64,000 nt of DNA, from assembly GCA_965237415.1 (NCBI GenBank), contig CBDEFM010000002.1, forward strand, positions 3,008,001 to 3,072,000, in the 5' to 3' direction. Positions 1-64,000 of this stretch are shown piece by piece. The stretch is from Alphaproteobacteria bacterium (GTDB lineage: Bacteria > Pseudomonadota > Alphaproteobacteria > UBA828). Each line of letters begins with the position of its first letter. The stretch's first letter is position 1. The notes below the pieces were generated by a model. That model was not told the DNA's origin. It did not search any database and was given only the letters and a program-made list of their open reading frames with translations. The position numbers and the translations under genes are program-made.

Positions 1-174
1 CAGATTGGCCAACGGCCGGCGAGCGGCTCGCCCCGCCATGCGCATGAGCTGGATATTCCCGGCCTGCGCTTCCAATCGGTCGGAAGGTTTCCGTACCTGG
101 TCTTCTATGCGGAGAGGGAAGCGGACATCGATGTCTGGCGCGTCCTGCATGGCGCGCGAGAGATCCCGGTCTAG
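1..174 (+). CDS. RelE/ParE-family type II toxin, 3' part (runs off left edge)
   Basis: Frame 1 reads QIGQRPASGSPRHAHELDIPGLRFQSVGRFPYLVFYAEREADIDVWRVLHGAREIPV*, a typical ParE C-terminus (FPYLVFY...WRVLHG). Not in the ORF track. Confidence 0.8.
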   Translation, partial: QIGQRPASGSPRHAHELDIPGLRFQSVGRFPYLVFYAEREADIDVWRVLHGAREIPV

Positions 175-589
175 CCCGCACTTCTCACCAAGGTCACGGC
201 CTGCGTCGCACCCAGGCGTTCGATCCGCCAGGAGCGGGCCGAAAAGCGTATCAGGAAATACGGTTGAGGCCCGCATCGTGCGCTCCGCGCGCGTGGACGC
301 GCGACGCGGGCGGGCGCCTGGGCGCGACCCGACGGGCGGCGCTGTCCGGCCGACAGCGTGCGTCGAAGCGCTTGCCCGATGTCCCCGCATCGCGCTGCGC
401 GCCTCTCCTACTCTGTCGGCCGGACAGCGCCGCGCAGACCATGAACTTGGTGAGAAATGCGGGCCAGATGCGGCAGCCGCACGAGGAGTGATCCGGGAGG
501 CGCGGGTGCCGGCCGTGGATCTTCGGTGCGAGGGCGCTGATGCGCTCTCTCGCCGAGCGTCAATTGGTTTGAGCGAGGCGGCCGGCGCG

Positions 590-1627
590 TCAGGCGGCCG
601 GCACCGGCGCATCGTCACGCAACAGATGCGCCTCCTTCAGGCCCGCCCAGAGCGCAGGCGGGATGGTCTCTTCCAGCAAGGCCACGTTCTGGCGCACCTC
701 GCGCTCTGCCATGGCGCCGGGAATGACGCTCTTGACGGCGGGGTGCGCGAGGACGAACTGCAGCGCCGCCGCCGGCAGCGTCACGCCGTGGTCCCGGCAC
801 GCGCTCTCGATCCTGCGCACGCGCTCCATGATGTCCGGCGGCGCAGGCTTATAGTTGAAGCGTGCCCCCTCGACCGCCCCGGTCGCGAGAATGCCGGAAT
901 TGTAAGGCCCGCCCAGGATGATCCCGACATCGCGCGCCACGCACGTGGGCAGGAATGAGGTGAGCGCCTCCTGCTCGATCAGGGTGTAGCGGCCGGCGAG
1001 GAGGAAGCAGTCGAAATCCGCGTGGCCGAGCAGCGCCTCGCAGGCCTGCCACTCATTCACGCCCGCGCCGAAGGCGGCGATGCGGCCCGCGGCCTTGAGC
1101 TCCTCGAGCGCGCGGTATCCGCCGCGATCGAAGAGCTCGCGCACCTTCTCGTCCGCGGCCGCCTGGCTGCCGTGCGTCCACACGTCGACATCGTGGATCA
1201 GGAGGATGTCGATGGCCTCGACCCCGAGCCGTTCGAGGCTCGCGTCGTGGCTGCGCATCACGCCTTCGTAGGTGTAGTCGAACACCACCTGCTTCTCGGG
1301 CGCGTCGACGAAGAGCCCCTTCGTCGTCTCGTCCACCGGGCCATCGACCAGGAGCCGGCCGATCTTGGTGGAGAGCACGATGGTCTCGCGGCCGAAACTC
1401 TCGATGGCGGTGCCGAAGCGCTCTTCGGAACGCCCGAGTCCGTAGTAGGGCGCGGTATCGAAGAGGCGGACGCCGCAGGCGTGAGCCGCGCGCAGCGTCG
1501 CTTGCGCGTCCTCCTCTGAAATCTTGCGGTAGAGATTGCCCAGAGGCGCGCCGCCGAAGCCGAGCCGGGTCACGTCGAGGGGGCGGGCCGTGCGCCCGCT
1601 CAGATTTGCCGTATCGGCTGCTCTCAC
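590..1627 (-). CDS. Aldo/keto reductase (D-threo-aldose/L-fucose dehydrogenase-like)
   Basis: LGFGGAPLGNLY, FDTAPYYG, STKIGR, LLIHD, LLAGRYTL and GGPYNSGILA motifs. Confidence 0.9.
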   Translation of the reverse strand: MRAADTANLSGRTARPLDVTRLGFGGAPLGNLYRKISEEDAQATLRAAHACGVRLFDTAPYYGLGRSEERFGTAIESFGRETIVLSTKIGRLLVDGPVDETTKGLFVDAPEKQVVFDYTYEGVMRSHDASLERLGVEAIDILLIHDVDVWTHGSQAAADEKVRELFDRGGYRALEELKAAGRIAAFGAGVNEWQACEALLGHADFDCFLLAGRYTLIEQEALTSFLPTCVARDVGIILGGPYNSGILATGAVEGARFNYKPAPPDIMERVRRIESACRDHGVTLPAAALQFVLAHPAVKSVIPGAMAEREVRQNVALLEETIPPALWAGLKEAHLLRDDAPVPAA

Positions 1628-2591
1628 CGGCGCATCCTCCTGCCGCTATCGCTGTTGCTGTCGAAGCGCCTGGCTCCGATGCCTTGCCACCCCATGGTCT
1701 GGACGAAGTCTACCCGATGGAACGGCAGACCATGAAGAATGCCGACCATGCGACGCACCCTCCCTGCGGTCCGAGGGCGGCGCGGGCATCCTCTGCCGCT
1801 GGCCCGGTCGGCTTCCGCCGTGTGCCTGAGACGTCTTTGGCTAATACGCAAGATCCGGGTGGAGTGGCGACCCTTGACTCATAATCTGCACCAAATAACC
1901 ATAACCAATTGGATATACTTACTCTCAGAGATGCAAGCGCATAACATGCATAAATCTATAAGATTTCAGTATGTATTATTTCCGAAAAGGCATTTTTTAT
2001 AGTGAACATGAGGTGGTATTCAATTCGCTTGGAAGTGAAGATATCGGACATCTTCAACCGAATGAGAGAGCGGAGAAGAGTTGTGCACGGGGCGCATCTC
2101 GCAAGGCGGAGGACGGCACCCGGGCTCGCCCTCTGCGCGAGCGACACCGCCCGCCCCGCCTGCCTTTCACGCATTCCGACGACGACCCGGTGAACACCGT
2201 CCAGCGCAGCACCCGTGCGCCACGGTGCTTTCAAGAACAACTTTTACGTTAATGAAGAGGCCTCGTGTCGGGAGGCCTCGTTTGTGGACTGCAGCGCCGA
2301 GTTTACCAAGATGACCCCAGCAGTGTCCATAGTCATCGTGTCACCTTAACAACATGCCCGAGGTGGCCCAGGCAACCGACGACGTTCCGAAACCTTTAGC
2401 GGCGATTTGCGCCGCCGTCAAGCCATGGATGCGGCATCCCGTAGCCGCCCGGCATCCGGCAGGCAAGCACGCCACGAGCCGGCAGCCGATGCAAGCGCGG
2501 AATCGCGCCCGGCATCAAGGCTTTCCGCAGGGTGAGCCCGCCGGCATCGAGGCGGCGCAGACCAGGCCGTCACCCTGGCGGGAAAGGCCGG

Positions 2592-3025
2592 CTAGGCCCG
2601 CGCGTCGGCGTTCGCTTCGGCCGTATGGTGCGTTTGGGGGGCGGTGTTTGCCGGGAAGATATCTCTTGCGATATCGTTTGCGACGCGCGTTGCGGCGTCT
2701 TTGACGGAGTCTCTGGTGAGGTGGGTGTAGCGGGCGGTTGTCTGGATCTGGGCGTGGCCGAGGAGTTTTGCGATCACCGGCAGGCTCTCGCCGAGCGCGA
2801 GGGCGCGTGAGGCATAGCTGTGGCGGAGGTCGTGGATGCGCACGTCGTCGAGGCAGGCGCGGGCGCGCACGCGGCTCCACGGCTCGAAGATGCTGGAGAG
2901 CCGCTGCCCTGGCCTGGTGCCGGGGATGACCCAGGGGTTGCCGGGGACCTTAGGGATGGCGGCCAGAACGTCCGCCGCCTCGACAGAGAGCGAGATCGTG
3001 CGGGGGCCGGTCTTGCTGTCGCTAA
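2592..3025 (-). pseudogene. Tyrosine recombinase/integrase, C-terminal remnant
   Basis: DSKTG...HDLRHSYAS...LLGH...TTARYTH catalytic tail only; N-terminal part absent. Confidence 0.85.
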
Positions 3026-3396
3026 GATAGAAAAGCACCAGAACCTACTGTAAAATATCAGTTATCTGGTTTTCGTCTCCAATGTGTAATCAAAACGAAT
3101 GCGGATTTTCTCAATGTGGTGACCGTCTGTGTTCGCGATTGGCTCCTGTTGGCAAGTAATGGTTCCGCCAGGCCGTGGAATCGTCCGACCAGCGAGCGGG
3201 GCCGGCGCGTGAAACCGACCGATCTGCTGCCTCAGACGCCATGTTCTGCCCTCACCAGAGCGAACCTCCACGGCCTGGAGGTGCCATTACATTCCGGCCT
3301 CCCCTGAACGCAGGCCGTCGCCATCGAGGACCGGAAAGACATGCTTGGTCGTCACTTCTCCGTGACGCCAAGCGCCAACGAGGCCTCGTTGCCTCG

Positions 3397-5631
3397 TTAT
3401 TGGGGCGAGTGCGACGCGGTGGGCAGCACTCTAGCCCGATACTCCAGGATCGTGTCGATGAGATATCTGTCCAGTTCCACGGTCAGCTCGAGATCGTCCC
3501 GTTCCAGCGATCGGCGGGCAGACGGCGTCATCAGCACGGTTCGGCAAGGCTCAACAGCCAGGACAGCCATCTCGGCCGTATGATCTCCGAAGGCAGCCTC
3601 GGTTGCCAATACATCGCCGGGTCCGTACTCGTCCATTCGCGCCCCGGCGTCCTCCTCGCGCGCCATGGCCCGGCCCTGGGTCAGAAACTGCATCCCCTCC
3701 TGGCTCTCGCCCCGCGCCACGATGGTCTCGCCAGCCTCATACGCGCGACTCCGTAGCCAAGGCCTGAGCCGCTCCATCAACGCCTCGAAACCAGCCTGCC
3801 TCTCTACTTCACGCACCGCGTGGTCGATGGAAAGGCCGAACAAGGCGTCCCTCGCGTCGTCCGACCCGGCGCTCAGCCGATCCCACTCGGCGATGACGAG
3901 GTCCTCACACCGCTCCAGGCCGCGGTCGAGGTCCTCTTCCAGGATCAGACTGCGCCACTCGCCCTCGGGCAGGCCGCGCTGCAGGATCGAACGGACATGC
4001 TCCGCCACTGCGCTCAGGACAATGTGCGTGCCCTGGGCGCGCGCCGCCCGGACGGAGCGGAAAATGACGTTCGCGGCCGAAACATCGAAGCCGGAGACCG
4101 CGGCGAAATCCAGCAGTAGGCACAGCGGGGCCGGGTCGGCACCGAGGGCCTGCTTGAGGTGAGTCCCCATGGGTGAGGCGTTGCCGAAGATGATGTAGCC
4201 ACGCAGCCTGTAGGCGCGTACCCGTTCGCCGTGGTGCCGAAGAATCGCGCGGTGGGTGGCGGAGCGTGCTCTCTTGCTCTGACGATCGCGGGCCGTGAAC
4301 GAGGCGCCGATCACATCCACCCCGCTGAAACGCACCACGAAGAAGATCACCGCCGCCACCAGCCCCACAGCCACACCTTCCAGAAACCCGAAGACGCCGA
4401 TGACAATGGAGACGACAAGGACGATGCCGTAGTCCGTCCAAGGCAGTGTCTTGCGGCTTGCCACCAGCCAGTCGTTCAGCAGGCCGAGCCCGAGGAAGAG
4501 CACCAGACCGCCGAGCAGCGGCTTTGGCAGTATCACCAGCACGTCGCCGCCGAAAAACAGCACCACGCCCAACGCGAAAGCCATAACGACCCCGGTGAGG
4601 CGCGTTTCGGCGCCGGTCACATGGCTCACCAGAGACATGACGGCCGTGTTGCAGCCGGGGGCGCTTCCGCCCAGGCCGCCAACCAGGTTGGCAACGCCCT
4701 CGACCCGAAACTCCTTGTTCATGTCGAGCTCCGCGCCACTGCCCAGTTCCAGTGCGCCCGCGTTCAGCACGAAGCACATCAAGGCAATGAGGGTCACACC
4801 CAGGATGCCTGGGAACTGGGACGCCACGACACCCCAATTCACATGATCGAAGTCGCCAAGTTGAACGGGTGGCCAGGAGGCATCCGCCGGCAGGCCGACG
4901 AACAGAATGCCGGCCGCGCTGGCCTCTTCCACGGAAATTCCGAGCAAGATAAGCACCGCGTGACACAGTCCGACGGCGAGCACCACCGATGCCGGCAGGA
5001 CGAGATAGTGGGGCCTTAGCTTCGTGACCACCAGCAGCGCGAGGGCAAAGGCTAGGCTGGGTCCCCACCTCCAGACCGTGTCGGACTCGAGCAGTTCGGG
5101 AAGCGTCTCCCAATTCAGCGTGATTCCGCACGTGATGGAGACACTGCTCAGGACCAGGAACCAACCCAATCCCGCGAGAAATCCACCCATCAGGGGATAG
5201 GGAATGAAACGGGACAGGTTGGCCAAGCGGAACCACCCGACGAGCCCGAACAAGAGCGCGGTCGTCAGGGCCGAGAGTGCGATGATCACAACCATGGTCG
5301 CGAACACCGCCTCTTGCGGCGCTGCCGTCATGCTCGCCGCCACCCCGCCCCCCACCCCGAACAGCGCCGCCGCCGGCGCGAAGTGGGGTACGGATATGGT
5401 GCCCTTGTAGGTGCCCGATAGAGCGACGATCAGGCACATGGCGAATGCGCCGAAGAGTATCGCTCCCGTACCCTGGCTGACGAAGGGGGCCAAGGGGCCT
5501 GAGAATATGATGGCGGCGACAGAGGTCTGAACGACCACCATCAGCACGGCGATCACAAGGCCGGTGGAGAGCGCGGCCGGGAGCTTGGCCGACGCGGCGT
5601 CGGCGCGCAGCTCCGACGCGAGTCCAAGCAC
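3397..5631 (-). CDS. SulP-family anion transporter with STAS and cyclic-nucleotide-binding domains
   Basis: Many TM segments, RFIPYPLMGGFLAG motif, STAS (LRGYIIFGNA...LDFAAVSGFDVSA), C-terminal cNMP-like domain (YEAGETIVARGE...YGPGDVL). Confidence 0.9.
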   Translation of the reverse strand: MLGLASELRADAASAKLPAALSTGLVIAVLMVVVQTSVAAIIFSGPLAPFVSQGTGAILFGAFAMCLIVALSGTYKGTISVPHFAPAAALFGVGGGVAASMTAAPQEAVFATMVVIIALSALTTALLFGLVGWFRLANLSRFIPYPLMGGFLAGLGWFLVLSSVSITCGITLNWETLPELLESDTVWRWGPSLAFALALLVVTKLRPHYLVLPASVVLAVGLCHAVLILLGISVEEASAAGILFVGLPADASWPPVQLGDFDHVNWGVVASQFPGILGVTLIALMCFVLNAGALELGSGAELDMNKEFRVEGVANLVGGLGGSAPGCNTAVMSLVSHVTGAETRLTGVVMAFALGVVLFFGGDVLVILPKPLLGGLVLFLGLGLLNDWLVASRKTLPWTDYGIVLVVSIVIGVFGFLEGVAVGLVAAVIFFVVRFSGVDVIGASFTARDRQSKRARSATHRAILRHHGERVRAYRLRGYIIFGNASPMGTHLKQALGADPAPLCLLLDFAAVSGFDVSAANVIFRSVRAARAQGTHIVLSAVAEHVRSILQRGLPEGEWRSLILEEDLDRGLERCEDLVIAEWDRLSAGSDDARDALFGLSIDHAVREVERQAGFEALMERLRPWLRSRAYEAGETIVARGESQEGMQFLTQGRAMAREEDAGARMDEYGPGDVLATEAAFGDHTAEMAVLAVEPCRTVLMTPSARRSLERDDLELTVELDRYLIDTILEYRARVLPTASHSPQ

Positions 5632-5716
5632 TATGGACGCCGGCGTCTCCGCTATGCCGCCGAAGCGAATAACCGTCGCCCTCCAAACCTAAGGGCGGCG
5701 GTTGGTCCGTCTCCGG

Positions 5717-6091
5717 CTATTTCCGTTCGCCGATGATGCGTCCTGCGATACGAAACATCGCCGCTCCCGTCGGCGCGCCGCAATAGGCGCTGATATGAAT
5801 CAGTGTTTCCTTGAGCTCCTCAGCGGATACGCCGTTGTCGAGCGCATGCGTGAGGTGCAACTCGAACTCGCGATCCCGCTTGAGCGCCGCGAGCATGGAG
5901 AGACTGATGAGCACGCGCTGCTTCCGGCTCAAACCGGGGCGACCCCAGACCGCACCCCAGAAGTGCTCGTTGACGATATCATGGTATTCCCGGCTGAAGT
6001 CGTCGGCGCTCTGCTCGTCAACGTAGTCCGCGCCGATCACCTCGCGGCGGATCTGAAGTCCTTTTTCGTATGTTTCGTTCGACATCGTCAT
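5717..6091 (-). CDS. Carboxymuconolactone decarboxylase-family protein
   Basis: YEKGLQIRREVIG...WGAVWGRPGL...ALDNGV...ELKETLIHISAYCGAP. Confidence 0.9.
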   Translation of the reverse strand: MTMSNETYEKGLQIRREVIGADYVDEQSADDFSREYHDIVNEHFWGAVWGRPGLSRKQRVLISLSMLAALKRDREFELHLTHALDNGVSAEELKETLIHISAYCGAPTGAAMFRIAGRIIGERK

Positions 6092-6579
6092 GATCCCCCT
6101 GTCCTTGTCCAGCGCTTCCTCGCTGCCACACGAAGTATGGAGACCGCTCGCTTCGAGGGCAACCATCGCACGTCACGATTGGCGGTGAGCGTGCTGCATG
6201 CGGCGACGATCTTGAGGGACAAAGACGGTGCACCTTCTGCGCAGCGGCAGACAGGTTGCACTCGGGGGTATCCTGCTGGCGAGCTTCGGCCGAGGCGGTA
6301 CTGCGGTCCCCTCCACCACGGCCCCACGGAACCTTTACGTTGGCAATGACCGCCAGAATCCGAATCGGTGCCCCTTCGCAACGATGCGGCGGCACCGGGA
6401 GGCCGTCTCCGGGTCCGGCGGACGCGTCCCCATGCCGCCCGCCGCGGCCGGGTCGGTGGCGTGCTGTTGTCGGTCCCATCCGGGCGCCACCGAACCGATG
6501 CCGTCGGGTCGCACGTCGAACGCTCGCGCGCCGACCGCGATTTCAGCCGGCGACCTGATGGTCACATCATGTCTGAATT

Positions 6580-7593
6580 TCACCAATCGAGCCGGCCTTC
6601 CGAATACAGCCAGGGCGAGGTCCTGCGGTCGTGCCGGTCGGTCCGGTCGGCGGTAATCGCGTTCGACAGCTCGTCGTCGATACATCCCTTCGCGGTTTGC
6701 ATGGCATCCAGAATGGAGCGGCGCCGGTCGATGTCGCGTTCCCAGAGAAGGGCCTCTTTCGATTTGAGCACAGCAGCGCGCTCGGCCATGACCTTCGGAT
6801 GCGTGTGTAGCCATCGCAGAAAGGCAATGGCATCGGGTGTGTCGCGCCACAGCTTGCCGCATTGCTCCGCGTACTCTTTCGCGAGTTCGGGCTCGGCAAA
6901 ATTCGAGCCATGCCAGATGCCGACCGGCATGGGGTCGGGATTTCCGCAGAGGATTTCCGGGACGTAGACATTCTCCACGAACCCGCGCCTGAGGCTGGTT
7001 GCCGCCGCCGCGTGCTGGCTCTGCCGGAACTGCAGCAGCGCCAACTCGTACCAGTAAGGCGGATACTCGGCCGCCTCCGTCTCGAACAAGGACCGGGCCC
7101 GCTCTTCCTGACCGGTGCGCAGGTATTCCGAGCCGATGATGTAGCGGATGCCCTGATTGTCATCGGGGTTCCATGCCAGCACCCTTTCCATGATCGCGAT
7201 TGCCTCCGGGGCGTTGCCCAGTCGCAGATGGCAAAGGGCTGCCCCGTGAGCGGCGCGAAGAAAGGGGCGGTTCTCCAGAAATTTCCATTCGATGAATTCC
7301 TGGAAGTCCGGCGGAAGGAGGCCCGTCCCCAGTGAATAGCCCCGCATGCAGGACTCCAGTGCGGGTTTGAACGTTCCCCGGTCGTACAGAGCGTTTCCAA
7401 GATGCGCATGGCCGTCGATGAACCAGGGATGGCGTTCGACCAGCTCTTCCAGCGCCCTGACATACCAGGGTGTGGAAGGCCGTCCGGCGCCGCGCCGGTC
7501 CAGGAGATCGTCGAGCTCCTCGACAATGGCGTCATACCCCGGTGGATATTGGAAGACGGCGACGTCTTCGTGCATTTCAAGGGTAATCTTCAT
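6580..7593 (-). CDS. TPR-like helical repeat protein
   Basis: IDGHAHLGN, ENRPFLRA and WNPDDNQGIRY motifs; start inferred at MKITLEM. Confidence 0.7.
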   Translation of the reverse strand: MKITLEMHEDVAVFQYPPGYDAIVEELDDLLDRRGAGRPSTPWYVRALEELVERHPWFIDGHAHLGNALYDRGTFKPALESCMRGYSLGTGLLPPDFQEFIEWKFLENRPFLRAAHGAALCHLRLGNAPEAIAIMERVLAWNPDDNQGIRYIIGSEYLRTGQEERARSLFETEAAEYPPYWYELALLQFRQSQHAAAATSLRRGFVENVYVPEILCGNPDPMPVGIWHGSNFAEPELAKEYAEQCGKLWRDTPDAIAFLRWLHTHPKVMAERAAVLKSKEALLWERDIDRRRSILDAMQTAKGCIDDELSNAITADRTDRHDRRTSPWLYSEGRLDW

Positions 7594-7844
7594 TCCCTGT
7601 CCTCGCCGGGTTCCGCCCGGAGTCTCGGCTCCGGCTCCAGCGGCCCGGTCGCCGGATTGGCGAGGTCCCTGCACAGTTTCACGAAGCGTCTTTCGGCATT
7701 CTCCATCATGCGAGTTGGATGGCGCAATCGGGAAAGGCCGTCAACGCAGGCAGGTCAGAAAAGCTGACGGGAACTTGTGTCGATGCAGCGAACGGGGTCA
7801 GCTTCCCGCCCGGCGTCCACGTATATCTGGCCGTGAACAGCGAA

Positions 7845-7903
7845 TGCGGACCTTCCGGCCAATAACCGGAGGTGCACAGGTCAAAGTCCTGCCTCCGCAC
7901 CCA
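7845..7903 (+). other. Degenerate tRNA-Met(initiator)-like 3' fragment, probable decayed att site
   Basis: tccgg-ccaataa-ccgga stem-loop followed by caggtcaaagtcctgcctccgcaccca, resembling the tRNA-fMet 3' end CAGGTTCAAATCCTGCCCCCGCAACCA; no D-arm. Confidence 0.55.
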
Positions 7904-7909
7904 TATATT

Positions 7910-7941
7910 CCCCGTTATCCCAACAGGATAGCGGGGTTTTT
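7910..7941 (+). terminator. Rho-independent terminator
   Basis: ccccgttatcc-caaca-ggatagcgggg hairpin followed by ttttt. Confidence 0.65.
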
Positions 7942-8506
7942 CATTTTCCGTGCCCGATATCATTGCTTAGCCGTAAGGATACAGTAAGCGGAGTCAATGC
8001 AACGTGGGGCGGGGCTGTGACCGCGCGTGGCAACGTCGCCCGCGGAATATTCCAGCGTTCACACGCATGGCGCCGCATGGCCGGCCCAGCGCCAGATTCA
8101 CAGCCTGAGGGTGAGATGATGGATCGGGGCGGGTGGATGTGGACATGGCGAGGTTTTCTTGCAGCAGGCACGGGCAATAACTGGCGGGGGTAAGAGGGAC
8201 TCGAAGAGGCTTTGACGCGGACGTGGTGCTCGGCGAATCGAAACATTCTTGGCCGGTCCTGCGTGTGTGCGGTGCGCAGGTATGGCAACGTGGGGTGTCG
8301 AGCGGCGAAGCGGGGCGAGTGCGGCCAAGAGTGGGATCATCGGCAGCGTTTACTCTGCAATTGGGGCGAATGGGCGAATACGGGACTTTGGGGTCGCACC
8401 CTGAAGGTGTTAGTCGGAAACTGCGGCCTTGCGAATGTCCTCCACAAGGCCGGTTACACCGGATGCTTGCGTGTCGCCCACTCGCAGCGCCAGCCGGAGC
8501 CAGATC

Positions 8507-10252
8507 ATGAGTACCGCCAGCCCTGGCCAGCAAGAGAGCGTTCGCTACCAGCCCGACGAAAGCCCCCCGGTGCCGATCGCAGCCGGTTTGGGTCTTCAGT
8601 TCGCCATTCTCATCATCGCCAGGATCGTGGTCGTGCCCGTCGTCATCGTGCGTGCGGCCGGCGGCAGCGATGCCGACCTCTCCTGGATCCTGTTTGCCGC
8701 GATCGCGATCTGCGGCCTGACCACGATAGTGCAGGCGCTCCGTATCGGCCGCTTCGGCTCTGGATACGTCGCCGTGATGGGCACCTCGCTCGCAGTCGTC
8801 GGCGTGGGCGTCACGGCGGTAGCCGAAGGCGGCCTGTCGCTGCTCGCCACCCTGGTGCTCGTCGCGTCATTGGTTCCGCTGGCGCTCTCCTTCCGGCTCA
8901 CGCTGTTTCGAAAGATCCTGACGCCCACCGTCTCGGGCACGGTCATCATGCTGATCCCGGCCACGTTGATGCCGTCCGCCTTCGGGCTGTTGACCGACGT
9001 GCCGGCCGGCACGCCGGCGGCAGCCGCCCCGCTGTGCGCCATCGTGGCCCTCATCGTCATCATCGTCGCCACGCTGAAGGGAACCGCCGGGGTGCGTCTC
9101 TGGTCGCCGGTGATCGGCGTGGTCGCGGGTTGTCTGGTCGCGCTCTATTTCCGTCTCTACGACGTGGACGCCGTTATCGGGGCCTCGTGGATCGGCTTTC
9201 CAGCTACCGACTGGCCAGGCCTGAACCTCGACTTCGGGCCGGTGTTCTGGGCGCTTCTTCCCGCGTTCGTGCTCGTAGCCCTGATCGAGAGCGTGCAGAC
9301 GATCAGCAACGCGGTGGCAGTGCAGCGCGTCTCCTGGCGCCGCCCGCGGGCGGTGGACTTCAGGGCGGTGCAGGGTGCCGTAGCAACGGCCGGTATCGGC
9401 AACCTGCTGTGCGGTATCGCAGGCACGGTGCCGAACACGCTGTTGTCGACCAGCGTGGCGGTGACCGGCCTGACCGGCGCTGCCGCGCGCCGCGTGGGCA
9501 TCGCGGCAGGCGCGGTATTCATCGCCATGGCCTTCCTGCCCAAGGTTCTCGCCGCGGTCCTGGCGATACCGGGCCCGGTCGTCTCGGCCTATCTGGTCGT
9601 GTTGATGGCAACGCTTTTCGTGCTGGGCATGCAGATGGTCATCCAGGGCGGGATCGACTATCGCAAAGGCCTGATCGCAGGCGTGGCCTTCTGGGCAGGC
9701 GTCGGCTTCCAGTACGGCGCGATATTCCCCGAGTTCACGCACGACTTCGCCGGCGGCCTGCTGCGGAGCGGGGTCACGGCGGGCGGTCTTGTCGCGATCC
9801 TGCTGACCCTGTTCACGGAGGTGACGAAACCGCGGCCGCGTCGGATCGGGACGACGTGCGATGTTTCGGCACTGCCGGAGATCAGGGCGTTCCTGGCCGC
9901 GTTCGTATCCCGCAACGGCTGGGACGAGGCGATGGCGCATCGCCTCGACGCCGTCGCCGAGGAGACGGTACTGACCCTGATCGAGCGCGACGAGGAGGGT
10001 GCGGAGCGCGGGCGGCAGCGTCTGCTGCTCACGGCGCGCAAGGAGGCTGGCCGTGCGGTGCTGGAATTCGTTGCAGCGCCGGGTGACGGTAACCTCGAGG
10101 ACCGGATGGCCCTGCTCGGCGAAGACGCGGCCGAGATTCCGGCCGAGCGGGAGGTCTCGCTTCGGCTCCTGCGGCACCTCGCATCCTCGGTCCGACACGA
10201 GCAGTATCACGACACCGAATTCGTCACGGTCCGCGTGGATGTCCCAGACTGA
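8507..10252 (+). CDS. NCS2 (xanthine/uracil permease) family transporter with C-terminal degenerate HATPase_c/RsbW-like domain
   Basis: YQPDESPP...GLGLQF, TPTVSGTVIMLI, NLLCGIAGTVPNT and FLPKVLA..LAIPGPV motifs; soluble C-terminal ~130 aa with an anti-sigma-kinase-like pattern. Confidence 0.85.
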   Translation: MSTASPGQQESVRYQPDESPPVPIAAGLGLQFAILIIARIVVVPVVIVRAAGGSDADLSWILFAAIAICGLTTIVQALRIGRFGSGYVAVMGTSLAVVGVGVTAVAEGGLSLLATLVLVASLVPLALSFRLTLFRKILTPTVSGTVIMLIPATLMPSAFGLLTDVPAGTPAAAAPLCAIVALIVIIVATLKGTAGVRLWSPVIGVVAGCLVALYFRLYDVDAVIGASWIGFPATDWPGLNLDFGPVFWALLPAFVLVALIESVQTISNAVAVQRVSWRRPRAVDFRAVQGAVATAGIGNLLCGIAGTVPNTLLSTSVAVTGLTGAAARRVGIAAGAVFIAMAFLPKVLAAVLAIPGPVVSAYLVVLMATLFVLGMQMVIQGGIDYRKGLIAGVAFWAGVGFQYGAIFPEFTHDFAGGLLRSGVTAGGLVAILLTLFTEVTKPRPRRIGTTCDVSALPEIRAFLAAFVSRNGWDEAMAHRLDAVAEETVLTLIERDEEGAERGRQRLLLTARKEAGRAVLEFVAAPGDGNLEDRMALLGEDAAEIPAEREVSLRLLRHLASSVRHEQYHDTEFVTVRVDVPD

Positions 10253-10628
10253 CGTCACGAGAGGCCCTGCGGAGGGCGGCCTGTTGGGTTCCGGCCCGCT
10301 GCACCAAGTGTGAGGAGGTGGCGGAAGGGCTTGCGGTTGCCGCAAAGAGCCTGGCAAAATTTGACGACCGGAAGCTCAATACACATTGGGACCGAAGTTC
10401 CAGCGACAAGCCCTCAGACCAACATTGTCGGGTAAGAGAGGCGAGGCCGGGTGGCAACGCATCGAGCTTGATGGGTCAATGGTTTGGGAATTCGCAATCT
10501 CCCCGCTCGTCGAGATTGGTGCGATTCCATCGATCGGAAACCGTCAGGGATGCGATGGAACTCGATAACGGGGCACTCGCCAGGCATTGGTCGCTGAGAT
10601 CGTCTGCGAAGGGACGGCGCGTAGCCGC

Positions 10629-11840
10629 CTACCCTGTCGGCAGCCGGCCTGTTCGTGGCGGAGTTTCTCGTGCCTTTATGCTGACCTTGAAATCGAAACG
10701 ATGGTTTTCGGTGTTGCCGACAATGCGGACGTTGTCCTTGGTTTCCATATCGACGGCGGCGCCGAGTCCGACCATGACCGCTTCATCGAGGATTACTCGG
10801 GCGGCCTTTCCGAGGGCGTGGGCGTGCGGAACGTCGATCATTGCCCGCATCCCTGCTTCGCCCACGTTCACTTCGAAGTATCTCCACTGACCAAAAGTAT
10901 GTCTTGCGGCCTGCAGCGTTTCGGCGATCTCCGGACAATCTGCCGCTATCCGTCTCCTGCCGGGCTCCGGCAGGTCGTCATGGAGCTCGATGAGATCGTG
11001 GGTCTTTGCTGCTTCATCTCCGCAGGTAAGACAGATGGCTTTCATGGCAAGCTCGCAGGCGAAGGCCGCAGTCATCGCTTCGATCAACGTGCTACCCATC
11101 CGGTTTTTCAGCCTGTTGCCGGAATAGTTCGGGTCATCCCTGAATCCTTCGATGGACAAGGGGAAGGCCAGGAATCCGTCATCCTTCACCTGTACGTCTG
11201 GCATATGGGCGACGGACATCTCGTCGGGATAGGAGATCTCCGCCACGCCCGCCATCAGGACATGGGCTTGGATGAAAAGCAGACCAGGCGAGCCCAGAGG
11301 GAAGTCGTGCCGGTTCAAGCGGTTTCGCTTTTTCCCCTCCGACAGCTTCGTTTGAACACGTGCCGCGAGCTCTGCCTCCGAGAGGCTGTCCGGTTCCGGA
11401 AAGATCTTTTGGACAAAATTCGCGTCGCCGCATTCAGGCGCTCGTCCCGATTGCATGTTCATGAGGTTGAGCGCGGTTCGATCCTGCATCTCGTTGAATT
11501 CGTCTCGCGCCTTCTCTCCCTCAGTCTTGGTCCCGCATACGCGGCACCTGATTCCTGTCCAGCCGCCATTGTCTTCCCGTCGTGCAAGCAGGCTGCCCCA
11601 ACAACGCGTGCAGCGACCCTTGAGCTTGACCTTGGTTTCCTTGTCCAGGAACGAGAAGGTTGAGGACATGGTGTCCAAATCCACGCCCCATTCGATCGGG
11701 ACGTTCGCAATGGAGCCGTCCTTTGGCGGGGACGGAACAGTACGGCGAGGCCCGCTGAAGCGATGGAGAAGCGGGGCCAGACGCTGTGCGGTCGCACCGA
11801 CGACGTTGGAGAGCGTGGCAATGGGAGATGACCAGGTCAA
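10629..11840 (-). CDS. Hypothetical protein with N-terminal Zn ribbon and C-terminal HEPN-like domain
   Basis: CTRC...CRVC; AFACELAMKA...KTHDLIELH...FGQWRY. True start may be downstream (MSSTF). Confidence 0.6.
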   Translation of the reverse strand: MTWSSPIATLSNVVGATAQRLAPLLHRFSGPRRTVPSPPKDGSIANVPIEWGVDLDTMSSTFSFLDKETKVKLKGRCTRCWGSLLARREDNGGWTGIRCRVCGTKTEGEKARDEFNEMQDRTALNLMNMQSGRAPECGDANFVQKIFPEPDSLSEAELAARVQTKLSEGKKRNRLNRHDFPLGSPGLLFIQAHVLMAGVAEISYPDEMSVAHMPDVQVKDDGFLAFPLSIEGFRDDPNYSGNRLKNRMGSTLIEAMTAAFACELAMKAICLTCGDEAAKTHDLIELHDDLPEPGRRRIAADCPEIAETLQAARHTFGQWRYFEVNVGEAGMRAMIDVPHAHALGKAARVILDEAVMVGLGAAVDMETKDNVRIVGNTENHRFDFKVSIKARETPPRTGRLPTG

Positions 11841-12682
11841 AGGACAGGACTCGCGGTAGTCAAACGGTTGTTGGCCGGTTCACGACCTCAATATGGGGAC
11901 GGGCAACAGTGGCTCAATCGGCGCTCCGAACAAGAATCGTAGGGTTGGCCCAAACCCGCAGACCCGCAATCATCGAGAGCTTCGAGGCAAGCCGAGCCCA
12001 ACGGCAGCGCAGATGCTGGTGCAACCGCTGAGGCTTGACAGTTCGGCGATCGCCGGCCGGAGATAGGGGGCCGTCAGTGCCAGGCGCCTCGCCGTCTTTC
12101 TGCGGCGGTTATGGAGCCCGCCCCGTTCATTGAAATTCCGTATTCGATCCGGCGGCCGGGATGTGCCAATCGCGGCACCATGCTGGAACGGCGGAGCGAC
12201 CATGTGAAGTTCCTCCCGGCGGTCGCGGCCGGCGGTGTCGGCACGGCCACATGCGCCGCGGGCATGGATTCGCCCGGCAAAGGCATTTTTTTCCCGGACC
12301 TGGAACTGTTAATGGAGTCGGTCCAGCACTCGGCGGTCCGAGCGTCCGCCGCGGGAGGCAGGACCATGACGGGGCGCGCGCCGCACGAGACCTGGGCAGC
12401 CGGATCCTTCCGGGTCCGCCCGGGCCGGTCGGAGCGCGAACCGGCCGGATCTCGGCGGGCCGGAGCGGAGAGCTTCGGGAGCGGGTTTCCATGCGGGAAT
12501 CGCCCCGGCGACACCGGGCGTCGGCGACCGCAAGATCGCGCCCGAGGACCGCTCCGGGGCGGGGCCGGGAGCTTGGGCGCCGCCGGGCGCGTCCCCGGGG
12601 CCGGTCCGGCCCGGACAAAGCCTTGCGTGACAACGGTTTGCGCTGATTTTCGTGCGCTGCGGCACCGCTCTGCGCGGTGCTC

Positions 12683-12718
12683 GATTGCGCTCGATAACTG
12701 TCGTTATCAACCGTAATC
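12683..12718 (-). other. lox-like recombination site A (imperfect)
   Basis: GATTGCGCTCGATAA-CTGTCG-TTATCAACCGTAATC; right arm has 3 mismatches; spacer is the reverse complement of the site C spacer. Confidence 0.8.
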
Positions 12719-12801
12719 TTGTCAACCCGGTTTCGCGCCCGCCGGCCTGCGGTGCCCTCCGCGAGATGCAGTCACCCGCCGCCGGCGGGCGCTACGTCGT
12801 T

Positions 12802-12831
12802 GTAATACAGGGTTTTTCCGGGGTCCGGCAA
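12802..12831 (-). promoter_or_regulatory. Candidate sigma70-type promoter inside the putative invertible segment
   Basis: Minus strand TTGCCG-N18-TATTAC in an AT-richer patch of otherwise very GC-rich DNA. Confidence 0.3.
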
Positions 12832-12883
12832 GGCTCGCGCCGGCCGCGCAGCCGGGACACCGGGCGCACCGGCGCCGCAAATT

Positions 12884-12901
12884 ATTGCGCTCGATAACTG
12901 T
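12884..12901 (-). other. lox-like half site B
   Basis: ATTGCGCTCGATAACTGT is identical to the site A left arm plus the first 4 nt of its spacer; no right arm. Confidence 0.65.
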
Positions 12902-13025
12902 TTTGTGAATCCGCGCCCGGCGGGGAGCGCGTGACCCGGGTCCGCCCGCCCGCCGGCCTTCGCCGGCACATGATCCTCTTATGGGATCATAAACATTCGA
13001 CCATGCCTGTACACCCCGGTGCGGG

Positions 13026-14009
13026 TCACTCGCGCCGCTGCAGCCGGGCGAGCTGCGCCGCCCCGCTGCGCCGCGCGAGCAGCCGCTCGCCGTAGCGGTT
13101 GACCATGGCGGTGGACTTCCAGCGCCCGGCCTGCAGGATCGCCGGCAGCTCGATGCCGGCGGCGATCATGTCCTGCGCCGCGCCCACGCGCGCGCTGTGT
13201 CCCGAGAGGCCCTGCACCACCGTTTCCGGCAGCCCGGCGCGGCGCGCCATGGCCTTGAGGATGCGCGGCACCTGGCCGGGCGGAAGTCCGCCGCCGACCC
13301 GCCCGCCCTTGCCGACCGAGCGGAACAGGGGCCCGCTCGAGACGCCGCCGCGGTCGAGCCACGCCCGCACCAGCCTCACACTGTCCGGCCCGACCCAGAC
13401 GATCTCGCCCATGCCCTCGCAATCGGTCTTGCTGCGGCGCACCAGGAGGCTGGCGTCGCCGCCCATTTCCTCAAGCAGGTCGGGCACTTGCAGGGATACG
13501 AGCTCGGCGCGGCGGAGCAGCGTGTCGTAGGCGACGGCGAGCAGGGCGCGGTTGCGGTCGTCGATCGGGCGGTCGCCCGCAGCCTCCACCAGGCGCTGGC
13601 GCAGCGGCCAGGTCAGCCCGTGCGCCTGGCCCTGGCGGCGCCCCCTGCAACGGTGCATGCGCTTGAGCGCGAGCCGCACGGCCGGGCTCTTGAGCGTCCC
13701 GGTGCATCCAAGCACCCGGTGGGCGACGGCGATGCTGGCGACGTAGCGGCGCACCGTTGCCGGCGCCCGGTGCTCGGCCATGGCGTCGACGAAGGCGGCG
13801 ACCGTCTCCGCCTTCGCCGGCAATGCCCTCTCCCCTCGCACGGCGCACCACCCGGCGTAGATCGCCAGATCGGACCTCACCGCCCGCTCGGTGTTGCTGC
13901 TGAACGCGTTGCGGGCCGCCCGGACAAAGGGTCCGAGCAGGTCCGCGAGCGCGGTCTCGCGTTCCGTTCCCGTCGCCTCCGAGACATCGAACGGGGGTTC
14001 GAAATACAT
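13026..14009 (-). CDS. Cre-like tyrosine recombinase
   Basis: N-terminal core-binding domain (SSNTERAVRSD...APATVRRYVASI); catalytic LLRRAEL, RRSKTD, SGHSARVGAA, AGRW (Trp as in Cre) and NRY. Confidence 0.92.
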   Translation of the reverse strand: MYFEPPFDVSEATGTERETALADLLGPFVRAARNAFSSNTERAVRSDLAIYAGWCAVRGERALPAKAETVAAFVDAMAEHRAPATVRRYVASIAVAHRVLGCTGTLKSPAVRLALKRMHRCRGRRQGQAHGLTWPLRQRLVEAAGDRPIDDRNRALLAVAYDTLLRRAELVSLQVPDLLEEMGGDASLLVRRSKTDCEGMGEIVWVGPDSVRLVRAWLDRGGVSSGPLFRSVGKGGRVGGGLPPGQVPRILKAMARRAGLPETVVQGLSGHSARVGAAQDMIAAGIELPAILQAGRWKSTAMVNRYGERLLARRSGAAQLARLQRRE

Positions 14010-14045
14010 CAGCGCGCCTCCGGACCGTCCAAAACAGACCCCCCG

Positions 14046-14081
14046 GATTGCGCTCGATAACGACAGTTATCGAGCGCAATC
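14046..14081 (+). other. lox-like recombination site C (perfect 15-bp arms)
   Basis: GATTGCGCTCGATAA-CGACAG-TTATCGAGCGCAATC, 37-72 bp upstream of the recombinase start. Confidence 0.85.
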
Positions 14082-14316
14082 GGCGCGCGCGGCTCGTGCG
14101 GGCGCACTGGGGTCAGTTGGATTTCCGGCGCGTTGTCGCGGCCGGGCTTCTGCGGGGGAGTGAGCGATGACGGCGAGTTGGCGCAGGAACGGGATCGGAG
14201 CAGCAGCGCGGCGGGCGGGCGCACCGGCCAGACTGACTCTACCCCCCGCACACCGGGTGCACACCGGGTGCGCACCCTACGCAGCGCGCGTGCTCGACAG
14301 CCCGGGGAAACCTGAC

Positions 14317-17300
14317 GTGACCGGTGCGGGCGCGCCGGCCCGGGGCGTGAGGCCCGCGCCGGCGCCGGCGGGCGCGGCGCGGCGTGCCGGAGCGCGCCTG
14401 GCCTCCTTCCTCCTGCTACTGCTCGCCGCGGTCTGCGCCTTTTCCCCGCGGGCCGAAGCCCAGCCGGCGGCGATGGACAGCACGCCGATGGTGACGACCT
14501 TTGTCGACAACACGGCGGAGAGTCGCTTAGGCGCGTCCGATATCTTTACCGATGGTGAATCCGCTCAATCCTTCACCACGGGCATGAACGCCGGCGGCTA
14601 TGTTCTCTCCAGCATCGAGATCGTAAGCACTGCGCAGAACAAAGCGTTTTCCGTAGAGGTTCACACGACCGATGCCGACGGCGGGCCCGATACCCTGTTT
14701 GCCACTCTGACCGCGCCGAGCGACTTTTCGGTCGCGGACGTCGAATTCACCGCGACCGCGAACACGGTGCTCGCGGCGAATACGACCTACGCCGTTTTTC
14801 TACCGGAACCGTCGGGTCTGGACGCATTCCTTTCGGCCACGCTGTCGAACACCGACGGCGGGAGCGACGGCTGGGGCATCGGCGACGCTTACCACTTCTA
14901 CAACACAGGTACCAGTGCGTGGCAGCTCGCTGGTAGCGGCCGTTCGCTGCGCATGGCGGTGAAGGGCACCGCGGTGGCGTCGTCAGGCTCAAACCCGGCG
15001 ACGGGCTTGCCGGCGGTGACGGGGACGGCGCGGGTGGGTTCGACGGTGACGGCGTCGACGGCCTTGATCCGGGACGCCGACGGGCTGACGGGCCCGGCCT
15101 ACGAATACCAGTGGCTGCGGGTCGACGGGGGCTCGGACACGGAGATTTCCGGGGCGACCGGGCGGACCTACGAACTGACCGCGGACGACGCCGGCAAGCG
15201 GGTCAGGGTGCGGGTGAGCTTCACCGACGACGCGCTGAACGAGGAGACGCTCACCAGCTCCGCCTTCCCGAGGACCGGGACGATCGCCATGCCGGTGCCG
15301 GCGATGACGGACCCGAGCGACCTGCTCTCGGCGACGCTGACGGTGAAGGATGTCGCCTCCCAATATCTCGGCTGCAGCGGCGGCACCTCGGCCAGTCAGG
15401 TTTCCTGCAAGAACACCGACGTGCTGACCGCGCGCGGTTTCACGGTCCCCGGCACGACCACGACCCGCAACATCGACACGATCCAGCTCAGCACCGGCGG
15501 GGGGCTCATCGTGAGTTTCGACGGATCGTTCACCGACGAGCAGAAGGCGCGGCTCGCGATCGCGTTCGGCACCACCGAGCTGGATTTGAGCGACGCCACC
15601 TTCTCGGGCAACGAAGCCCGGTGGACCGGCACCGGCCTCAGCTGGACGGCCGACGACACGGTCGCGGTGAAGGTCAAGGACCGGGGCACCGGGGACGTCA
15701 CGCCGCCGGCGTTGAACTTGCAAGGGAGTTTCGTCAACAGTCATGGCCAAAATTTTTTCCTGCAATTCAATGAGGTACTGGACGGGGACAACCTTCCACC
15801 ACCGAGCGCCGTCACCGTCACGGTCGACAGCAGTCCGGTCGCGGTGACCGGAATTTCCCGACTTTCAGGGACCTTGATTGTCGACGTTTCGCCCGTCATC
15901 CTGGCGGCCCAGACGGTCGTCGTCACCTACACCGACCCGACCCCGGGCGACGACGCGCAGGCCATCCAGGACGCGGCCGGCAACGACGTCGCCACCTTCG
16001 AGAACGTGGCGGTGAGAAACGGATCCACCGTCACCGGCGTGCCGGGCGCGCCGACGGGTCTGACGGCGACGAAGGCCGCCGGCGCGAACCGCGGCACGCA
16101 GATCGACCTTGCCTGGGACGAGCCGTCGGACACCGGCCTTTCGCAAATCTCCGGCTACCGGATCGAGTGGTCGGCCGACGGCAACGCGCCCTGGGCCGAT
16201 CTGGTCCCGGACACCGGCTCGACGGACAGGACCTACCCGGACAGCGGTCTCCCCTCGCCGACCACCCGCCACTACCGGGTCTCGGCGATCAACCAACAGG
16301 GCACCGGCAGCCCGTCCGGCATTGCCGACGCCACCACCGACGATACCGTGGGGCCGGTGCTGGAGAGCCCGGAGGTCAGCGGGACCGGCACTCAACTCGA
16401 ATTGCGTTTCAATGAGGCATTTCCCAGCCCCGACGCGCCCCCGAAGACCGCTTTCACGGTGACAGCCGACGGCGCGCCTGTCGACATCGGACACACAGGC
16501 GTTACCGGAAACTCCGGTATTCTATTGAACGTACTCTCCCCCACCATCCGGCAGGGCCAGACGGTCGTCGTCACCTACACGGATCCCAATCCCGGCAGCA
16601 ACGACGCCACAGGGGTCATCCAGGACACGTCCGGCAACGACGCGGCGAGCTTCACCACCGGCGCGGGCGGCGTCCCCGCGGTCGTCAACAGCTCGACCCA
16701 AGCCCCCACCGCCCCCGGCAAGGTGCCGAACCTGGCGGCCGCGCCCGGCGGCGACACCAGCATCGTGCTGACCTGGGACCGGCCGGCCGACAACGGCGGC
16801 CGGGTCATCGAGAGCTACCGGATCGAGGTCTCCGAGGACGTCGACCCCCTCGTCTGGCAGGAGCTGGAGGACGAGCACGACGCGATGAAGGACGGCGCGA
16901 TCGAGCGGCGCTACGAGCATCCCGGGCTGGATCCGGCCACCACCCGCCACTACCGGGTCCGGGCGAAGAACGCGGTCGGCGACGGCGACTGGTCGGACGA
17001 GGACGGCGCCACCACCACCTCCGGCGCTCCGGACGCCCCGACCGGGCTGACGGCGACGCCGGGGCTGCCGTCGCCGCGCGACGGCACGACGCTGATCCGG
17101 CTCGGCTGGGACGCGCCTACGCTTGCGCAGGAGGGCGATTCGCGGATCACCGGCTACCGGATCGAGGTCTCCGAGGACGTCGACCCGCTGGTCTGGGAGG
17201 CGCTGGTGCCCGACACCGGGAACCGGAACCGGGTCTACCGGCACACCGGGCTTGGCTCGGAGGTGACGCGCCACTACCGGGTCTTTGCGATCAACGACGA

Positions 17301-20300
17301 CGGCACGAGCCTGGCCTCGGAGGTCGACAGCGCCACCACCCCCGACATTTTGGGGCCGGTGCCGGTCTCGGCGAGCGTGGCCGAGACGGGGACCAAGCTC
17401 ACGATCGTCTTCAACGAGATGCTCGACGGGACGGCGGCGAACCTGCCGGCGGCCGGGCGTTTCACGGTCCGGGCCGGTGACGGGGCGCGGTTCAGGATCG
17501 GCGGCGTCGCGGTGAGCGGCACGGACGCGACCCTGAGCCTGCACGCGGACTCCCCCGTCATCCGGACGGGGCAGGCGCTCACGGTCGTCTACACCGACCG
17601 CACGGCGAGCGATGACGCGGCCGGGGTGGTCCAGGACGACGACGGCAACGACGCGGCGGCGTTCACGCTCGGGCCGGGGCAGACGGTCACGGTGACCAAC
17701 GGCTCGAACGAGCCCGCCACCGCCCCCGGCAAGCCGCAGAACGTCGAGGCGGAGTCCGGCGGCGACGACCGGATCGTGCTGACCTGGGATGCGCCGGCGG
17801 ACAATGGCGGGCGGGCGATCGCGGACTACCGGGTCGAGGTCTCGACCGACGGCAACCCGCCCTGGACCGAGCTGGCCGCCAGCCACAACACGATGACGGG
17901 CGGCCGGTTCGAATACACCCACACGGGCCTCGGCACCGGCGACGTGCGCCACTACCGGGTCTCGGCGCGCAACGCGATCGGCCGCGGGTCGGCCTCGGAC
18001 ACCGAGATGGGGGTGGTCGACCTGAAGGGCCGGGTGGTCCTCTCGGCCGCCGCAGCGAGCGTCGCCGAGGGCGGCAGCGTCGCCTGGACGGTGACGGCGA
18101 CGACGGACGAGGACGCGCGGCCCGAGAGCGGCCTCCAGATGCAGGTGACGGTGGTCTCGGAGGACGGCACGGCGGCGGCGCCGGGCGACTACGCGGCGCT
18201 CGAGGCGGCCGCCGGGACGGTGACCTTCCGGCGCTCGGACTTCCATCGCCGGAGCGTTCAGGACGTCGGCTATCGCTGGGTGGCCGTGAAGAGGGGCCCG
18301 GTTGCGGTGGCGATCGCCGACGACGTCGAGGTCGAGGCGGAGGAGAGTTTCGCGCTCACGATGTCGATCGGCAGCGGCGGCACCAGCTGGGTGCGCGGCA
18401 CGGACCGCGTGGAGGTCGCGATCCCGGACACGGACGAATGGGGTATCGCGGTGGTGGCGGAGCCGGCCGGGATCGCCGAGGGCGAGACCCGCGAGGTCGC
18501 GCTGACGGCGCGCATCGTGCTCGGCGACGGGACCGTGCCGGCCGAGGATGCCTGCGTGGCGCGGTTCCCGGTGAGCGTGCGGCTCGAGACCGGGGGCACG
18601 GCGACGGCGGGCACCGACTACACGCTCGACGGGGCGCTCGACGGGCAGACGATCGCGGCCTGCGGGGCGGAGGCGAGCTGGCGGGTGACGCTGACGGCGG
18701 CGGTGGACCGGGTGGACGACCCCGGCGAGACGGTGGCGTTCGCGCCGGAGCTCGTCGAGGCGCCGGAGACCGCGCCGGCGTTGCAGGCGCCGGCGGCGGT
18801 GACGGTGGGCGAGTCCCGGGGCGTGGTGCTGAGCGCGTTCGCGCTGGACGTCGAGGAGGGCGGCGAGGAGAGCTACACGGCGGTGCTGACCTCGCGGCCG
18901 ACGGGGACGGTGAGGCTGACGCCGAGGGTGTCGGGCGACCCGGACGTGACGGTCGAGCAGCCGCGGCTGACCTTCACGCGGGACAACTGGAACCAGCCGC
19001 AGACGCTGACGGTGCTGGCGGACCAGGACCCGGACGACGAGGACGACGCGGCAACGATAAGCCACGGCGTGACGGGCGCGGACTACGGCGCCAACGGGGT
19101 GACGGCGGGCGAGGTGCGGGTCGCGGTTCTGGACGACGACAAGACCTTCGGCGTGATGACGGTGCGCCTGTCGGACGGGGCGGACGGTGCGGGCACGCAC
19201 GATCCGGCGCCGGCCGAGCATCACGGGGAAGCGTTCCACATCGCGCTCTGGTGGTCGGAGACGCGGACCCACGATTATGAGGCGCCGCGAAAGGCGATCG
19301 GTGCGGACCGGGCGATCCGGGTGACCGGGGCGGCGGTGGTCCCGGTCAGGGACGAGCACACCGGCAGTTGGACCCAGTCGCGGCTGCGCCTCAAGCTGAC
19401 CCCGGACGGGACGGACGACGTGACGCTGGTGCTGGAGCCGATGGACTGCAGCTACCCCGACTGGAGGCAGCCGCGGCCCGACCCGCACGCGCTCTGCGCG
19501 TGGCGCCGTGACGGCCTGGGGATCACGGGGCTCCCGGAGCGGGTGCGCTGGACGGTGCACGGCATCGGCGCCGCGCCGGCGGCGCCGCCGAACCTGACGC
19601 TGGGCACGGACGAGATCCTGACGGTGCAGGCGGACGTGGTGGATTCGCGGACGGTGCTGGTGGCGGGCTTCGACGCCGATCGGGACGCGTCGCACTGGCG
19701 GGTCGAGGCGCAGGCGCCGGGCGGCGACTGGAGCGGCGCGCGGGTCTGGCGGGGCGCGAAGCACGGGAGCCGGCACAACGTGCGGCTCGACGGGCTGGCG
19801 CCCGACGGCGCCTGGGCGGTGCGGGCGCGCTGGGAGAACCGCTACGGCGCAGGGCCGTGGGCGGAGGTACGGACGACCGACGGGGTGGCGCCGCCGGCGC
19901 CGCGGGGGCTCGCGGCCGCGCCGGGGCCGGACGGGCGCTCGGTGCGGCTTACCTGGAGGCCCGCGAGCGCGGCCTCGGCGGCGCGCTACCAGTACCGGCT
20001 GGGCCGGCTCGCGCAGACGATGGCCGGGGGCTGGCTCGACATCCCGGACAGCGGTCCGGGGGCGGCGCACCGCGCCTCGTTCACGGTCCACGGGCTGGAG
20101 CGGGTCTGGGAGATCAAGGCGCAGCTGCGCGCGGTGAGCGCGTCGGGCCGGGCCGGGGCGGCCTCGGCCGAGGCGCGGGTGCCGGCGGCGCGGCCGAGGG
20201 TGCTGGATGAGGGCGTCGCGCTGACGTCGGATCCCGGCGAGGACGGGCGCTACGGCATCGGCGACCGGATCGAGGTGGCGGTGACGATGAGCCGCCCGGT

Positions 20301-22269
20301 GCGCCACGAGGGAGCGGCGCCGGTGGTGAAGCTCCGGATCGGCAACGAGACGCGCGATGCGGCGCTGGTCCGCATCCGCCAGCCCGGCACGGCGGGGATC
20401 GGGGATTCGGGCTATGGCAGCGGCGACACGCTCGTCTTCGCCTACACGGTGCGGCAAGACGACGAGGACATGGACGGGATCGCGATCCCGGCGAACGGGC
20501 TGCGGCTCAACGGCGGGCGCCTCGTCGACGCGAGCCCCGGCGGCCGCGGCGACGCGGCGGCGGTCGGGCTCGGCCGGGCGCGGCACTTCCCGGGGCACCG
20601 GGTGCAGGGGGTGCTGCCGCGGGTCACGGGCATCGAGCGGCTCGACAACAAGGTGTGGGTGCATTACGAGCGCGACCTCCAGCCGTGGACGCTCGATCCG
20701 GTCCTCCGGACCGGCGCGCTCGGGGGGCAGTTCCACCCGGGCTACTCGTTGTCGAGGCCGGTCTCGCATGCGGTGATCGACGCCCGGATCGTGCGCGGGC
20801 GCGGCTGGTCGCGGAACTGCGGGCGGACGGAGACCGGCTGCCGGACGGTCCGGCTGACGCTCGGCAGGGTCCACCGCGACGCGACGGGCGGGCCGGGTCG
20901 GGAGGGGGGCTACGAGGCGCCCGAGCCGGGCGAGACGGTGCGGATCTCCTACGCGCCGAGCCCGCACCATGCGAAGTACCGGCTGCGCGACGCGGCGGGC
21001 AACGAGGTGCCGGGGTTTGCCCCGGAGGTGGCGGTGCATCTGGCGCCGGGCAGCGCCCCGGTGCTCGCGGTGGACGACGGCGCGGGCCGGGAAGGAGTGG
21101 CCCCGGTCCGGTTCACGGTGCGGCTGGTGCCGGCGGCGACGTCGGAGGTCACGGTGGACTACATGACCGCCGACATGCCGGCGACGGTGCGGGCGCCCGC
21201 CGGGCGGGCGACCGCGGGCGTCGACTACGAGGCGAAGTCGGGCACGCTGGTGTTCGCGCCGAAGGAGACGGTGAAGACGATCGAGGTGACGGTCCTCGAG
21301 GACACGGCGGACGACAGCGGCGAGGTCTTCCGGCTGTTGCTGGCCAACCCGTCGGGTGCGGCGCTCGGCGACGCCGTGGCGACGGGGACGATCCGGAACG
21401 ACGAGCTGCTGACGGCGGCCTTCGGGTCGCTGCCGCCGAGCCATGACGGGGAGACGGCGTTCACGCTCGGGCTCGCGTTCAGCGAGGAGGTGGCGGTGAG
21501 CGCGCAGATGCTGCGCGACGCGGCGCTGCGCGTGACCGGCGGGTCGGTGACCGGGGTGCGGCAGGTCGATGCCGCGAGCACCCGGCGCTGGGAGATCGCG
21601 GTCGCGCCGTCGTCGGACGCTGCGGTGACGGTGGCGCTCGCGCCGCAGGCGAGCTGCGATGCGGTCGGCGCGGTCTGCACCGAAGACGGTCTGGGGCTGG
21701 ACCGGGCGGCCGAGGCGGCGGTGCCGGGGCCGGCGGCGCTGGAGGCGCCGGCGGTGGCGGGCGTGGCGCAGGTGGGCTCGACGCTCGAGGCGTCGGTCGC
21801 CGGGACGCCGGGCGGCGCGGTGACCTGGCAGTGGCTGCGCGGCGTCGAGGAGATCGCGGGGGCGGACGCGTCCGCCTACACGCCGGTGGCGGCGGACGTG
21901 GGCGCGCGGCTCTCGGTGCGGGCCGGGCGCGGCGGCGCGGCGGCGACCAGCGCACCGACGGCGCCGGTGTGGCCGGCGCCGGTCAACCCGCCGCTCGCTT
22001 CGGGCGAGGAGGAGCTGCTGTCGGCGGTGCTGACGCTGGGATCGCTGCAATCCAGCGTCCCGCTCGGCGGCTATCCACGAGGCGCGCGGTTTCCTCACGG
22101 ATGCGGCTGCGCTCATGGACGCGGCAAGGGCCGCGCGGGTCTTCGTCGAGGTGTACGAGGAAATACCTGCCGCCCGCGTGCAGCGGATCGTCGAGCGCGA
22201 AGACATCGCCGACATGGTCGCCGTCCAGGCATATGCGGGATTCCTCCGGGGCGACGCGGCGGAAGCTGA
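14317..22269 (+). CDS. Giant secreted/surface protein (Fn3, SwmB-like, Calx-beta and Ig-like repeats), C-terminally truncated near 22075
   Basis: Signal-like LASFLLLLLAAVCAFSPRAEA; repeated Fn3 (PGAPTGLTA...W..P...YRIE...YRVSAIN), SwmB-like (FNE.LD...VTYTDP...IQDAAGND) and Calx-beta (ATAGVDYEAKSGTLVFAPKET) motifs. Start inferred at GTG 14317 (ORF track starts at 14167). The last ~65 aa look like read-through into foreign DNA. Confidence 0.85.
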   Translation: MTGAGAPARGVRPAPAPAGAARRAGARLASFLLLLLAAVCAFSPRAEAQPAAMDSTPMVTTFVDNTAESRLGASDIFTDGESAQSFTTGMNAGGYVLSSIEIVSTAQNKAFSVEVHTTDADGGPDTLFATLTAPSDFSVADVEFTATANTVLAANTTYAVFLPEPSGLDAFLSATLSNTDGGSDGWGIGDAYHFYNTGTSAWQLAGSGRSLRMAVKGTAVASSGSNPATGLPAVTGTARVGSTVTASTALIRDADGLTGPAYEYQWLRVDGGSDTEISGATGRTYELTADDAGKRVRVRVSFTDDALNEETLTSSAFPRTGTIAMPVPAMTDPSDLLSATLTVKDVASQYLGCSGGTSASQVSCKNTDVLTARGFTVPGTTTTRNIDTIQLSTGGGLIVSFDGSFTDEQKARLAIAFGTTELDLSDATFSGNEARWTGTGLSWTADDTVAVKVKDRGTGDVTPPALNLQGSFVNSHGQNFFLQFNEVLDGDNLPPPSAVTVTVDSSPVAVTGISRLSGTLIVDVSPVILAAQTVVVTYTDPTPGDDAQAIQDAAGNDVATFENVAVRNGSTVTGVPGAPTGLTATKAAGANRGTQIDLAWDEPSDTGLSQISGYRIEWSADGNAPWADLVPDTGSTDRTYPDSGLPSPTTRHYRVSAINQQGTGSPSGIADATTDDTVGPVLESPEVSGTGTQLELRFNEAFPSPDAPPKTAFTVTADGAPVDIGHTGVTGNSGILLNVLSPTIRQGQTVVVTYTDPNPGSNDATGVIQDTSGNDAASFTTGAGGVPAVVNSSTQAPTAPGKVPNLAAAPGGDTSIVLTWDRPADNGGRVIESYRIEVSEDVDPLVWQELEDEHDAMKDGAIERRYEHPGLDPATTRHYRVRAKNAVGDGDWSDEDGATTTSGAPDAPTGLTATPGLPSPRDGTTLIRLGWDAPTLAQEGDSRITGYRIEVSEDVDPLVWEALVPDTGNRNRVYRHTGLGSEVTRHYRVFAINDDGTSLASEVDSATTPDILGPVPVSASVAETGTKLTIVFNEMLDGTAANLPAAGRFTVRAGDGARFRIGGVAVSGTDATLSLHADSPVIRTGQALTVVYTDRTASDDAAGVVQDDDGNDAAAFTLGPGQTVTVTNGSNEPATAPGKPQNVEAESGGDDRIVLTWDAPADNGGRAIADYRVEVSTDGNPPWTELAASHNTMTGGRFEYTHTGLGTGDVRHYRVSARNAIGRGSASDTEMGVVDLKGRVVLSAAAASVAEGGSVAWTVTATTDEDARPESGLQMQVTVVSEDGTAAAPGDYAALEAAAGTVTFRRSDFHRRSVQDVGYRWVAVKRGPVAVAIADDVEVEAEESFALTMSIGSGGTSWVRGTDRVEVAIPDTDEWGIAVVAEPAGIAEGETREVALTARIVLGDGTVPAEDACVARFPVSVRLETGGTATAGTDYTLDGALDGQTIAACGAEASWRVTLTAAVDRVDDPGETVAFAPELVEAPETAPALQAPAAVTVGESRGVVLSAFALDVEEGGEESYTAVLTSRPTGTVRLTPRVSGDPDVTVEQPRLTFTRDNWNQPQTLTVLADQDPDDEDDAATISHGVTGADYGANGVTAGEVRVAVLDDDKTFGVMTVRLSDGADGAGTHDPAPAEHHGEAFHIALWWSETRTHDYEAPRKAIGADRAIRVTGAAVVPVRDEHTGSWTQSRLRLKLTPDGTDDVTLVLEPMDCSYPDWRQPRPDPHALCAWRRDGLGITGLPERVRWTVHGIGAAPAAPPNLTLGTDEILTVQADVVDSRTVLVAGFDADRDASHWRVEAQAPGGDWSGARVWRGAKHGSRHNVRLDGLAPDGAWAVRARWENRYGAGPWAEVRTTDGVAPPAPRGLAAAPGPDGRSVRLTWRPASAASAARYQYRLGRLAQTMAGGWLDIPDSGPGAAHRASFTVHGLERVWEIKAQLRAVSASGRAGAASAEARVPAARPRVLDEGVALTSDPGEDGRYGIGDRIEVAVTMSRPVRHEGAAPVVKLRIGNETRDAALVRIRQPGTAGIGDSGYGSGDTLVFAYTVRQDDEDMDGIAIPANGLRLNGGRLVDASPGGRGDAAAVGLGRARHFPGHRVQGVLPRVTGIERLDNKVWVHYERDLQPWTLDPVLRTGALGGQFHPGYSLSRPVSHAVIDARIVRGRGWSRNCGRTETGCRTVRLTLGRVHRDATGGPGREGGYEAPEPGETVRISYAPSPHHAKYRLRDAAGNEVPGFAPEVAVHLAPGSAPVLAVDDGAGREGVAPVRFTVRLVPAATSEVTVDYMTADMPATVRAPAGRATAGVDYEAKSGTLVFAPKETVKTIEVTVLEDTADDSGEVFRLLLANPSGAALGDAVATGTIRNDELLTAAFGSLPPSHDGETAFTLGLAFSEEVAVSAQMLRDAALRVTGGSVTGVRQVDAASTRRWEIAVAPSSDAAVTVALAPQASCDAVGAVCTEDGLGLDRAAEAAVPGPAALEAPAVAGVAQVGSTLEASVAGTPGGAVTWQWLRGVEEIAGADASAYTPVAADVGARLSVRAGRGGAAATSAPTAPVWPAPVNPPLASGEEELLSAVLTLGSLQSSVPLGGYPRGARFPHGCGCAHGRGKGRAGLRRGVRGNTCRPRAADRRARRHRRHGRRPGICGIPPGRRGGS

Positions 22270-22275
22270 GGCCGC

Positions 22276-22632
22276 TCATGACGCGCTCCCGCCAGCTTGG
22301 GGCGCATCGCGTTCGGCGAGAATGCCAGCGGCCCAGGCCGCGGCGCGGGCCAGAACCTCGCCGTGGCAGGGCCGCGGAAGACACCAGCACGCGTACCAAC
22401 ATCCCGCGATTTCGGCGAGCTCTTCGAGCGCGATCTCGCCGGCGCGGACGCGGCGCCAGAGATCGACGCGGTAGCGCGCGATCACGTCTTCGCGCGATCC
22501 GTCTACGCCTACCCTGAACGGATTGCCCCATTTCGTGCGGCGATCGATCAGCACGGTGTTGTTGTGCACGTGAGCGTATTCGAACGCCTCGCGGAGCTTC
22601 GGTTCTTGCCTCAGATTGATGACGGCGCTCAT
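22276..22632 (-). CDS. DUF4326-domain protein
   Basis: IDRRTKWGNPF...DGSREDVIARY...ACWCLPRPCHGEVL. Confidence 0.85.
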   Translation of the reverse strand: MSAVINLRQEPKLREAFEYAHVHNNTVLIDRRTKWGNPFRVGVDGSREDVIARYRVDLWRRVRAGEIALEELAEIAGCWYACWCLPRPCHGEVLARAAAWAAGILAERDAPQAGGSAS

Positions 22633-22658
22633 GGACTCTCTCCTCTCTCCGGGTGGCC

Positions 22659-23696
22659 TTACCCGGCACTCCGCTCTCCTCTCCTCCCCGCGAAGCGGAC
22701 CAGCGGCGCGAGCCTGGCGCGGAGCGCCGGCGCACCGAGCGACGTGAGGTCGTCGTTGAAGTCGTTGCCCACGGGGACGACGATGGTGGCGGCGACGCCG
22801 GCCCGCGCAGAGCGCCGGGCGAGGCGCTCGGCCGCGAGCGCGCCGTCCGGATCGTTGTCCCGCGCGATGACGATGCGCGCGACGCCGGGCGGCGGCGCGA
22901 ACGCGCCGAGGCTGCCGGCCGACAGCGCCGCCGCGGCGCCGATCTCCGGCATGGCGGTGATGAGGGACAGCACCGTCTCGATCCCCTCGCCGACGACGAG
23001 CGAAGCGAGTCCGTCGGCGGGGACGGCGCCGAAGCGGACCGCATGACCGAAGATCCGCCCGAGCGCCTTGCGCGGGTTCGTGACGCTCGCCTTGGCCGGC
23101 CGGCGCGGGTCCAGCCAGGTGCGCTGGACGCCGAGGATGGCACCGTCACCCGAGCCTTCCCCGCCGTCGCCGGTGACGGCGGCGACCAGCGCCGGAAACC
23201 GGCGCACTGACGAGCCTTCGCGATAGCGAAGCTCGGGATGGAAGCGAAGCGCCGCGAAGCGGCAGCGCGACAGCCCGCGCGCGTGCAGATAGCGCTCGGC
23301 ATGGCTGCCGGCGATGGCGCGGCATTGCCGCCACAGGCGGCGTGCCGCCTCGGTGGCGTCGTAGTCGCCGCCGCTGTCTATCGCCGGCGCAGCCGGCAGG
23401 GCGAGGAAGGCGCGCGCCTCGTCGAGCGCCGCGCGCAGCGACGGCGCGCGGGTGCGGTGGCGGATGAGGTCGAGGAGATCGCCATGCTGCCCCGTCGCGG
23501 CATCGGTCCACTTGCCGGGCGTTCCCGAGCCGGAGAGGCGGACGAACAGCGAGCGGCCGCGGGCGCCGTCGAGATCTCCCGCCACCCAGTAGCGGCCGAG
23601 CTTGCGGCCGTGCGGGAGGTAGCGCCGGCAAACGGCTTCGGCCTGCAGGCCGAGCGCGGCGGCGATGCCGGCGGCGGGAGACGGTTCGTGCTGCAT
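22659..23696 (-). CDS. Plasmid/ICE primase-like protein with C-terminal Toprim domain
   Basis: GKWTDAATGQHGDLLDLI, AERYLHARGL, LVVGEGIETVLS, IARDND and DFNDDL motifs. Confidence 0.85.
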   Translation of the reverse strand: MQHEPSPAAGIAAALGLQAEAVCRRYLPHGRKLGRYWVAGDLDGARGRSLFVRLSGSGTPGKWTDAATGQHGDLLDLIRHRTRAPSLRAALDEARAFLALPAAPAIDSGGDYDATEAARRLWRQCRAIAGSHAERYLHARGLSRCRFAALRFHPELRYREGSSVRRFPALVAAVTGDGGEGSGDGAILGVQRTWLDPRRPAKASVTNPRKALGRIFGHAVRFGAVPADGLASLVVGEGIETVLSLITAMPEIGAAAALSAGSLGAFAPPPGVARIVIARDNDPDGALAAERLARRSARAGVAATIVVPVGNDFNDDLTSLGAPALRARLAPLVRFAGRRGERSAG

Positions 23697-23882
23697 GCGG
23701 GACTCCTTCCGATCCGTGCGGGACGCCCGATACCGGCCGGCCTCCTCTCAGGCCGGCGCCGGAGGGCGAGCGGCCAGCGCGAGGCGCGGGCGCGCGGCCC
23801 GAACGGACCGGGCTCCCCATCGGCGGGATAGAAGAGGCCGGCGCGCGAAGCGCCGGCCGGGAAGGACGGGAGCGCGCGCCGG

Positions 23883-24335
23883 TCAGGCGCAGGGCGCGTC
23901 GGCAAGCCGGCCGACGCGTATCCGGCCGGTCCACGCGGCGGACCGCGCAGGGGCATCGCCGTCGCGCAGCTGCTGGCGCAGCTCCATCCAGAGCCGCCCC
24001 AGCACGTTCTCGCCGCGGTAGCTGTCGCCCGCCGGCTTCGCGCCCCACCAGGGGTCGCGGGTCGAGACCTCCACGATCGGGCGCTCGCCGGTGCGCGCCA
24101 GCGCGTCGTCGATCCCGGCCGCGTTGGCCTCGCGCTTCATGCGCAGCACCCAGCGCATCGCGTTCACGCGCTGCGCGTTCCAGCAGGGGTCCATGCCGAT
24201 GCCGGTGCCGCGCCCGATGCCGGCCGCCTCGCGCGCCGTCGGGGCGTTCACGATCCGACGCTGCACCTCCGGGGCGGCGCCGAACTTCGCCGCCTGGTAC
24301 AAGTGCTCCGACGTTGGAAACGACCACGGGCCGGC
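23883..24335 (-). CDS. NADAR-family protein, apparently 5'-truncated
   Basis: FPTSEHLYQAAKF...W...RVNAMRWVLRMK...TGERPIVEVSTRDPWWG...GENVLGRLWMELR; the usual N-terminal FSNF-type motif and an ATG start are absent. Confidence 0.8.
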   Translation of the reverse strand, partial: AGPWSFPTSEHLYQAAKFGAAPEVQRRIVNAPTAREAAGIGRGTGIGMDPCWNAQRVNAMRWVLRMKREANAAGIDDALARTGERPIVEVSTRDPWWGAKPAGDSYRGENVLGRLWMELRQQLRDGDAPARSAAWTGRIRVGRLADAPCA

Positions 24336-24386
24336 GAAGCGGCCCGCGCGCGCAGTGTTGGATCCCGGGCGGCAGGCCGCCCGGCG

Positions 24387-24842
24387 TTACCGTCGGGCAG
24401 GTTCGTGGATGACGATCGAGACGCGCTCGCATGGCGCGAGGCGGTCGACCAGCAGGGACCGGACCGGGGGCCAGGGCAATCCGCCCAGGCCGCATCCGAG
24501 CGGCGGGATCGCGACGGAGAGGATGGCGCGGCGGCGGAGGATGCCGGCGAGGTCGTCGAGGCCATCGGCGATGTCCTCGATGCGGCTGCGGTCGCGCCAG
24601 TGGCGCTTGGTCGGGAAGTTGACGACGAAACGCGGCCGCTCGGCGCCGGTGTCGAAGACGAAGCAGCGCCGGGGCCGGACCTCGCGGCGCGCGCAGGCGT
24701 TCCGGTAAGCCTCGAAATTGGCCGGGAAACGATGCCTGAACTGGAGGGCGAGTCCCTTGCCCATGACGCCGACGCAGTTGACGGGATTGACGAGGGCCTG
24801 GCAACCGGAGTCGAAGATGTTGCCCTGGGTGAAACGGATCAT
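24387..24842 (-). CDS. Stand-alone DarG-like macrodomain protein
   Basis: MIRFTQGNIF...ALVNPVNCVGVMGKGLALQF...NFPTKRHW...IPPLGCGLGGL.W. Confidence 0.9.
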   Translation of the reverse strand: MIRFTQGNIFDSGCQALVNPVNCVGVMGKGLALQFRHRFPANFEAYRNACARREVRPRRCFVFDTGAERPRFVVNFPTKRHWRDRSRIEDIADGLDDLAGILRRRAILSVAIPPLGCGLGGLPWPPVRSLLVDRLAPCERVSIVIHEPARR

Positions 24843-24891
24843 GGCGTAACTCCTGGCAGGGGAAGATTGAAGAAGACCGGCGGCGCCCGGC

Positions 24892-25476
24892 TCACGGACG
24901 ACCGGCGCCGGAAGCCAGCGTTCGGAAGGTGGCGGAGACGCGGGTCGAGCGGCGGCGCCCGCCGGCGGTCCGGTCGATGCCGTGCATCCATGCGGTGCGC
25001 GCGGGGCCCGCGAGCACCAGCACGGAGCGTCGGGGCAGCACCGCGACCTCGTCGCCGGGAAGTGCATCGCGGGCGTAGGGGCGCACGGCGCGGCGTCGGA
25101 ACTGCATCGGCCAGTCGTCGGCGAGCGAGAGCGACGCCACGACCGGGCCGAAATCGGCGTGGTCGGCGTGCATCCCGATGCCCTGGCCGGGGCGGTACTC
25201 GTTGACGATGCACTGCACCGGGAGCACGCCCCCGAAATGCTCGCGCAGCCGCTCGGCCATGATCTCCTCCCAGCGCGGGAACGGCGCGGCGGGGACCGGG
25301 CGGCTCGCGCCCCGGTAGTCGTAGCGGTAGCCGTAATGCTGCACCCGGCGGTTCAGCTCGGCGAGCCAGGGCGCCTCGCCGATGCGCTGGAGGATGCGGG
25401 CCTCCTCGGCCGGGGTGACGAAGTCGGGGACGATGACGGCCCCCTGGGCGAAGACGCTCGTGGTGTCGCGGGTCAT
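24892..25476 (-). CDS. AlkB-family 2OG-Fe(II) dioxygenase
   Basis: RRVQHYGYRYDY, QCIVNEY.PGQGIGMHAD (HxD), W.HGI and RVSATFR motifs. Confidence 0.9.
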   Translation of the reverse strand: MTRDTTSVFAQGAVIVPDFVTPAEEARILQRIGEAPWLAELNRRVQHYGYRYDYRGASRPVPAAPFPRWEEIMAERLREHFGGVLPVQCIVNEYRPGQGIGMHADHADFGPVVASLSLADDWPMQFRRRAVRPYARDALPGDEVAVLPRRSVLVLAGPARTAWMHGIDRTAGGRRRSTRVSATFRTLASGAGRP

Positions 25477-25652
25477 GCTCTCTCTCCCGATGCAAGCGAA
25501 CGCCTTAGACACGCTTCCCTCCTCCTCCGGCAGCGGAGACGCACCGGAGGGTCATCGCAGCGGGGGACTCCAGGCCGTTTGCAAAAGGGGGGCCGGCGCG
25601 GAGGCACCGGCCCCAGTCGGGAGGGAGGAAACGAAACGATGACGACCGATCG

Positions 25653-26105
25653 CTAGAACGGAATTTCGGACCCGTCGTCGATATCGGCCGGAGCGGCGGC
25701 GCCGGTGTCGCCCGCCATGGCGGGGTCGGCCTGCGCCGGGGCACCGTTGCCGTTCGGCTTGTCCAAGAACTGGACGCGTCCGCCGGGGACGAGCAGGATC
25801 TCGGTGGAGAACCGGTCGCCGTCCTCGTCCGTCTTCGACCAGCGCCGCGTCTGCAGCTTGCCGTCGATGTAGACCAGGCGGCCCTTGGTGGCGTGCTTGA
25901 CGAACATGTCAATCAGCCCGTCCTGGAAGGTGACGACCCTGTGCCACTCGGTCTTGTCGACCTTGTCGCCGGTCTGGCGATTTATGTAGCTCTCGTCGGT
26001 CGCGATGCTCAGATTGGCGACGCGGCCGCCGCTCATGAGCTGGTTGACGGTGACGTCGGCGCCGAGGCGGCCGATCAGCTCGACCCTGTTGAGTCCGAAT
26101 GCCAT
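25653..26105 (-). CDS. ssb: Single-stranded DNA-binding protein
   Basis: LNRVELIGRLGAD...TEWHRVV...KGRLVYIDGKLQTRRW and acidic tail DDGSEIPF. Confidence 0.95.
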   Translation of the reverse strand: MAFGLNRVELIGRLGADVTVNQLMSGGRVANLSIATDESYINRQTGDKVDKTEWHRVVTFQDGLIDMFVKHATKGRLVYIDGKLQTRRWSKTDEDGDRFSTEILLVPGGRVQFLDKPNGNGAPAQADPAMAGDTGAAAPADIDDGSEIPF

Positions 26106-26208
26106 GGGGTATCTCCTTCATGGACTGGATGATGACGATGGGTGATGAACGTCGGGGACCGGGATCACTCTCCCGAACCCCCTTCGTTCACTCTTCTCAA
26201 GCCCTCCT

Positions 26209-26409
26209 CTAACTCCAGGCTGCCGCGCGGGACGGCATGGCCGGGAAGAGGTCCGCGAACCGGCGTTCGGGAAACGACACGCCCCGGTCGGGACAGCGCA
26301 TGGCGCGATCGTCCTCGATGGTCTCGCGGATGGTCTGGGGATTGAGCCCGATCTCGGCCAGCAGTTGGTTGCCGGTCGGGACGTCGGAATGGAAGTCGGG
26401 AAGAAACAT
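26209..26409 (-). CDS. Small hypothetical protein
   Basis: MFLPDFHSDVPTGNQLLAEIGLNPQ..., preceded by a caggag RBS and co-oriented with its neighbours. Confidence 0.45.
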   Translation of the reverse strand: MFLPDFHSDVPTGNQLLAEIGLNPQTIRETIEDDRAMRCPDRGVSFPERRFADLFPAMPSRAAAWS

Positions 26410-26509
26410 GGGTTTGGTCTCCTGTCCGGAATGCCAGCCCGGCATCGGTTCGGGAGACCCTCTCTCACCGACCCTGCCGGGCTTGCCCGGCGCACGCTGT
26501 TCTCGAACT

Positions 26510-27049
26510 CTATGAGGCGGCGGCGGCCCGGCGGATCGCGGCAAGGTGTTCACAGGCCGTCCGCGGTGGGATCGCGCCGAGGTTCAGCACCGGGATGCCG
26601 TGGGCCCCGGCAATGCGGATGCCCATGCCCGTGCCGCCGGTGACGGCCCCGCCATCGCAGGTCCAGCAAACGACGGTGTCGACGGGCCGGTCCAGGCGGA
26701 CACCCAGCAGGATTCCGGCGTTCCTGGCGTGCAACTTGCGGACGGCCTGTGAGCAGCGGTCCCAGGCGGGATGATGGCGGGCGGCGAGATCGGTGCAGGC
26801 GTCAAGCTCGGACGGAGACAGAACGCGGCAGTCAGGTCCGGCATGGCCGTTATATCCGCGCCACGGCAGATACAGGGTTCTCCGGCCGGCCGGCGCGCCC
26901 CCGGCAAACGCAGTATCGGCACCGTGCGCGCCGCCGGAGTGCAAATGCCATCCGGTGCGGGCCAGCCACCCGGCCATCACGGTCATGTCGGCAAGGACCG
27001 ATGAAGGCGTCGCGCGGGCGCCGATCCCGGCATAGGTGAGTGTGGTCAT
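26510..27049 (-). CDS. SLOG-superfamily (DprA/SMF-like) protein
   Basis: YAGIGAR.TP...LHSGGAHGADTAF...LHARN...GGTGMGIRIA...IPVLNLG. Confidence 0.85.
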   Translation of the reverse strand: MTTLTYAGIGARATPSSVLADMTVMAGWLARTGWHLHSGGAHGADTAFAGGAPAGRRTLYLPWRGYNGHAGPDCRVLSPSELDACTDLAARHHPAWDRCSQAVRKLHARNAGILLGVRLDRPVDTVVCWTCDGGAVTGGTGMGIRIAGAHGIPVLNLGAIPPRTACEHLAAIRRAAAAS

Positions 27050-27183
27050 GTTCGATCCCCCGGATGCAAATTCAGCCGCGTCACTCTCCCGGCGCGCGGC
27101 TTCGCCCTCGCCCGGCTGTCCTCTTCCTCCGGCGGCGGGCCGGGGCTACGCCCCCCGGGTTGATTCGCGCTTCGGCGCCGGGC

Positions 27184-27417
27184 ATGGATAGGCCATGGAC
27201 GATCGGGCGCCGCGGGTTCTGGCCGCTGGCGCTGCTTTGGCTGCCGGCCGGGCTTGCGGCGACGATGGCGGTGCGTTTCGGGTCGGAGCACGGGTTGCCG
27301 GAGGCTGGTGGCATGGTGCCGGCGATGCTGCTGATGACTGCCGGATCGCTGGTCTTCTTCGCTCCCTGCGGCCTGCCGCTGGCGCTCGGTTGCCGGCGCG
27401 TGTGGCGGCTCGGCTAG
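27184..27417 (+). pseudogene. Membrane protein, truncated at junction with IS1595 fragment
   Basis: Hydrophobic MDRPWTIGRRGFWPLALLWLPAG...; ends abruptly where the transposase fragment ends. Confidence 0.5.
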
Positions 27418-28168
27418 CTCGCGCCACCGTCGGAGACCAGCAGGGCGTCCTTCGCGACCACCGGAGCGAGGGCAGCGGTGAGCGCCGCCGCATCAACCCT
27501 GGGCAGCACCGCGCTCACCGTCGTCCCGCTCCGATCCGCCGCCATGAGAACCGGCACCTGCTCGCGCGAGAGGCCGCGCTTCTTCGCCTTGCCGCCCCGC
27601 CGCCGTGCCTTGCGTCCCAGCCCGCGCGCACCCTTCCGGCTCTCCAGGACGTAGGTCTCGTCCGCTTCCACGATCCCCTTGAGCACCTCCGAATCGCTCC
27701 GCGCCGCCGCCAGAAACCGGTGACGCCAGCGGAACGCCGTGCTCACCGCCACGTCGCAGCGCGCCGCCGAGGCCTTCACCGTCTCCCCCTTCGCCAGCGA
27801 CGCCCCGAACGACAGCCAGCGTTCCTTGTGGTGCAAGCCCGACAGCGGCGTACCGCTCAGCGCGTTGAAGGTCCTGCCGCAGCCCTTGCACTGGTAGCGC
27901 CGCAGACCCCGCGCCATACCGCGCGAAACCGCCCCTTCGCTCGCGCAGTGCGGACAGCGCCGGGCCTCGTCCACACCAAGCTCGATCGCGGCCTTCGATG
28001 CCTCGCCCTCGCTCCGGCCCGAAAGCACCGCGAGCGCCTCGCGCCGCTGCGCGCGCGTCAGCCCGCGCGCCGCCGAAAGCCACACCTGGAAACCCTTGAT
28101 GTCCATGACCCAACCCCCTGCCGTTCCTCGCATTCTACCGCAAATGCATACAATTCAAGAATTGAGCC
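27414..28168 (-). mobile_element. IS1595-family element, truncated (transposase 28106 to 27414)
   Basis: Zn ribbon CPHC...YQCKGC, FRWRHRFL, IVEADETY, LLVSDG then stop; candidate end GGCTCAATTCTTGAATTG at 28168. Confidence 0.85.
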
Positions 28169-28600
28169 AACGTGAAAGCCGAATGTGATGCATTTTAAAC
28201 CAGAAATAGAGATACACGACTTTCCGGTGCAACTGCGTCGCTTTATATCAATTACGGGATGGCAACCATGGCGTAAGCGCTTGGACTGGTTACAAGATCA
28301 GGTTCGTGGCAATACCGCAATGGCATACTACCTGGTAGATCGATTTGAATTTGAACTGGTATTTTCGGATATGAGGAAACGGAAGAGATTAACAGGAAAA
28401 TACCTTGGAAATAGGCAAACCGATGCGGAGCATAGATTTCTTTCTTTTGTTTGCATGGTGTCGCTAATTCATAAGAACTTGAATAGCCAAGGCCGTAAAC
28501 GTATGAAATGAATGTTGCTGGATGCGCTAAAGAATGACTACGGCTTGGGCCCAGTATCGTATGAAGTCAAGGTCGCAACACATCTGATGACATTAGGTTT

Positions 28601-28784
28601 CCTGCTTATCCATGAAAGTCCGCTCACCGATGCCTTGTTCCTGCTCGTGTCTAAGTCCGACGAGGTCACAACGACGTAGGCGGGAGTTGCACGGTGCGGA
28701 CTCGGATATGGCACAGCGACTGGAAACCGCGATGGCTCATACGTTGCGTCTCGGCAGCCTTGCTGAGCTTCATGGATAAGCAGG
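28601..28784. mobile_element. MITE copy 1 (184 bp)
   Basis: TIRs CCTGCTTATCCATGA/TCATGGATAAGCAGG; 8-bp TSD TTAGGTTT at 28593-28600 and 28785-28792. Confidence 0.9.
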
Positions 28785-29236
28785 TTAGGTTTTGATGTTG
28801 AATTCTCTGATTTGGAAGGTCGCACAAACTTTGATTATCTGGCAAGAAAAGGAAATGTTTGTCTGGAGATAGAATGTAAATTTTTTTCAGCGGATATCGG
28901 AAAGAAAATACATCGGAAAAGATTGTTTCAATTTGGAGGTGTTCTTGAACCCAAGTTGCGACGCTGTCTCAGCGGGAGAGAGCACGGCTTACTCGTAAGG
29001 CTGACTCTACCCGATAGATTGCATGGTGAAGAGAAGCAGCAAGAGGAACTTTCGAATCTTGTATGCAATGCTATTTCGGAGATGAGGGAATATGACCAGA
29101 GTGGAGAGTATCAAGTGTCGATCCAAAAGTTTGATATACTCGGAAGCCCGTTTGTAAAACATTCCATCAGACATATTGATCAGATTAAAATCTCTAGTTT
29201 CCTATCCGAGCGTTTTGGTTTTGACAATAAAAACGT

Positions 29237-30268
29237 ACCGCTTATGCACTTTGTTCCGGCGCAACCAACATGTTGTAGGTGACAGGTTTGGCGCGGATGG
29301 CGATGGCGAACAGGGAGCGGAAGGTGGCGTGCCGCGTTCTGCGTCGGTTGAAGCGGAAGACGAACTCGTCGAGATAGGTTTGCAGGTATTTCCTGCGCAG
29401 CCCGTGATAGACCCCACGGGCCCAGCCCTTGAGGTTGGAGAACATCTGATGGATCCAGGGCAAGACAAGATGTGCGGCCATGGCGCCGATGACGTGGGGA
29501 TCGTGCTGGTTGACGGGGACGCCGGCATATCCGGCCCATCCATCGGTCTTGGCGGTGCTGGCCGGGGCGATGTTACGGGCGATGAAGGCGTTGAGACTGC
29601 CGGCACCGTAGTCGGTGAGAGCGGCCAGGCGCAATCGGCCCGGCTTGTTGCCGTCGCCCACCTCGATGCCACCGACCACGAGCAACTTGCCGTCATGGCT
29701 TCGCCCGGGGCCGCCGCCGCCGGGGTCGTTCTTGGTCCGGAAAGGCAGGGAGGTTTCGTCGATCTCGACCAGCCCCGACAACGGATTGCGGTCTGGATCG
29801 ACCATCGCCCGGCGCAGTTTGGCGGCCAGCATCCAGGCCGTGCGATAGGACCCGAGAGCGAGCTGCTTCTGCAGCTGAAGGGCGGAGATGCCGTTCGAAT
29901 GGGTCGCCATCAGATAGGCCGCCCAGAACCAGACCGTCAGATCGAGCTTGCTGCCGTGGAGGATCGTCCCCGCGGTCACCGAGGTCTGGCGATGGCAGCT
30001 GGTGCATTCGAAGGTGTGCGCCTTGGCTCGAAGCGCCCAGCCATGATCGTGTCCGCAACCCGGGCATTGGAAGCCCTCGGGCCAGCGCATCGAGAACAGC
30101 CAGGCGGCACAAGCAGCCTCGTCGGGAAACATTCGTTGGAAGCTGATCAGGCTCTTGGGAAAGCGCTCCATGGGGCGTGCTCCTGTCTAGAACAAAACAA
30201 GAATATCGTACTCCGTCAACCCTTCCAACGCAACATCTGGGGTGACCGGATCGTCATGCATAAGCGGT
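29237..30268 (-). mobile_element. Complete IS1595-family IS (transposase 29242-30171)
   Basis: RWPEGFQCPGC, GISALQLQKQL, VEIDET, KTDGW and YLDEFVFRFNRR motifs; TIR ACCGCTTATGCA; 8-bp TSD AAAAACGT at 29229-29236 and 30269-30276. Confidence 0.92.
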
Positions 30269-30278
30269 AAAAACGTTA

Positions 30279-30462
30279 CCTGCTTATCCATGACGCTCAG
30301 CAAGGCTGCCGAGACGCAACGTATGAGCCATCGCGGTTTCCAGTCGCTGTGCCATATCCGAGTCCGCACCGTGCAACTCCCGCCTACGTCGTTGTGACCT
30401 CGTCGGACTTAGACACGAGCAGGAACAAGGCATCGGTGAGCGGACTTTCATGGATAAGCAGG
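30279..30462. mobile_element. MITE copy 2 (inverted relative to copy 1)
   Basis: Near-identical reverse complement of 28601-28784; flanks AAACGTTA / AAACGTTT. Confidence 0.9.
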
Positions 30463-30984
30463 AAACGTTTTGGCAGTATTTGGTGAAAACAATAGAGCCA
30501 TTATAGTGGTTATAGAGAGTAGCAAATCGGACAGGGTTTTGGAGGGAATTTTGCGGCAGTTAAAGGAGGCAGCAAAGAAATAGATTTCCGGATCGTCTCC
30601 TGCAGTTCTGTGTTGTCATTTGGCAGACGTTACGGAAGCGGAACTTCTTAGCCTGAGGAATAAGGGGGAGGATGGGGTTGGCCTAGACTACATGACTACC
30701 CGTCTTCTTCTAGATAGGCCGAAACTGTTATCAGTATCCTATACGACGTCGGGAAGTGTTGAGAAAAGTCGGGTCGTTAGTGGCATGTTGTCGCAAACGC
30801 ATCTTCGGGAGAGAGGGCCAGCGTATACACTCGAGAATCCGGAACACCCGCTGGCGGGAGATAATCGATATTCAATATTTGGTGGTTTCAGTTAACGGCG
30901 ATGTGTGGAATCCCGCGATACGCTATGCTGAGATGCGAGCAATTATAAGTTGCCAAAAATGGTCAACTTACGGCCGCCATCAAC

Positions 30985-31110
30985 ACCGGTTCGTGGCGAA
31001 GAGTTACTAGACCGGGGGTTAGGTGTCGGTCGTGGTGCGCCAGTATGACGTGAACGCGAACCATGTTTTCACGTGGTGTGGCCAATGTCGGGAACTGGCG
31101 CGGGCGGATG
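30985..31110 (+). pseudogene. IS66 TnpA-like remnant
   Basis: RFVAKSY...VSVVVRQYDVNANHVFTW with internal stops. Confidence 0.55.
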
Positions 31111-31119
31111 ATGGCTTTG

Positions 31120-31235
31120 TTCTGGTGATGCAGCAGGAAGGAGCGGATTTCCTGGCGCTTGCGGGTGCGATTCTTGACCGCCGCCTCGCGAGCGCGCACC
31201 GCGTCATGGGCGGTGTCCGGCGTCCAGTTCTTGGT
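31120..31235 (-). pseudogene. IS110-family transposase remnant
   Basis: WTPDTAHDAVRAREAAVKNRTRKRQEIRSFLLHH. Confidence 0.55.
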
Positions 31236-31436
31236 CACGGGAAGGACGGCGCGGTGCTCCGCGCCGACCTCGACCTCTGGATGGCGGCCGCGGGCCTGCG
31301 CGGCACGTTGCTGGATGGGGGCGGCGACGATATCACGCTGGCGGGCATGGCCGACTCGATGATGGTGCAGACCTCGTCGGGGCGCGGTAGGGTGTGCGAG
31401 CCGGATGACCGCGTTCTTCGCTAGCCCGGATTTCTC

Positions 31437-31560
31437 GTGCGCCATTGTAAGGCGCTTTTCTCTGGCGGGTGCGAACCCCGCCCAACAACTGAGGCTCCGG
31501 TTGGTAGCAGCCAGGGCGGTTTACGGAGGTAACGAAGTGGACTGAAGCACTCTGGTGACA
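31437..31560 (+). mobile_element. Group II intron 5' fragment (start of domain I only)
   Basis: GTGCGCC...GGCGC TTTTCTCTGGCGGGTGCGAACCCCGCCC...GGAGGTAACGAAGTGGACTGAAGC; no RT gene or domain V follows. Confidence 0.55.
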
Positions 31561-31889
31561 AAGGGCTGCATGAGCAGTTCAGCCACCATGCGGGCCGGGG
31601 CGCAAGCGAACACTGTGCAGGCCCCGAAACGGCAGTCGCGGGAGCCGACCCTCCGAGAAATAGGGGAAGGCCGATGGTGGACCGGGAAGCGAGCCTCAGG
31701 AGCTGGTGGGCCAGAAGAAGGCGGTGGCCATCGCGGTACGCAACGCCTCGGGACGCCGGCGCTGGTCGAAGCTGGACGAATGGCTGGCCGGCGCGAAGGA
31801 CGGTGCGGGAGGAGGGATCGGCCCGGAAGCGGGGTCTGTACCGGGATCGCCGTTGACCGGCGCGATGCCGTACGGGTAACTGGCGGGCG

Positions 31890-32501
31890 ATGAGCGACAC
31901 TGATCGGAACCTCGACCGCCTGCAGGAACTGCTGGACGCCATCCCGGCCGATCGGGAGGGCATGGGCGTCGCGGAGTTGGACGGCTATGTCGCGGCCCTG
32001 ATCGTCTGCCCGGACACGATTCTGCCGTCCGAATGGCTATCGGGGGTTTGGGGGGAGGATCATGTCTTCGAGGATGCCGTGGGCGCCGAGGCGACGATCG
32101 CCGCGGTGATGGGGCATCACAACCGGATCGCGCGGGAGCTGGCGGAACGCCCGGAGGACTACGCGCCGGTCCTGGGAATGGACACTAACAGCGGCGAGAC
32201 CTTGTCGCCAGCCTTCGACATTAATCCATCGCCTTCGAGGCACCGCGTTCTTGAGACCGGCATCATCCAAGGCGGGTCATTTGATGCGTCGCTCGATCTG
32301 GCCCTTGAGGCGTGCGAATTTTTCGATGTCAAATCAGAAGTAGCCAAGCAGCATGCGGTGGAGATGGCCAGGATTGTCGCTGGTAATTGGAAGCAAGGCC
32401 TGCGCGAAGAGGAAGAGGCATCATCGGACGACGACATTCGCGGATATGCGGAGGCCTTTGAGCATGCTGAGGCAGAAAAGGCTTTGAGTCTTGATGGGTG
32501 A
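31890..32501 (+). CDS. Chimeric ORF: UPF0149/YecA N-terminus fused to HipA-like C-terminal tail
   Basis: MGVAELDGYVAALIVCPDTILPSEWL (UPF0149) followed by LSPAFDINP...ASLDLAL...FF (HipA C-terminus). Confidence 0.65.
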   Translation: MSDTDRNLDRLQELLDAIPADREGMGVAELDGYVAALIVCPDTILPSEWLSGVWGEDHVFEDAVGAEATIAAVMGHHNRIARELAERPEDYAPVLGMDTNSGETLSPAFDINPSPSRHRVLETGIIQGGSFDASLDLALEACEFFDVKSEVAKQHAVEMARIVAGNWKQGLREEEEASSDDDIRGYAEAFEHAEAEKALSLDG

Positions 32502-32619
32502 TGCCAGGGCCGTCGAGGTAAGCTCGTCACATTCGGTTCAGATCGATGTCGAACATCGGCTTGGAAGTCTGTTTCGTACCCCCAGATACCCACGTCTGCG
32601 TGGAAGTAAGGGTTAAACA

Positions 32620-33408
32620 GTGCCGATTTCCTTTACCCCGATTCAGGAGAAAGGCTGTTGGTGCGGCTCGACTTGGACGGTCAATGATGAAGACACGTTG
32701 GCGGACATGATTGCTCGTGTTGCCCTTGGTCAGTCGCGCTCTGTGGAACGTATTTTGCACGCCACGGACGCAATGCCCTCGGAGCATCCGACTGGTGGGT
32801 TTGCTGGCGCCAGGGCACTGCTCACGGTCGAAGATGGGACGGACCCTTACCACCGGGATGGCTGGGTGTTTCAAGTGATCTCTTGGATCGCGGCGCATCG
32901 CCAGAGTGATGATGCTTTGATCCGTGCCCCTCAAATGATTAAAGCCGACAAAGGGCTCGATGGGCTGATGATCGAGTTTGAAGACGATGATCTCTCGCGT
33001 GTTGTTATCTGCGAGGATAAGGCCACAGAACGTGCGCGGCGGCGGGTTAAAAATACTGTCTGGCCGGAGTTCGAAGACTTCGAGACAGGCGCGCGCGACA
33101 ACGAGCTAGTGGCTACGGTGACGGCTATGTTGGAGAGGTCTGGCGATCCCCAGCCGGACAAGACCATTGCTGATATCCTGTGGCGTGACACGCGCGCCTA
33201 CAGGGTCGCTGTCACGGTCGGTGACCGCCATTCGACTGATGCTGGACGCAAGCGTCTGTTCAAGGGTTACGACAAAATTGTCTCTGGAAGGGCCGCCCGA
33301 CGACGGGCTGAAACGCTGCTCTTGGACGATATCCGTGACTGGATCGATTCAATCGCGGCAAGGGCGGTTGCGGTGATTGATTCAGCGGAGGATCAGGCCG
33401 ATGTATGA
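32620..33408 (+). CDS. hamA: Hachiman HamA-like nuclease
   Basis: KGLDGL...ICEDKAT PD-(D/E)xK-type motif; overlaps the downstream Ski2-like helicase by 8 bp. Confidence 0.7.
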   Translation: MPISFTPIQEKGCWCGSTWTVNDEDTLADMIARVALGQSRSVERILHATDAMPSEHPTGGFAGARALLTVEDGTDPYHRDGWVFQVISWIAAHRQSDDALIRAPQMIKADKGLDGLMIEFEDDDLSRVVICEDKATERARRRVKNTVWPEFEDFETGARDNELVATVTAMLERSGDPQPDKTIADILWRDTRAYRVAVTVGDRHSTDAGRKRLFKGYDKIVSGRAARRRAETLLLDDIRDWIDSIAARAVAVIDSAEDQADV

Positions 33409-36400
33409 TCCTGATACCGCCGCTTTGATACGATCCGCGCCGGATCTGCCTGATCTGGATAGAGAGGCCTTACCTGACGCGCTTTCGCGTGCCTTTGCGG
33501 AGATAGCCTCTGCACGAGTGCTGTTGCGTGAAGGTGCCGAAGATCCGAGCGGTCTCCATGAGACGATCGGTTTCGCGAAGCGTCTTGCTCAGGCCTATGA
33601 GGCGTTGGTTGCCATCGATCCGGATCGCGAGAATAGAGCAGCAGCAGGCTTTGTTTCGGCCACGGCCTACCAACTGGTCTATCAAGCCACAGCGCTGCAC
33701 AGGCCGGAGCAACCAGCAGCGTTTTTGAGAGCAGATGGCATCAGTCCGGATGTTTCGGCCATGCTTCTCTTTCTTGTCGCCGAAGCGACCGCGGATTCCT
33801 CTGAAGTGGCGCGCAGCATTCGGCGTCCCAGAGACGCGCGATTGCAATCCGAGTTGATCCTGCATCTGACAATGCTTGCGCGGGGACAAGTGGGCCGGAT
33901 CATAGAGCGCAAAAGCCCGTCCATGGCGACGGTCGTTGTGGGGTCGGGCGCTGAAAGGGCGAATGTTGCTCTCTACTATCGGATTCTGCGCGGTGTTCGC
34001 GCGCTGGCGTTTCGTCTCCAGGGGCGGCGGGTAACGGGCATGGCTGACCCAATCGCCGTGTTCGCAGAGGTGAAGGCGCTGGCGGCGCCGGCCGTAGACG
34101 AGGAGATTGATGGACTCGACCATGGCGCGCTTGTTGTGTTTCCGGGGCCGTTTCATCTCGCCAGCCTTCTCATGGCGGTAGGCGCGGCCCTAATGGAGGG
34201 GGCGGTTGTCAACTTGCCACCGCCGGACGGCTTGCCCGAAAATCGCTGGCGCGCCGCCATGAAGACGGTTGCGGAAACACGCCCCTATTTGTGGCGCAAC
34301 CACAAAGAGGCGGCCGCGCGCGGTTATCTTGAAAACGGAACATCGTCGGCAATCGGATTTCCGACAGGTGCAGGCAAATCGACGACCGGGCAGCTCAAAA
34401 TACACTCCACGCTGCTCGCCGGGCGAAAGGCTGTGTTTCTAGCACCGACGCATGCGCTGGTCGACCAGACGGCGAGGGATTTGCGCGGCGCTTTCCCGAA
34501 AGCGACCGTTCAAGGTGAACGTGTTGATGAATTCGGATTTTCGAGTGACGAGGAAGATCTTCCGGACATTATGGTGATGACGCCGGAAGCCTGCCTGCTT
34601 CTGACTCATATGGAGCCGGAGAGATTTGAAGATGTCGGGCTGCTAATTTTCGACGAATGCCATCTCATTCATCCGAAAACGGATGGAGACCGACGTGCGA
34701 TCGACGCCATGCTCTGCATTCTTGGCTTCGTGCGTGTAGCGCCCGAGGCTGATATCGTTCTGTTGTCTGCTATGATGAAGAATACAGACGAGCTTAGTGC
34801 ATGGCTTGCGGATCTGACGGGACGAAAGGCGCTGGCGCTCGATAATGCGTGGAAGCCGACGCGTCAGCTGCGCGGGTGCATCGTTTATGACATAGATCGA
34901 CTACAGGCTTTGGAAAAAATCCTTCGTTCTGGCCGTCGAAAAAAGCAAACGGGCGGAGCACCCGCTGCGCTGAAACAGCAGATGACAGCTCTCCCAAGCG
35001 CGTTCTTCAGTGTCAAACAGACATGGGCGTCTCAGATTAGAAACGACTATGCATTGCTGCCCTTCTTCTCCGAGGAGTTGCCGTTGGCGGTCAACAAAAA
35101 CTGGGGTCTGACCCCAAACTCAGGGGTTGTAGCAGCGTCCATCGCTGCCGCTGCGGCTGAAGCTGGGATCCGCACATTGGTTTTCTCTCAGTCCATTCCA
35201 AATGCGGTGTCGATATCCGAGAAAGCGGCGACGACACTTGGACCGTGTGAGATTGAACTGACCGAGACCGAGCGACGCGCGTATGACATCGCCGTTGATG
35301 AGTTGGGTGATGCACACCAGCTGTATCTGACCCTCGAAAGTGGCAAACTCGTGGTCCAGGCCGGGACACATCACGGCCAGTTGCTGCCAGAAGAGCGGCA
35401 ATTGGCGGAGTCGCTCTACAAGCGGAGTGACGGATTATCTGTCTTGGCAGCAACGCCCACGCTCAGTCAGGGCATGAATCTGCCAGCCGAACTCGTCATT
35501 ATCGCCGAGGATAGCCAGTACAATGCGGATGCCGGACGACGTGACATACTGGATCCTGAAGACCTCCTTAACGCAGCCGGGCGGGCGGGCCGAGCCGGTG
35601 AGAGTGCGACGGGCATCGTGCTGGTCATTCCAGGGAAAGTGGTGGGTCTTGATGACACCGAGAACAAGATCGGCAGTCGCTGGTCGCGGCTGCGGGATAT
35701 TTTCGGGCAATCTGATCAGTGTCTCGTGCTCGACGATCCGTTCACTGCGTTGATGGATCGCATTCATGACCAAGCGGCAGAGATTGGTGACCTCGAAAAA
35801 TATGTAGTCGCTCGCCTTGCCGAAACCGATGAAGGCGAGAATGAGGTCCGAGAAGTGCGTCTTGGGCTCGCACGGAGTTTTGCCGCGTTTCGAAAGAAGC
35901 AGGCTGATGACAACGATTGGGTCGCTAGCCGCACTGCGTCTGCTCTAGCGCTGTTCAATGAAGGGGGTGTGGGCTCCACGATTGAGCGGCAGCCGCTTCG
36001 CGACCTTGCCTCTATGCTGGGTATGCCCGAAGATGTGTTGGCAAGGCTTGCCAATGATGTCGTTGCAGCTGGGCTGGCTGTCAATACGAGCGTTTCTGAT
36101 TGGTGCGGTTGGATATTTCAATGGCTTGAGCAACATCCGGAAGATATGTTCCGTCTCTTGAAAATCGAAAACTTTGAGTATTTGCTCGGCGCCAATTTCA
36201 AGAGTTTGGGAACCGATGTAGAGCGCGCTGCATCCTCGGTACCAATACTTCAGGCGGCGCTGCAAAAATGGATGGGCGGTGTGCCTCTCATGGATATTCA
36301 GACCGTACTGTCCACCAAGACACGGGATATCAAACACAGCACGAGCGCACGTAAGTTTGTTATCCGCGTGGTTCCCGATCTCGCGCATGTGCTGGGTGCG

Positions 36401-36712
36401 CCACTTCAAATCTTCATGCGATTGGTCAGCGCCGGAAAAGAGGAACCGCAAGAACCAAGGCCAGGATTAGCGTACCTTAATCAATGTGTTCGGCGCGGAT
36501 ATAGCTGCGCGGAGATGGCGTCATTTTCTATACAAATGCGATCGGCAGAATGGGCTCGGCGCGAGACCCACAGGCGGTTCGCAGAGATTGTCCCGCACTT
36601 GAAAGCGGCAACGAAGAACGAGACCGGCGCTATGTTGGAGGCGCGCGTCGAAGGCGCGATGGACGCAGAACTGAATAATCGCGACTGGTCTGACGTTCAG
36701 TCGTTGGCCTAA
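33401..36712 (+). CDS. hamB: Hachiman HamB-like SF2 (Ski2-like) DExH helicase
   Basis: PTGAGKS, DECH, LLSAM, HHGQL, TPTLSQGMNLPA and AGRAGRAG motifs; long helical N-terminus. Confidence 0.8.
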   Translation: MYDPDTAALIRSAPDLPDLDREALPDALSRAFAEIASARVLLREGAEDPSGLHETIGFAKRLAQAYEALVAIDPDRENRAAAGFVSATAYQLVYQATALHRPEQPAAFLRADGISPDVSAMLLFLVAEATADSSEVARSIRRPRDARLQSELILHLTMLARGQVGRIIERKSPSMATVVVGSGAERANVALYYRILRGVRALAFRLQGRRVTGMADPIAVFAEVKALAAPAVDEEIDGLDHGALVVFPGPFHLASLLMAVGAALMEGAVVNLPPPDGLPENRWRAAMKTVAETRPYLWRNHKEAAARGYLENGTSSAIGFPTGAGKSTTGQLKIHSTLLAGRKAVFLAPTHALVDQTARDLRGAFPKATVQGERVDEFGFSSDEEDLPDIMVMTPEACLLLTHMEPERFEDVGLLIFDECHLIHPKTDGDRRAIDAMLCILGFVRVAPEADIVLLSAMMKNTDELSAWLADLTGRKALALDNAWKPTRQLRGCIVYDIDRLQALEKILRSGRRKKQTGGAPAALKQQMTALPSAFFSVKQTWASQIRNDYALLPFFSEELPLAVNKNWGLTPNSGVVAASIAAAAAEAGIRTLVFSQSIPNAVSISEKAATTLGPCEIELTETERRAYDIAVDELGDAHQLYLTLESGKLVVQAGTHHGQLLPEERQLAESLYKRSDGLSVLAATPTLSQGMNLPAELVIIAEDSQYNADAGRRDILDPEDLLNAAGRAGRAGESATGIVLVIPGKVVGLDDTENKIGSRWSRLRDIFGQSDQCLVLDDPFTALMDRIHDQAAEIGDLEKYVVARLAETDEGENEVREVRLGLARSFAAFRKKQADDNDWVASRTASALALFNEGGVGSTIERQPLRDLASMLGMPEDVLARLANDVVAAGLAVNTSVSDWCGWIFQWLEQHPEDMFRLLKIENFEYLLGANFKSLGTDVERAASSVPILQAALQKWMGGVPLMDIQTVLSTKTRDIKHSTSARKFVIRVVPDLAHVLGAPLQIFMRLVSAGKEEPQEPRPGLAYLNQCVRRGYSCAEMASFSIQMRSAEWARRETHRRFAEIVPHLKAATKNETGAMLEARVEGAMDAELNNRDWSDVQSLA

Positions 36713-37331
36713 TGGGCTCGAAGCCTTGGCATTGATCCAACTGCCGATCTCGAAGTGCTGGACAAGTTCACCCGTGAGAGCCTGGTATAGCGCGACAATG
36801 TGGGGGGGGCGGACGGGTCGCCCGCGGCGAGGATCCCGCTGACCAGCGCACGGAGGCGCGGGGCGTGCCGACCCTGGCCCAAGTCTTCGAGGGCTACATG
36901 GCGTCCAATCATAACCGGGCCGCCAACACCGTGAGGTTTCACCGACAGAACCTGCGGGTCAACCTCTCCGATTGGCTGCAGCGTCCTCTGGACCGAACCA
37001 CGCGCCAGAACGTGGAGGATCGTTCAACCTGATAGCCACCAAGCACAGGAATGCCGTAGATTGTGAATTGATCGTTTCAGCGGTCCGGGAGCTGCGATAG
37101 GTCGGCCTCCGGCGAAGCCTCGAACCCCGACGAAGAGGTCATGGAAAGCCAGCCGTAGTCGGGAGTTTGAATTTGACCGCTTTCGCTACGATGACGGGTG
37201 TCCGCGCCTGTTTCCGTGGGCGAGGTGAAGAATGGAGGAAATGCACGGCTCTAGGCGAGCCCTCGCCGCATCGGATCGTGATCCTGACGAAACTAGCATG
37301 AACGTGGCTCGGGTCACCGGAATTGAAGCGC

Positions 37332-37814
37332 CTAGAGGATATCGGCGGCGATGCTGACGGCGATTCGCTCGGCGGATTCCCTGATCGAGTCGCGCGCAAG
37401 GTGCGCATAGCGCGCGGTCGTCTCGACCCGGCGGTGACCGAGGAGTCGGCCGATGATCGGGAGGCCCTCACCGAGTGCGAGCGCCCGCGAGGCGAAGCTG
37501 TGCCGGATGTCATGGATGCGCACGTCGTGGAGCCCGGCCCGCACGCGGATGGCCTCCCACGACCCGTCGATGTCGGTCATGTGCGTGCCCGGCTTGGCTC
37601 CCGGAATGACCCAGAGACTGCCGGGCTTGGGCGGCAGGGCCTCCAGGACGCGGACGGCCGACGGCGACAAGTGGACCGTGCGGGCGTCCGTCTTTCCGTC
37701 GACGATGCGCATCTCGGCCTTGTCGAGATCGACGTGCTCCCAGCGCAGAGTCAGGATTTCGTTTCGGCGGCAGCCCGTCAGCATCAGCAAGCGGATCGTC
37801 GCAATCGCGCCGGC
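37332..37814 (-). pseudogene. Tyrosine integrase C-terminal remnant (paralog of 2592-3025)
   Basis: [10 protein letters not shown]...[16 protein letters not shown]...LLGH...TTARYAH. Confidence 0.85.
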
Positions 37815-37895
37815 GGATATCCACAGCGGAGGCCATCGCGGTTCCGGTTTAGGGTTGGGCTAGAGCGAACCAACCTGACCCGAAGGAGAACCACG

Positions 37896-39092
37896 ATGAC
37901 CCAGGACATGATGACCCTGCGCGCGCTTTTGGAGAAGAGCTCCGATGCCGATCTGCTTCGCGAGATGATCGGCTTCACGGCCGAGCGGCTGATGGCAGTG
38001 GAGGTCGAGGGCCTGACCGGCGCCGGGCACGGCGAGCGCTCGGCGGATCGTATCACCCATCGCAACGGCTACCGCGGCCGGAGCTGGGAGACCCGGGCCG
38101 GCACGGTGGAGTTGAAGATCCCGAAGCTGAGGAAGGGGAGCTACTTCCCCGGCTTCCTGGAGCCGCGGCGGATGGCCGAGAAGGCGCTGGCTGCGGTGGT
38201 CCAGGAGGCCTACATCCAGGGGGTGTCGACCCGCTCGGTCGACGATCTGGTTCAGGCGATGGGGATGTCGGGCGTCTCCAAGAGCCAGGTCTCCAGGCTG
38301 TGCGGCGAGATCGACGATAAGGTCAACGGCTTCCTCGATCGACCGCTGGAGGGCGACTGGCCCTATCTCTGGCTCGACGCCACCTATGTGAAGGTGCGCG
38401 AGGCCGGGCGCATCGTCTCGGTCGCGGTGACCGTGGCTGTGGCCGTCAACGACCAAGGCCGCCGCGAGGTCCTCGGCATGGCGATCGGCGCGTCGGAGGC
38501 CGAGACCTTCTGGACCGAGTTCCTGCGCAGCCTCGCCCGGCGCGGGCTGCGCGGCGTGAAGCTGGTGATCTCCGACGACCACAAGGGCCTGAAGGCCGCC
38601 GCGACCCGGATCCTCGGCGCCACATGGCAGCGCTGCCGCGTGCACTTCGCCCGCAACCTGCTGGCCCATGCCGGCAGGCAGGGCCGGCGCGTCGTCTCCG
38701 CCTTCGTCGCCACCGCCTTCGCCCAGGAGGACGCCGACAGCGCCAAGGCCCAGTGGCGCCAGGTCGCCGACCAACTCAGGCCCAAGGTGCCCAAGCTGGC
38801 AGTTCTCATGGACGAAGCCGAGCACGACGTCCTCGCCTACATGAGCTTCCCCAGGGAGCACCGCCAGAAATTGCATTCGACCAACCCGATCGAACGGCTC
38901 CATGCCGAGGTCAAGCGCCGCACCAACGTCGTCGGTATCTTTCCCAACGAAGCCGCTATCACACGGCTCGTCGGTGCCATCCTTCTCGAGCAGAACGACG
39001 AGTGGGCCGTCTCAAGGAGATACATGACGCTGGAATCCATCGCTCCGCTGCGCGATGGTGTCCCCATCACGCTGCCCACCGTGGCAGCCTGA
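37896..39092 (+). mobile_element. IS256-family transposase (right end ~39163; left end appears missing)
   Basis: RNGYR.R.WETRAG...[33 protein letters not shown] and STNPIERL motifs. Confidence 0.93.
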
Positions 39093-39163
39093 ACGTCCCG
39101 GCCCTACCCGCCGGGAGCCGCGTAGAGCGCAACGCTCTTACACCACGCGCCGGGACACGATCA

Positions 39164-39573
39164 GGCCGAACGCGCGCTCGGCCGTGAAGTGCGTGTTCTG
39201 TGCTGTTACGAAGCGGGCTATGAGGGGTTCTGGCTGGCGCGCTGGCTGGACCGAACGATGTCTGTCGAGACGGTCGTGCTCGATCCTGCGAGCCTTTTGG
39301 TGAACCGAAAGGCGAAGCAGCGCAAGACGGATCGGATCGACGCCAGGAAGATGGTGCGCGCGCTGCTGGCGCACGACCGGGGCGACGCGGCGGTGCTCAG
39401 CCGGGTGCGGATACCGAGCGTTGAGGAGGAAGACCGCAAGCGATTGCTCCGGGAGCGCCGGCGCCTGGTGAAGGAGCGGACATCGCTGACCAACGCGGTC
39501 AAAGGGCTCCTGAAGCTGCACGGCATCTTCGACCTGCAGCCCCGCGCCAAGGGCTTCGAGGCCCGCTTCGCCG
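39164..39573 (+). pseudogene. IS110-family transposase internal fragment
   Basis: CYEAGYEGFWL...KTDRIDA; cut on both sides by IS256 ends. Confidence 0.85.
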
Positions 39574-40965
39574 GAGCTATGGCCGAGAGTGGGTGACGGG
39601 CTGAGAGAAGGAGGTAGCGTATCGTGGGGGGTGACGAAGCCTCCCGGTCTCCAAGCAAGGAGTGATACGCCATGACGGAAGATAGTGTTGTCGCGCTGCA
39701 CCATCCAGGTGTGACGGCCGATCCGCTGACCGAAGTACTCCGCGCCGGAGCTCGCGAGCTCCTGGCACAGGCCATTGAAGCGGAGGTTGCCGCCGTGCTG
39801 GCGGCGCATGAACATCTGAAGACCGAAGACGGCCGCCGGCGCCTGGTGCGTCATGGCCACGGGCCGGAACGGGCGATCCTGACTGGCATTGGTCCTGTGT
39901 CTGTGCGGCGCCCGAAGGTCCGGGACCGTGGCAGCGTCGGAGGAGAGCGCATCCGTTTCACGTCGGCCATTCTGCCCCGTTTCGCGCGGCGGACGCGGTC
40001 GCTGGATGCGGTTTTGCCGACGCTCTACCTTCGTGGCGTGTCCAGCGGGGACTTCCAGGAGGCGCTGGAGGCGTTGCTCGGCAAGGACGCCTCTGGCTTG
40101 TCGGCGCAGGTGATCGGCCGCCTGAAGGCGGAGTGGGAGGCCGAGCACGAGCGCTGGCGCCGGCGCGACCTGTCGGCCCGACGCTACGTCTACATGTGGG
40201 CCGATGGCATCCATCTCCAGGGTCGGCTGGAGGACGAGAAGCAATGCATTCTGGTCCTCATCGGCGCCACGCCGGAGGGACGCAAGGAACTCGTGGGCTT
40301 CCAGGCGGGGGTGCGCGAGAGCGCCCAGAGCTGGCGTGAGTTGCTGGCATGCCTGCGCGGGCGCGGGCTCACGATTGGTCCCGAGCTCGCCATCGGCGAT
40401 GGCGCTCTGGGCTTCTGGAAGGCGCTGGAGGAGATCTTTCCCGACACCCGCCGCCAGCGCTGCTGGGTCCACAAGACAGCCAATGTCTTGAACAAGCTGC
40501 CGAAGTCGCGACAAACGGCCGCCGAAGCTGCCCTGCATGATATCTGGATGGCGGATGGCCGCGCCGAGGCCGAGAGGGCGATGAATACTTTCGCCGCCAA
40601 GTACGACGCCACATACCCCCAAGCCGTCGCCTGCTTGACAAAGGACCGCGACGCCTTGCTGGCCTTCTACGACTTCCCGGCCGAGCACTGGCGGCATATC
40701 AGGACGACCAATCCAATCGAAAGCGTCTTCGCTACCGTCCGCCACCGCACCGTGCGCACCAAGGGCTGCTTGTCTCACGGGACAACTCTGGCCATGGTCT
40801 TCAAGCCGATCACCACCGCCAGCAAGACCTGGCGGCGGCTCATGGGAAACAATCAGTTGCCCAAGGTCATCGAAGGTGTGAGATTCAAAGACGGTATGCA
40901 GATCGACGAAACCAAAACTCGCGCCGCCGCCTGATCACGCCGTCACCCAAAATCGGGCATAACTC
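39574..40965 (+). mobile_element. IS256-family IS (transposase 39672-40934)
   Basis: YVYMWADGI, IGDGALGFW, QRCWVHK and RTTNPIES motifs; imperfect TIRs GAGCTATGGCCGAGAGTGGGTGACGG / GAGTTATGCCCGATTTTGGGTGACGG; no TSD. Confidence 0.93.
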
Positions 40966-42176
40966 GACCTTACCGCACGCAGCGGGTGCCGGTGGCGCAG
41001 GACCTGGAGTGGGAGCTTCTGCCGGTTCAGCACCCCGACTTCCTCGGCCTCGGCAAGGACCCTGTGTCGTTCCCCGAGATCGAGACCACCTATGGCTGGG
41101 AGTCCGCGCGCAAGGAGGCGGCACGGTGCTTCCGCTGCGATGCGGAGACCGGCTCCGCCGACTATGCAGTGGGGCACCGTGAGGACATCTTCGTGATGGC
41201 CCGCACCACGCCGGGCGATACGGCGGGGCAGAAGGCGATGCTGGAGAAGCGCATGGGCGAGCGGGACGACCCCTTCCCGGAAGAGCTCCCCGGCGTTCTG
41301 GACGATCTCGCCTTCCTGCCCGCGAACCTCTCGCGCCTTGTGATCGACCCCTACCGCGAGGCCTGCCGGATCGGCACCACGGTGGGCGGCACCGATCTGG
41401 TGCTGCCCTTTATGGTGACGGGCTTCGACGACGCGCCGGCGGAGGTGCGGGCTGCGGTCGGGCGCGGCATCGCGGAGGCGGATGCGAGCTATCTCGGGGT
41501 GCAGCCCGTGGGCGAAGGCGCGCGCTGGTTCCAGCTCGTGCTGCCGGGGCAGATCGCGCCGAGCGCGGACGCGGCGGGGCTGATCTACGCTCTCGGCCAC
41601 CGCTTCACGCCCGTCGACGCGACCGCCGCGGCCGAAGGCCAGGTGCTGGGGCTTTCGCTCTCCTCGCCAGAGGTTCTGGAAGAGGCGATCCCCTATACGC
41701 TCGATGCGGGCTTCGACATGCTGCTGCTGGACGGCAGCGCCGGGCTCGGCGCGCCCTGGGCGGAGCTCAGGGGTGCGCCCGATCTCACCATCCTGCGGGA
41801 TGCGGTGGCGATTCTGCGCCGGCTCAACCGCGAGGAGGAGATCGACCTCGTCTACTTCGGCGGCGTGCGCTCGGGCACCGATGCGGCCAAGGTGATCGCG
41901 CTCGGCGCGGTCGCCGTGGTGCTGGGTGTGGCCGTGGGGCTTGCCGCGGGCGGTGCGATCACCGGCGCCCACGAGCTCGCGTTCTCGGCGGACCGCAGCG
42001 ACGAGGAGCGCACGACGGGCACCGTCAACATCATCAAGGCAACCGCGTCAGAGGCGTCGATGATGGCGCGCTGCACCGGCAAGACAAACCTTCAGAACGT
42101 CGAGCCCGAAGACCTCCGCGCGCTGACTATTGCAACTGCGCACGCATCCGGCATCCCCCTTGACGCGACGCGGTAG
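40966..42176 (+). pseudogene. 3' part of a flavo-oxidoreductase with glutamate-synthase-type FMN barrel, 5'-truncated by IS256
   Basis: EAARCFRCD tail, then LDDLAFLPANLSRLVIDPYRE...GGVRSGTDAAKVIALGA...ARCTGKT...EPEDLRALT. Confidence 0.75.
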
Positions 42177-42188
42177 CGGAGACGTGAG

Positions 42189-42464
42189 CTAACGGCCGAC
42201 CAGATCGGCCGCGATGCGCCTCGCCCGGTCCGTGAACCCCGCGACGCTTTCGCCCTCGAAGCGCTGCCGGAAGCGCTCGGCGGCTTCGGCGATGTGGGCC
42301 TCGATCTTCTCCTGCGACGGCTTCCGCTTGGGCGGAACGAGTTCGCGGAGCACTGCCTCGGCGGCAAGCAGGCGGCAGGCCTGATCGACAACCAGCAATT
42401 CCAGGGCGAGGATGAGCTCGTCCCTCTTCTCGAACTCCTCCTGAATGTTCCGCGGGATCGTCAT
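42189..42464 (-). CDS. Hypothetical protein
   Basis: Plausible codon usage; ggggag RBS before MTIPRNIQEEF. Confidence 0.55.
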   Translation of the reverse strand: MTIPRNIQEEFEKRDELILALELLVVDQACRLLAAEAVLRELVPPKRKPSQEKIEAHIAEAAERFRQRFEGESVAGFTDRARRIAADLVGR

Positions 42465-42540
42465 CGTTTCACTCCCCTGACCGCGATCGGTATTCTGCGC
42501 CTGAGAGACGGCGATCTTACTCGAAAGCGAAGGAAACATC

Positions 42541-43026
42541 GTGGGGCGACGCGGCGCATCCGGGGAGCCATCGAAGCGGCGGTGGCTTCGCTACGGCATC
42601 ATCGTCGGGCTCCTTCTGCTGTTCGTGGTCGTCTACGAGACCGGACAGCAATTGCGCCGCGGCGGTGCGGGGACGGAGCAGCAGACGGCGGAGCCCGGCG
42701 CCGGAGAGGCCGTGGATCCCGCAGACACCGTGCGCCGGCTCAAGCGCTATTACCGCTCGCACGACCTGCCGGCCGGTTGGGAGGTCGGCGACACCGAGCG
42801 GGGCGGTTCGGGCGCGGTCGAGGTGATGCTCCACTTCTCCCCCAGCATCCGCTCGAGCCGCTACGGCGAGGCGGCCCGGCCCGGCGAGGTCGGTCCGCAC
42901 AATGGCTGCCCGACCGAGGCATCGAACCTCTGGAGCGAGCTCACTGAGGCAGCCTTCGAAATCGTGGTGAACGACAAGACTGGGGTGATCGACCGGTTCG
43001 CCTGCACCGAACTGCCGCCTGATTGA
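42541..43026 (+). CDS. Hypothetical membrane-anchored protein
   Basis: N-terminal TM (YGIIVGLLLLFVVVY), soluble C-terminus with two Cys. Confidence 0.6.
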   Translation: MGRRGASGEPSKRRWLRYGIIVGLLLLFVVVYETGQQLRRGGAGTEQQTAEPGAGEAVDPADTVRRLKRYYRSHDLPAGWEVGDTERGGSGAVEVMLHFSPSIRSSRYGEAARPGEVGPHNGCPTEASNLWSELTEAAFEIVVNDKTGVIDRFACTELPPD

Positions 43027-43056
43027 GCGCGCGGCCGCGACGGGCGTAAAGGATCG

Positions 43057-43740
43057 CTATACGGGCACCGGATCGATGATCACGTCGGCGCCGCTCTCGG
43101 TCTTGCCGCGCCATTGGGCGACCAGACGCATGCCCTCGGCCTTCTCGTCCGACGACATCTCCTTGACCACCGCTTCGAGGGCGGTGAGCGCGGTGCCAAT
43201 GCCGTGCCGGGCAGCGAGCGACAGCCACAGGAAGGCTTGAACGCGGTCCCTCTTCACGCCCTCGCCCGCCACGTACATGTGACCGAGGCGGGCCTGGGAG
43301 GGGTAGTGCCCCGTTTCCGCCGCCTTGCGATACCACTCGGCGGCGCGGGCGTGGTTCTGCGGCACGCCATTGCCCTGGCTGTAGAGCACGGCGAGGTTGA
43401 AGCGGGCATTGGCATCGCCGCCGCGCGCCGCGCGGCGCAGCCAGCGCACCGCCTCCGCCATGTCCTTGGCGACGCCATTGCCCATGGCGTACATCGCGCC
43501 GACATTGCTCTGGGCCAGCGCGTTCCTGCCCTCGGCCGACTTGAGGTACCAGGCGAACGCTGCCGCCGCATCGGCCTGAACGCCGTCGCCATTGGCGTAG
43601 AGCGAGCCGACCCAAGCCTGAGCCTCGGCATTGCCTGCGTCGGCCAGCGGCATCCATAACGCCCGCGCCCGGTCGAAGTCACGGGCCATGTAGGCGCGCC
43701 GCCCCTCCTCGATGGCGTCGTTCTCACGTCGCGCGCGCAC
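43057..43740 (-). CDS. Sel1-repeat protein
   Basis: Repeated AQ..VG..Y.NG.GV..D...A..WY.KAA motifs; start uncertain. Confidence 0.88.
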   Translation of the reverse strand: MRARRENDAIEEGRRAYMARDFDRARALWMPLADAGNAEAQAWVGSLYANGDGVQADAAAAFAWYLKSAEGRNALAQSNVGAMYAMGNGVAKDMAEAVRWLRRAARGGDANARFNLAVLYSQGNGVPQNHARAAEWYRKAAETGHYPSQARLGHMYVAGEGVKRDRVQAFLWLSLAARHGIGTALTALEAVVKEMSSDEKAEGMRLVAQWRGKTESGADVIIDPVPV

Positions 43741-43783
43741 CGCCCGCGGACCGGCGGCACGGGGCGTCGCCCGGCGCCGTCCG

Positions 43784-44089
43784 CTACGGGACGGTCCGCT
43801 CGCTCTTCTTGTAGACATAGACGCAGTCCATATCTTCGTCGCCGTCGAGCACCGGCTCGCCGTCGGCCTTGAGCCGGCGCAGGAAGTAGTCCTGGACCGT
43901 TTGCGCGGCGTAGAAGGTGAGCGCCTGCTTGTAGAGCCAGGGATCGGCGGCCTCGTCCACCTTGTGAACGTCGAGAAGCGTCTTCTTAGGATCCGCCGCG
44001 ATCCCGACATAGTAGTCGCCGAACTCCCCGCCGAACTCCTTCATGTAGGCGAGGATCTCGTACTTGATCTGCTGGACGCTGAAGACCAT
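43784..44089 (-). CDS. Small hypothetical protein, translationally coupled to the Rieske-like gene
   Basis: Start overlaps the upstream stop at 44089; globular composition. Confidence 0.7.
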   Translation of the reverse strand: MVFSVQQIKYEILAYMKEFGGEFGDYYVGIAADPKKTLLDVHKVDEAADPWLYKQALTFYAAQTVQDYFLRRLKADGEPVLDGDEDMDCVYVYKKSERTVP

Positions 44090-45210
44090 CAGCGCGCGGC
44101 GGCGGCGTAGAGCGGGCCCGCCCAGTGGACCTCGTGGCGCTGCAGCACCCGCCCGATCACGTAGGTTTGGAGCAGATGGGCGGCGCGGTCCTCTTCGAGC
44201 GGGAGAGAATCGAGGCTCGTCTCCGGCCTGGACGGGGTTCCGAACCGCGCGAACTCGTCCTGGTGGGCCGCCGCCACACTGCCGGCCTCGTCCAACGCGG
44301 CACGCAACGCCTTGACGTGTGCGGACTCGATCGGCGGCGCGGCGCTGATTCTGACCCGGGCAAGAGTCTCCTCGAGAGCGGTGGGCTGCAGCACGATGCT
44401 CAAAATGTAGTCTTCCCCGCGTAACAGGATCAGGTTGGGCAAGAGCCAGAATACGGTCGCGGGTGCACCGGAAAAATCGGAGGCTGTGGTGAGCACGATT
44501 GCGTCGGTGCCCCTCTTCTTCGCGGGCTTGGCCTCAGGCGCAAGACGGCGAACGAGCGCGCGGCCGAGGAGCTTCCAGTTGCCCTCGTACTCCACCCGGA
44601 AACTCTTAGCGTCGTCCCACACCGCGGTCTCGTCGAGGGCGAGAGCCTCGGCGGCGCCATCGAGCCGGTCGCCGAGCGATTCGGCCTCGGGATCGAGATT
44701 GACGAAGAGGAACGGCCCCTGGCTCTCCACCTTCACCGGCAGCATGCGCTCGGGCCGGAAGCCGAGATACTGGCGCATGGTCGGCGTGTTGTCGCCAAGC
44801 TCGTCGGCGGCGATCGCCCCGCGATCGCGGCTATAACCGCAGGAGGTGAACGAGCACTTGGTCTTGGAGCCGGTCTGACATTGCGCCGGCACGAAGCGGC
44901 AGCCGCCGTGCTGCGCGAGATTGTAGCGCCCGATCAGCCCCTCTTCGTCGCGCTGCACGTGAACGCCGTGGTTGCCGACGGTATAGGGCAGAAGGTCGCC
45001 GACATTGGGAATTTCCAGATGGGAGCCGGTGCAAATCCAGCTCCGGGTCCAGATCTTCTCGTCCTCCAGGTCGGCGAAGACCTTCGAACGGTAGGCAATG
45101 GGCGTGAGGATGCGAGCCTTGCCGAAGCGCCCACGCGAGGGCTTGTAGAGGGCGGGACTCTGGAGATCGACGCCCTCATCCACATAGTCGAGATCGGGCC
45201 GCATCGTCAT
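44089..45210 (-). CDS. Ring-hydroxylating oxygenase alpha-like protein with non-canonical Rieske motif
   Basis: AY.S.VF...E.EKIW.RSW...EIPNVGD, FLFVNLDPEA and NWK motifs; ligand region reads NLAQHGGC...CSFTSCGY. Confidence 0.75.
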   Translation of the reverse strand: MTMRPDLDYVDEGVDLQSPALYKPSRGRFGKARILTPIAYRSKVFADLEDEKIWTRSWICTGSHLEIPNVGDLLPYTVGNHGVHVQRDEEGLIGRYNLAQHGGCRFVPAQCQTGSKTKCSFTSCGYSRDRGAIAADELGDNTPTMRQYLGFRPERMLPVKVESQGPFLFVNLDPEAESLGDRLDGAAEALALDETAVWDDAKSFRVEYEGNWKLLGRALVRRLAPEAKPAKKRGTDAIVLTTASDFSGAPATVFWLLPNLILLRGEDYILSIVLQPTALEETLARVRISAAPPIESAHVKALRAALDEAGSVAAAHQDEFARFGTPSRPETSLDSLPLEEDRAAHLLQTYVIGRVLQRHEVHWAGPLYAAAAR

Positions 45211-45282
45211 CGGGCTACGCCCTCGGCCGCGCCGGAATGGGGCGGGTGCTTCACCCGCCCCGTCCGTGCCTGCGGCGAACCG

Positions 45283-47688
45283 CTACTTCCGCTTCTTGTT
45301 GAGCGGCGGATCGTAATCGGCGCGGCCACGGTGCTGGATGGCTCTGCGCGGCGGCGGCGGCAGCGGCCCGTCCTGCGAGAAGCGGTCGAGCACGTTCTTC
45401 ACCAGCCGCGAGATGTTGTTCTTCTCGGGATCGCCGTTGTTCCACGGCAGCGATCCGCAGAAGGCGATCGAGCTAAAGGCGAAGCATGCACCGCCGTTGG
45501 GCGTCTCGTGATAGGCGATGTCCGAGCGCACGCGCGGGTGCTGGGTGCCGTCGAGGCCCTGCTGGTTGAAGCCGAAGTCCTCCATCACCAGCAGGTAACC
45601 CTCGGTGTGGCGTCCCGCCGAGGTCGCGGTGATCAGCGTGTGCGGGGGCGAGCCCAACAAGGTGTCGACGATGTCGAGCTCGGTGCCGGCCGCGCCGCCG
45701 CCGACCAGTCCGAAGTTGCCGATCTTCTCGTCGTAGCCGATGCCCTCGAAGGCCCACGAGACGCGCGGATCGTTACTCTCGGGCGTGCGCGAGTAGTAGC
45801 TGGAGATGTCGAAGCCTTCGGACGACATGCCGGTGCCGGCGACCGAATGCAGGTAGCGCCCGCGATAGCGCCACATGCCGCCGAGCTCGCCGGTCGACTG
45901 GTGATAGTACTCGCCGGGGTCGGCGCGCCAGGTCCTGATGCCGGATTCGCAGCGGCGCATCTCGGTGATGATGCCGCGGCCGAGATGGTCGTAGGCCGGA
46001 TGGTAGGAATGGATCCAGTAGAAGCCGTCCGCACCCATGTACATGAAGCGGCCGCCGCGCTGGGTGTAGTCGTGGATCGCGTCGAGCTGCGGCCCGGAAT
46101 TGTGTTCCGGATGGGAGCCCGTGATCACGACGTTGTAGTTCTCGAGCCGCGCGAGGCCGTCGTAGTTCACGTCCTCGTCGGTGATGACGTCGTACATGTA
46201 GCCCAGCTGGTTGAGCCAGTAGATCAGGTGCAGATCGGCCGGATACTGCCACGGCGCCTGCATCAGGAAGTGGTCGTATTGCGGCCGGATGCTGAGAATC
46301 GGCCGCAGCCGCGACGAGAGGCAGAGGCCGCTTCCGTCCGTATGGGTGTCGTAGATCGAGCCGCCGTACTCGCGGTGTTCGGCCAGGAACATGTTCTGGT
46401 GCTGCATGATCGGCACGCGGTAGACCAGCAGTTCCGCCCCGCCGGCGTTGTTGGCGAGATGCTCGTTGGCGTAGGCCATGTAGCTGATCGTCGGCATCAT
46501 CACCGCGATCTTGGCCTGCTCCTCGCCCGGGCGGGGTACGACGAAGAAGGGGATGTAGTCCTCGTCGCCTTCGTCCGTGGTGAGCTTCACGCAGTAAGAG
46601 TCGCTTTCGTAGTTCGCCGGGACGGTCCATTCGAAGTCGACCTCCCAGCGCGCATCGTCCACATCGTCGTCGTGGAAGTGGATCGCGCCATACTCCTGGG
46701 GCGCATGCTTCCAATCGAAGTTGTTCCCCGAGAAGTTGTGGCCGGTCATGGCCCGGGTCGGGCAGTTGACGATCTGCGCATCGAGCAGGTACGGCCCGTG
46801 GTCCTTGCCGACGATGGTGTTGATGCCGTCGGAGAAGTCCCAGGCGGCGACGATCGTCTCCGAAAGCGCTCCGGTGGGGCCGGAGTTGCGCCGCTCGGTC
46901 ATCCCGCGCTGGGCGCCGAGCTTCATGGTCTCGATCTCTTCGCGGCTTAGCGCGCGATTGCAGATCCGGGGGCTGTCGATCTTCCCGTTGTAGTGGCCGC
47001 TGATGACGATGCCCACAGGGACGGAAGACTGCGCCGTTGGATCGTCGCTGTGCGCGCCGGTATAGCCGGCGATGACTGCGGGGCTCCCGTCATGCCTGAC
47101 CGGCCCTGCGATCTTCTCCTTCGCGGGCCTGATCACGGGGTCGAGGGCGTAGACCACCTGCGGCTCGTGATAGAGGATCGCCTGACCCGAGTCGGCGTCG
47201 TAGCTCGCGGCGAGGAAGTGCCAGGCATGGTCGCGGAGCGGCGCACCGGTCGTGACCTTCTTGCCATTAATGCGAAGCTCGGCGCAGCCGTCCTCGTTGA
47301 TGAAGAGGCCGTAGCCCCTGTTCTTGTGCCACTTCGTGACGAGGCCCTGGGCGCCGTGCTTCCAGTATTTCGGATGGGTCTTCGGCGTCGTCGGCCAGAC
47401 CCAGCACTGCAGCGTGAAGCTCTGGACTCGAAGCTGTGAATTGTCCTCCACACAGCCGTAGGAGCCGCTGTGGATGACCTGACGGCGCCCCTTGTAGGTG
47501 CCGTTGAGCGCTGCCCGCCTCTTGCGCTCGATCAGGCCCGGCCCGCGCGGGTTGGTGTCGCCGTTGATCATCTTCACGAGCTGAGCGTCGTAGGACTTCG
47601 GCCCGTCGCAATTCACATGGAAGCGGATCGCATCGCCGGGATGGACGCCGAACTTGTCCGCATATCCCGTCAGTCTCATCCAAGCCAT
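45283..47688 (-). CDS. N,N-dimethylformamidase large-subunit family amidase
   Basis: GY.D...V.PG..IRF.V, INGDTNPRGPG, IHFHDDDVDDARW, PTISYMAYANEH, SIYDTH.DGSG...SSRLRP, TGSHPEH and GTELD motifs. Confidence 0.92.
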   Translation of the reverse strand: MAWMRLTGYADKFGVHPGDAIRFHVNCDGPKSYDAQLVKMINGDTNPRGPGLIERKRRAALNGTYKGRRQVIHSGSYGCVEDNSQLRVQSFTLQCWVWPTTPKTHPKYWKHGAQGLVTKWHKNRGYGLFINEDGCAELRINGKKVTTGAPLRDHAWHFLAASYDADSGQAILYHEPQVVYALDPVIRPAKEKIAGPVRHDGSPAVIAGYTGAHSDDPTAQSSVPVGIVISGHYNGKIDSPRICNRALSREEIETMKLGAQRGMTERRNSGPTGALSETIVAAWDFSDGINTIVGKDHGPYLLDAQIVNCPTRAMTGHNFSGNNFDWKHAPQEYGAIHFHDDDVDDARWEVDFEWTVPANYESDSYCVKLTTDEGDEDYIPFFVVPRPGEEQAKIAVMMPTISYMAYANEHLANNAGGAELLVYRVPIMQHQNMFLAEHREYGGSIYDTHTDGSGLCLSSRLRPILSIRPQYDHFLMQAPWQYPADLHLIYWLNQLGYMYDVITDEDVNYDGLARLENYNVVITGSHPEHNSGPQLDAIHDYTQRGGRFMYMGADGFYWIHSYHPAYDHLGRGIITEMRRCESGIRTWRADPGEYYHQSTGELGGMWRYRGRYLHSVAGTGMSSEGFDISSYYSRTPESNDPRVSWAFEGIGYDEKIGNFGLVGGGAAGTELDIVDTLLGSPPHTLITATSAGRHTEGYLLVMEDFGFNQQGLDGTQHPRVRSDIAYHETPNGGACFAFSSIAFCGSLPWNNGDPEKNNISRLVKNVLDRFSQDGPLPPPPRRAIQHRGRADYDPPLNKKRK

Positions 47689-47785
47689 CGGGTGTTTCTC
47701 CTTAATCGCGCGGGCCTACGCAGCCGCTCGTGCGCCCTGATCGGTTACCGCGTGGAATCCCGGAATAGTCGCTCGGAACCGCGCC

Positions 47786-48226
47786 CTAGGACGCGGCCCA
47801 GTTGTCGTCCCGGCGCTTCCAGCCCTGATGGAAGTGCTCGGGGAAACCGTCGGTCTCCGAGAATTCGTCGAGCCGCATCAGGAAGATGTCGTGCTGGGGG
47901 TCTTGCTCGTTGTCGTACACCTGGCCGGAGACGAACTCCGGCGGCACGCCGCGGATGCCGGAGCAGCGGGCGATGCGCCACTCCTTCTCCACCTTGGTGC
48001 AGACCACCACGAGCTTGCCCTTCGCCGGCTGAGCCCGCATCCGCAGCAACACGCGGTTGAGCTCGAAGTCCTCGTGAATACCGCCGCTGACCTCGGTGGT
48101 GTCGCCCTGCGTCGCGCAACGCAGTATCGAGCAACCTGCGACGCCCTTCATGGACTCGATGCACGCCTTGTGCTCATCGATGAGACGATCCCGTTCGGGA
48201 CTGCCTTTCGGCGGAATACGGATCAT
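47786..48226 (-). CDS. N,N-dimethylformamidase small-subunit-like protein
   Basis: LIDEH...L.RVL..MR.QP..GK...WRIA...RG.PP...QHDIFLMR; immediately upstream of the large subunit. Confidence 0.75.
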   Translation of the reverse strand: MIRIPPKGSPERDRLIDEHKACIESMKGVAGCSILRCATQGDTTEVSGGIHEDFELNRVLLRMRAQPAKGKLVVVCTKVEKEWRIARCSGIRGVPPEFVSGQVYDNEQDPQHDIFLMRLDEFSETDGFPEHFHQGWKRRDDNWAAS

Positions 48227-48267
48227 TCTGGGTCCCCCTCGCGTCTACTGCCTCGGCCCTCGTATGC

Positions 48268-48966
48268 CTAGATCGTCAGATGCTTGTCGACGACCTCGTC
48301 GGTCAATCCGTCGATGGGGCCGCCCTCGACGATCAGACCATTGTCCATGATGACGAATTCGTGCGCGAGCGCGCGCGCCACCCTGATGTGCTGCTCCGTC
48401 AGCACGAGCGTGAGCCCGACCTCGGTGTTGAGCCGCATGATCGTAGCCTCGATCTCCCGCACGATGTTGGGCTGGATGCCCTCAGTCGGCTCGTCCAGCA
48501 GCAGGATCTTCGGGTCGGTTGCGAGCGCGCGCGAGATCGCGAGCTGCTGCTGCTGGCCGCCCGACAACTGCCCCGCCCGCTTGTCCAGGTTCTCGGCGAG
48601 ATAGGGGAAGAGATCGAGGCACATGTCGGGAATCTTGCGGCGCTTGTCGTTGCGGGCGAAGGTGCCCAGCAGGATGTTCTCCCGCACCGAGAACTTGGGC
48701 AGGATGCCGCGCCCCTGCGGGATGTAGCCGACGCCGATCTCGGAGCGCCGGTAAGTCGGCATGTCGCTCGCGTCCTCGCCGGCGATTCGCAGCCCGCCGG
48801 TCATGCGCGTGGTCAGCCCCATGATGGTCCGCACCAGCGTCGTCTTGCCGACGCCGTTCCGCCCCAGCACGGCCATGCAATGGCCCTCGGCGACGCCGAG
48901 GCTCACGTTCTGCAGGATCGGCGTCTTGCCGTAGAAGGAGGTGACGCCTTCCAGCTCAAGCAGCAT
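48268..48966 (-). CDS. urtE: Urea/amide ABC transporter ATPase (UrtE-like)
   Basis: GRNGVGKTT, LSGGQQQQLAI and LLLDEPTEGIQPNI motifs. Confidence 0.85.
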   Translation of the reverse strand: MLLELEGVTSFYGKTPILQNVSLGVAEGHCMAVLGRNGVGKTTLVRTIMGLTTRMTGGLRIAGEDASDMPTYRRSEIGVGYIPQGRGILPKFSVRENILLGTFARNDKRRKIPDMCLDLFPYLAENLDKRAGQLSGGQQQQLAISRALATDPKILLLDEPTEGIQPNIVREIEATIMRLNTEVGLTLVLTEQHIRVARALAHEFVIMDNGLIVEGGPIDGLTDEVVDKHLTI

Positions 48967-49711
48967 CGCTGATGCCCTCGGCGCCGAGATAGACTTCGCG
49001 CACGCTCGGATCGTGCTCCACCTCGTGCATGGGGCCCTCGGCGAGGGTCTTGCCCAGATGCATCAGGGTGATGATGTCGGCGATCTCGCGCACGAAGGCC
49101 ATGTCGTGCTCGACCACGACCAGCGTGTGCTCGCCCTTCAGCCGGTTGAAGATTTCCGAGGTCTTGCGGGTTTCCTGCTCGGTCATGCCGGCGGTGGGCT
49201 CGTCCATGAGCAGGAGCTTGGGGTCCTGGGTGAGCACCATGCCGATCTCGAGCCACTGGGTCTCGCCGTGGCTCAGATTGCCGCCGAGCTCGTCCAGCCG
49301 TTCCTCCAGCCCGACAAGCTCGACGATCTCGTTCAGGCGTTCGCGGCCCGCTCGCTGGCGGAAGGACAGCATGTTGACGAAGGGATTGGTGTTGCGGCTG
49401 TTGGCGACCTGCAGGTTCTCGCGCACGGTGAGGTCCCTGAACACCGCCGGCACCTGGAACTTGCGGCCGATGCCGTGCTTGGCGATGCGGTGCTCGGGCA
49501 GCCCGGTGATGTCGCGGCCGCGGAACACAACCTTGCCCGACGTGAGCTTCTGGCGCCCCGTGATCAAGTCCATCGTGGTCGTCTTGCCGGCGCCGTTGGG
49601 CCCGAGCAGGCAGCGTAACTCGCCCTCCTCCACCTGGAAGCTGAAGTCGTCGACGACCTTGTACTCGTCGTAGGCCTTGGTCACCCCCGTGACCTCGAGA
49701 ATCGTGCTCAC
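48956..49711 (-). CDS. urtD: Urea/amide ABC transporter ATPase (UrtD-like)
   Basis: GPNGAGKTT, GIGRKFQ.P, LSHGETQWLEIGM and VVEHDM motifs. Confidence 0.85.
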   Translation of the reverse strand: MSTILEVTGVTKAYDEYKVVDDFSFQVEEGELRCLLGPNGAGKTTTMDLITGRQKLTSGKVVFRGRDITGLPEHRIAKHGIGRKFQVPAVFRDLTVRENLQVANSRNTNPFVNMLSFRQRAGRERLNEIVELVGLEERLDELGGNLSHGETQWLEIGMVLTQDPKLLLMDEPTAGMTEQETRKTSEIFNRLKGEHTLVVVEHDMAFVREIADIITLMHLGKTLAEGPMHEVEHDPSVREVYLGAEGISDAA

Positions 49712-49722
49712 GCCCCGGCCCC

Positions 49723-50865
49723 CTAGTCTGCCGCCCGCCGGGCGCCGAGGGTCGGCTGAACAGGCGCGCGGCCGCGGTAGGGAATGAGGCCGATGATCAT
49801 CTCAAACAGGCCGGCCAGCCCCTTCGGCAGGAAGCGGACCACGACGATGAAGATCGTGCCCAGGATCACGAACCAGGCGGCCTGGAACTCGTCGCCCACA
49901 TAGCTCTGGATCGCGTTGATGAAGATGGCGCCGAAAATCGCGCCGAAGAGCGAGAGCCTGCCGCCGACGGCGGCCCAGATCACCATCGTGATGCTGAAGA
50001 AGATCTCGAGCGAGGTCGGCGAGACGTACTGGACGATCATCACCCAGACGATGCCGGCGAGCGCCGCGATGACGCCTGAGATCGTGAACACGGTCACCTG
50101 ATAGGCGGCGACGTTGTAGCCGAGGAATCGCGCGCGCTCAGGATCGTCCCGGATGGCCTGGATGATGGTGCCGAACTTGCTCGCCAGCAGCGCCTTAGTG
50201 CCCAAGGTCAGGGCGGCGAGAGCCCCCAGCGCCACCCAGTAGATCATGCTGCTGTAGGGGTCGACATCGACGCCGAAGGCCTGGAACGCGCTGGGCGGCG
50301 AGATGCCGTTGAAGCCGGCGGTGAACGGCTGCATGTCGTAGGCCATGTTGTACCAGGCGCCGAGCATGGCCAGCGTCATGATGGCGACAAAGGCGCCGGC
50401 AAGGCGCGCCTGGAACATCAGGAAGCCGAAAATGATGAAGAAGATCGTCGGGATGCCGATCGCCAGGATCAGCCCGACCTCGGTATGCCAGAACGGCTCC
50501 CACACCGTCGGCAGCGCCTCGAGCTCGTTGGTCAGCATGAAGCTCGGGATCGGGTCGTACTCCGGATCCTGGTACTGCATCTGCATGGTCGCGCCCATGC
50601 CATAGGCCGCCATGCCGAAGGCGATCCCCTGGCCGAGGCTCAGGATGCCGCCGAAACCCCACACCAGGCTCACCGACAGCGCCAGCATGCCGAAGACGCC
50701 GTAGCGTGCGAACTGGTTGAGCGCGAAGGGGTCGTCGCCCAAGAACAGCGGGATGGTGGCGAGCCCGCCGAAGGCGACGACGTAGGCCAGCCACTGCGCG
50801 CGCTTGTCGTGATAGAGGTTCTGCCGGTGCCCGGTCTGTTCCAATCTCCACAGCATGACGCTCAC
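49723..50865 (-). CDS. urtC: Urea/amide ABC transporter permease (UrtC-like)
   Basis: LVWGFGGILSLGQG, AIRDDPERARFLGY and VIWAAVGGR motifs. Confidence 0.85.
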   Translation of the reverse strand: MSVMLWRLEQTGHRQNLYHDKRAQWLAYVVAFGGLATIPLFLGDDPFALNQFARYGVFGMLALSVSLVWGFGGILSLGQGIAFGMAAYGMGATMQMQYQDPEYDPIPSFMLTNELEALPTVWEPFWHTEVGLILAIGIPTIFFIIFGFLMFQARLAGAFVAIMTLAMLGAWYNMAYDMQPFTAGFNGISPPSAFQAFGVDVDPYSSMIYWVALGALAALTLGTKALLASKFGTIIQAIRDDPERARFLGYNVAAYQVTVFTISGVIAALAGIVWVMIVQYVSPTSLEIFFSITMVIWAAVGGRLSLFGAIFGAIFINAIQSYVGDEFQAAWFVILGTIFIVVVRFLPKGLAGLFEMIIGLIPYRGRAPVQPTLGARRAAD

Positions 50866-50872
50866 GCCGCCC

Positions 50873-51775
50873 CTAGCGCCGCGCCATGCTCGGCGCGAAG
50901 ATTCCCTGCGGCCGGAACCGGAGGAAGATCACGATCAGGATGAACAGCACGAAGCGGGCGAATGTGTCGTTGGTGAAGTACGAGAAGATCGAGAACATCT
51001 CACCCATGATGCCGGCGGTCGCCAGGCTCCCGAACAGCTCGCCGCCGCCCGTCACCACCACCAGGAACGCCTCGACCACGTAGCCGAGCCCCATGTCCGG
51101 GAAGATCGTCTTCAGGCCCGCAAACATGGAACCGGAAATACCCGCGAGGCCCGCACCATAGGCGAAGGTAAGGCCGTAGACGCGACTCGAATTGATGCCG
51201 AAGGATGCCGCCATCTGCGGGTTCTGCATGACCGCGCGAACCTGGATGCCGATATTGGTCTTGAACAAAATCGCCCAGGTCATGGCGACCAGCGCCAGCG
51301 ACGCGAAGAAGATGAAGATCCTGATCCACGGCACGTTCACGAAGTCGATGGTCATCACGCTGGTCAGCCAATCGGGCACGGCGACGTACTGCGGCTCGCC
51401 GCCGAAGATCAGTCGGATGCTCTGAACGAAGACTAACGATACGCCCCAGGTCGCGAGGAGCGTGTCCAATGGTCGGTCGTACAAATGTTGTATGAGGCCG
51501 CGTTCGACCAGCCAACCGATGACGCCGACGAGCACAAAGGAGATCGGCAGACACACGAGCCACGGGACCCCGCCCAAATACTGCAGCATCCAGGTGAAGT
51601 AGGCGCCGAGCATGATGAACTCGCCATGGGCCATGTTGATGACGCCCATGGTGCCGTAAATGATGGTCAGGCCGAGCGCCGCAACCAGCCAAATGCTGGC
51701 GAGGCTGAGCCCGATAATCAGCGCATTGATAAACGGTTCAGCGGCGAAGGGTGTCCAAAAATCATGGACGCTCAT
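50873..51775 (-). CDS. urtB: Urea/amide ABC transporter permease (UrtB-like)
   Basis: ALGLTIIYGTMGVINMAHGEFIMLGAY and LYDRPLDTLLATWGVSL motifs. Confidence 0.88.
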   Translation of the reverse strand: MSVHDFWTPFAAEPFINALIIGLSLASIWLVAALGLTIIYGTMGVINMAHGEFIMLGAYFTWMLQYLGGVPWLVCLPISFVLVGVIGWLVERGLIQHLYDRPLDTLLATWGVSLVFVQSIRLIFGGEPQYVAVPDWLTSVMTIDFVNVPWIRIFIFFASLALVAMTWAILFKTNIGIQVRAVMQNPQMAASFGINSSRVYGLTFAYGAGLAGISGSMFAGLKTIFPDMGLGYVVEAFLVVVTGGGELFGSLATAGIMGEMFSIFSYFTNDTFARFVLFILIVIFLRFRPQGIFAPSMARR

Positions 51776-51929
51776 GAATGAGTCCCGCTTCTCTCCCTGA
51801 TGCGGCTCGTCCGGCTCTGCACCACGGGTGCTTGCCCGAGAGGCCGGTCGTCTGCCGCGCCCCGCTGGGGAAGGGTGGGGCGGAAGACGTAACCCTCCGC
51901 CCCCGACCCTAGCAGATCGTACAGGTCTC

Positions 51930-53273
51930 TTACAGAACGTCCTTCTGGACCGAGCCGTCCGGCCGGTGCAGGCCGTCGGCCTTGCAGACGCCGCGCTCGG
52001 GGTAGATCGCGTACGGATCCGGCCCGACATGCTCGTCGGCCTGGCGCACGATGGAGAACTGCCCGTCCGCACCGCACTGGCCGATCTTGGGCTTGAGCCA
52101 GATGTTGAAGTTTTCCGGGTCGATCCAGACCTTGCCCTCCGGGCTCTCCTCGTCGGTCAGCCCCACCGGGCCCTGATCGCGCCAGTTGCCGCTCACGTCG
52201 CGGATCATGCGTGGCGTGATCGCCTCCCAGTCGCCGCCGGTCTCCTCGAGCGCGCGCTCGACGCCCTTGGCCCAGATGAGGATGCCGAGATAGGTCTCCT
52301 CCATGTTGTAGTGGGTGACCCCGCCGCCGCCGTACTGGCTGGAGAGGTAGTTCTCCACGAAGGTCTGGTTGGTCGGGTTCTGGAGGGTCTGGAAATAGGG
52401 CGCGGACAGGAAGTGCCCGGCGCCGGCCTCGTTGCCCATCGCCCGGGTCTCGATCTCGCCGGTGGTGAGCGAGGCGATCGGCGTCTTGTCGGACTTGAAG
52501 CCTTCCTGCAGGAACTGCCGGTGCAGGGCGATGTCGGAATCGCCCACCACGGTCGACATGATCCAGTCAGGCTGCTGCTGGCGGATCTTGTTGAAGACCG
52601 GCGCGAACTCGGAGCCGCCGAGCGGGATGTAATCCTCGCCCGACACCTCGCCGCCGACCCGCTCGAGCCAGACCTTGACGTTCTTGTTGGACTCCTTCGG
52701 CCAGATGTAGTTGGAGCCCACGAGATAGGTCTTGGGGCCGAAATTCTCCACCATGAACGGCACCAGGTCGTAGGAGTGCTGGTTGGCGAGCGGCCCGGTG
52801 TTGATGATGTTCTGCATGCACTCCCGGCCTTCGTAGCAGGTCGGGTAGTAGTAGAGGTGGTCCCACTTCATGACGACCGGCATGACCGCGCGCCGGCTCG
52901 CCGAGGTGTAGCTGCCGTGCACCGACACCACGCGGTCCCTGAGGATGAGCTGCGTGATCTTCTCGGAATAGACCTTGATGTCGGACTTGGCGTCGACCAC
53001 CACGGGCTCGATCTGCTTGCCGGCGATGCCGCCTTCGGCATTGAGCTTGTCGATCGCGAACAGTGAGACCTGAGTTGAATCGTTCTCGACCACCGAGAGC
53101 ATGCCGGTCTGCGACCACAGCAGGCCGACCTTGATCGGCTCGTCGCTGTAGATCCAGGGCTTCGCACCCCAGGCCTGCCCGAAGTCCTTGACGTAGATAT
53201 GGGGGAAGGTGGCCGCGATGCCAGCCGTCCCCGCCAATGCTCCCTTGAGGATGGTACGCCGATTGACACGCAT
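51930..53273 (-). CDS. urtA: Urea/amide ABC substrate-binding protein (UrtA/AmiC-like), Tat signal
   Basis: NRRTILKG Tat motif; IKVGLLWSQTG, YTSASRRAV.P, YYPTCYEG.E and VGSNYIWP motifs. Confidence 0.85.
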   Translation of the reverse strand: MRVNRRTILKGALAGTAGIAATFPHIYVKDFGQAWGAKPWIYSDEPIKVGLLWSQTGMLSVVENDSTQVSLFAIDKLNAEGGIAGKQIEPVVVDAKSDIKVYSEKITQLILRDRVVSVHGSYTSASRRAVMPVVMKWDHLYYYPTCYEGRECMQNIINTGPLANQHSYDLVPFMVENFGPKTYLVGSNYIWPKESNKNVKVWLERVGGEVSGEDYIPLGGSEFAPVFNKIRQQQPDWIMSTVVGDSDIALHRQFLQEGFKSDKTPIASLTTGEIETRAMGNEAGAGHFLSAPYFQTLQNPTNQTFVENYLSSQYGGGGVTHYNMEETYLGILIWAKGVERALEETGGDWEAITPRMIRDVSGNWRDQGPVGLTDEESPEGKVWIDPENFNIWLKPKIGQCGADGQFSIVRQADEHVGPDPYAIYPERGVCKADGLHRPDGSVQKDVL

Positions 53274-53550
53274 ATCAGAGACCTCCCTTGGTTTCTCCCG
53301 ATGCTCGCATCCCCGAGGGGATGCGTACCGCCCGCCGTCGCGGCGATGGCCGGATGTATCCGTGCAGCGGAGCCGGGCGGTAGTTTCCCCCGATCAATAG
53401 CAATGTCAACATACGGCCTGCCTGATTTTGCATGGGTTGGCATCGGGAGCGGCGGTTGCGTTCTCATGGCGTGCTTGGAATGATGGCCCTGGCGGGCGCC
53501 GGCCGACGGCGACGACGACTGTAGAATCGGCGGCAAGGAGGGCTGCGGAC

Positions 53551-53682
53551 ATGCATCCGAAGACCAAGCGCGTCCTTCAGCTCTGCGCCGACAACGTGTT
53601 CTGGGTGTTCCTGGCCCTGATGATCATTCTCGGCACTGCCCTGGAAACGCCGCTGATCAACGTCGGACTGACGGCCCGCTGA
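53551..53682 (+). CDS. Small single-TM protein (43 aa)
   Basis: AAGGAGG RBS, then MHPKTKRVLQLCADNVFWVFLALMIILGTALETPLINVGLTAR. Confidence 0.55.
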   Translation: MHPKTKRVLQLCADNVFWVFLALMIILGTALETPLINVGLTAR

Positions 53683-53770
53683 GCGCGGCACGCGACAGCA
53701 GGGGCAAGAGCCGGCGCACCGCCACGCGGACCGAGAGGCGCCCTATCGCCCGCATCCGACGAGGGGCAGG

Positions 53771-55057
53771 ATGAACCGGCGAGCGAGACGACGGCAGTCG
53801 GCTGCAAGTGCCGGTGATGCCCGCACGAACAATCCGGGCACGGCCCACGCGGACGTCCTGGCCCGCGCGGCGCGCCACATGAAGGAGGGTCGCCCTCAGA
53901 GGGCGGACCAGCTCCTCTTCAGGCTGTTGGCGGGGGACGGGGCGGCTGATCCGAGCGTCCTGCATTATGCCGGCGTCGCTCGCTACCGGTGCAGTCGCTT
54001 CGACGAGGCGGCTGTGCTGCTGCGCAAGGCGACCGAGGCGGCGCCGACCTACGCCGAGGCGCACAACAGTCTCGGCATCCTCCTCCTCGAGACCGGACGG
54101 ACAGCCGAGGCCCGCGCCGCGCTGGAGCGTGCCGTCGCCCTCCGCCCCGACTACGCCAACGCCCACACCAATCTCGGCAACGCGCTCAGCGCGGCCGGCG
54201 CGGGGGAAGAAGCGGCAGCGGCCTACCGCAAGGCCATCGCTCTCGACCCCTACGATCTGCAGGCGCATCACCGGCTGGCGCGGACTCATCTCACCCTCGG
54301 CGCGGTGGACCGTGCCCTCGACGCGTGCGCCGCTGCGCTTGCCATCGCTCCCTTCTGCCAGAACGCGCTGGCGACCCGCGCTCTGGCCGAACAGATCGGA
54401 GGCAATCGCGACGCCGGATGCCGGCTCTACGACTTCGACCGCTTCGTCACCCGGGTCTCCCTCGCCCCGCCGCCCGGCAGTGGCGACATCGAGGCCTTCA
54501 ACGCGGCGCTGGCGACGGCCGTGCGCGAGGCGCCCTCTCTCGTCTGGGAACCGCCCAACCGCGTAACCCGCAACGGCGCCGTGACCCAGGATTTGCTGGC
54601 CGCACCGAGCCCGCCCATCCGCAACCTGGAGCGCGCGCTGCGTGCCGCGATCGACCGCTATCGGGAGACGCTGATGCCCGAAGAGGCGAGCCCCTTCCTC
54701 TCCCGCATTCCGCGCCGCTACCGGCTCACGCTCATCGCCTCGATCCTGAAGGCGGGCGGGCGGCATCCGCCGCACGTCCACGAGGGCGCGTGGCTGAGCG
54801 GTGTCTACTACGTCGCGGTACCGGACCATATCGGCGCGGGCGGCGGGGACAACACCGGTGGGGGCCGGGGCGGCTGGCTCGAGTTCGGCCGGCCCGACCA
54901 CGACCTGCCCGAGGGAAGCGCCTTCCGCTGCATCAGCCACCCGCCGCGCACCGGCACGGCGCTGCTCTTCCCGTCCTACGTCTTCCACGGGACGATCCCC
55001 TTCGAGGGACCGGGCGAGCGTATCGGTATCGCCTTCGACGCCTATCCCGAGCCGTGA
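53771..55057 (+). CDS. TPR-repeat protein with C-terminal 2OG-Fe(II) oxygenase domain
   Basis: TPRs (YAEAHNSLG...YANAHTNLG); H.PHVH..AWLSGVYY...LFPSY.FHGT.PF...RI.IAFD. Confidence 0.88.
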   Translation: MNRRARRRQSAASAGDARTNNPGTAHADVLARAARHMKEGRPQRADQLLFRLLAGDGAADPSVLHYAGVARYRCSRFDEAAVLLRKATEAAPTYAEAHNSLGILLLETGRTAEARAALERAVALRPDYANAHTNLGNALSAAGAGEEAAAAYRKAIALDPYDLQAHHRLARTHLTLGAVDRALDACAAALAIAPFCQNALATRALAEQIGGNRDAGCRLYDFDRFVTRVSLAPPPGSGDIEAFNAALATAVREAPSLVWEPPNRVTRNGAVTQDLLAAPSPPIRNLERALRAAIDRYRETLMPEEASPFLSRIPRRYRLTLIASILKAGGRHPPHVHEGAWLSGVYYVAVPDHIGAGGGDNTGGGRGGWLEFGRPDHDLPEGSAFRCISHPPRTGTALLFPSYVFHGTIPFEGPGERIGIAFDAYPEP

Positions 55058-55157
55058 GGTTGAAGACAATGAACAGAGCGCATCCCACTTAATCCACGAG
55101 ATGGAGTGGGTCCACGGGGTCAGGCGAGGGACGAGCCTGTTAGGAAGCCCGGCGTCG

Positions 55158-55445
55158 TCAGGAGCGGCTCTGCTTGAGCCGATAGAATTTGCCCACCACC
55201 ACCTTGATATGGACGTGGTGGGCGATGCGGTCGGGAATTACACCAATGGGGCGCTCGCTGGATGAGATCAAGGTCCATTCTTGGCTCGGCAGATTAGAGG
55301 TGACCTTGGTTGCGCCGCGCTCGTAGCACTGGATAAGGATTTCGAATAGACACTCGCTTCCGATCTGCGATAGCGGGAAATAGTCATGTTCGTCGATGAT
55401 GAGAAGTCTGGCGTTGGCGAGGTCGGCTTGGAGGAGAAACAGTTT
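55158..55445 (-). pseudogene. IS21 IstB ATPase C-terminal remnant
   Basis: LLIIDE...LFE...YERGAT.VTSNLP..EW...DR..HHVHI....G..YRL, degenerate. Confidence 0.75.
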
Positions 55446-55475
55446 TCTGTCTTCCCGTGTACGCCGTATCGGAGT

Positions 55476-56188
55476 ACGCCTCCGGTGAAGACCGCACCTC
55501 CCGTGGGTTGCATTCGCCATGATTTTGGTGATCGGCGGCTGGCCGGCGGGGTGGTTGTCGGGAGTTGGCGGGCCGCCAGAGATTGAAGGTTATGCGGCCA
55601 AGGCCTGTTGCCGGTCGGCCTTCCAGGACCAGGGCAGGAGTTCTTGCAGACGGGTCTGCGGCAGGTCGGCGATACGGTCGAGGACATCGGCGAGCCAGGC
55701 CTGCGGATCGACGTCGTTGAGCTTCGCGGTGCCGATGAGCGTGTACATGACAGCGGCCCGCACGCCCCCGCGGTCGGAGCCGGCGAACAGCCACGATTTG
55801 CGTCCGAGACAGATGCCGCGCAGCGCCCGCTCGGCAGCGTTGTTCTTAAGGCAGATGCGGCCGTCGTCGAGGAAGCGCGCGAAGCTGCCCCAGCGCTTCA
55901 GCATATAATCCATGGCCTTGGCCGCCGAGGCGTGACGCGAGAGCCCGGCGCGCTCCATGCGCATCCAGTCCTCAAGTTCCGCGACCAGCGGCACGCTCCG
56001 CTCGCGGCGCACCGCATGCCGATGCCTGGCGGGCTTGCCGTTGATCTCGCGCTCGATGTCGAACAGCGCGTCGATCCGCTTCACGGCCTCCAGCGCCAGC
56101 GGCGAGATCGGCGGCGCGCGCTTGCCGCGCCTCTTGCCCGCCGCGATGTCGGCAAGCTCGTAGAACTTGCGCCGGCCGTGGGCCCAGC
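55476..56188 (-). mobile_element. IS66 right end with TnpC C-terminal part (55590-56188)
   Basis: WAHGRRKF...NNAAERALR...GRKSWLFAGS...TAKLNDVDPQAWL...ELLPW; end sequence GTCTTCACCGGAGGCGTAC. Confidence 0.85.
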
Positions 56189-58180
56189 TAGCGACAGGGT
56201 AAGCCCTGGAAAGGGGGATGACATGAACTGAAACCTTTCGTTGCGACCCAGCGGGTTCGACTCCCGCCCGGCAAAGGCGCAGCCCGCCAGCCGGAAGCGA
56301 GTCTTGCATGGCGTGCGGCAACGCCCGTCGTGAAGCGTAGACAGCGTGTGGTGAAGCGGCTCGGTAAGCCTCGAAATCATGGAGACCGACGACGCCCTTG
56401 GTGTGTTGGGCCTGGGGGCAGCACCGGAAGCACCGCGACAGGCGAGGTGCAACGGGTCGTCCGGGGTCTTGGAAAGACGCAGAGCCACGGGAAGGGTCGC
56501 CAGGGAACCTGTGAGGTCCTGTTCTTGCTCATGAGGGAAACCGCTGGAAGGGGACGGCCAGCGTGACCAACAAAGACCCCGGCCCGGTGATCGGCCTGCA
56601 AGTCGCCGGGAGCGCGCGAGCGGACACAAAGAAGCAGGAACCCATGGACCCGGCTGGCGAAACCATAAGCCGAAGGGCATGCGGAGCAGGAAGTCGTAGC
56701 GCCTTCATAGTACCGCTGACGGCGGGGAACCGTGGCCATCGGGACCCGTCCGAGGAAAGGGAGGCGTCACATGTCCAGACCCACTGATGGGAAACGATGG
56801 AGGAGACACTGAGCTCCACGACCACGTCAACGAAACAGCAGTGGATAGCCGAACAGGCGAGGGAGCACCCGGAACGGGTGTTCACGTCCCTGCACCACCT
56901 GATCGACGGCGAATGGATGCGTGAAGCGTATCGCCGGACGCGCAAGGATGGGGCGACAGGCATCGACGGCGTGACCGCTGCCGACTACGAAAAGGATCTG
57001 GAGGCCAACCTCGAAAGCCTGCTGAACCGGATCAAGTCGGGCAGCTACCGCGCGCCGCCGGTGCGCCGCCACTACATCCCGAAGGCGGATGGAACGAGAC
57101 GCCCTCTCGGCATCCCGACGTTCGAAGACAAGGTGGCGCAGCGGGCGATCCTGATGATGCTGGAGCCGATCTACGAGGCGGGCTTTCTGCCCTGCTCGTA
57201 CGGCTTTCGGCCCGGACGCTCGGCCCATGACGCCCTGAAAGCGCTGCGGACAGGCTTCATGGAGCAGGGCTGCCGCTGGGTGATCGATGCCGATATCGCG
57301 AAGTACTTCGACAGCATCGACCACGGACACCTCCGGTCATTCCTCGACCTGCGGATCAAGGATGGCGTCGTGCGACGCATGATCGACAAGTGGCTGAAGG
57401 CTGGGGTGCTCGAAGGGGAGAGCCTCCGCCGGACGGAAACGGGCACTCCTCAGGGCGGGGTGATCTCGCCGCTGCTCTCGAACGTTTTCCTGCACCATGT
57501 GCTGGATGTCTGGTTCGAGCGCGTGGCGAAACCGCGCCTCAAGGGCCGCTGCCTGCTCGTCCGGTACGCCGACGATGCAGTGTTGACCTTTGAAGACCAT
57601 CTCAGCGGCAGGCGCATGCTTGCCGCGCTGGCGAAGCGTCTCGGTCGCTACGGGCTCACGCTCCACAAGACCAAGACGCGCTTTGTCGACTTCCGGTTCA
57701 AGCGTCCGCGCGGGCGGCACCCGACAACCGTGGGCACGACGTTCGACTTCCTCGGCTTCACCCATGTCTGGGGCAAGTCGAGACGAGGTAAGGACGTCGT
57801 TCGCCAGATCACGGCCAAGGGCCGCTATGCCCGTGCGCTGCGAGCGGTCTGGGAGTGGTGCAAGCGACACCGGCACTGGCGGCTCGCGGACCAGCACGCG
57901 CATCTCTCTCGCGTGCTCCGTGGGCACTACGCCTATTACGGTCTGACGGGCAACAACAAACGCATCCGGTGGTTCCTGAAACGGGTCATCTTGACCTGGA
58001 AGCGGTGGCTCGCCCGCCGCGGCCAGAAAGGATGGTTCACTTGGGAACAGATGGAGGCGATCCTCGCTCGGTATCCGCTGCCGCCGGCCCGGATCGTTCA
58101 TAAATTGCCAGCCCCGTGAGCGAAACTGGCATGTGAGGAACCGCATGCGGGAAATCTGCTCGTCCGGGTCTGCGAGGGGA
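56189..58180 (+). mobile_element. Group II intron inserted antisense in IS66 tnpC; domain VI missing
   Basis: Starts TAGCGACAGG exactly where the tnpC CWAH codons break; domain V GAACCGCATGCGGGAAATCTGCTCGTCCGGGTC at ~58138-58170. Confidence 0.85.
56797..58119 (+). CDS. ltrA: Group II intron reverse transcriptase/maturase (no HNH domain)
   Basis: IPKADG..RPLGIP, SYGFRPGRS, GTPQGGVISPLLSN, RYADD and FDFLGF motifs; maturase X domain. Confidence 0.95.
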   Translation: MEETLSSTTTSTKQQWIAEQAREHPERVFTSLHHLIDGEWMREAYRRTRKDGATGIDGVTAADYEKDLEANLESLLNRIKSGSYRAPPVRRHYIPKADGTRRPLGIPTFEDKVAQRAILMMLEPIYEAGFLPCSYGFRPGRSAHDALKALRTGFMEQGCRWVIDADIAKYFDSIDHGHLRSFLDLRIKDGVVRRMIDKWLKAGVLEGESLRRTETGTPQGGVISPLLSNVFLHHVLDVWFERVAKPRLKGRCLLVRYADDAVLTFEDHLSGRRMLAALAKRLGRYGLTLHKTKTRFVDFRFKRPRGRHPTTVGTTFDFLGFTHVWGKSRRGKDVVRQITAKGRYARALRAVWEWCKRHRHWRLADQHAHLSRVLRGHYAYYGLTGNNKRIRWFLKRVILTWKRWLARRGQKGWFTWEQMEAILARYPLPPARIVHKLPAP

Positions 58181-58274
58181 GGGGCTCGGCAAATATGCCG
58201 ACATTCAGAATATGCCACGTTGACAGCTCAAGCCGTTGATTCGTCTGGCTGCCACGCGGGCGATGTCGGCATAT

Positions 58275-59270
58275 TCACAGCCCTTTCAGGAACCCGAGCA
58301 AGGCGTCGGACGGACGGTACCGACCAGACGGCGTGTCGACTGGCCTCGTCCTTGCCATTGCCTTTTCCTTGATTCTCAGATCGGCGTGGAGATAGATCCG
58401 CGTCGTCTCGACGGATTCATGGCCAAGCCACAATGCGATGACGGCGCTGCCAACGCCCCGCTGAAGAAGCTCCATTGCCGCGGAGTGTCGCAAGCAGTGC
58501 GGGCTCAGCCGCTTGCGCTTCAGCGTCTGGCAGCGGTCGGATGCGAGTGCCACGTACTTGCGGACAATCCGCTCGACCGCGTCGCGGCTGAGGCGTGTGC
58601 TCCGGTTGCTCTCGAACAGCGGCTGGTCCCCCGCCGCCGAACGCTCATCGAGCCAGTCCCGGAGCACCTTCACCGTATCCGCCCTGAGCGGGGTCGTGCG
58701 CGCCTTGCGCCCCTTACCCCGGCACGCGACATGGGCGCCTTGCCCGAGGTCCACATCACCGCAGTCGAGACCGATCAGCTCCGATACCCTGAGGCCGGTC
58801 TGAACGCAGAGAAGTAGCAGGGCACGGTCGCGTCGGCCGTACCAGGTCGCGAGGTCCGGGGCGGCGAGGAGCGCCTCGATCTCATCCCGGTCGAGATATT
58901 CAACCGTGCGCTTCTCGCAGCGCTTTGCGGGCATTGCGAGTACCTCTTGGCAGTGGTGCAGGAGCCGTGGTTCGGTCAGGGAGACGAACTTGAAGAACGA
59001 GCGGATCGCCGTCAGCCGGGTGTTGCGGCTGCGGGCACTGTTGCCGCGCCCGCTCTCGAGGGAACCCAGGAACCGCCCGATAAGCTCGGCATCGATGTCG
59101 GTGAGCAGAAGATCGGTTGGCTGCCGGTCGAGACCACTGCAAGCGAACAGCAAGAGCAGCATGAAGGTGTCGCGATAACTTGCCACCGTGTTGGGGCTGG
59201 CGCCGAGTTGACTCTCGAGGCGCTCAGTGAAGAAGCGCTGGACGAACAGGGGAAGTGGGTGCGCCGTCAT
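58275..59270 (-). CDS. RIT tyrosine recombinase C
   Basis: SPNTVASYRD, TGLRVSEL, GKGRK, PHCLRHS, LWLGHES and IYLHAD motifs. Confidence 0.92.
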   Translation of the reverse strand: MTAHPLPLFVQRFFTERLESQLGASPNTVASYRDTFMLLLLFACSGLDRQPTDLLLTDIDAELIGRFLGSLESGRGNSARSRNTRLTAIRSFFKFVSLTEPRLLHHCQEVLAMPAKRCEKRTVEYLDRDEIEALLAAPDLATWYGRRDRALLLLCVQTGLRVSELIGLDCGDVDLGQGAHVACRGKGRKARTTPLRADTVKVLRDWLDERSAAGDQPLFESNRSTRLSRDAVERIVRKYVALASDRCQTLKRKRLSPHCLRHSAAMELLQRGVGSAVIALWLGHESVETTRIYLHADLRIKEKAMARTRPVDTPSGRYRPSDALLGFLKGL

Positions 59271-60217
59271 GATCCCTCTCCCTCCCTGAAGGCGTGTTCC
59301 GCGCGTTCACTGGCCAGCTTCAGGAGTTCCGGCACGGCCTCGATGTACCACCAGGTCCCGGCAGGGTTGGCGTGGCCCAGATAGGTGCTGAGCTTGTACA
59401 TCTCGCGGTCGGGATCGCGTCCCTGCCGGAACCAGTCGAGAATGGTCTTTGAGGCAAAGCTGTGTCGCAGGTCATGCAACCGGGGACCGAGGCCGTGATA
59501 GTTCTCGATCTGCTTTTGCCGGAGACCGATCTTCTGGCCGACCCGGGCGAAGTTGCGCTGTGCTGCAAGCAATCTCAACCGCCGTCCGTTCTCGCCGGCG
59601 AAGAACGCGGCGGTGGTGCTGGATTCGAGGATCCGGTCCCGGGCAGCGCGGTATTCGCCGAGATAGCGGTTGGTGCAATCCGTGACGGGAACGAAGCGGT
59701 CTTTGCCGTTCTTTCCGTGCCTGACGTGCAGGACGGCCGCGTCGACATCGACATCCCCGTCGTCAAGACCGATAGCTTCGCCGATCCGCATCCCGGTGAC
59801 CGCGAGCAGGCCGAAGAGCGTCGCGCAGGTCACGCTCCGAAGTCCCAGGCGCGAGGGCAGCGCTGCCGCTTCTGTCACGATCCGGACAATCTCGTCGTCG
59901 GAGTAGATATAGGGCCTAGGGCGCCGATAACGTTTCGGTACCAGCCCCTTGGGTGGGATTTCGGTGCGCGGGTCACTATTCGTGAGCCAAACCGCGAAGC
60001 CGCGCACTGCGGACAGCCGGTCGGCCCAGGTGGCCGTGCTCGCCGAACCGAACGCGTCCTTCCATCTCAGGAACAGATTGACGGTGATCCACTCCGCACC
60101 CTCGGCATCGGCGAAGGCGGCGAACGGGCGCACTCTTTTGGCGGCGGTACTCCAGTCGCCGCCGCAGCGGCGGCGAAAGGCGATGTATTCTTCGAGGCGG
60201 CCCGTGAACGAGGTCAT
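59267..60217 (-). CDS. RIT tyrosine recombinase B
   Basis: PYIYS, TGMRIGEA, PRLHDLRHSFA and LSTYLGH...TWWY motifs; 4-bp overlaps with neighbours. Confidence 0.92.
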   Translation of the reverse strand: MTSFTGRLEEYIAFRRRCGGDWSTAAKRVRPFAAFADAEGAEWITVNLFLRWKDAFGSASTATWADRLSAVRGFAVWLTNSDPRTEIPPKGLVPKRYRRPRPYIYSDDEIVRIVTEAAALPSRLGLRSVTCATLFGLLAVTGMRIGEAIGLDDGDVDVDAAVLHVRHGKNGKDRFVPVTDCTNRYLGEYRAARDRILESSTTAAFFAGENGRRLRLLAAQRNFARVGQKIGLRQKQIENYHGLGPRLHDLRHSFASKTILDWFRQGRDPDREMYKLSTYLGHANPAGTWWYIEAVPELLKLASERAEHAFREGEGS

Positions 60218-61473
60218 CGGACCGCTCCCGACACCGGCCACGGCCGCGCGACCGTCCGCAGGGCCTCGATGTCGTAGCGGGCGTAGATCGAGGTCGTCCT
60301 GAACGACCGGTGGCGCAGAACCTCGCCCACCTCGTCCAGCGACGCGCCACGGCCGAGCATGTCGACGGCCAGCGAGTGACGCAGCATGTGGCTCCGGACC
60401 TCGCCCCCGGGCGGCGTCAGAGCCGTCTTGGCGAAGGCCTCGTGAAGCACCCTGTTGATGATTTGCGAAGAAGCGAATGGTCTGTAGGGGGCCCTCCAGG
60501 TGACGAACAGGTGCCGTGATGTTCCCGCGCGGCCATCGAGTGCATAGGCGACAATCGCCTCGCCGACATCGGGGAGAAGCGGCATGCGATCATGCTGCCC
60601 GCCCTTGCCGCGGACCAGAAACTCCGACGCGGGCCAGTTGATGTCGTCGAGTCGGATCGCGACCACTTCCTCGGCGCGCAGGCCAAGCCGGGCCATCATG
60701 AGCAGCATCGCGTAGTTGCGCCGGCCGCGACCGTCGTCGTCGTGGATCGCGTCGATCAGTTTCCGCACCTCGACGGGCGGCAGATGGCGTGACAGGCCAC
60801 GCGCACGTGCTGCGGAGATCCGGGGGACGCCGAGGGGGACGAGATTCTGACGGATTCGGCGGGTCGCGTACAGGAACCTGAAGAGGCTGCGCAGGTGCGT
60901 CGCCCCGTCGCCTCGTCCGGATCCGCCCGTTTTCATCGGCGGCGCGTCAAGGAAGCTCAAAATGTCGTCAGGCGTGATGTCATTCAGTTGCCCAAGTGCC
61001 GCGCCGAAGCGGAAGGTCATGAAGCGCCTGAGAAAGCCCTGACGTTTCTTGATCGTTGTCTGGCCCAGTCCCTGCTGGTGACGCAGCCAGTCGCCGTACG
61101 TCGCGCAGAGATGCTCGAGCGACCCCGGTGCCGGGGGAGCCGGAGGCGTTGGCGGAGCAATCACGCCAGTATCTATGAGATGTGCGATGAACCGAGCGAT
61201 GCAGCCTTGCCGGCCGCGCTGTCCCTTGACCGACCGCAGTGTGGGAACCGCGTCCTGCAGTTCCGCGAGTACCGCCTCGTCGATTTCTTCGGCATCGAGA
61301 CCGCGTTCGGTGACCTGCTCGCAGAACAGGCCAATCGCGCGGCTGTGAGGTTCGATGGTACTCGCAGCATAATCGAGCCTGCCGAGTTCGCCGAGGTAGG
61401 CGTCACGGTGCCGTGTCAACCAATTAGCCTCGCCCGGCCCCTCATTGTGGTCATGATCGATACTCGAAGACAT
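60214..61473 (-). CDS. RIT tyrosine recombinase A
   Basis: RLGLRAEEV, GKGG, HMLRHSLA and VLRHRS..TTSIYA motifs. Confidence 0.92.
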   Translation of the reverse strand: MSSSIDHDHNEGPGEANWLTRHRDAYLGELGRLDYAASTIEPHSRAIGLFCEQVTERGLDAEEIDEAVLAELQDAVPTLRSVKGQRGRQGCIARFIAHLIDTGVIAPPTPPAPPAPGSLEHLCATYGDWLRHQQGLGQTTIKKRQGFLRRFMTFRFGAALGQLNDITPDDILSFLDAPPMKTGGSGRGDGATHLRSLFRFLYATRRIRQNLVPLGVPRISAARARGLSRHLPPVEVRKLIDAIHDDDGRGRRNYAMLLMMARLGLRAEEVVAIRLDDINWPASEFLVRGKGGQHDRMPLLPDVGEAIVAYALDGRAGTSRHLFVTWRAPYRPFASSQIINRVLHEAFAKTALTPPGGEVRSHMLRHSLAVDMLGRGASLDEVGEVLRHRSFRTTSIYARYDIEALRTVARPWPVSGAVR

Positions 61474-61854
61474 GTTTCGCTCCTTTCACTTCGAGGTGAA
61501 TGGAGCGAGCAGCCATCAAAGACCAAAGACACGCAACCGCGGCTGACGCTTGCCGTTCAATGGATCAAGACGGACGGATGACGGGAACCGAGGCGAAAGG
61601 TCAGGAGTCAATCGGGCCCGTGAATATGCCGATATCGCCCGCGTGGCAGCCAGACGAATCAACGGCTTGAGCTGTCAACGCGGCATATTCTGAATGTCGG
61701 CATATTTGCCGAGCCCCTCCCTTCAGTTGCGGTAGGAATGCACGTAAAGGTTCGGTCGGGCCGGTATAGGCCGACGTTGGGCTCATCATCCATGTCGGGA
61801 TGAACTCTAAAATTGGGCTGGTAACGCGTTTTGCCATGGGCTATCGTTGAGCGC

Positions 61855-64000
61855 ATGGCGGTTCTCGACGAAGATATTGGCGCAGCGCTGACGCAGGCCG
61901 ATGGTGACGATGCAGGTTGGTCGTTCCCTGCGTCCGTGCTGGAGCAGCAGCCGCGCGACTGGCGTTCGCTGTACGAGCGGCAGCACGCCCGTGCGGAGCG
62001 GGAACGGGCGCGGGCGGACGCGGCCGAAGCACGCTGTGAAGAGCTGCGCCGGTCAGATGTGGATGCTCGTTCCCGGGCGGGTTCTTTCAAGTGGCAGCTC
62101 GACAGCTGTCGGGGCAAGCTGGAGGCGTCCCGCGTCGAGGTGAAGGAACTGCGTCGCGCGGTGAAGGCCGCGCAATCATCGAAGGCGGAAGTGACGCGGT
62201 TTGAGCAGCGGCCTTCGGAATCCCGCATCGAGGCCGCCAGGCAGCCCCCGGTTGTGTCGCTCACGGAGGTCAACCAGCTGCGCAAGGCTCTGAAGGTGGC
62301 GCAGGCCCGGGCGGCGAAGGCCGGGTTGCTGGAGTACGAGGTCCGTGAGTTGCGCAAGGATTTGCAGGGCGCGGAAACCCACAAGGAGACGATCGGATCG
62401 CAGAACCGCGAGATCGTTCGTCTTGTTGCGGAACTGAGGCGACTGCGCGACCAGAAGGACGCGGTGAAATCCTTGTCCGGCGAGGGCTACCGGCTGCGCG
62501 TTGCTCTGAACGTGTCCGAGGCCCAAAAGGACAAATTGAAGGCGCGGCTTACCAAGCTTCGCGCGACCGGGGCGACGCTGTCAAAGTTGTCGTGCGACGA
62601 GGCTGCTCAACTTCGTACAGCCCTGAGGAGATCTCGGCGCCAGAAGGCCACGATCACGTCGTTCGGCAAGGAGAACGCCCGGCTGCGCAGGACCGTGCGG
62701 AAGTTGGAGAGGCGGCAAGCGTCGCTGGAGGTTCAGCCTGCCAAACTTCGTGCAATCAGAAAGGCGCTTGAGTCCGAGCTTGCCGGGCTTCGAGCGGTCA
62801 GGAAGACGCTGTCGAAGTCGCTGTCCATTGCGGATGCCGACCTGCGCAGGGCATTGCGGAGATCGCGGCGCCAGAAGGCCACGATCAAATCGCTGTCCAG
62901 GGAGAACGCCCGGCTGCGCAAGGGCGCGAAGGCGTCGTGGAATCGGATCCAGACGCTGGAAGCGCAGCTTGCCAGGCTTCGCGCGACCGGGGCGGTGCTG
63001 TCGAAGGCGCTGTTCGGCCGAAAGAGCGAGAAGCAGGAGACGCCGCGTTCCGGACGCCCGCGCGGCCAGCAGCGCGGCGCCCCAGGCCATGGCCGTACCC
63101 GACGGCCCGGGCTCGAGGAGCGCGAGGAGGAGATCAACCCGCCGAAGGAGGCGCGTGTGTGCTCCTGTTGCGGCAAGCCCTATGCGGCGATCGGCGCCGA
63201 TATCTCCCCGCTCGTCGAGATCGACGTCAAGGCCCACAAGCGTGTGATCCGCCGTCCGCGCTGGCGCCGGGCCTGCGGCTGCGCGTCGTCGCCGATCGAA
63301 GTGTCGGCGCCCCCGGTGCCGCGGTTGTTCCGCAACACGCCCTACGGAATCAGCGTGTGGGCCTGCGTCCTGTTCGAACGCTATGCCTGCTACCGCCCGC
63401 TCAAGCGGGTCGCCGCGTGGCTGTCCGACCGGGGGCTGCCGATCTCTCCCGGCACGCTCGCCGACAGCATGCTCCGCTTCGTGCCACTGTTCGAGCCAGT
63501 CGCCGGGGCGATCCTCGCGCACCAGGACAAGGCGGCGCTGCGCCATGCCGACGAAACCAGCTGGCGCGTGCAAGAGCTTCGCGGGGAAGACCGGTCGAGC
63601 CGCGCCTGGCTGTGGACCTCGGTCAGCAGCGATGCCGTCTACTTCCATATCGACCCTTCGCGCAGCGCCGAAGCGGCGGAGAAGCTGTTCGCGGCGGCCC
63701 TCCTCCACACGGTCATCGTCTGCGACCGCTATAGCGCCTACAAGCGGCTCGCTCGCCTTCGCGGGGGGCTGGTGACCCTTGCGTTCTGCTGGTCTCATCA
63801 ACGGCGCGATTTTATCGAGTGCGCGGCCGGCCAGGTCAGCCTGACGGAATGGTGCCGGGGATGGATCGAGCGGATCGCGTCGATCTACCGCCTGAACGAG
63901 GCGCGGCTGGAGCATTACGGCGCCGGGCTTGAGCGCCAGACGCCGGCGTTCGACACGGCACAGGGCGCGCTGAAGGAGACGCTCGACGGCCTGTTCGCGC
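61855..64000 (+). mobile_element. IS66-family transposase with long coiled-coil N-terminus (runs off right edge; IS left end ~61821 GTAACGCG)
   Basis: Frame 1 open from ATG 61855: ~380 aa coiled coil, then LFGRKSEK, CSCCG, CGC, HADETSW, DRYSAY and CWSHQRRDF. Not in the ORF track. Confidence 0.88.

Follow-up and report, generated by a model that had tools for sequence, protein, structure and literature searches.

Positions 12683-14081 of the window, the 64,000-nucleotide stretch of alphaproteobacterial DNA analysed here, probably form a self-contained inversion cassette that acts as a phase-variation switch for an adjoining surface-protein gene. This reading is suggested by two lox-like sites, by a Cre-like recombinase with a full catalytic set, and by an architecture that is conserved and co-varies beside genes for large secreted proteins in related loci (Table 1). 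An earlier note, made from the letters of this DNA, had proposed a switch of this kind; half-site C, the TTGACA inside site B, the approximately 600 nt of non-coding DNA beyond site B and three further cassettes are additional to it.

Table 1. Features of the candidate cassette and its flanks, in window positions
Feature	Position	Strand	Basis and remarks
Conserved non-coding leader beyond site B	12100..12682	-	No frame with coding-like third-position G+C
Site B, full lox-like	12683..12718		Sequence, arm scan, repeat search, locus comparison; outer arm 12683-12697 (identical to the site A arms), spacer CTGTCG 12698-12703, inner arm 12704-12718 (3 mismatches)
Conserved TTGACA (tgtcaa on the plus strand)	12720..12725	-	2 nt inside the inner arm of B; points outwards
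Promoter-like TTCACA-17-AATAAT	12881..12909	-	10/12 positions; overlaps half-site C, points towards and through site B
Half-site C, one candidate recombinase-binding arm and a partial spacer	12883..12901		Arm scan, repeat search
Promoter-like TGTACA-16-TATGAT	12986..13013	-	9/12 positions; directly after the recombinase stop, towards site B
Cre-like tyrosine recombinase P0001, 327 aa	13026..14009	-	ORF, Pfam, alignment with Cre
Recombinase 5' leader (U)	14010..14045	-	Sequence, conserved across loci; GGAGG ribosome-binding site at 14017-14021
Site A, full lox-like	14046..14081		Sequence, arm scan, repeat search; inner arm 14046-14060 (15 nt), spacer CGACAG 14061-14066, outer arm 14067-14081 (15 nt)
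Giant surface-protein ORF, 2700 aa	14167..22269	+	fn3, SWM_repeat and Calx-beta domains; divergent from the recombinase

Two inverted lox-like sites and a half-site

Sequence inspection confirmed the two sites that the earlier note had reported, a perfect one upstream of the recombinase and an imperfect one downstream. Site A (GATTGCGCTCGATAA-CGACAG-TTATCGAGCGCAATC) is a perfect palindrome with a symmetry of 16+4+16 about the core GACA, while site B (GATTGCGCTCGATAA-CTGTCG-TTATCAACCGTAATC) has the left arm of site A, a right arm with three mismatches and the reverse-complement spacer. The mismatched arm of site B is its inner one, on the recombinase side, and these mismatches could weaken the site. 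A repeat search recovered the pair as a 37-nt inverted repeat of 92% complementarity whose arms are 1327 nt apart. The 15-nt arm occurs ten times in the window when up to three mismatches are allowed, versus 1.61 expected, and none of 100 shuffles gave ten; all five matches with at most one mismatch in the window scan fall within 12683-14081. Across the 4.75-Mb genome, the exact 15-mer arm is confined to this cassette and one paralogous cassette, and a loose search for the site core returned 20 matches, nine of which have strongly palindromic arms and belong without exception to the Cre-like recombinase family. Sites A and B are exact, non-random and, within this genome, restricted to cassettes of that family.

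Site A is separated from the recombinase start codon downstream of it by 36 nt, too few to hold a promoter, and a site at -71/-72 from this codon is kept in related loci. Half-site C has the orientation of site B and lies 200 bp inside it; in related loci its position is +121 to +146 relative to the end of the recombinase gene (stop codon), and its arm co-varies, locus by locus, with the arms of A and B.

The enclosed gene encodes a predicted Cre-type recombinase

The open reading frame between sites B and A encodes P0001, in which a domain search identified Phage_integrase of Pfam (2.6e-15). The nearest solved relative of P0001 is Cre, with an E-value of 4e-27 over residues 31-312 (XerD, 6e-4), and residues R166, K194, H271, R274, W297 and Y306 align with R173, K201, H289, R292, W315 and Y324 of Cre. 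All six are invariant in an alignment of 11 homologues. The alignment with Cre bears out the description of the enzyme as Cre-like in the earlier note, and P0001 is assigned to the Cre type on the basis of its predicted catalytic residues, its greater similarity to Cre than to the Xer and integrase families, and an adjoining palindromic target with an asymmetric spacer. Chromosome dimer resolution by a XerC/XerD-dif system was ruled out, as XerC and XerD models scored 34-38 bits on P0001, far under the NCBIfam equivalog cut-offs of 279-335; a single-dif-site reading is also contradicted by the four paired-site cassettes in the genome.

Crossover cores co-vary across related cassettes

We scanned 47 loci for the sites and detected both in 30, the metagenome relatives taken in being the best 80 of more than 473. 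The central 6 bp of A are the reverse complement of those of B in every one of the 30 two-site loci, with no match in direct orientation (0/30). Twelve distinct spacer types are represented, and pairing the A of one type with the B of another gave no match in 132 combinations; some of the 30 loci are duplicates or close kin, making the 12 core types the safer count. Strand exchange requires matching crossover cores, which binding alone does not. The identical inverted cores across loci therefore fit recombination of A and B with each other, and their co-variation provides a sequence-only argument that recombination is active. Inversion is presumably still occurring.

The recombinase family is multi-copy, with four full cassettes and a fragment in this genome and eight full cassettes and two fragments in a second genome (G041), whose family includes two further genomes with copies. 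All four full cassettes of the present genome have a common layout of A, C, TTGACA and B, each with arm sequences of its own. Within one genome the cores differ, with three types among the four cassettes here and four among the eight of G041, as would be expected if selection opposes cross-recombination between cassettes. Within the genus, the closest recombinase to P0001 has 75% identity, and 5 of 20 genomes carry the cassette. The earlier note had held that homologues with only the single upstream site would speak against a switch: of the 57 distantly related loci L062-L118, at 42-55% identity, at least 22 are of this kind, whereas relatives of at least 59% identity carry the pair.

A giant surface-protein gene adjoins site A, and candidate promoters face site B

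The surface-protein ORF has an alternative GTG start at 14318, and a signal-peptide-like stretch begins near 14380; its likely start is separated from site A by 85 to 236 nt, enough space for a separate promoter. Among 43 loci, 28 have a divergent ORF of 700 aa or more that starts no further than 750 nt from site A, and with a minimum length of 250 aa the count rises to 39. In several loci, the surface-protein ORF and its ribosome-binding site start approximately 20 nt or less from site A, so that no space is left there for a promoter outside the cassette. The giant adhesin neighbour described in the earlier note is present here, most loci encode a large secreted protein in this place, and the paired inverted sites that it had suggested might recur with such a neighbour in homologues do so in the loci counted above. 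No orthologue of the window's adhesin was found in the relatives examined. That the surface-protein gene adjoins the cassette is observed; that the cassette regulates it is our proposal.

Sigma-70-like sites number three in 12000-14500 versus 0.1 expected, all of them on the minus strand and exiting the cassette via B. The TTCACA-17-AATAAT type of motif recurs, as judged by eye, around half-site C in other loci, and in the window half-site C falls between the two hexamers. The TTGACA lies no more than 11 nt from site B in 24 of 35 loci; no convincing -10 hexamer accompanies it at 16-18 nt, because this position coincides with the spacer. We consider these outward-facing motifs to be putative promoters. 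In DNA similarity the window's copy of the leader beyond site B matches that of one locus only (L009), across all reading frames, while approximately 700 nt of leader are common to the other loci among themselves. An Rfam search of 10000-14400 with E up to 1 returned just two chance-level matches and placed the leader in no described RNA family.

Proposed mechanism

In Cre-type systems, the orientation of the spacer determines the outcome of recombination, according to the available text of PMC10250229. In the mechanism that we propose, the Cre-type recombinase would bind sites A and B at their four arms and exchange strands inside the identical 6-bp cores; as the cores are in opposite orientation, the exchange would flip a segment of approximately 1.36 kb, from 12701 to 14063, including the recombinase gene itself. 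This segment is asymmetric, with the recombinase start at one end and half-site C, the two promoter-like motifs and the TTGACA, all of which face outwards through B, at the other. In the orientation seen, these outward elements are turned towards the non-coding leader, and the surface-protein gene is faced by the start of the recombinase gene; for the adhesin this is presumably the OFF state. A flip would turn the outward elements towards the surface-protein gene, and the cassette would operate as a phase-variation switch for that gene.

More tentatively, and with rather less confidence than in the switch itself, the cassettes could form a portable, plug-in family of Cre-type flip elements with its own co-evolved arm and spacer code of at least 12 cores, by which one bacterium might turn as many as eight giant surface-protein genes on and off separately while its chromosome stays unscrambled. 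Under this broader idea, half-site C would permit deletion of the promoter end, which would lock the switch, and at some loci a tetranucleotide repeat located at the beginning of the adhesin gene would add a second layer of phase variation.

Orientation and footprints of rearrangement

Contigs from four metagenome runs (Logan contigs) that bridge A or B are in the reference orientation, and among these contigs neither a flipped molecule nor a listed joint between approximately 12700 and 14063 was found. As contigs lose rare variants, the missing flipped joint is compatible with flipping. The proposal of the earlier note that the segment can flip is supported by the paired inverted sites, conserved and co-varying in 30 of 30 loci, and the assembled contigs show no inversion. 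The orientation relative to the surface-protein gene is identical in all 43 standard cassettes examined. An exact flipped-junction pattern matched none of 61 genomes, a search of low sensitivity whose control, a matching pattern for the reference junction, recovered three of the eight G041 cassettes and none in four other genomes. Two of the metagenome runs contain an opposite-strand joint, 13030/14045, which has just 32 nt on one side and was counted neither way. Several contig 'skips' probably originate from related cassettes in the metagenomes.

Natural variants carry what appear to be footprints of rearrangement at the sites. Relative to its paralogue L119, locus L120 has precisely lost the stretch between C and B; the deletion falls in an 18-nt direct repeat, and replication slippage is a possible cause. 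In L010, the recombinase start is joined to the reverse complement of the leader. L046 and L129, the latter found in one of the two further genomes from the family of G041, represent a second arrangement (type II), in which inverted sites enclose a recombinase-less segment of approximately 355 bp, immediately upstream of a surface-protein gene. No one-step rearrangement at A, B or C, whether inversion or deletion, was found that would turn a standard cassette into type II. The idea that the mini-segment of L124 is in the opposite state to that of L046 was dropped, since the two interiors are colinear.

Alternative explanations

An unlikely alternative in our estimation is that the cassette inverts with a different target, such that flips mainly alter expression of the recombinase itself, or transcription of the leader and of the variable genes that follow it, while the adhesin relies on its own promoter. 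The leader is conserved over approximately 700 nt in many loci and is then followed by varied genes, among them those for secreted proteins (L011, L016, L018) and, beside the second cassette of this genome, a SIR2-like protein; moreover, the outward motifs face the leader in every assembly, and the gap of 85 to 236 nt next to site A in the window would accommodate a promoter for the surface-protein gene. Against this, only one neighbour keeps its character across loci, the large secreted protein beside A; several loci lack promoter space on that side, and the recombinase-less mini-segments of L046 and L129 are likewise placed directly upstream of surface-protein genes.

The remaining alternatives dispense with switching altogether. 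A selfish mobile element is quite improbable: on this view, a recombinase gene bounded by inverted sites would insert near surface-protein genes and spread among them, and the sites would simply be its ends. The multi-copy occurrence of the cassette, its patchy distribution in the genus, its presence in metagenome-assembled genomes labelled Alphaproteobacteria, Rhodospirillales, Defluviicoccus and Pseudomonadales, its truncated remnants and the fact that DNA similarity between the two closest copies in the genome stops at the sites would all fit such spread. Most loci, however, are conserved past both sites, by approximately 130 nt on the adhesin side and 700 nt on the leader side, the bases flanking the outer arms here form no direct repeat, inverted cores are incapable of excising a circle by conservative recombination, and the matching cores indicate recombination of A with B. 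An insertion sequence or transposon with terminal inverted repeats was rejected as the main explanation on the grounds of these conserved flanks and the lack of a target duplication. It is very improbable that A, B and C are operators only, through which a recombinase-like protein that has lost recombination represses its own gene and the outward promoters. While site A directly upstream of the recombinase gene, half-site C between promoter-like hexamers, the TTGACA abutting B and the single upstream palindrome of distant homologues could all be read in this manner, binding needs no identical inverted non-palindromic cores, yet these are present in every two-site locus and across 12 core types, and the catalytic residues are all invariant.

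Significance

If the segment does flip, it would be a natural counterpart to the engineered Cre/lox inversion switch, with the enzyme, two targets, an accessory arm and outward promoters contained within 1.4 kb and reused beside giant adhesin genes. The cassette hosts are uncultured Alphaproteobacteria and some Gammaproteobacteria, and programmed phase variation, so far described mostly from pathogens and gut bacteria, would be extended to free-living, environmental lineages. The differing crossover cores would explain how up to eight switches could be held in one genome without cross-talk, and the mapped co-variation would supply a ready series of recombinase and site pairs for genome engineering.

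Comparison with known systems

In Salmonella, the segment inverted by Hin at hix sites contains the recombinase gene and an outward promoter, and Hin is a serine recombinase that requires an enhancer and Fis. The cassette described here similarly holds a recombinase gene and candidate outward promoters inside the segment, but its enzyme is a tyrosine recombinase. The yeast 2-micron plasmid carries a tyrosine recombinase gene, Flp, between inverted repeats that hold the FRT target, the native form of which includes an additional, third arm for binding; the repeats are long, and the system serves to amplify a eukaryotic plasmid. The gene between inverted targets and the extra arm, here half-site C, are shared with our cassette, which unlike Flp/FRT is chromosomal, Flp/FRT being no chromosomal gene switch. 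To Cre/loxP of phage P1 the cassette is linked by a full-length alignment, the six catalytic residues and a lox-type palindrome adjoining the gene that is readable as 13-8-13. It differs in that two inverted sites enclose the gene and a third single arm is present, in its chromosomal setting beside surface-protein genes rather than on a phage or plasmid, and in the low identity of its enzyme to Cre.

In the available text of PMC10250229, a Cre-type set was assembled by seeking one palindrome within 1 kb of each gene; the word 'adhesin' does not occur in its main text, and its supplementary lists may include members of the recombinase family of the window. In the main texts of the open full-text literature that was searched, including passages of PMC10250229, PMC6083910, PMC7096588 and PMC11892184, no account was found of a Cre-type gene lying between inverted lox-like sites next to adhesin genes. 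The statement in the earlier note that no Hin-like architecture built on a Cre-like enzyme was known stands, within that literature, for a wholly enclosed Cre-type gene; it does not extend to tyrosine-recombinase promoter inversions beside adhesin genes or to a recombinase gene within its own inverting locus, which are known from ipuS/IpuA and PsrA, respectively. As described in the available part of PMC6083910, uropathogenic Escherichia coli encodes a tyrosine recombinase beside an invertible promoter, ipuS (IpuA-IpuB), that switches the autotransporter UpaE. The ipuS element is 260 bp long with 7-bp repeats, one of which lies within the recombinase gene; the promoter is located inside the coding sequence of that gene, and just the last 11 codons of ipuA are affected (PMC6083910). 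Like this fimS-type element, the cassette combines a tyrosine recombinase with inverted sites beside a surface-adhesin gene; unlike it, the whole gene is inside the segment, the sites are full palindromes of 34-36 bp and the enzyme resembles Cre, not FimB. Among the variants, those of type II (L046 and L129) are closer to fimS than is the standard cassette. In the phase-variable pneumococcal type I restriction-modification locus cod/ivr, the gene for the recombinase PsrA (CreX) lies within its own inverting hsdS locus, where inversions shuffle hsdS coding segments via repeats of 15, 85 and 298 bp, according to the part of PMC7096588 available. A tyrosine recombinase gene included in an invertible locus is common to that system and, as proposed, to ours, whereas the element described here resembles a promoter cassette with lox-like palindromes.

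A Cre-type recombinase lies between paired lox-like sites

The earlier note had proposed a self-inverting phase-variation switch in which inverted lox-like sites (A and B) enclose a Cre-like recombinase, and reading of 12400-14500 bore out the paired sites. The symmetry of site A reaches 16+4+16 around GACA, the inner arm of site B carries three mismatches, and a repeat finder returned the A/B pair as a 37-nt inverted repeat that is 92% complementary. Across the window the arm occurs ten times with up to three mismatches versus 1.61 expected, a count reached in 0 of 100 shuffles, and the five copies with 0 or 1 mismatch all fall within the cassette (12683-14081), one of them being half-site C, which the note had overlooked. 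The exact arm is confined in the 4.75-Mb genome to this cassette and a second locus 102 kb away, and a whole-genome scan for palindromes of the A/B type gave nine strong ones, every one tied to this recombinase family.

When all solved structures were searched with the recombinase, the closest were Cre and engineered Cre forms (E 4e-27; residues 31-312 against Cre 32-330), with XerD reaching merely 6e-4, while the Xer models of NCBIfam scored 34-38 bits versus cut-offs of at least 279. R166, K194, H271, R274, W297 and Y306 align with Cre R173, K201, H289, R292, W315 and Y324, and these six catalytic residues are invariant among 11 aligned homologues; judged by its sequence, the enzyme looks catalytically competent. 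Because of the Cre match, the invariant catalytic residues and the low Xer scores, the name Cre-like is a fair one.

Features of the window cassette and of related loci. Positions are those of the window unless a homologous recombinase locus (L-numbers) or contig 2 of the window's genome (G000:C2) is named.
Feature	Position	Strand	Description
Site A	14046-14081		Two 15-nt arms around CGACAG, perfect palindrome (sequence reading of 12400-14500)
Site B	12683-12718		Outer arm identical to that of A; spacer CTGTCG, reverse complement of that of A
Half-site C	12883-12901		A single arm with a partial spacer; same orientation as B, 200 bp inside B
Recombinase ORF	13026-14009	minus	327 aa, Phage_integrase domain
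Divergent ORF (adhesin)	14167-22269	plus	2700 aa; fn3, SWM_repeat and Calx-beta domains
Best promoter-like motif	12909-12881	minus	TTCACA-17-AATAAT, half-site C between the hexamers
Recombinase fragment	G000:C2:2247098-2247223		42 codons
Tetranucleotide repeat	L014:3770-3837		17 units
Tetranucleotide repeat	L022:3788-3839		13 units
Tetranucleotide repeat	L046:2609-2656		12 units
Tetranucleotide repeat	L015:3836-3851		4 units

Distribution and layout of the cassette family

The window's genome contains four full cassettes. The recombinase of the second, 102 kb away, is 80% identical to that of the window and has the same A, C, B layout, with DNA similarity between the two cassettes stopping at the sites; two further paralogues (68-69% identity) share the layout but have their own arm sequences, and one of these lies on the other contig beside a 3072-aa ORF. 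Public genomes yielded 30 related loci from MAGs labelled Alphaproteobacteria, Rhodospirillales, Defluviicoccus and Pseudomonadales, and metagenomes gave 473 or more relatives, the best 80 of which were retrieved. One genome, G041, carries eight full copies and two fragments, and the gene is present in just 5 of 20 other genomes of the genus of the window's genome.

Read in the direction of the recombinase, the standard cassette begins with a large divergent ORF, a conserved 5' region of ~130 nt and site A at -71/-72, followed by a 36-nt leader with GGAGG and the recombinase gene; half-site C lies at +121 to +146, and after ~200 nt come TTGACA and site B at ~+300 to +345. Beyond B lies a conserved stretch without a coding-like frame (the leader beyond B), ~700 nt long in many loci, which had no match in Rfam. 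That of the window resembles only its counterpart in one locus (L009), and does so across all reading frames, as expected from conservation at the DNA rather than the protein level.

In 24 of 35 loci TTGACA stands no more than 11 nt away from B. It lacks a good -10 hexamer. A consensus promoter scan of 12000-14500 found three sigma-70-like sites versus 0.1 expected, all on the strand that exits the cassette via B. A small hairpin-forming palindrome (12969-12991; ATGATCC ... GGATCAT) 35 nt past the recombinase stop codon overlaps the second promoter-like motif and is not conserved in the genome's second cassette.

The giant surface protein that the note had placed beside the cassette is present, its gene having up to 236 nt available for a promoter of its own. 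A search of homologues for paired sites and such a neighbour, as the note had suggested, found both sites in 30 of the 47 loci scanned and a divergent ORF of 700 aa or more starting within 750 nt of A in 28 of 43, most of these ORFs extending past the flank examined; in 39 of 43 the divergent ORF is 250 aa or longer. In four loci the surface-protein gene carries (GGCA)n or (TGCC)n repeats in its 5' region, at a distance of 90-160 nt from A. These would let the same genes vary in phase by a second, slipped-strand route; the genome of the window lacks any such run of four or more units.

Several other features were observed around the cassettes. The second cassette (L007:7232-14737; G000:C2:3121232-3128737) sits among mobile and defence-like genes, including a DDE transposase and another phage-type integrase; beyond its leader lies a SIR2-like protein (PADLOC Aga_SIR2 match, 1e-13), and the neighbouring divergent ORF, of 281 aa, begins with a signal-peptide-like stretch and falls in no Pfam family. 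Beyond the window's leader, 10250-11900 has 57-60% G+C versus 67% for the genome, and a 403-aa ORF (10629-11840, minus strand) has a weak HEPN match under the Pfam cut-off and none in NCBIfam or PADLOC. Two orphan lox-like palindromes lie outside full cassettes (G000:C2:2249598 and G000:C2:3838744), one of which shares its arms with the contig-1 cassette, differs from it in the core and lies 2.4 kb from the 42-codon recombinase fragment. Two loci, L126 (G003:C1:645281-660139) and L131 (G054:C237:1-8246), each have two family recombinase genes on the same strand, 3-4 kb apart, with paired sites at the first gene only.

The cores of sites A and B co-vary

In all 30 loci with both sites the 6-bp centres of A and B are reverse complements of one another, and identity in direct orientation was found in 0 of 30. 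As several of these loci are duplicates or close kin and the count is not tree-aware, the 12 distinct core types are the safer figure; pairing A and B across types gave 0 matches in 132. The arms of A, B and C likewise co-vary within a locus. Identity of the cores is a general requirement of tyrosine recombinases. For Cre, the need for matching asymmetric cores in strand exchange is stated in a survey of Cre-type enzymes (PMC10250229). A repressor would require the arms alone, whereas asymmetric core identity is what strand exchange needs, making this the strongest argument for A x B recombination. Cores also differ within a genome (three types among the four cassettes here, four among the eight in G041), which would stop cassettes recombining with one another.

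The note had set against its proposal homologues with a single upstream site. These do exist, at least 22 of 57 loci at 42-55% identity having one palindrome, although the detector needed 10 of 13 palindromic positions and degenerate second sites may have escaped; relatives at 59% identity or above carry the pair.

Footprints of rearrangement and the search for flipped molecules

Footprints of REARRANGEMENT comprise L120, L010, L046/L129, L124, truncated genes and short forms. Compared with its paralogue L119 in G041, L120 lacks exactly the C-to-B stretch, including the TTGACA end, with the junction inside a shared 18-nt repeat; the deletion may have been made by the recombinase or by replication slippage. 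In L010 the 5' end of the recombinase and its site abut the leader in reverse complement, as a flip would be expected to leave them, but the DNA past the recombinase gene is unrelated. L046 and L129 (83% identical over 1500 nt) have a second architecture, in which the recombinase has no upstream site and a ~355 bp segment with two full sites and reverse-complement cores lies 114-115 nt past its stop codon; the segment contains a remnant of a recombinase 5' leader along with the TTGACA end, and the next gene on the same strand encodes a surface protein. L124 has a similar segment without a recombinase, truncated recombinase genes retain C, TTGACA, B and the leader, and short forms (~59% identity) have B a mere 61-103 nt past the stop codon. 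In L025 and L026, site B is absent, and an inserted stretch with a 397-aa ORF, which looks like an insertion sequence, takes its place just past the recombinase gene; the two inserts are 99.9% identical and in opposite orientation.

Assembled metagenome contigs aligned to 11800-15000 bridge A (e.g. 13741-14236) and B (e.g. 12644-13037) in the reference orientation, with no flipped molecule seen and no A x B joint listed among them. As contigs lose minority forms, the missing joint is compatible with flipping. Contigs of two metagenome runs join 13030 and 14045 on opposite strands, with a shorter side of 32 nt, which is not the expected A x B junction. An insensitive pattern search for flipped junctions was negative. 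All 43 standard cassettes have the same orientation relative to the large ORF, as would be the case in a population largely in one state, and equally with a fixed arrangement. Which state would express the adhesin we infer from the outward-facing motifs alone. On balance, the cassette is real, conserved and of Cre type. Its design and co-variation suggest that it probably inverts itself, with phase switching of the neighbouring giant surface protein as the most likely role.

Comparison with known systems

Enzyme and sites are of the same type as Cre/lox, and the cassette follows the logic of fimS, ipuS and similar invertible promoter switches. In Hin and Flp systems the recombinase gene is enclosed, resembling the window cassette. 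The pneumococcal PsrA locus is alike in this enclosure (PMC7096588), and at ipuS an adjoining tyrosine recombinase controls an autotransporter adhesin, with one repeat within the recombinase gene (PMC6083910). The survey of Cre-type enzymes seeks a single palindrome no more than 1 kb from each gene, and the word adhesin is absent from its main text (PMC10250229). A full-text literature search found no description of this cassette.
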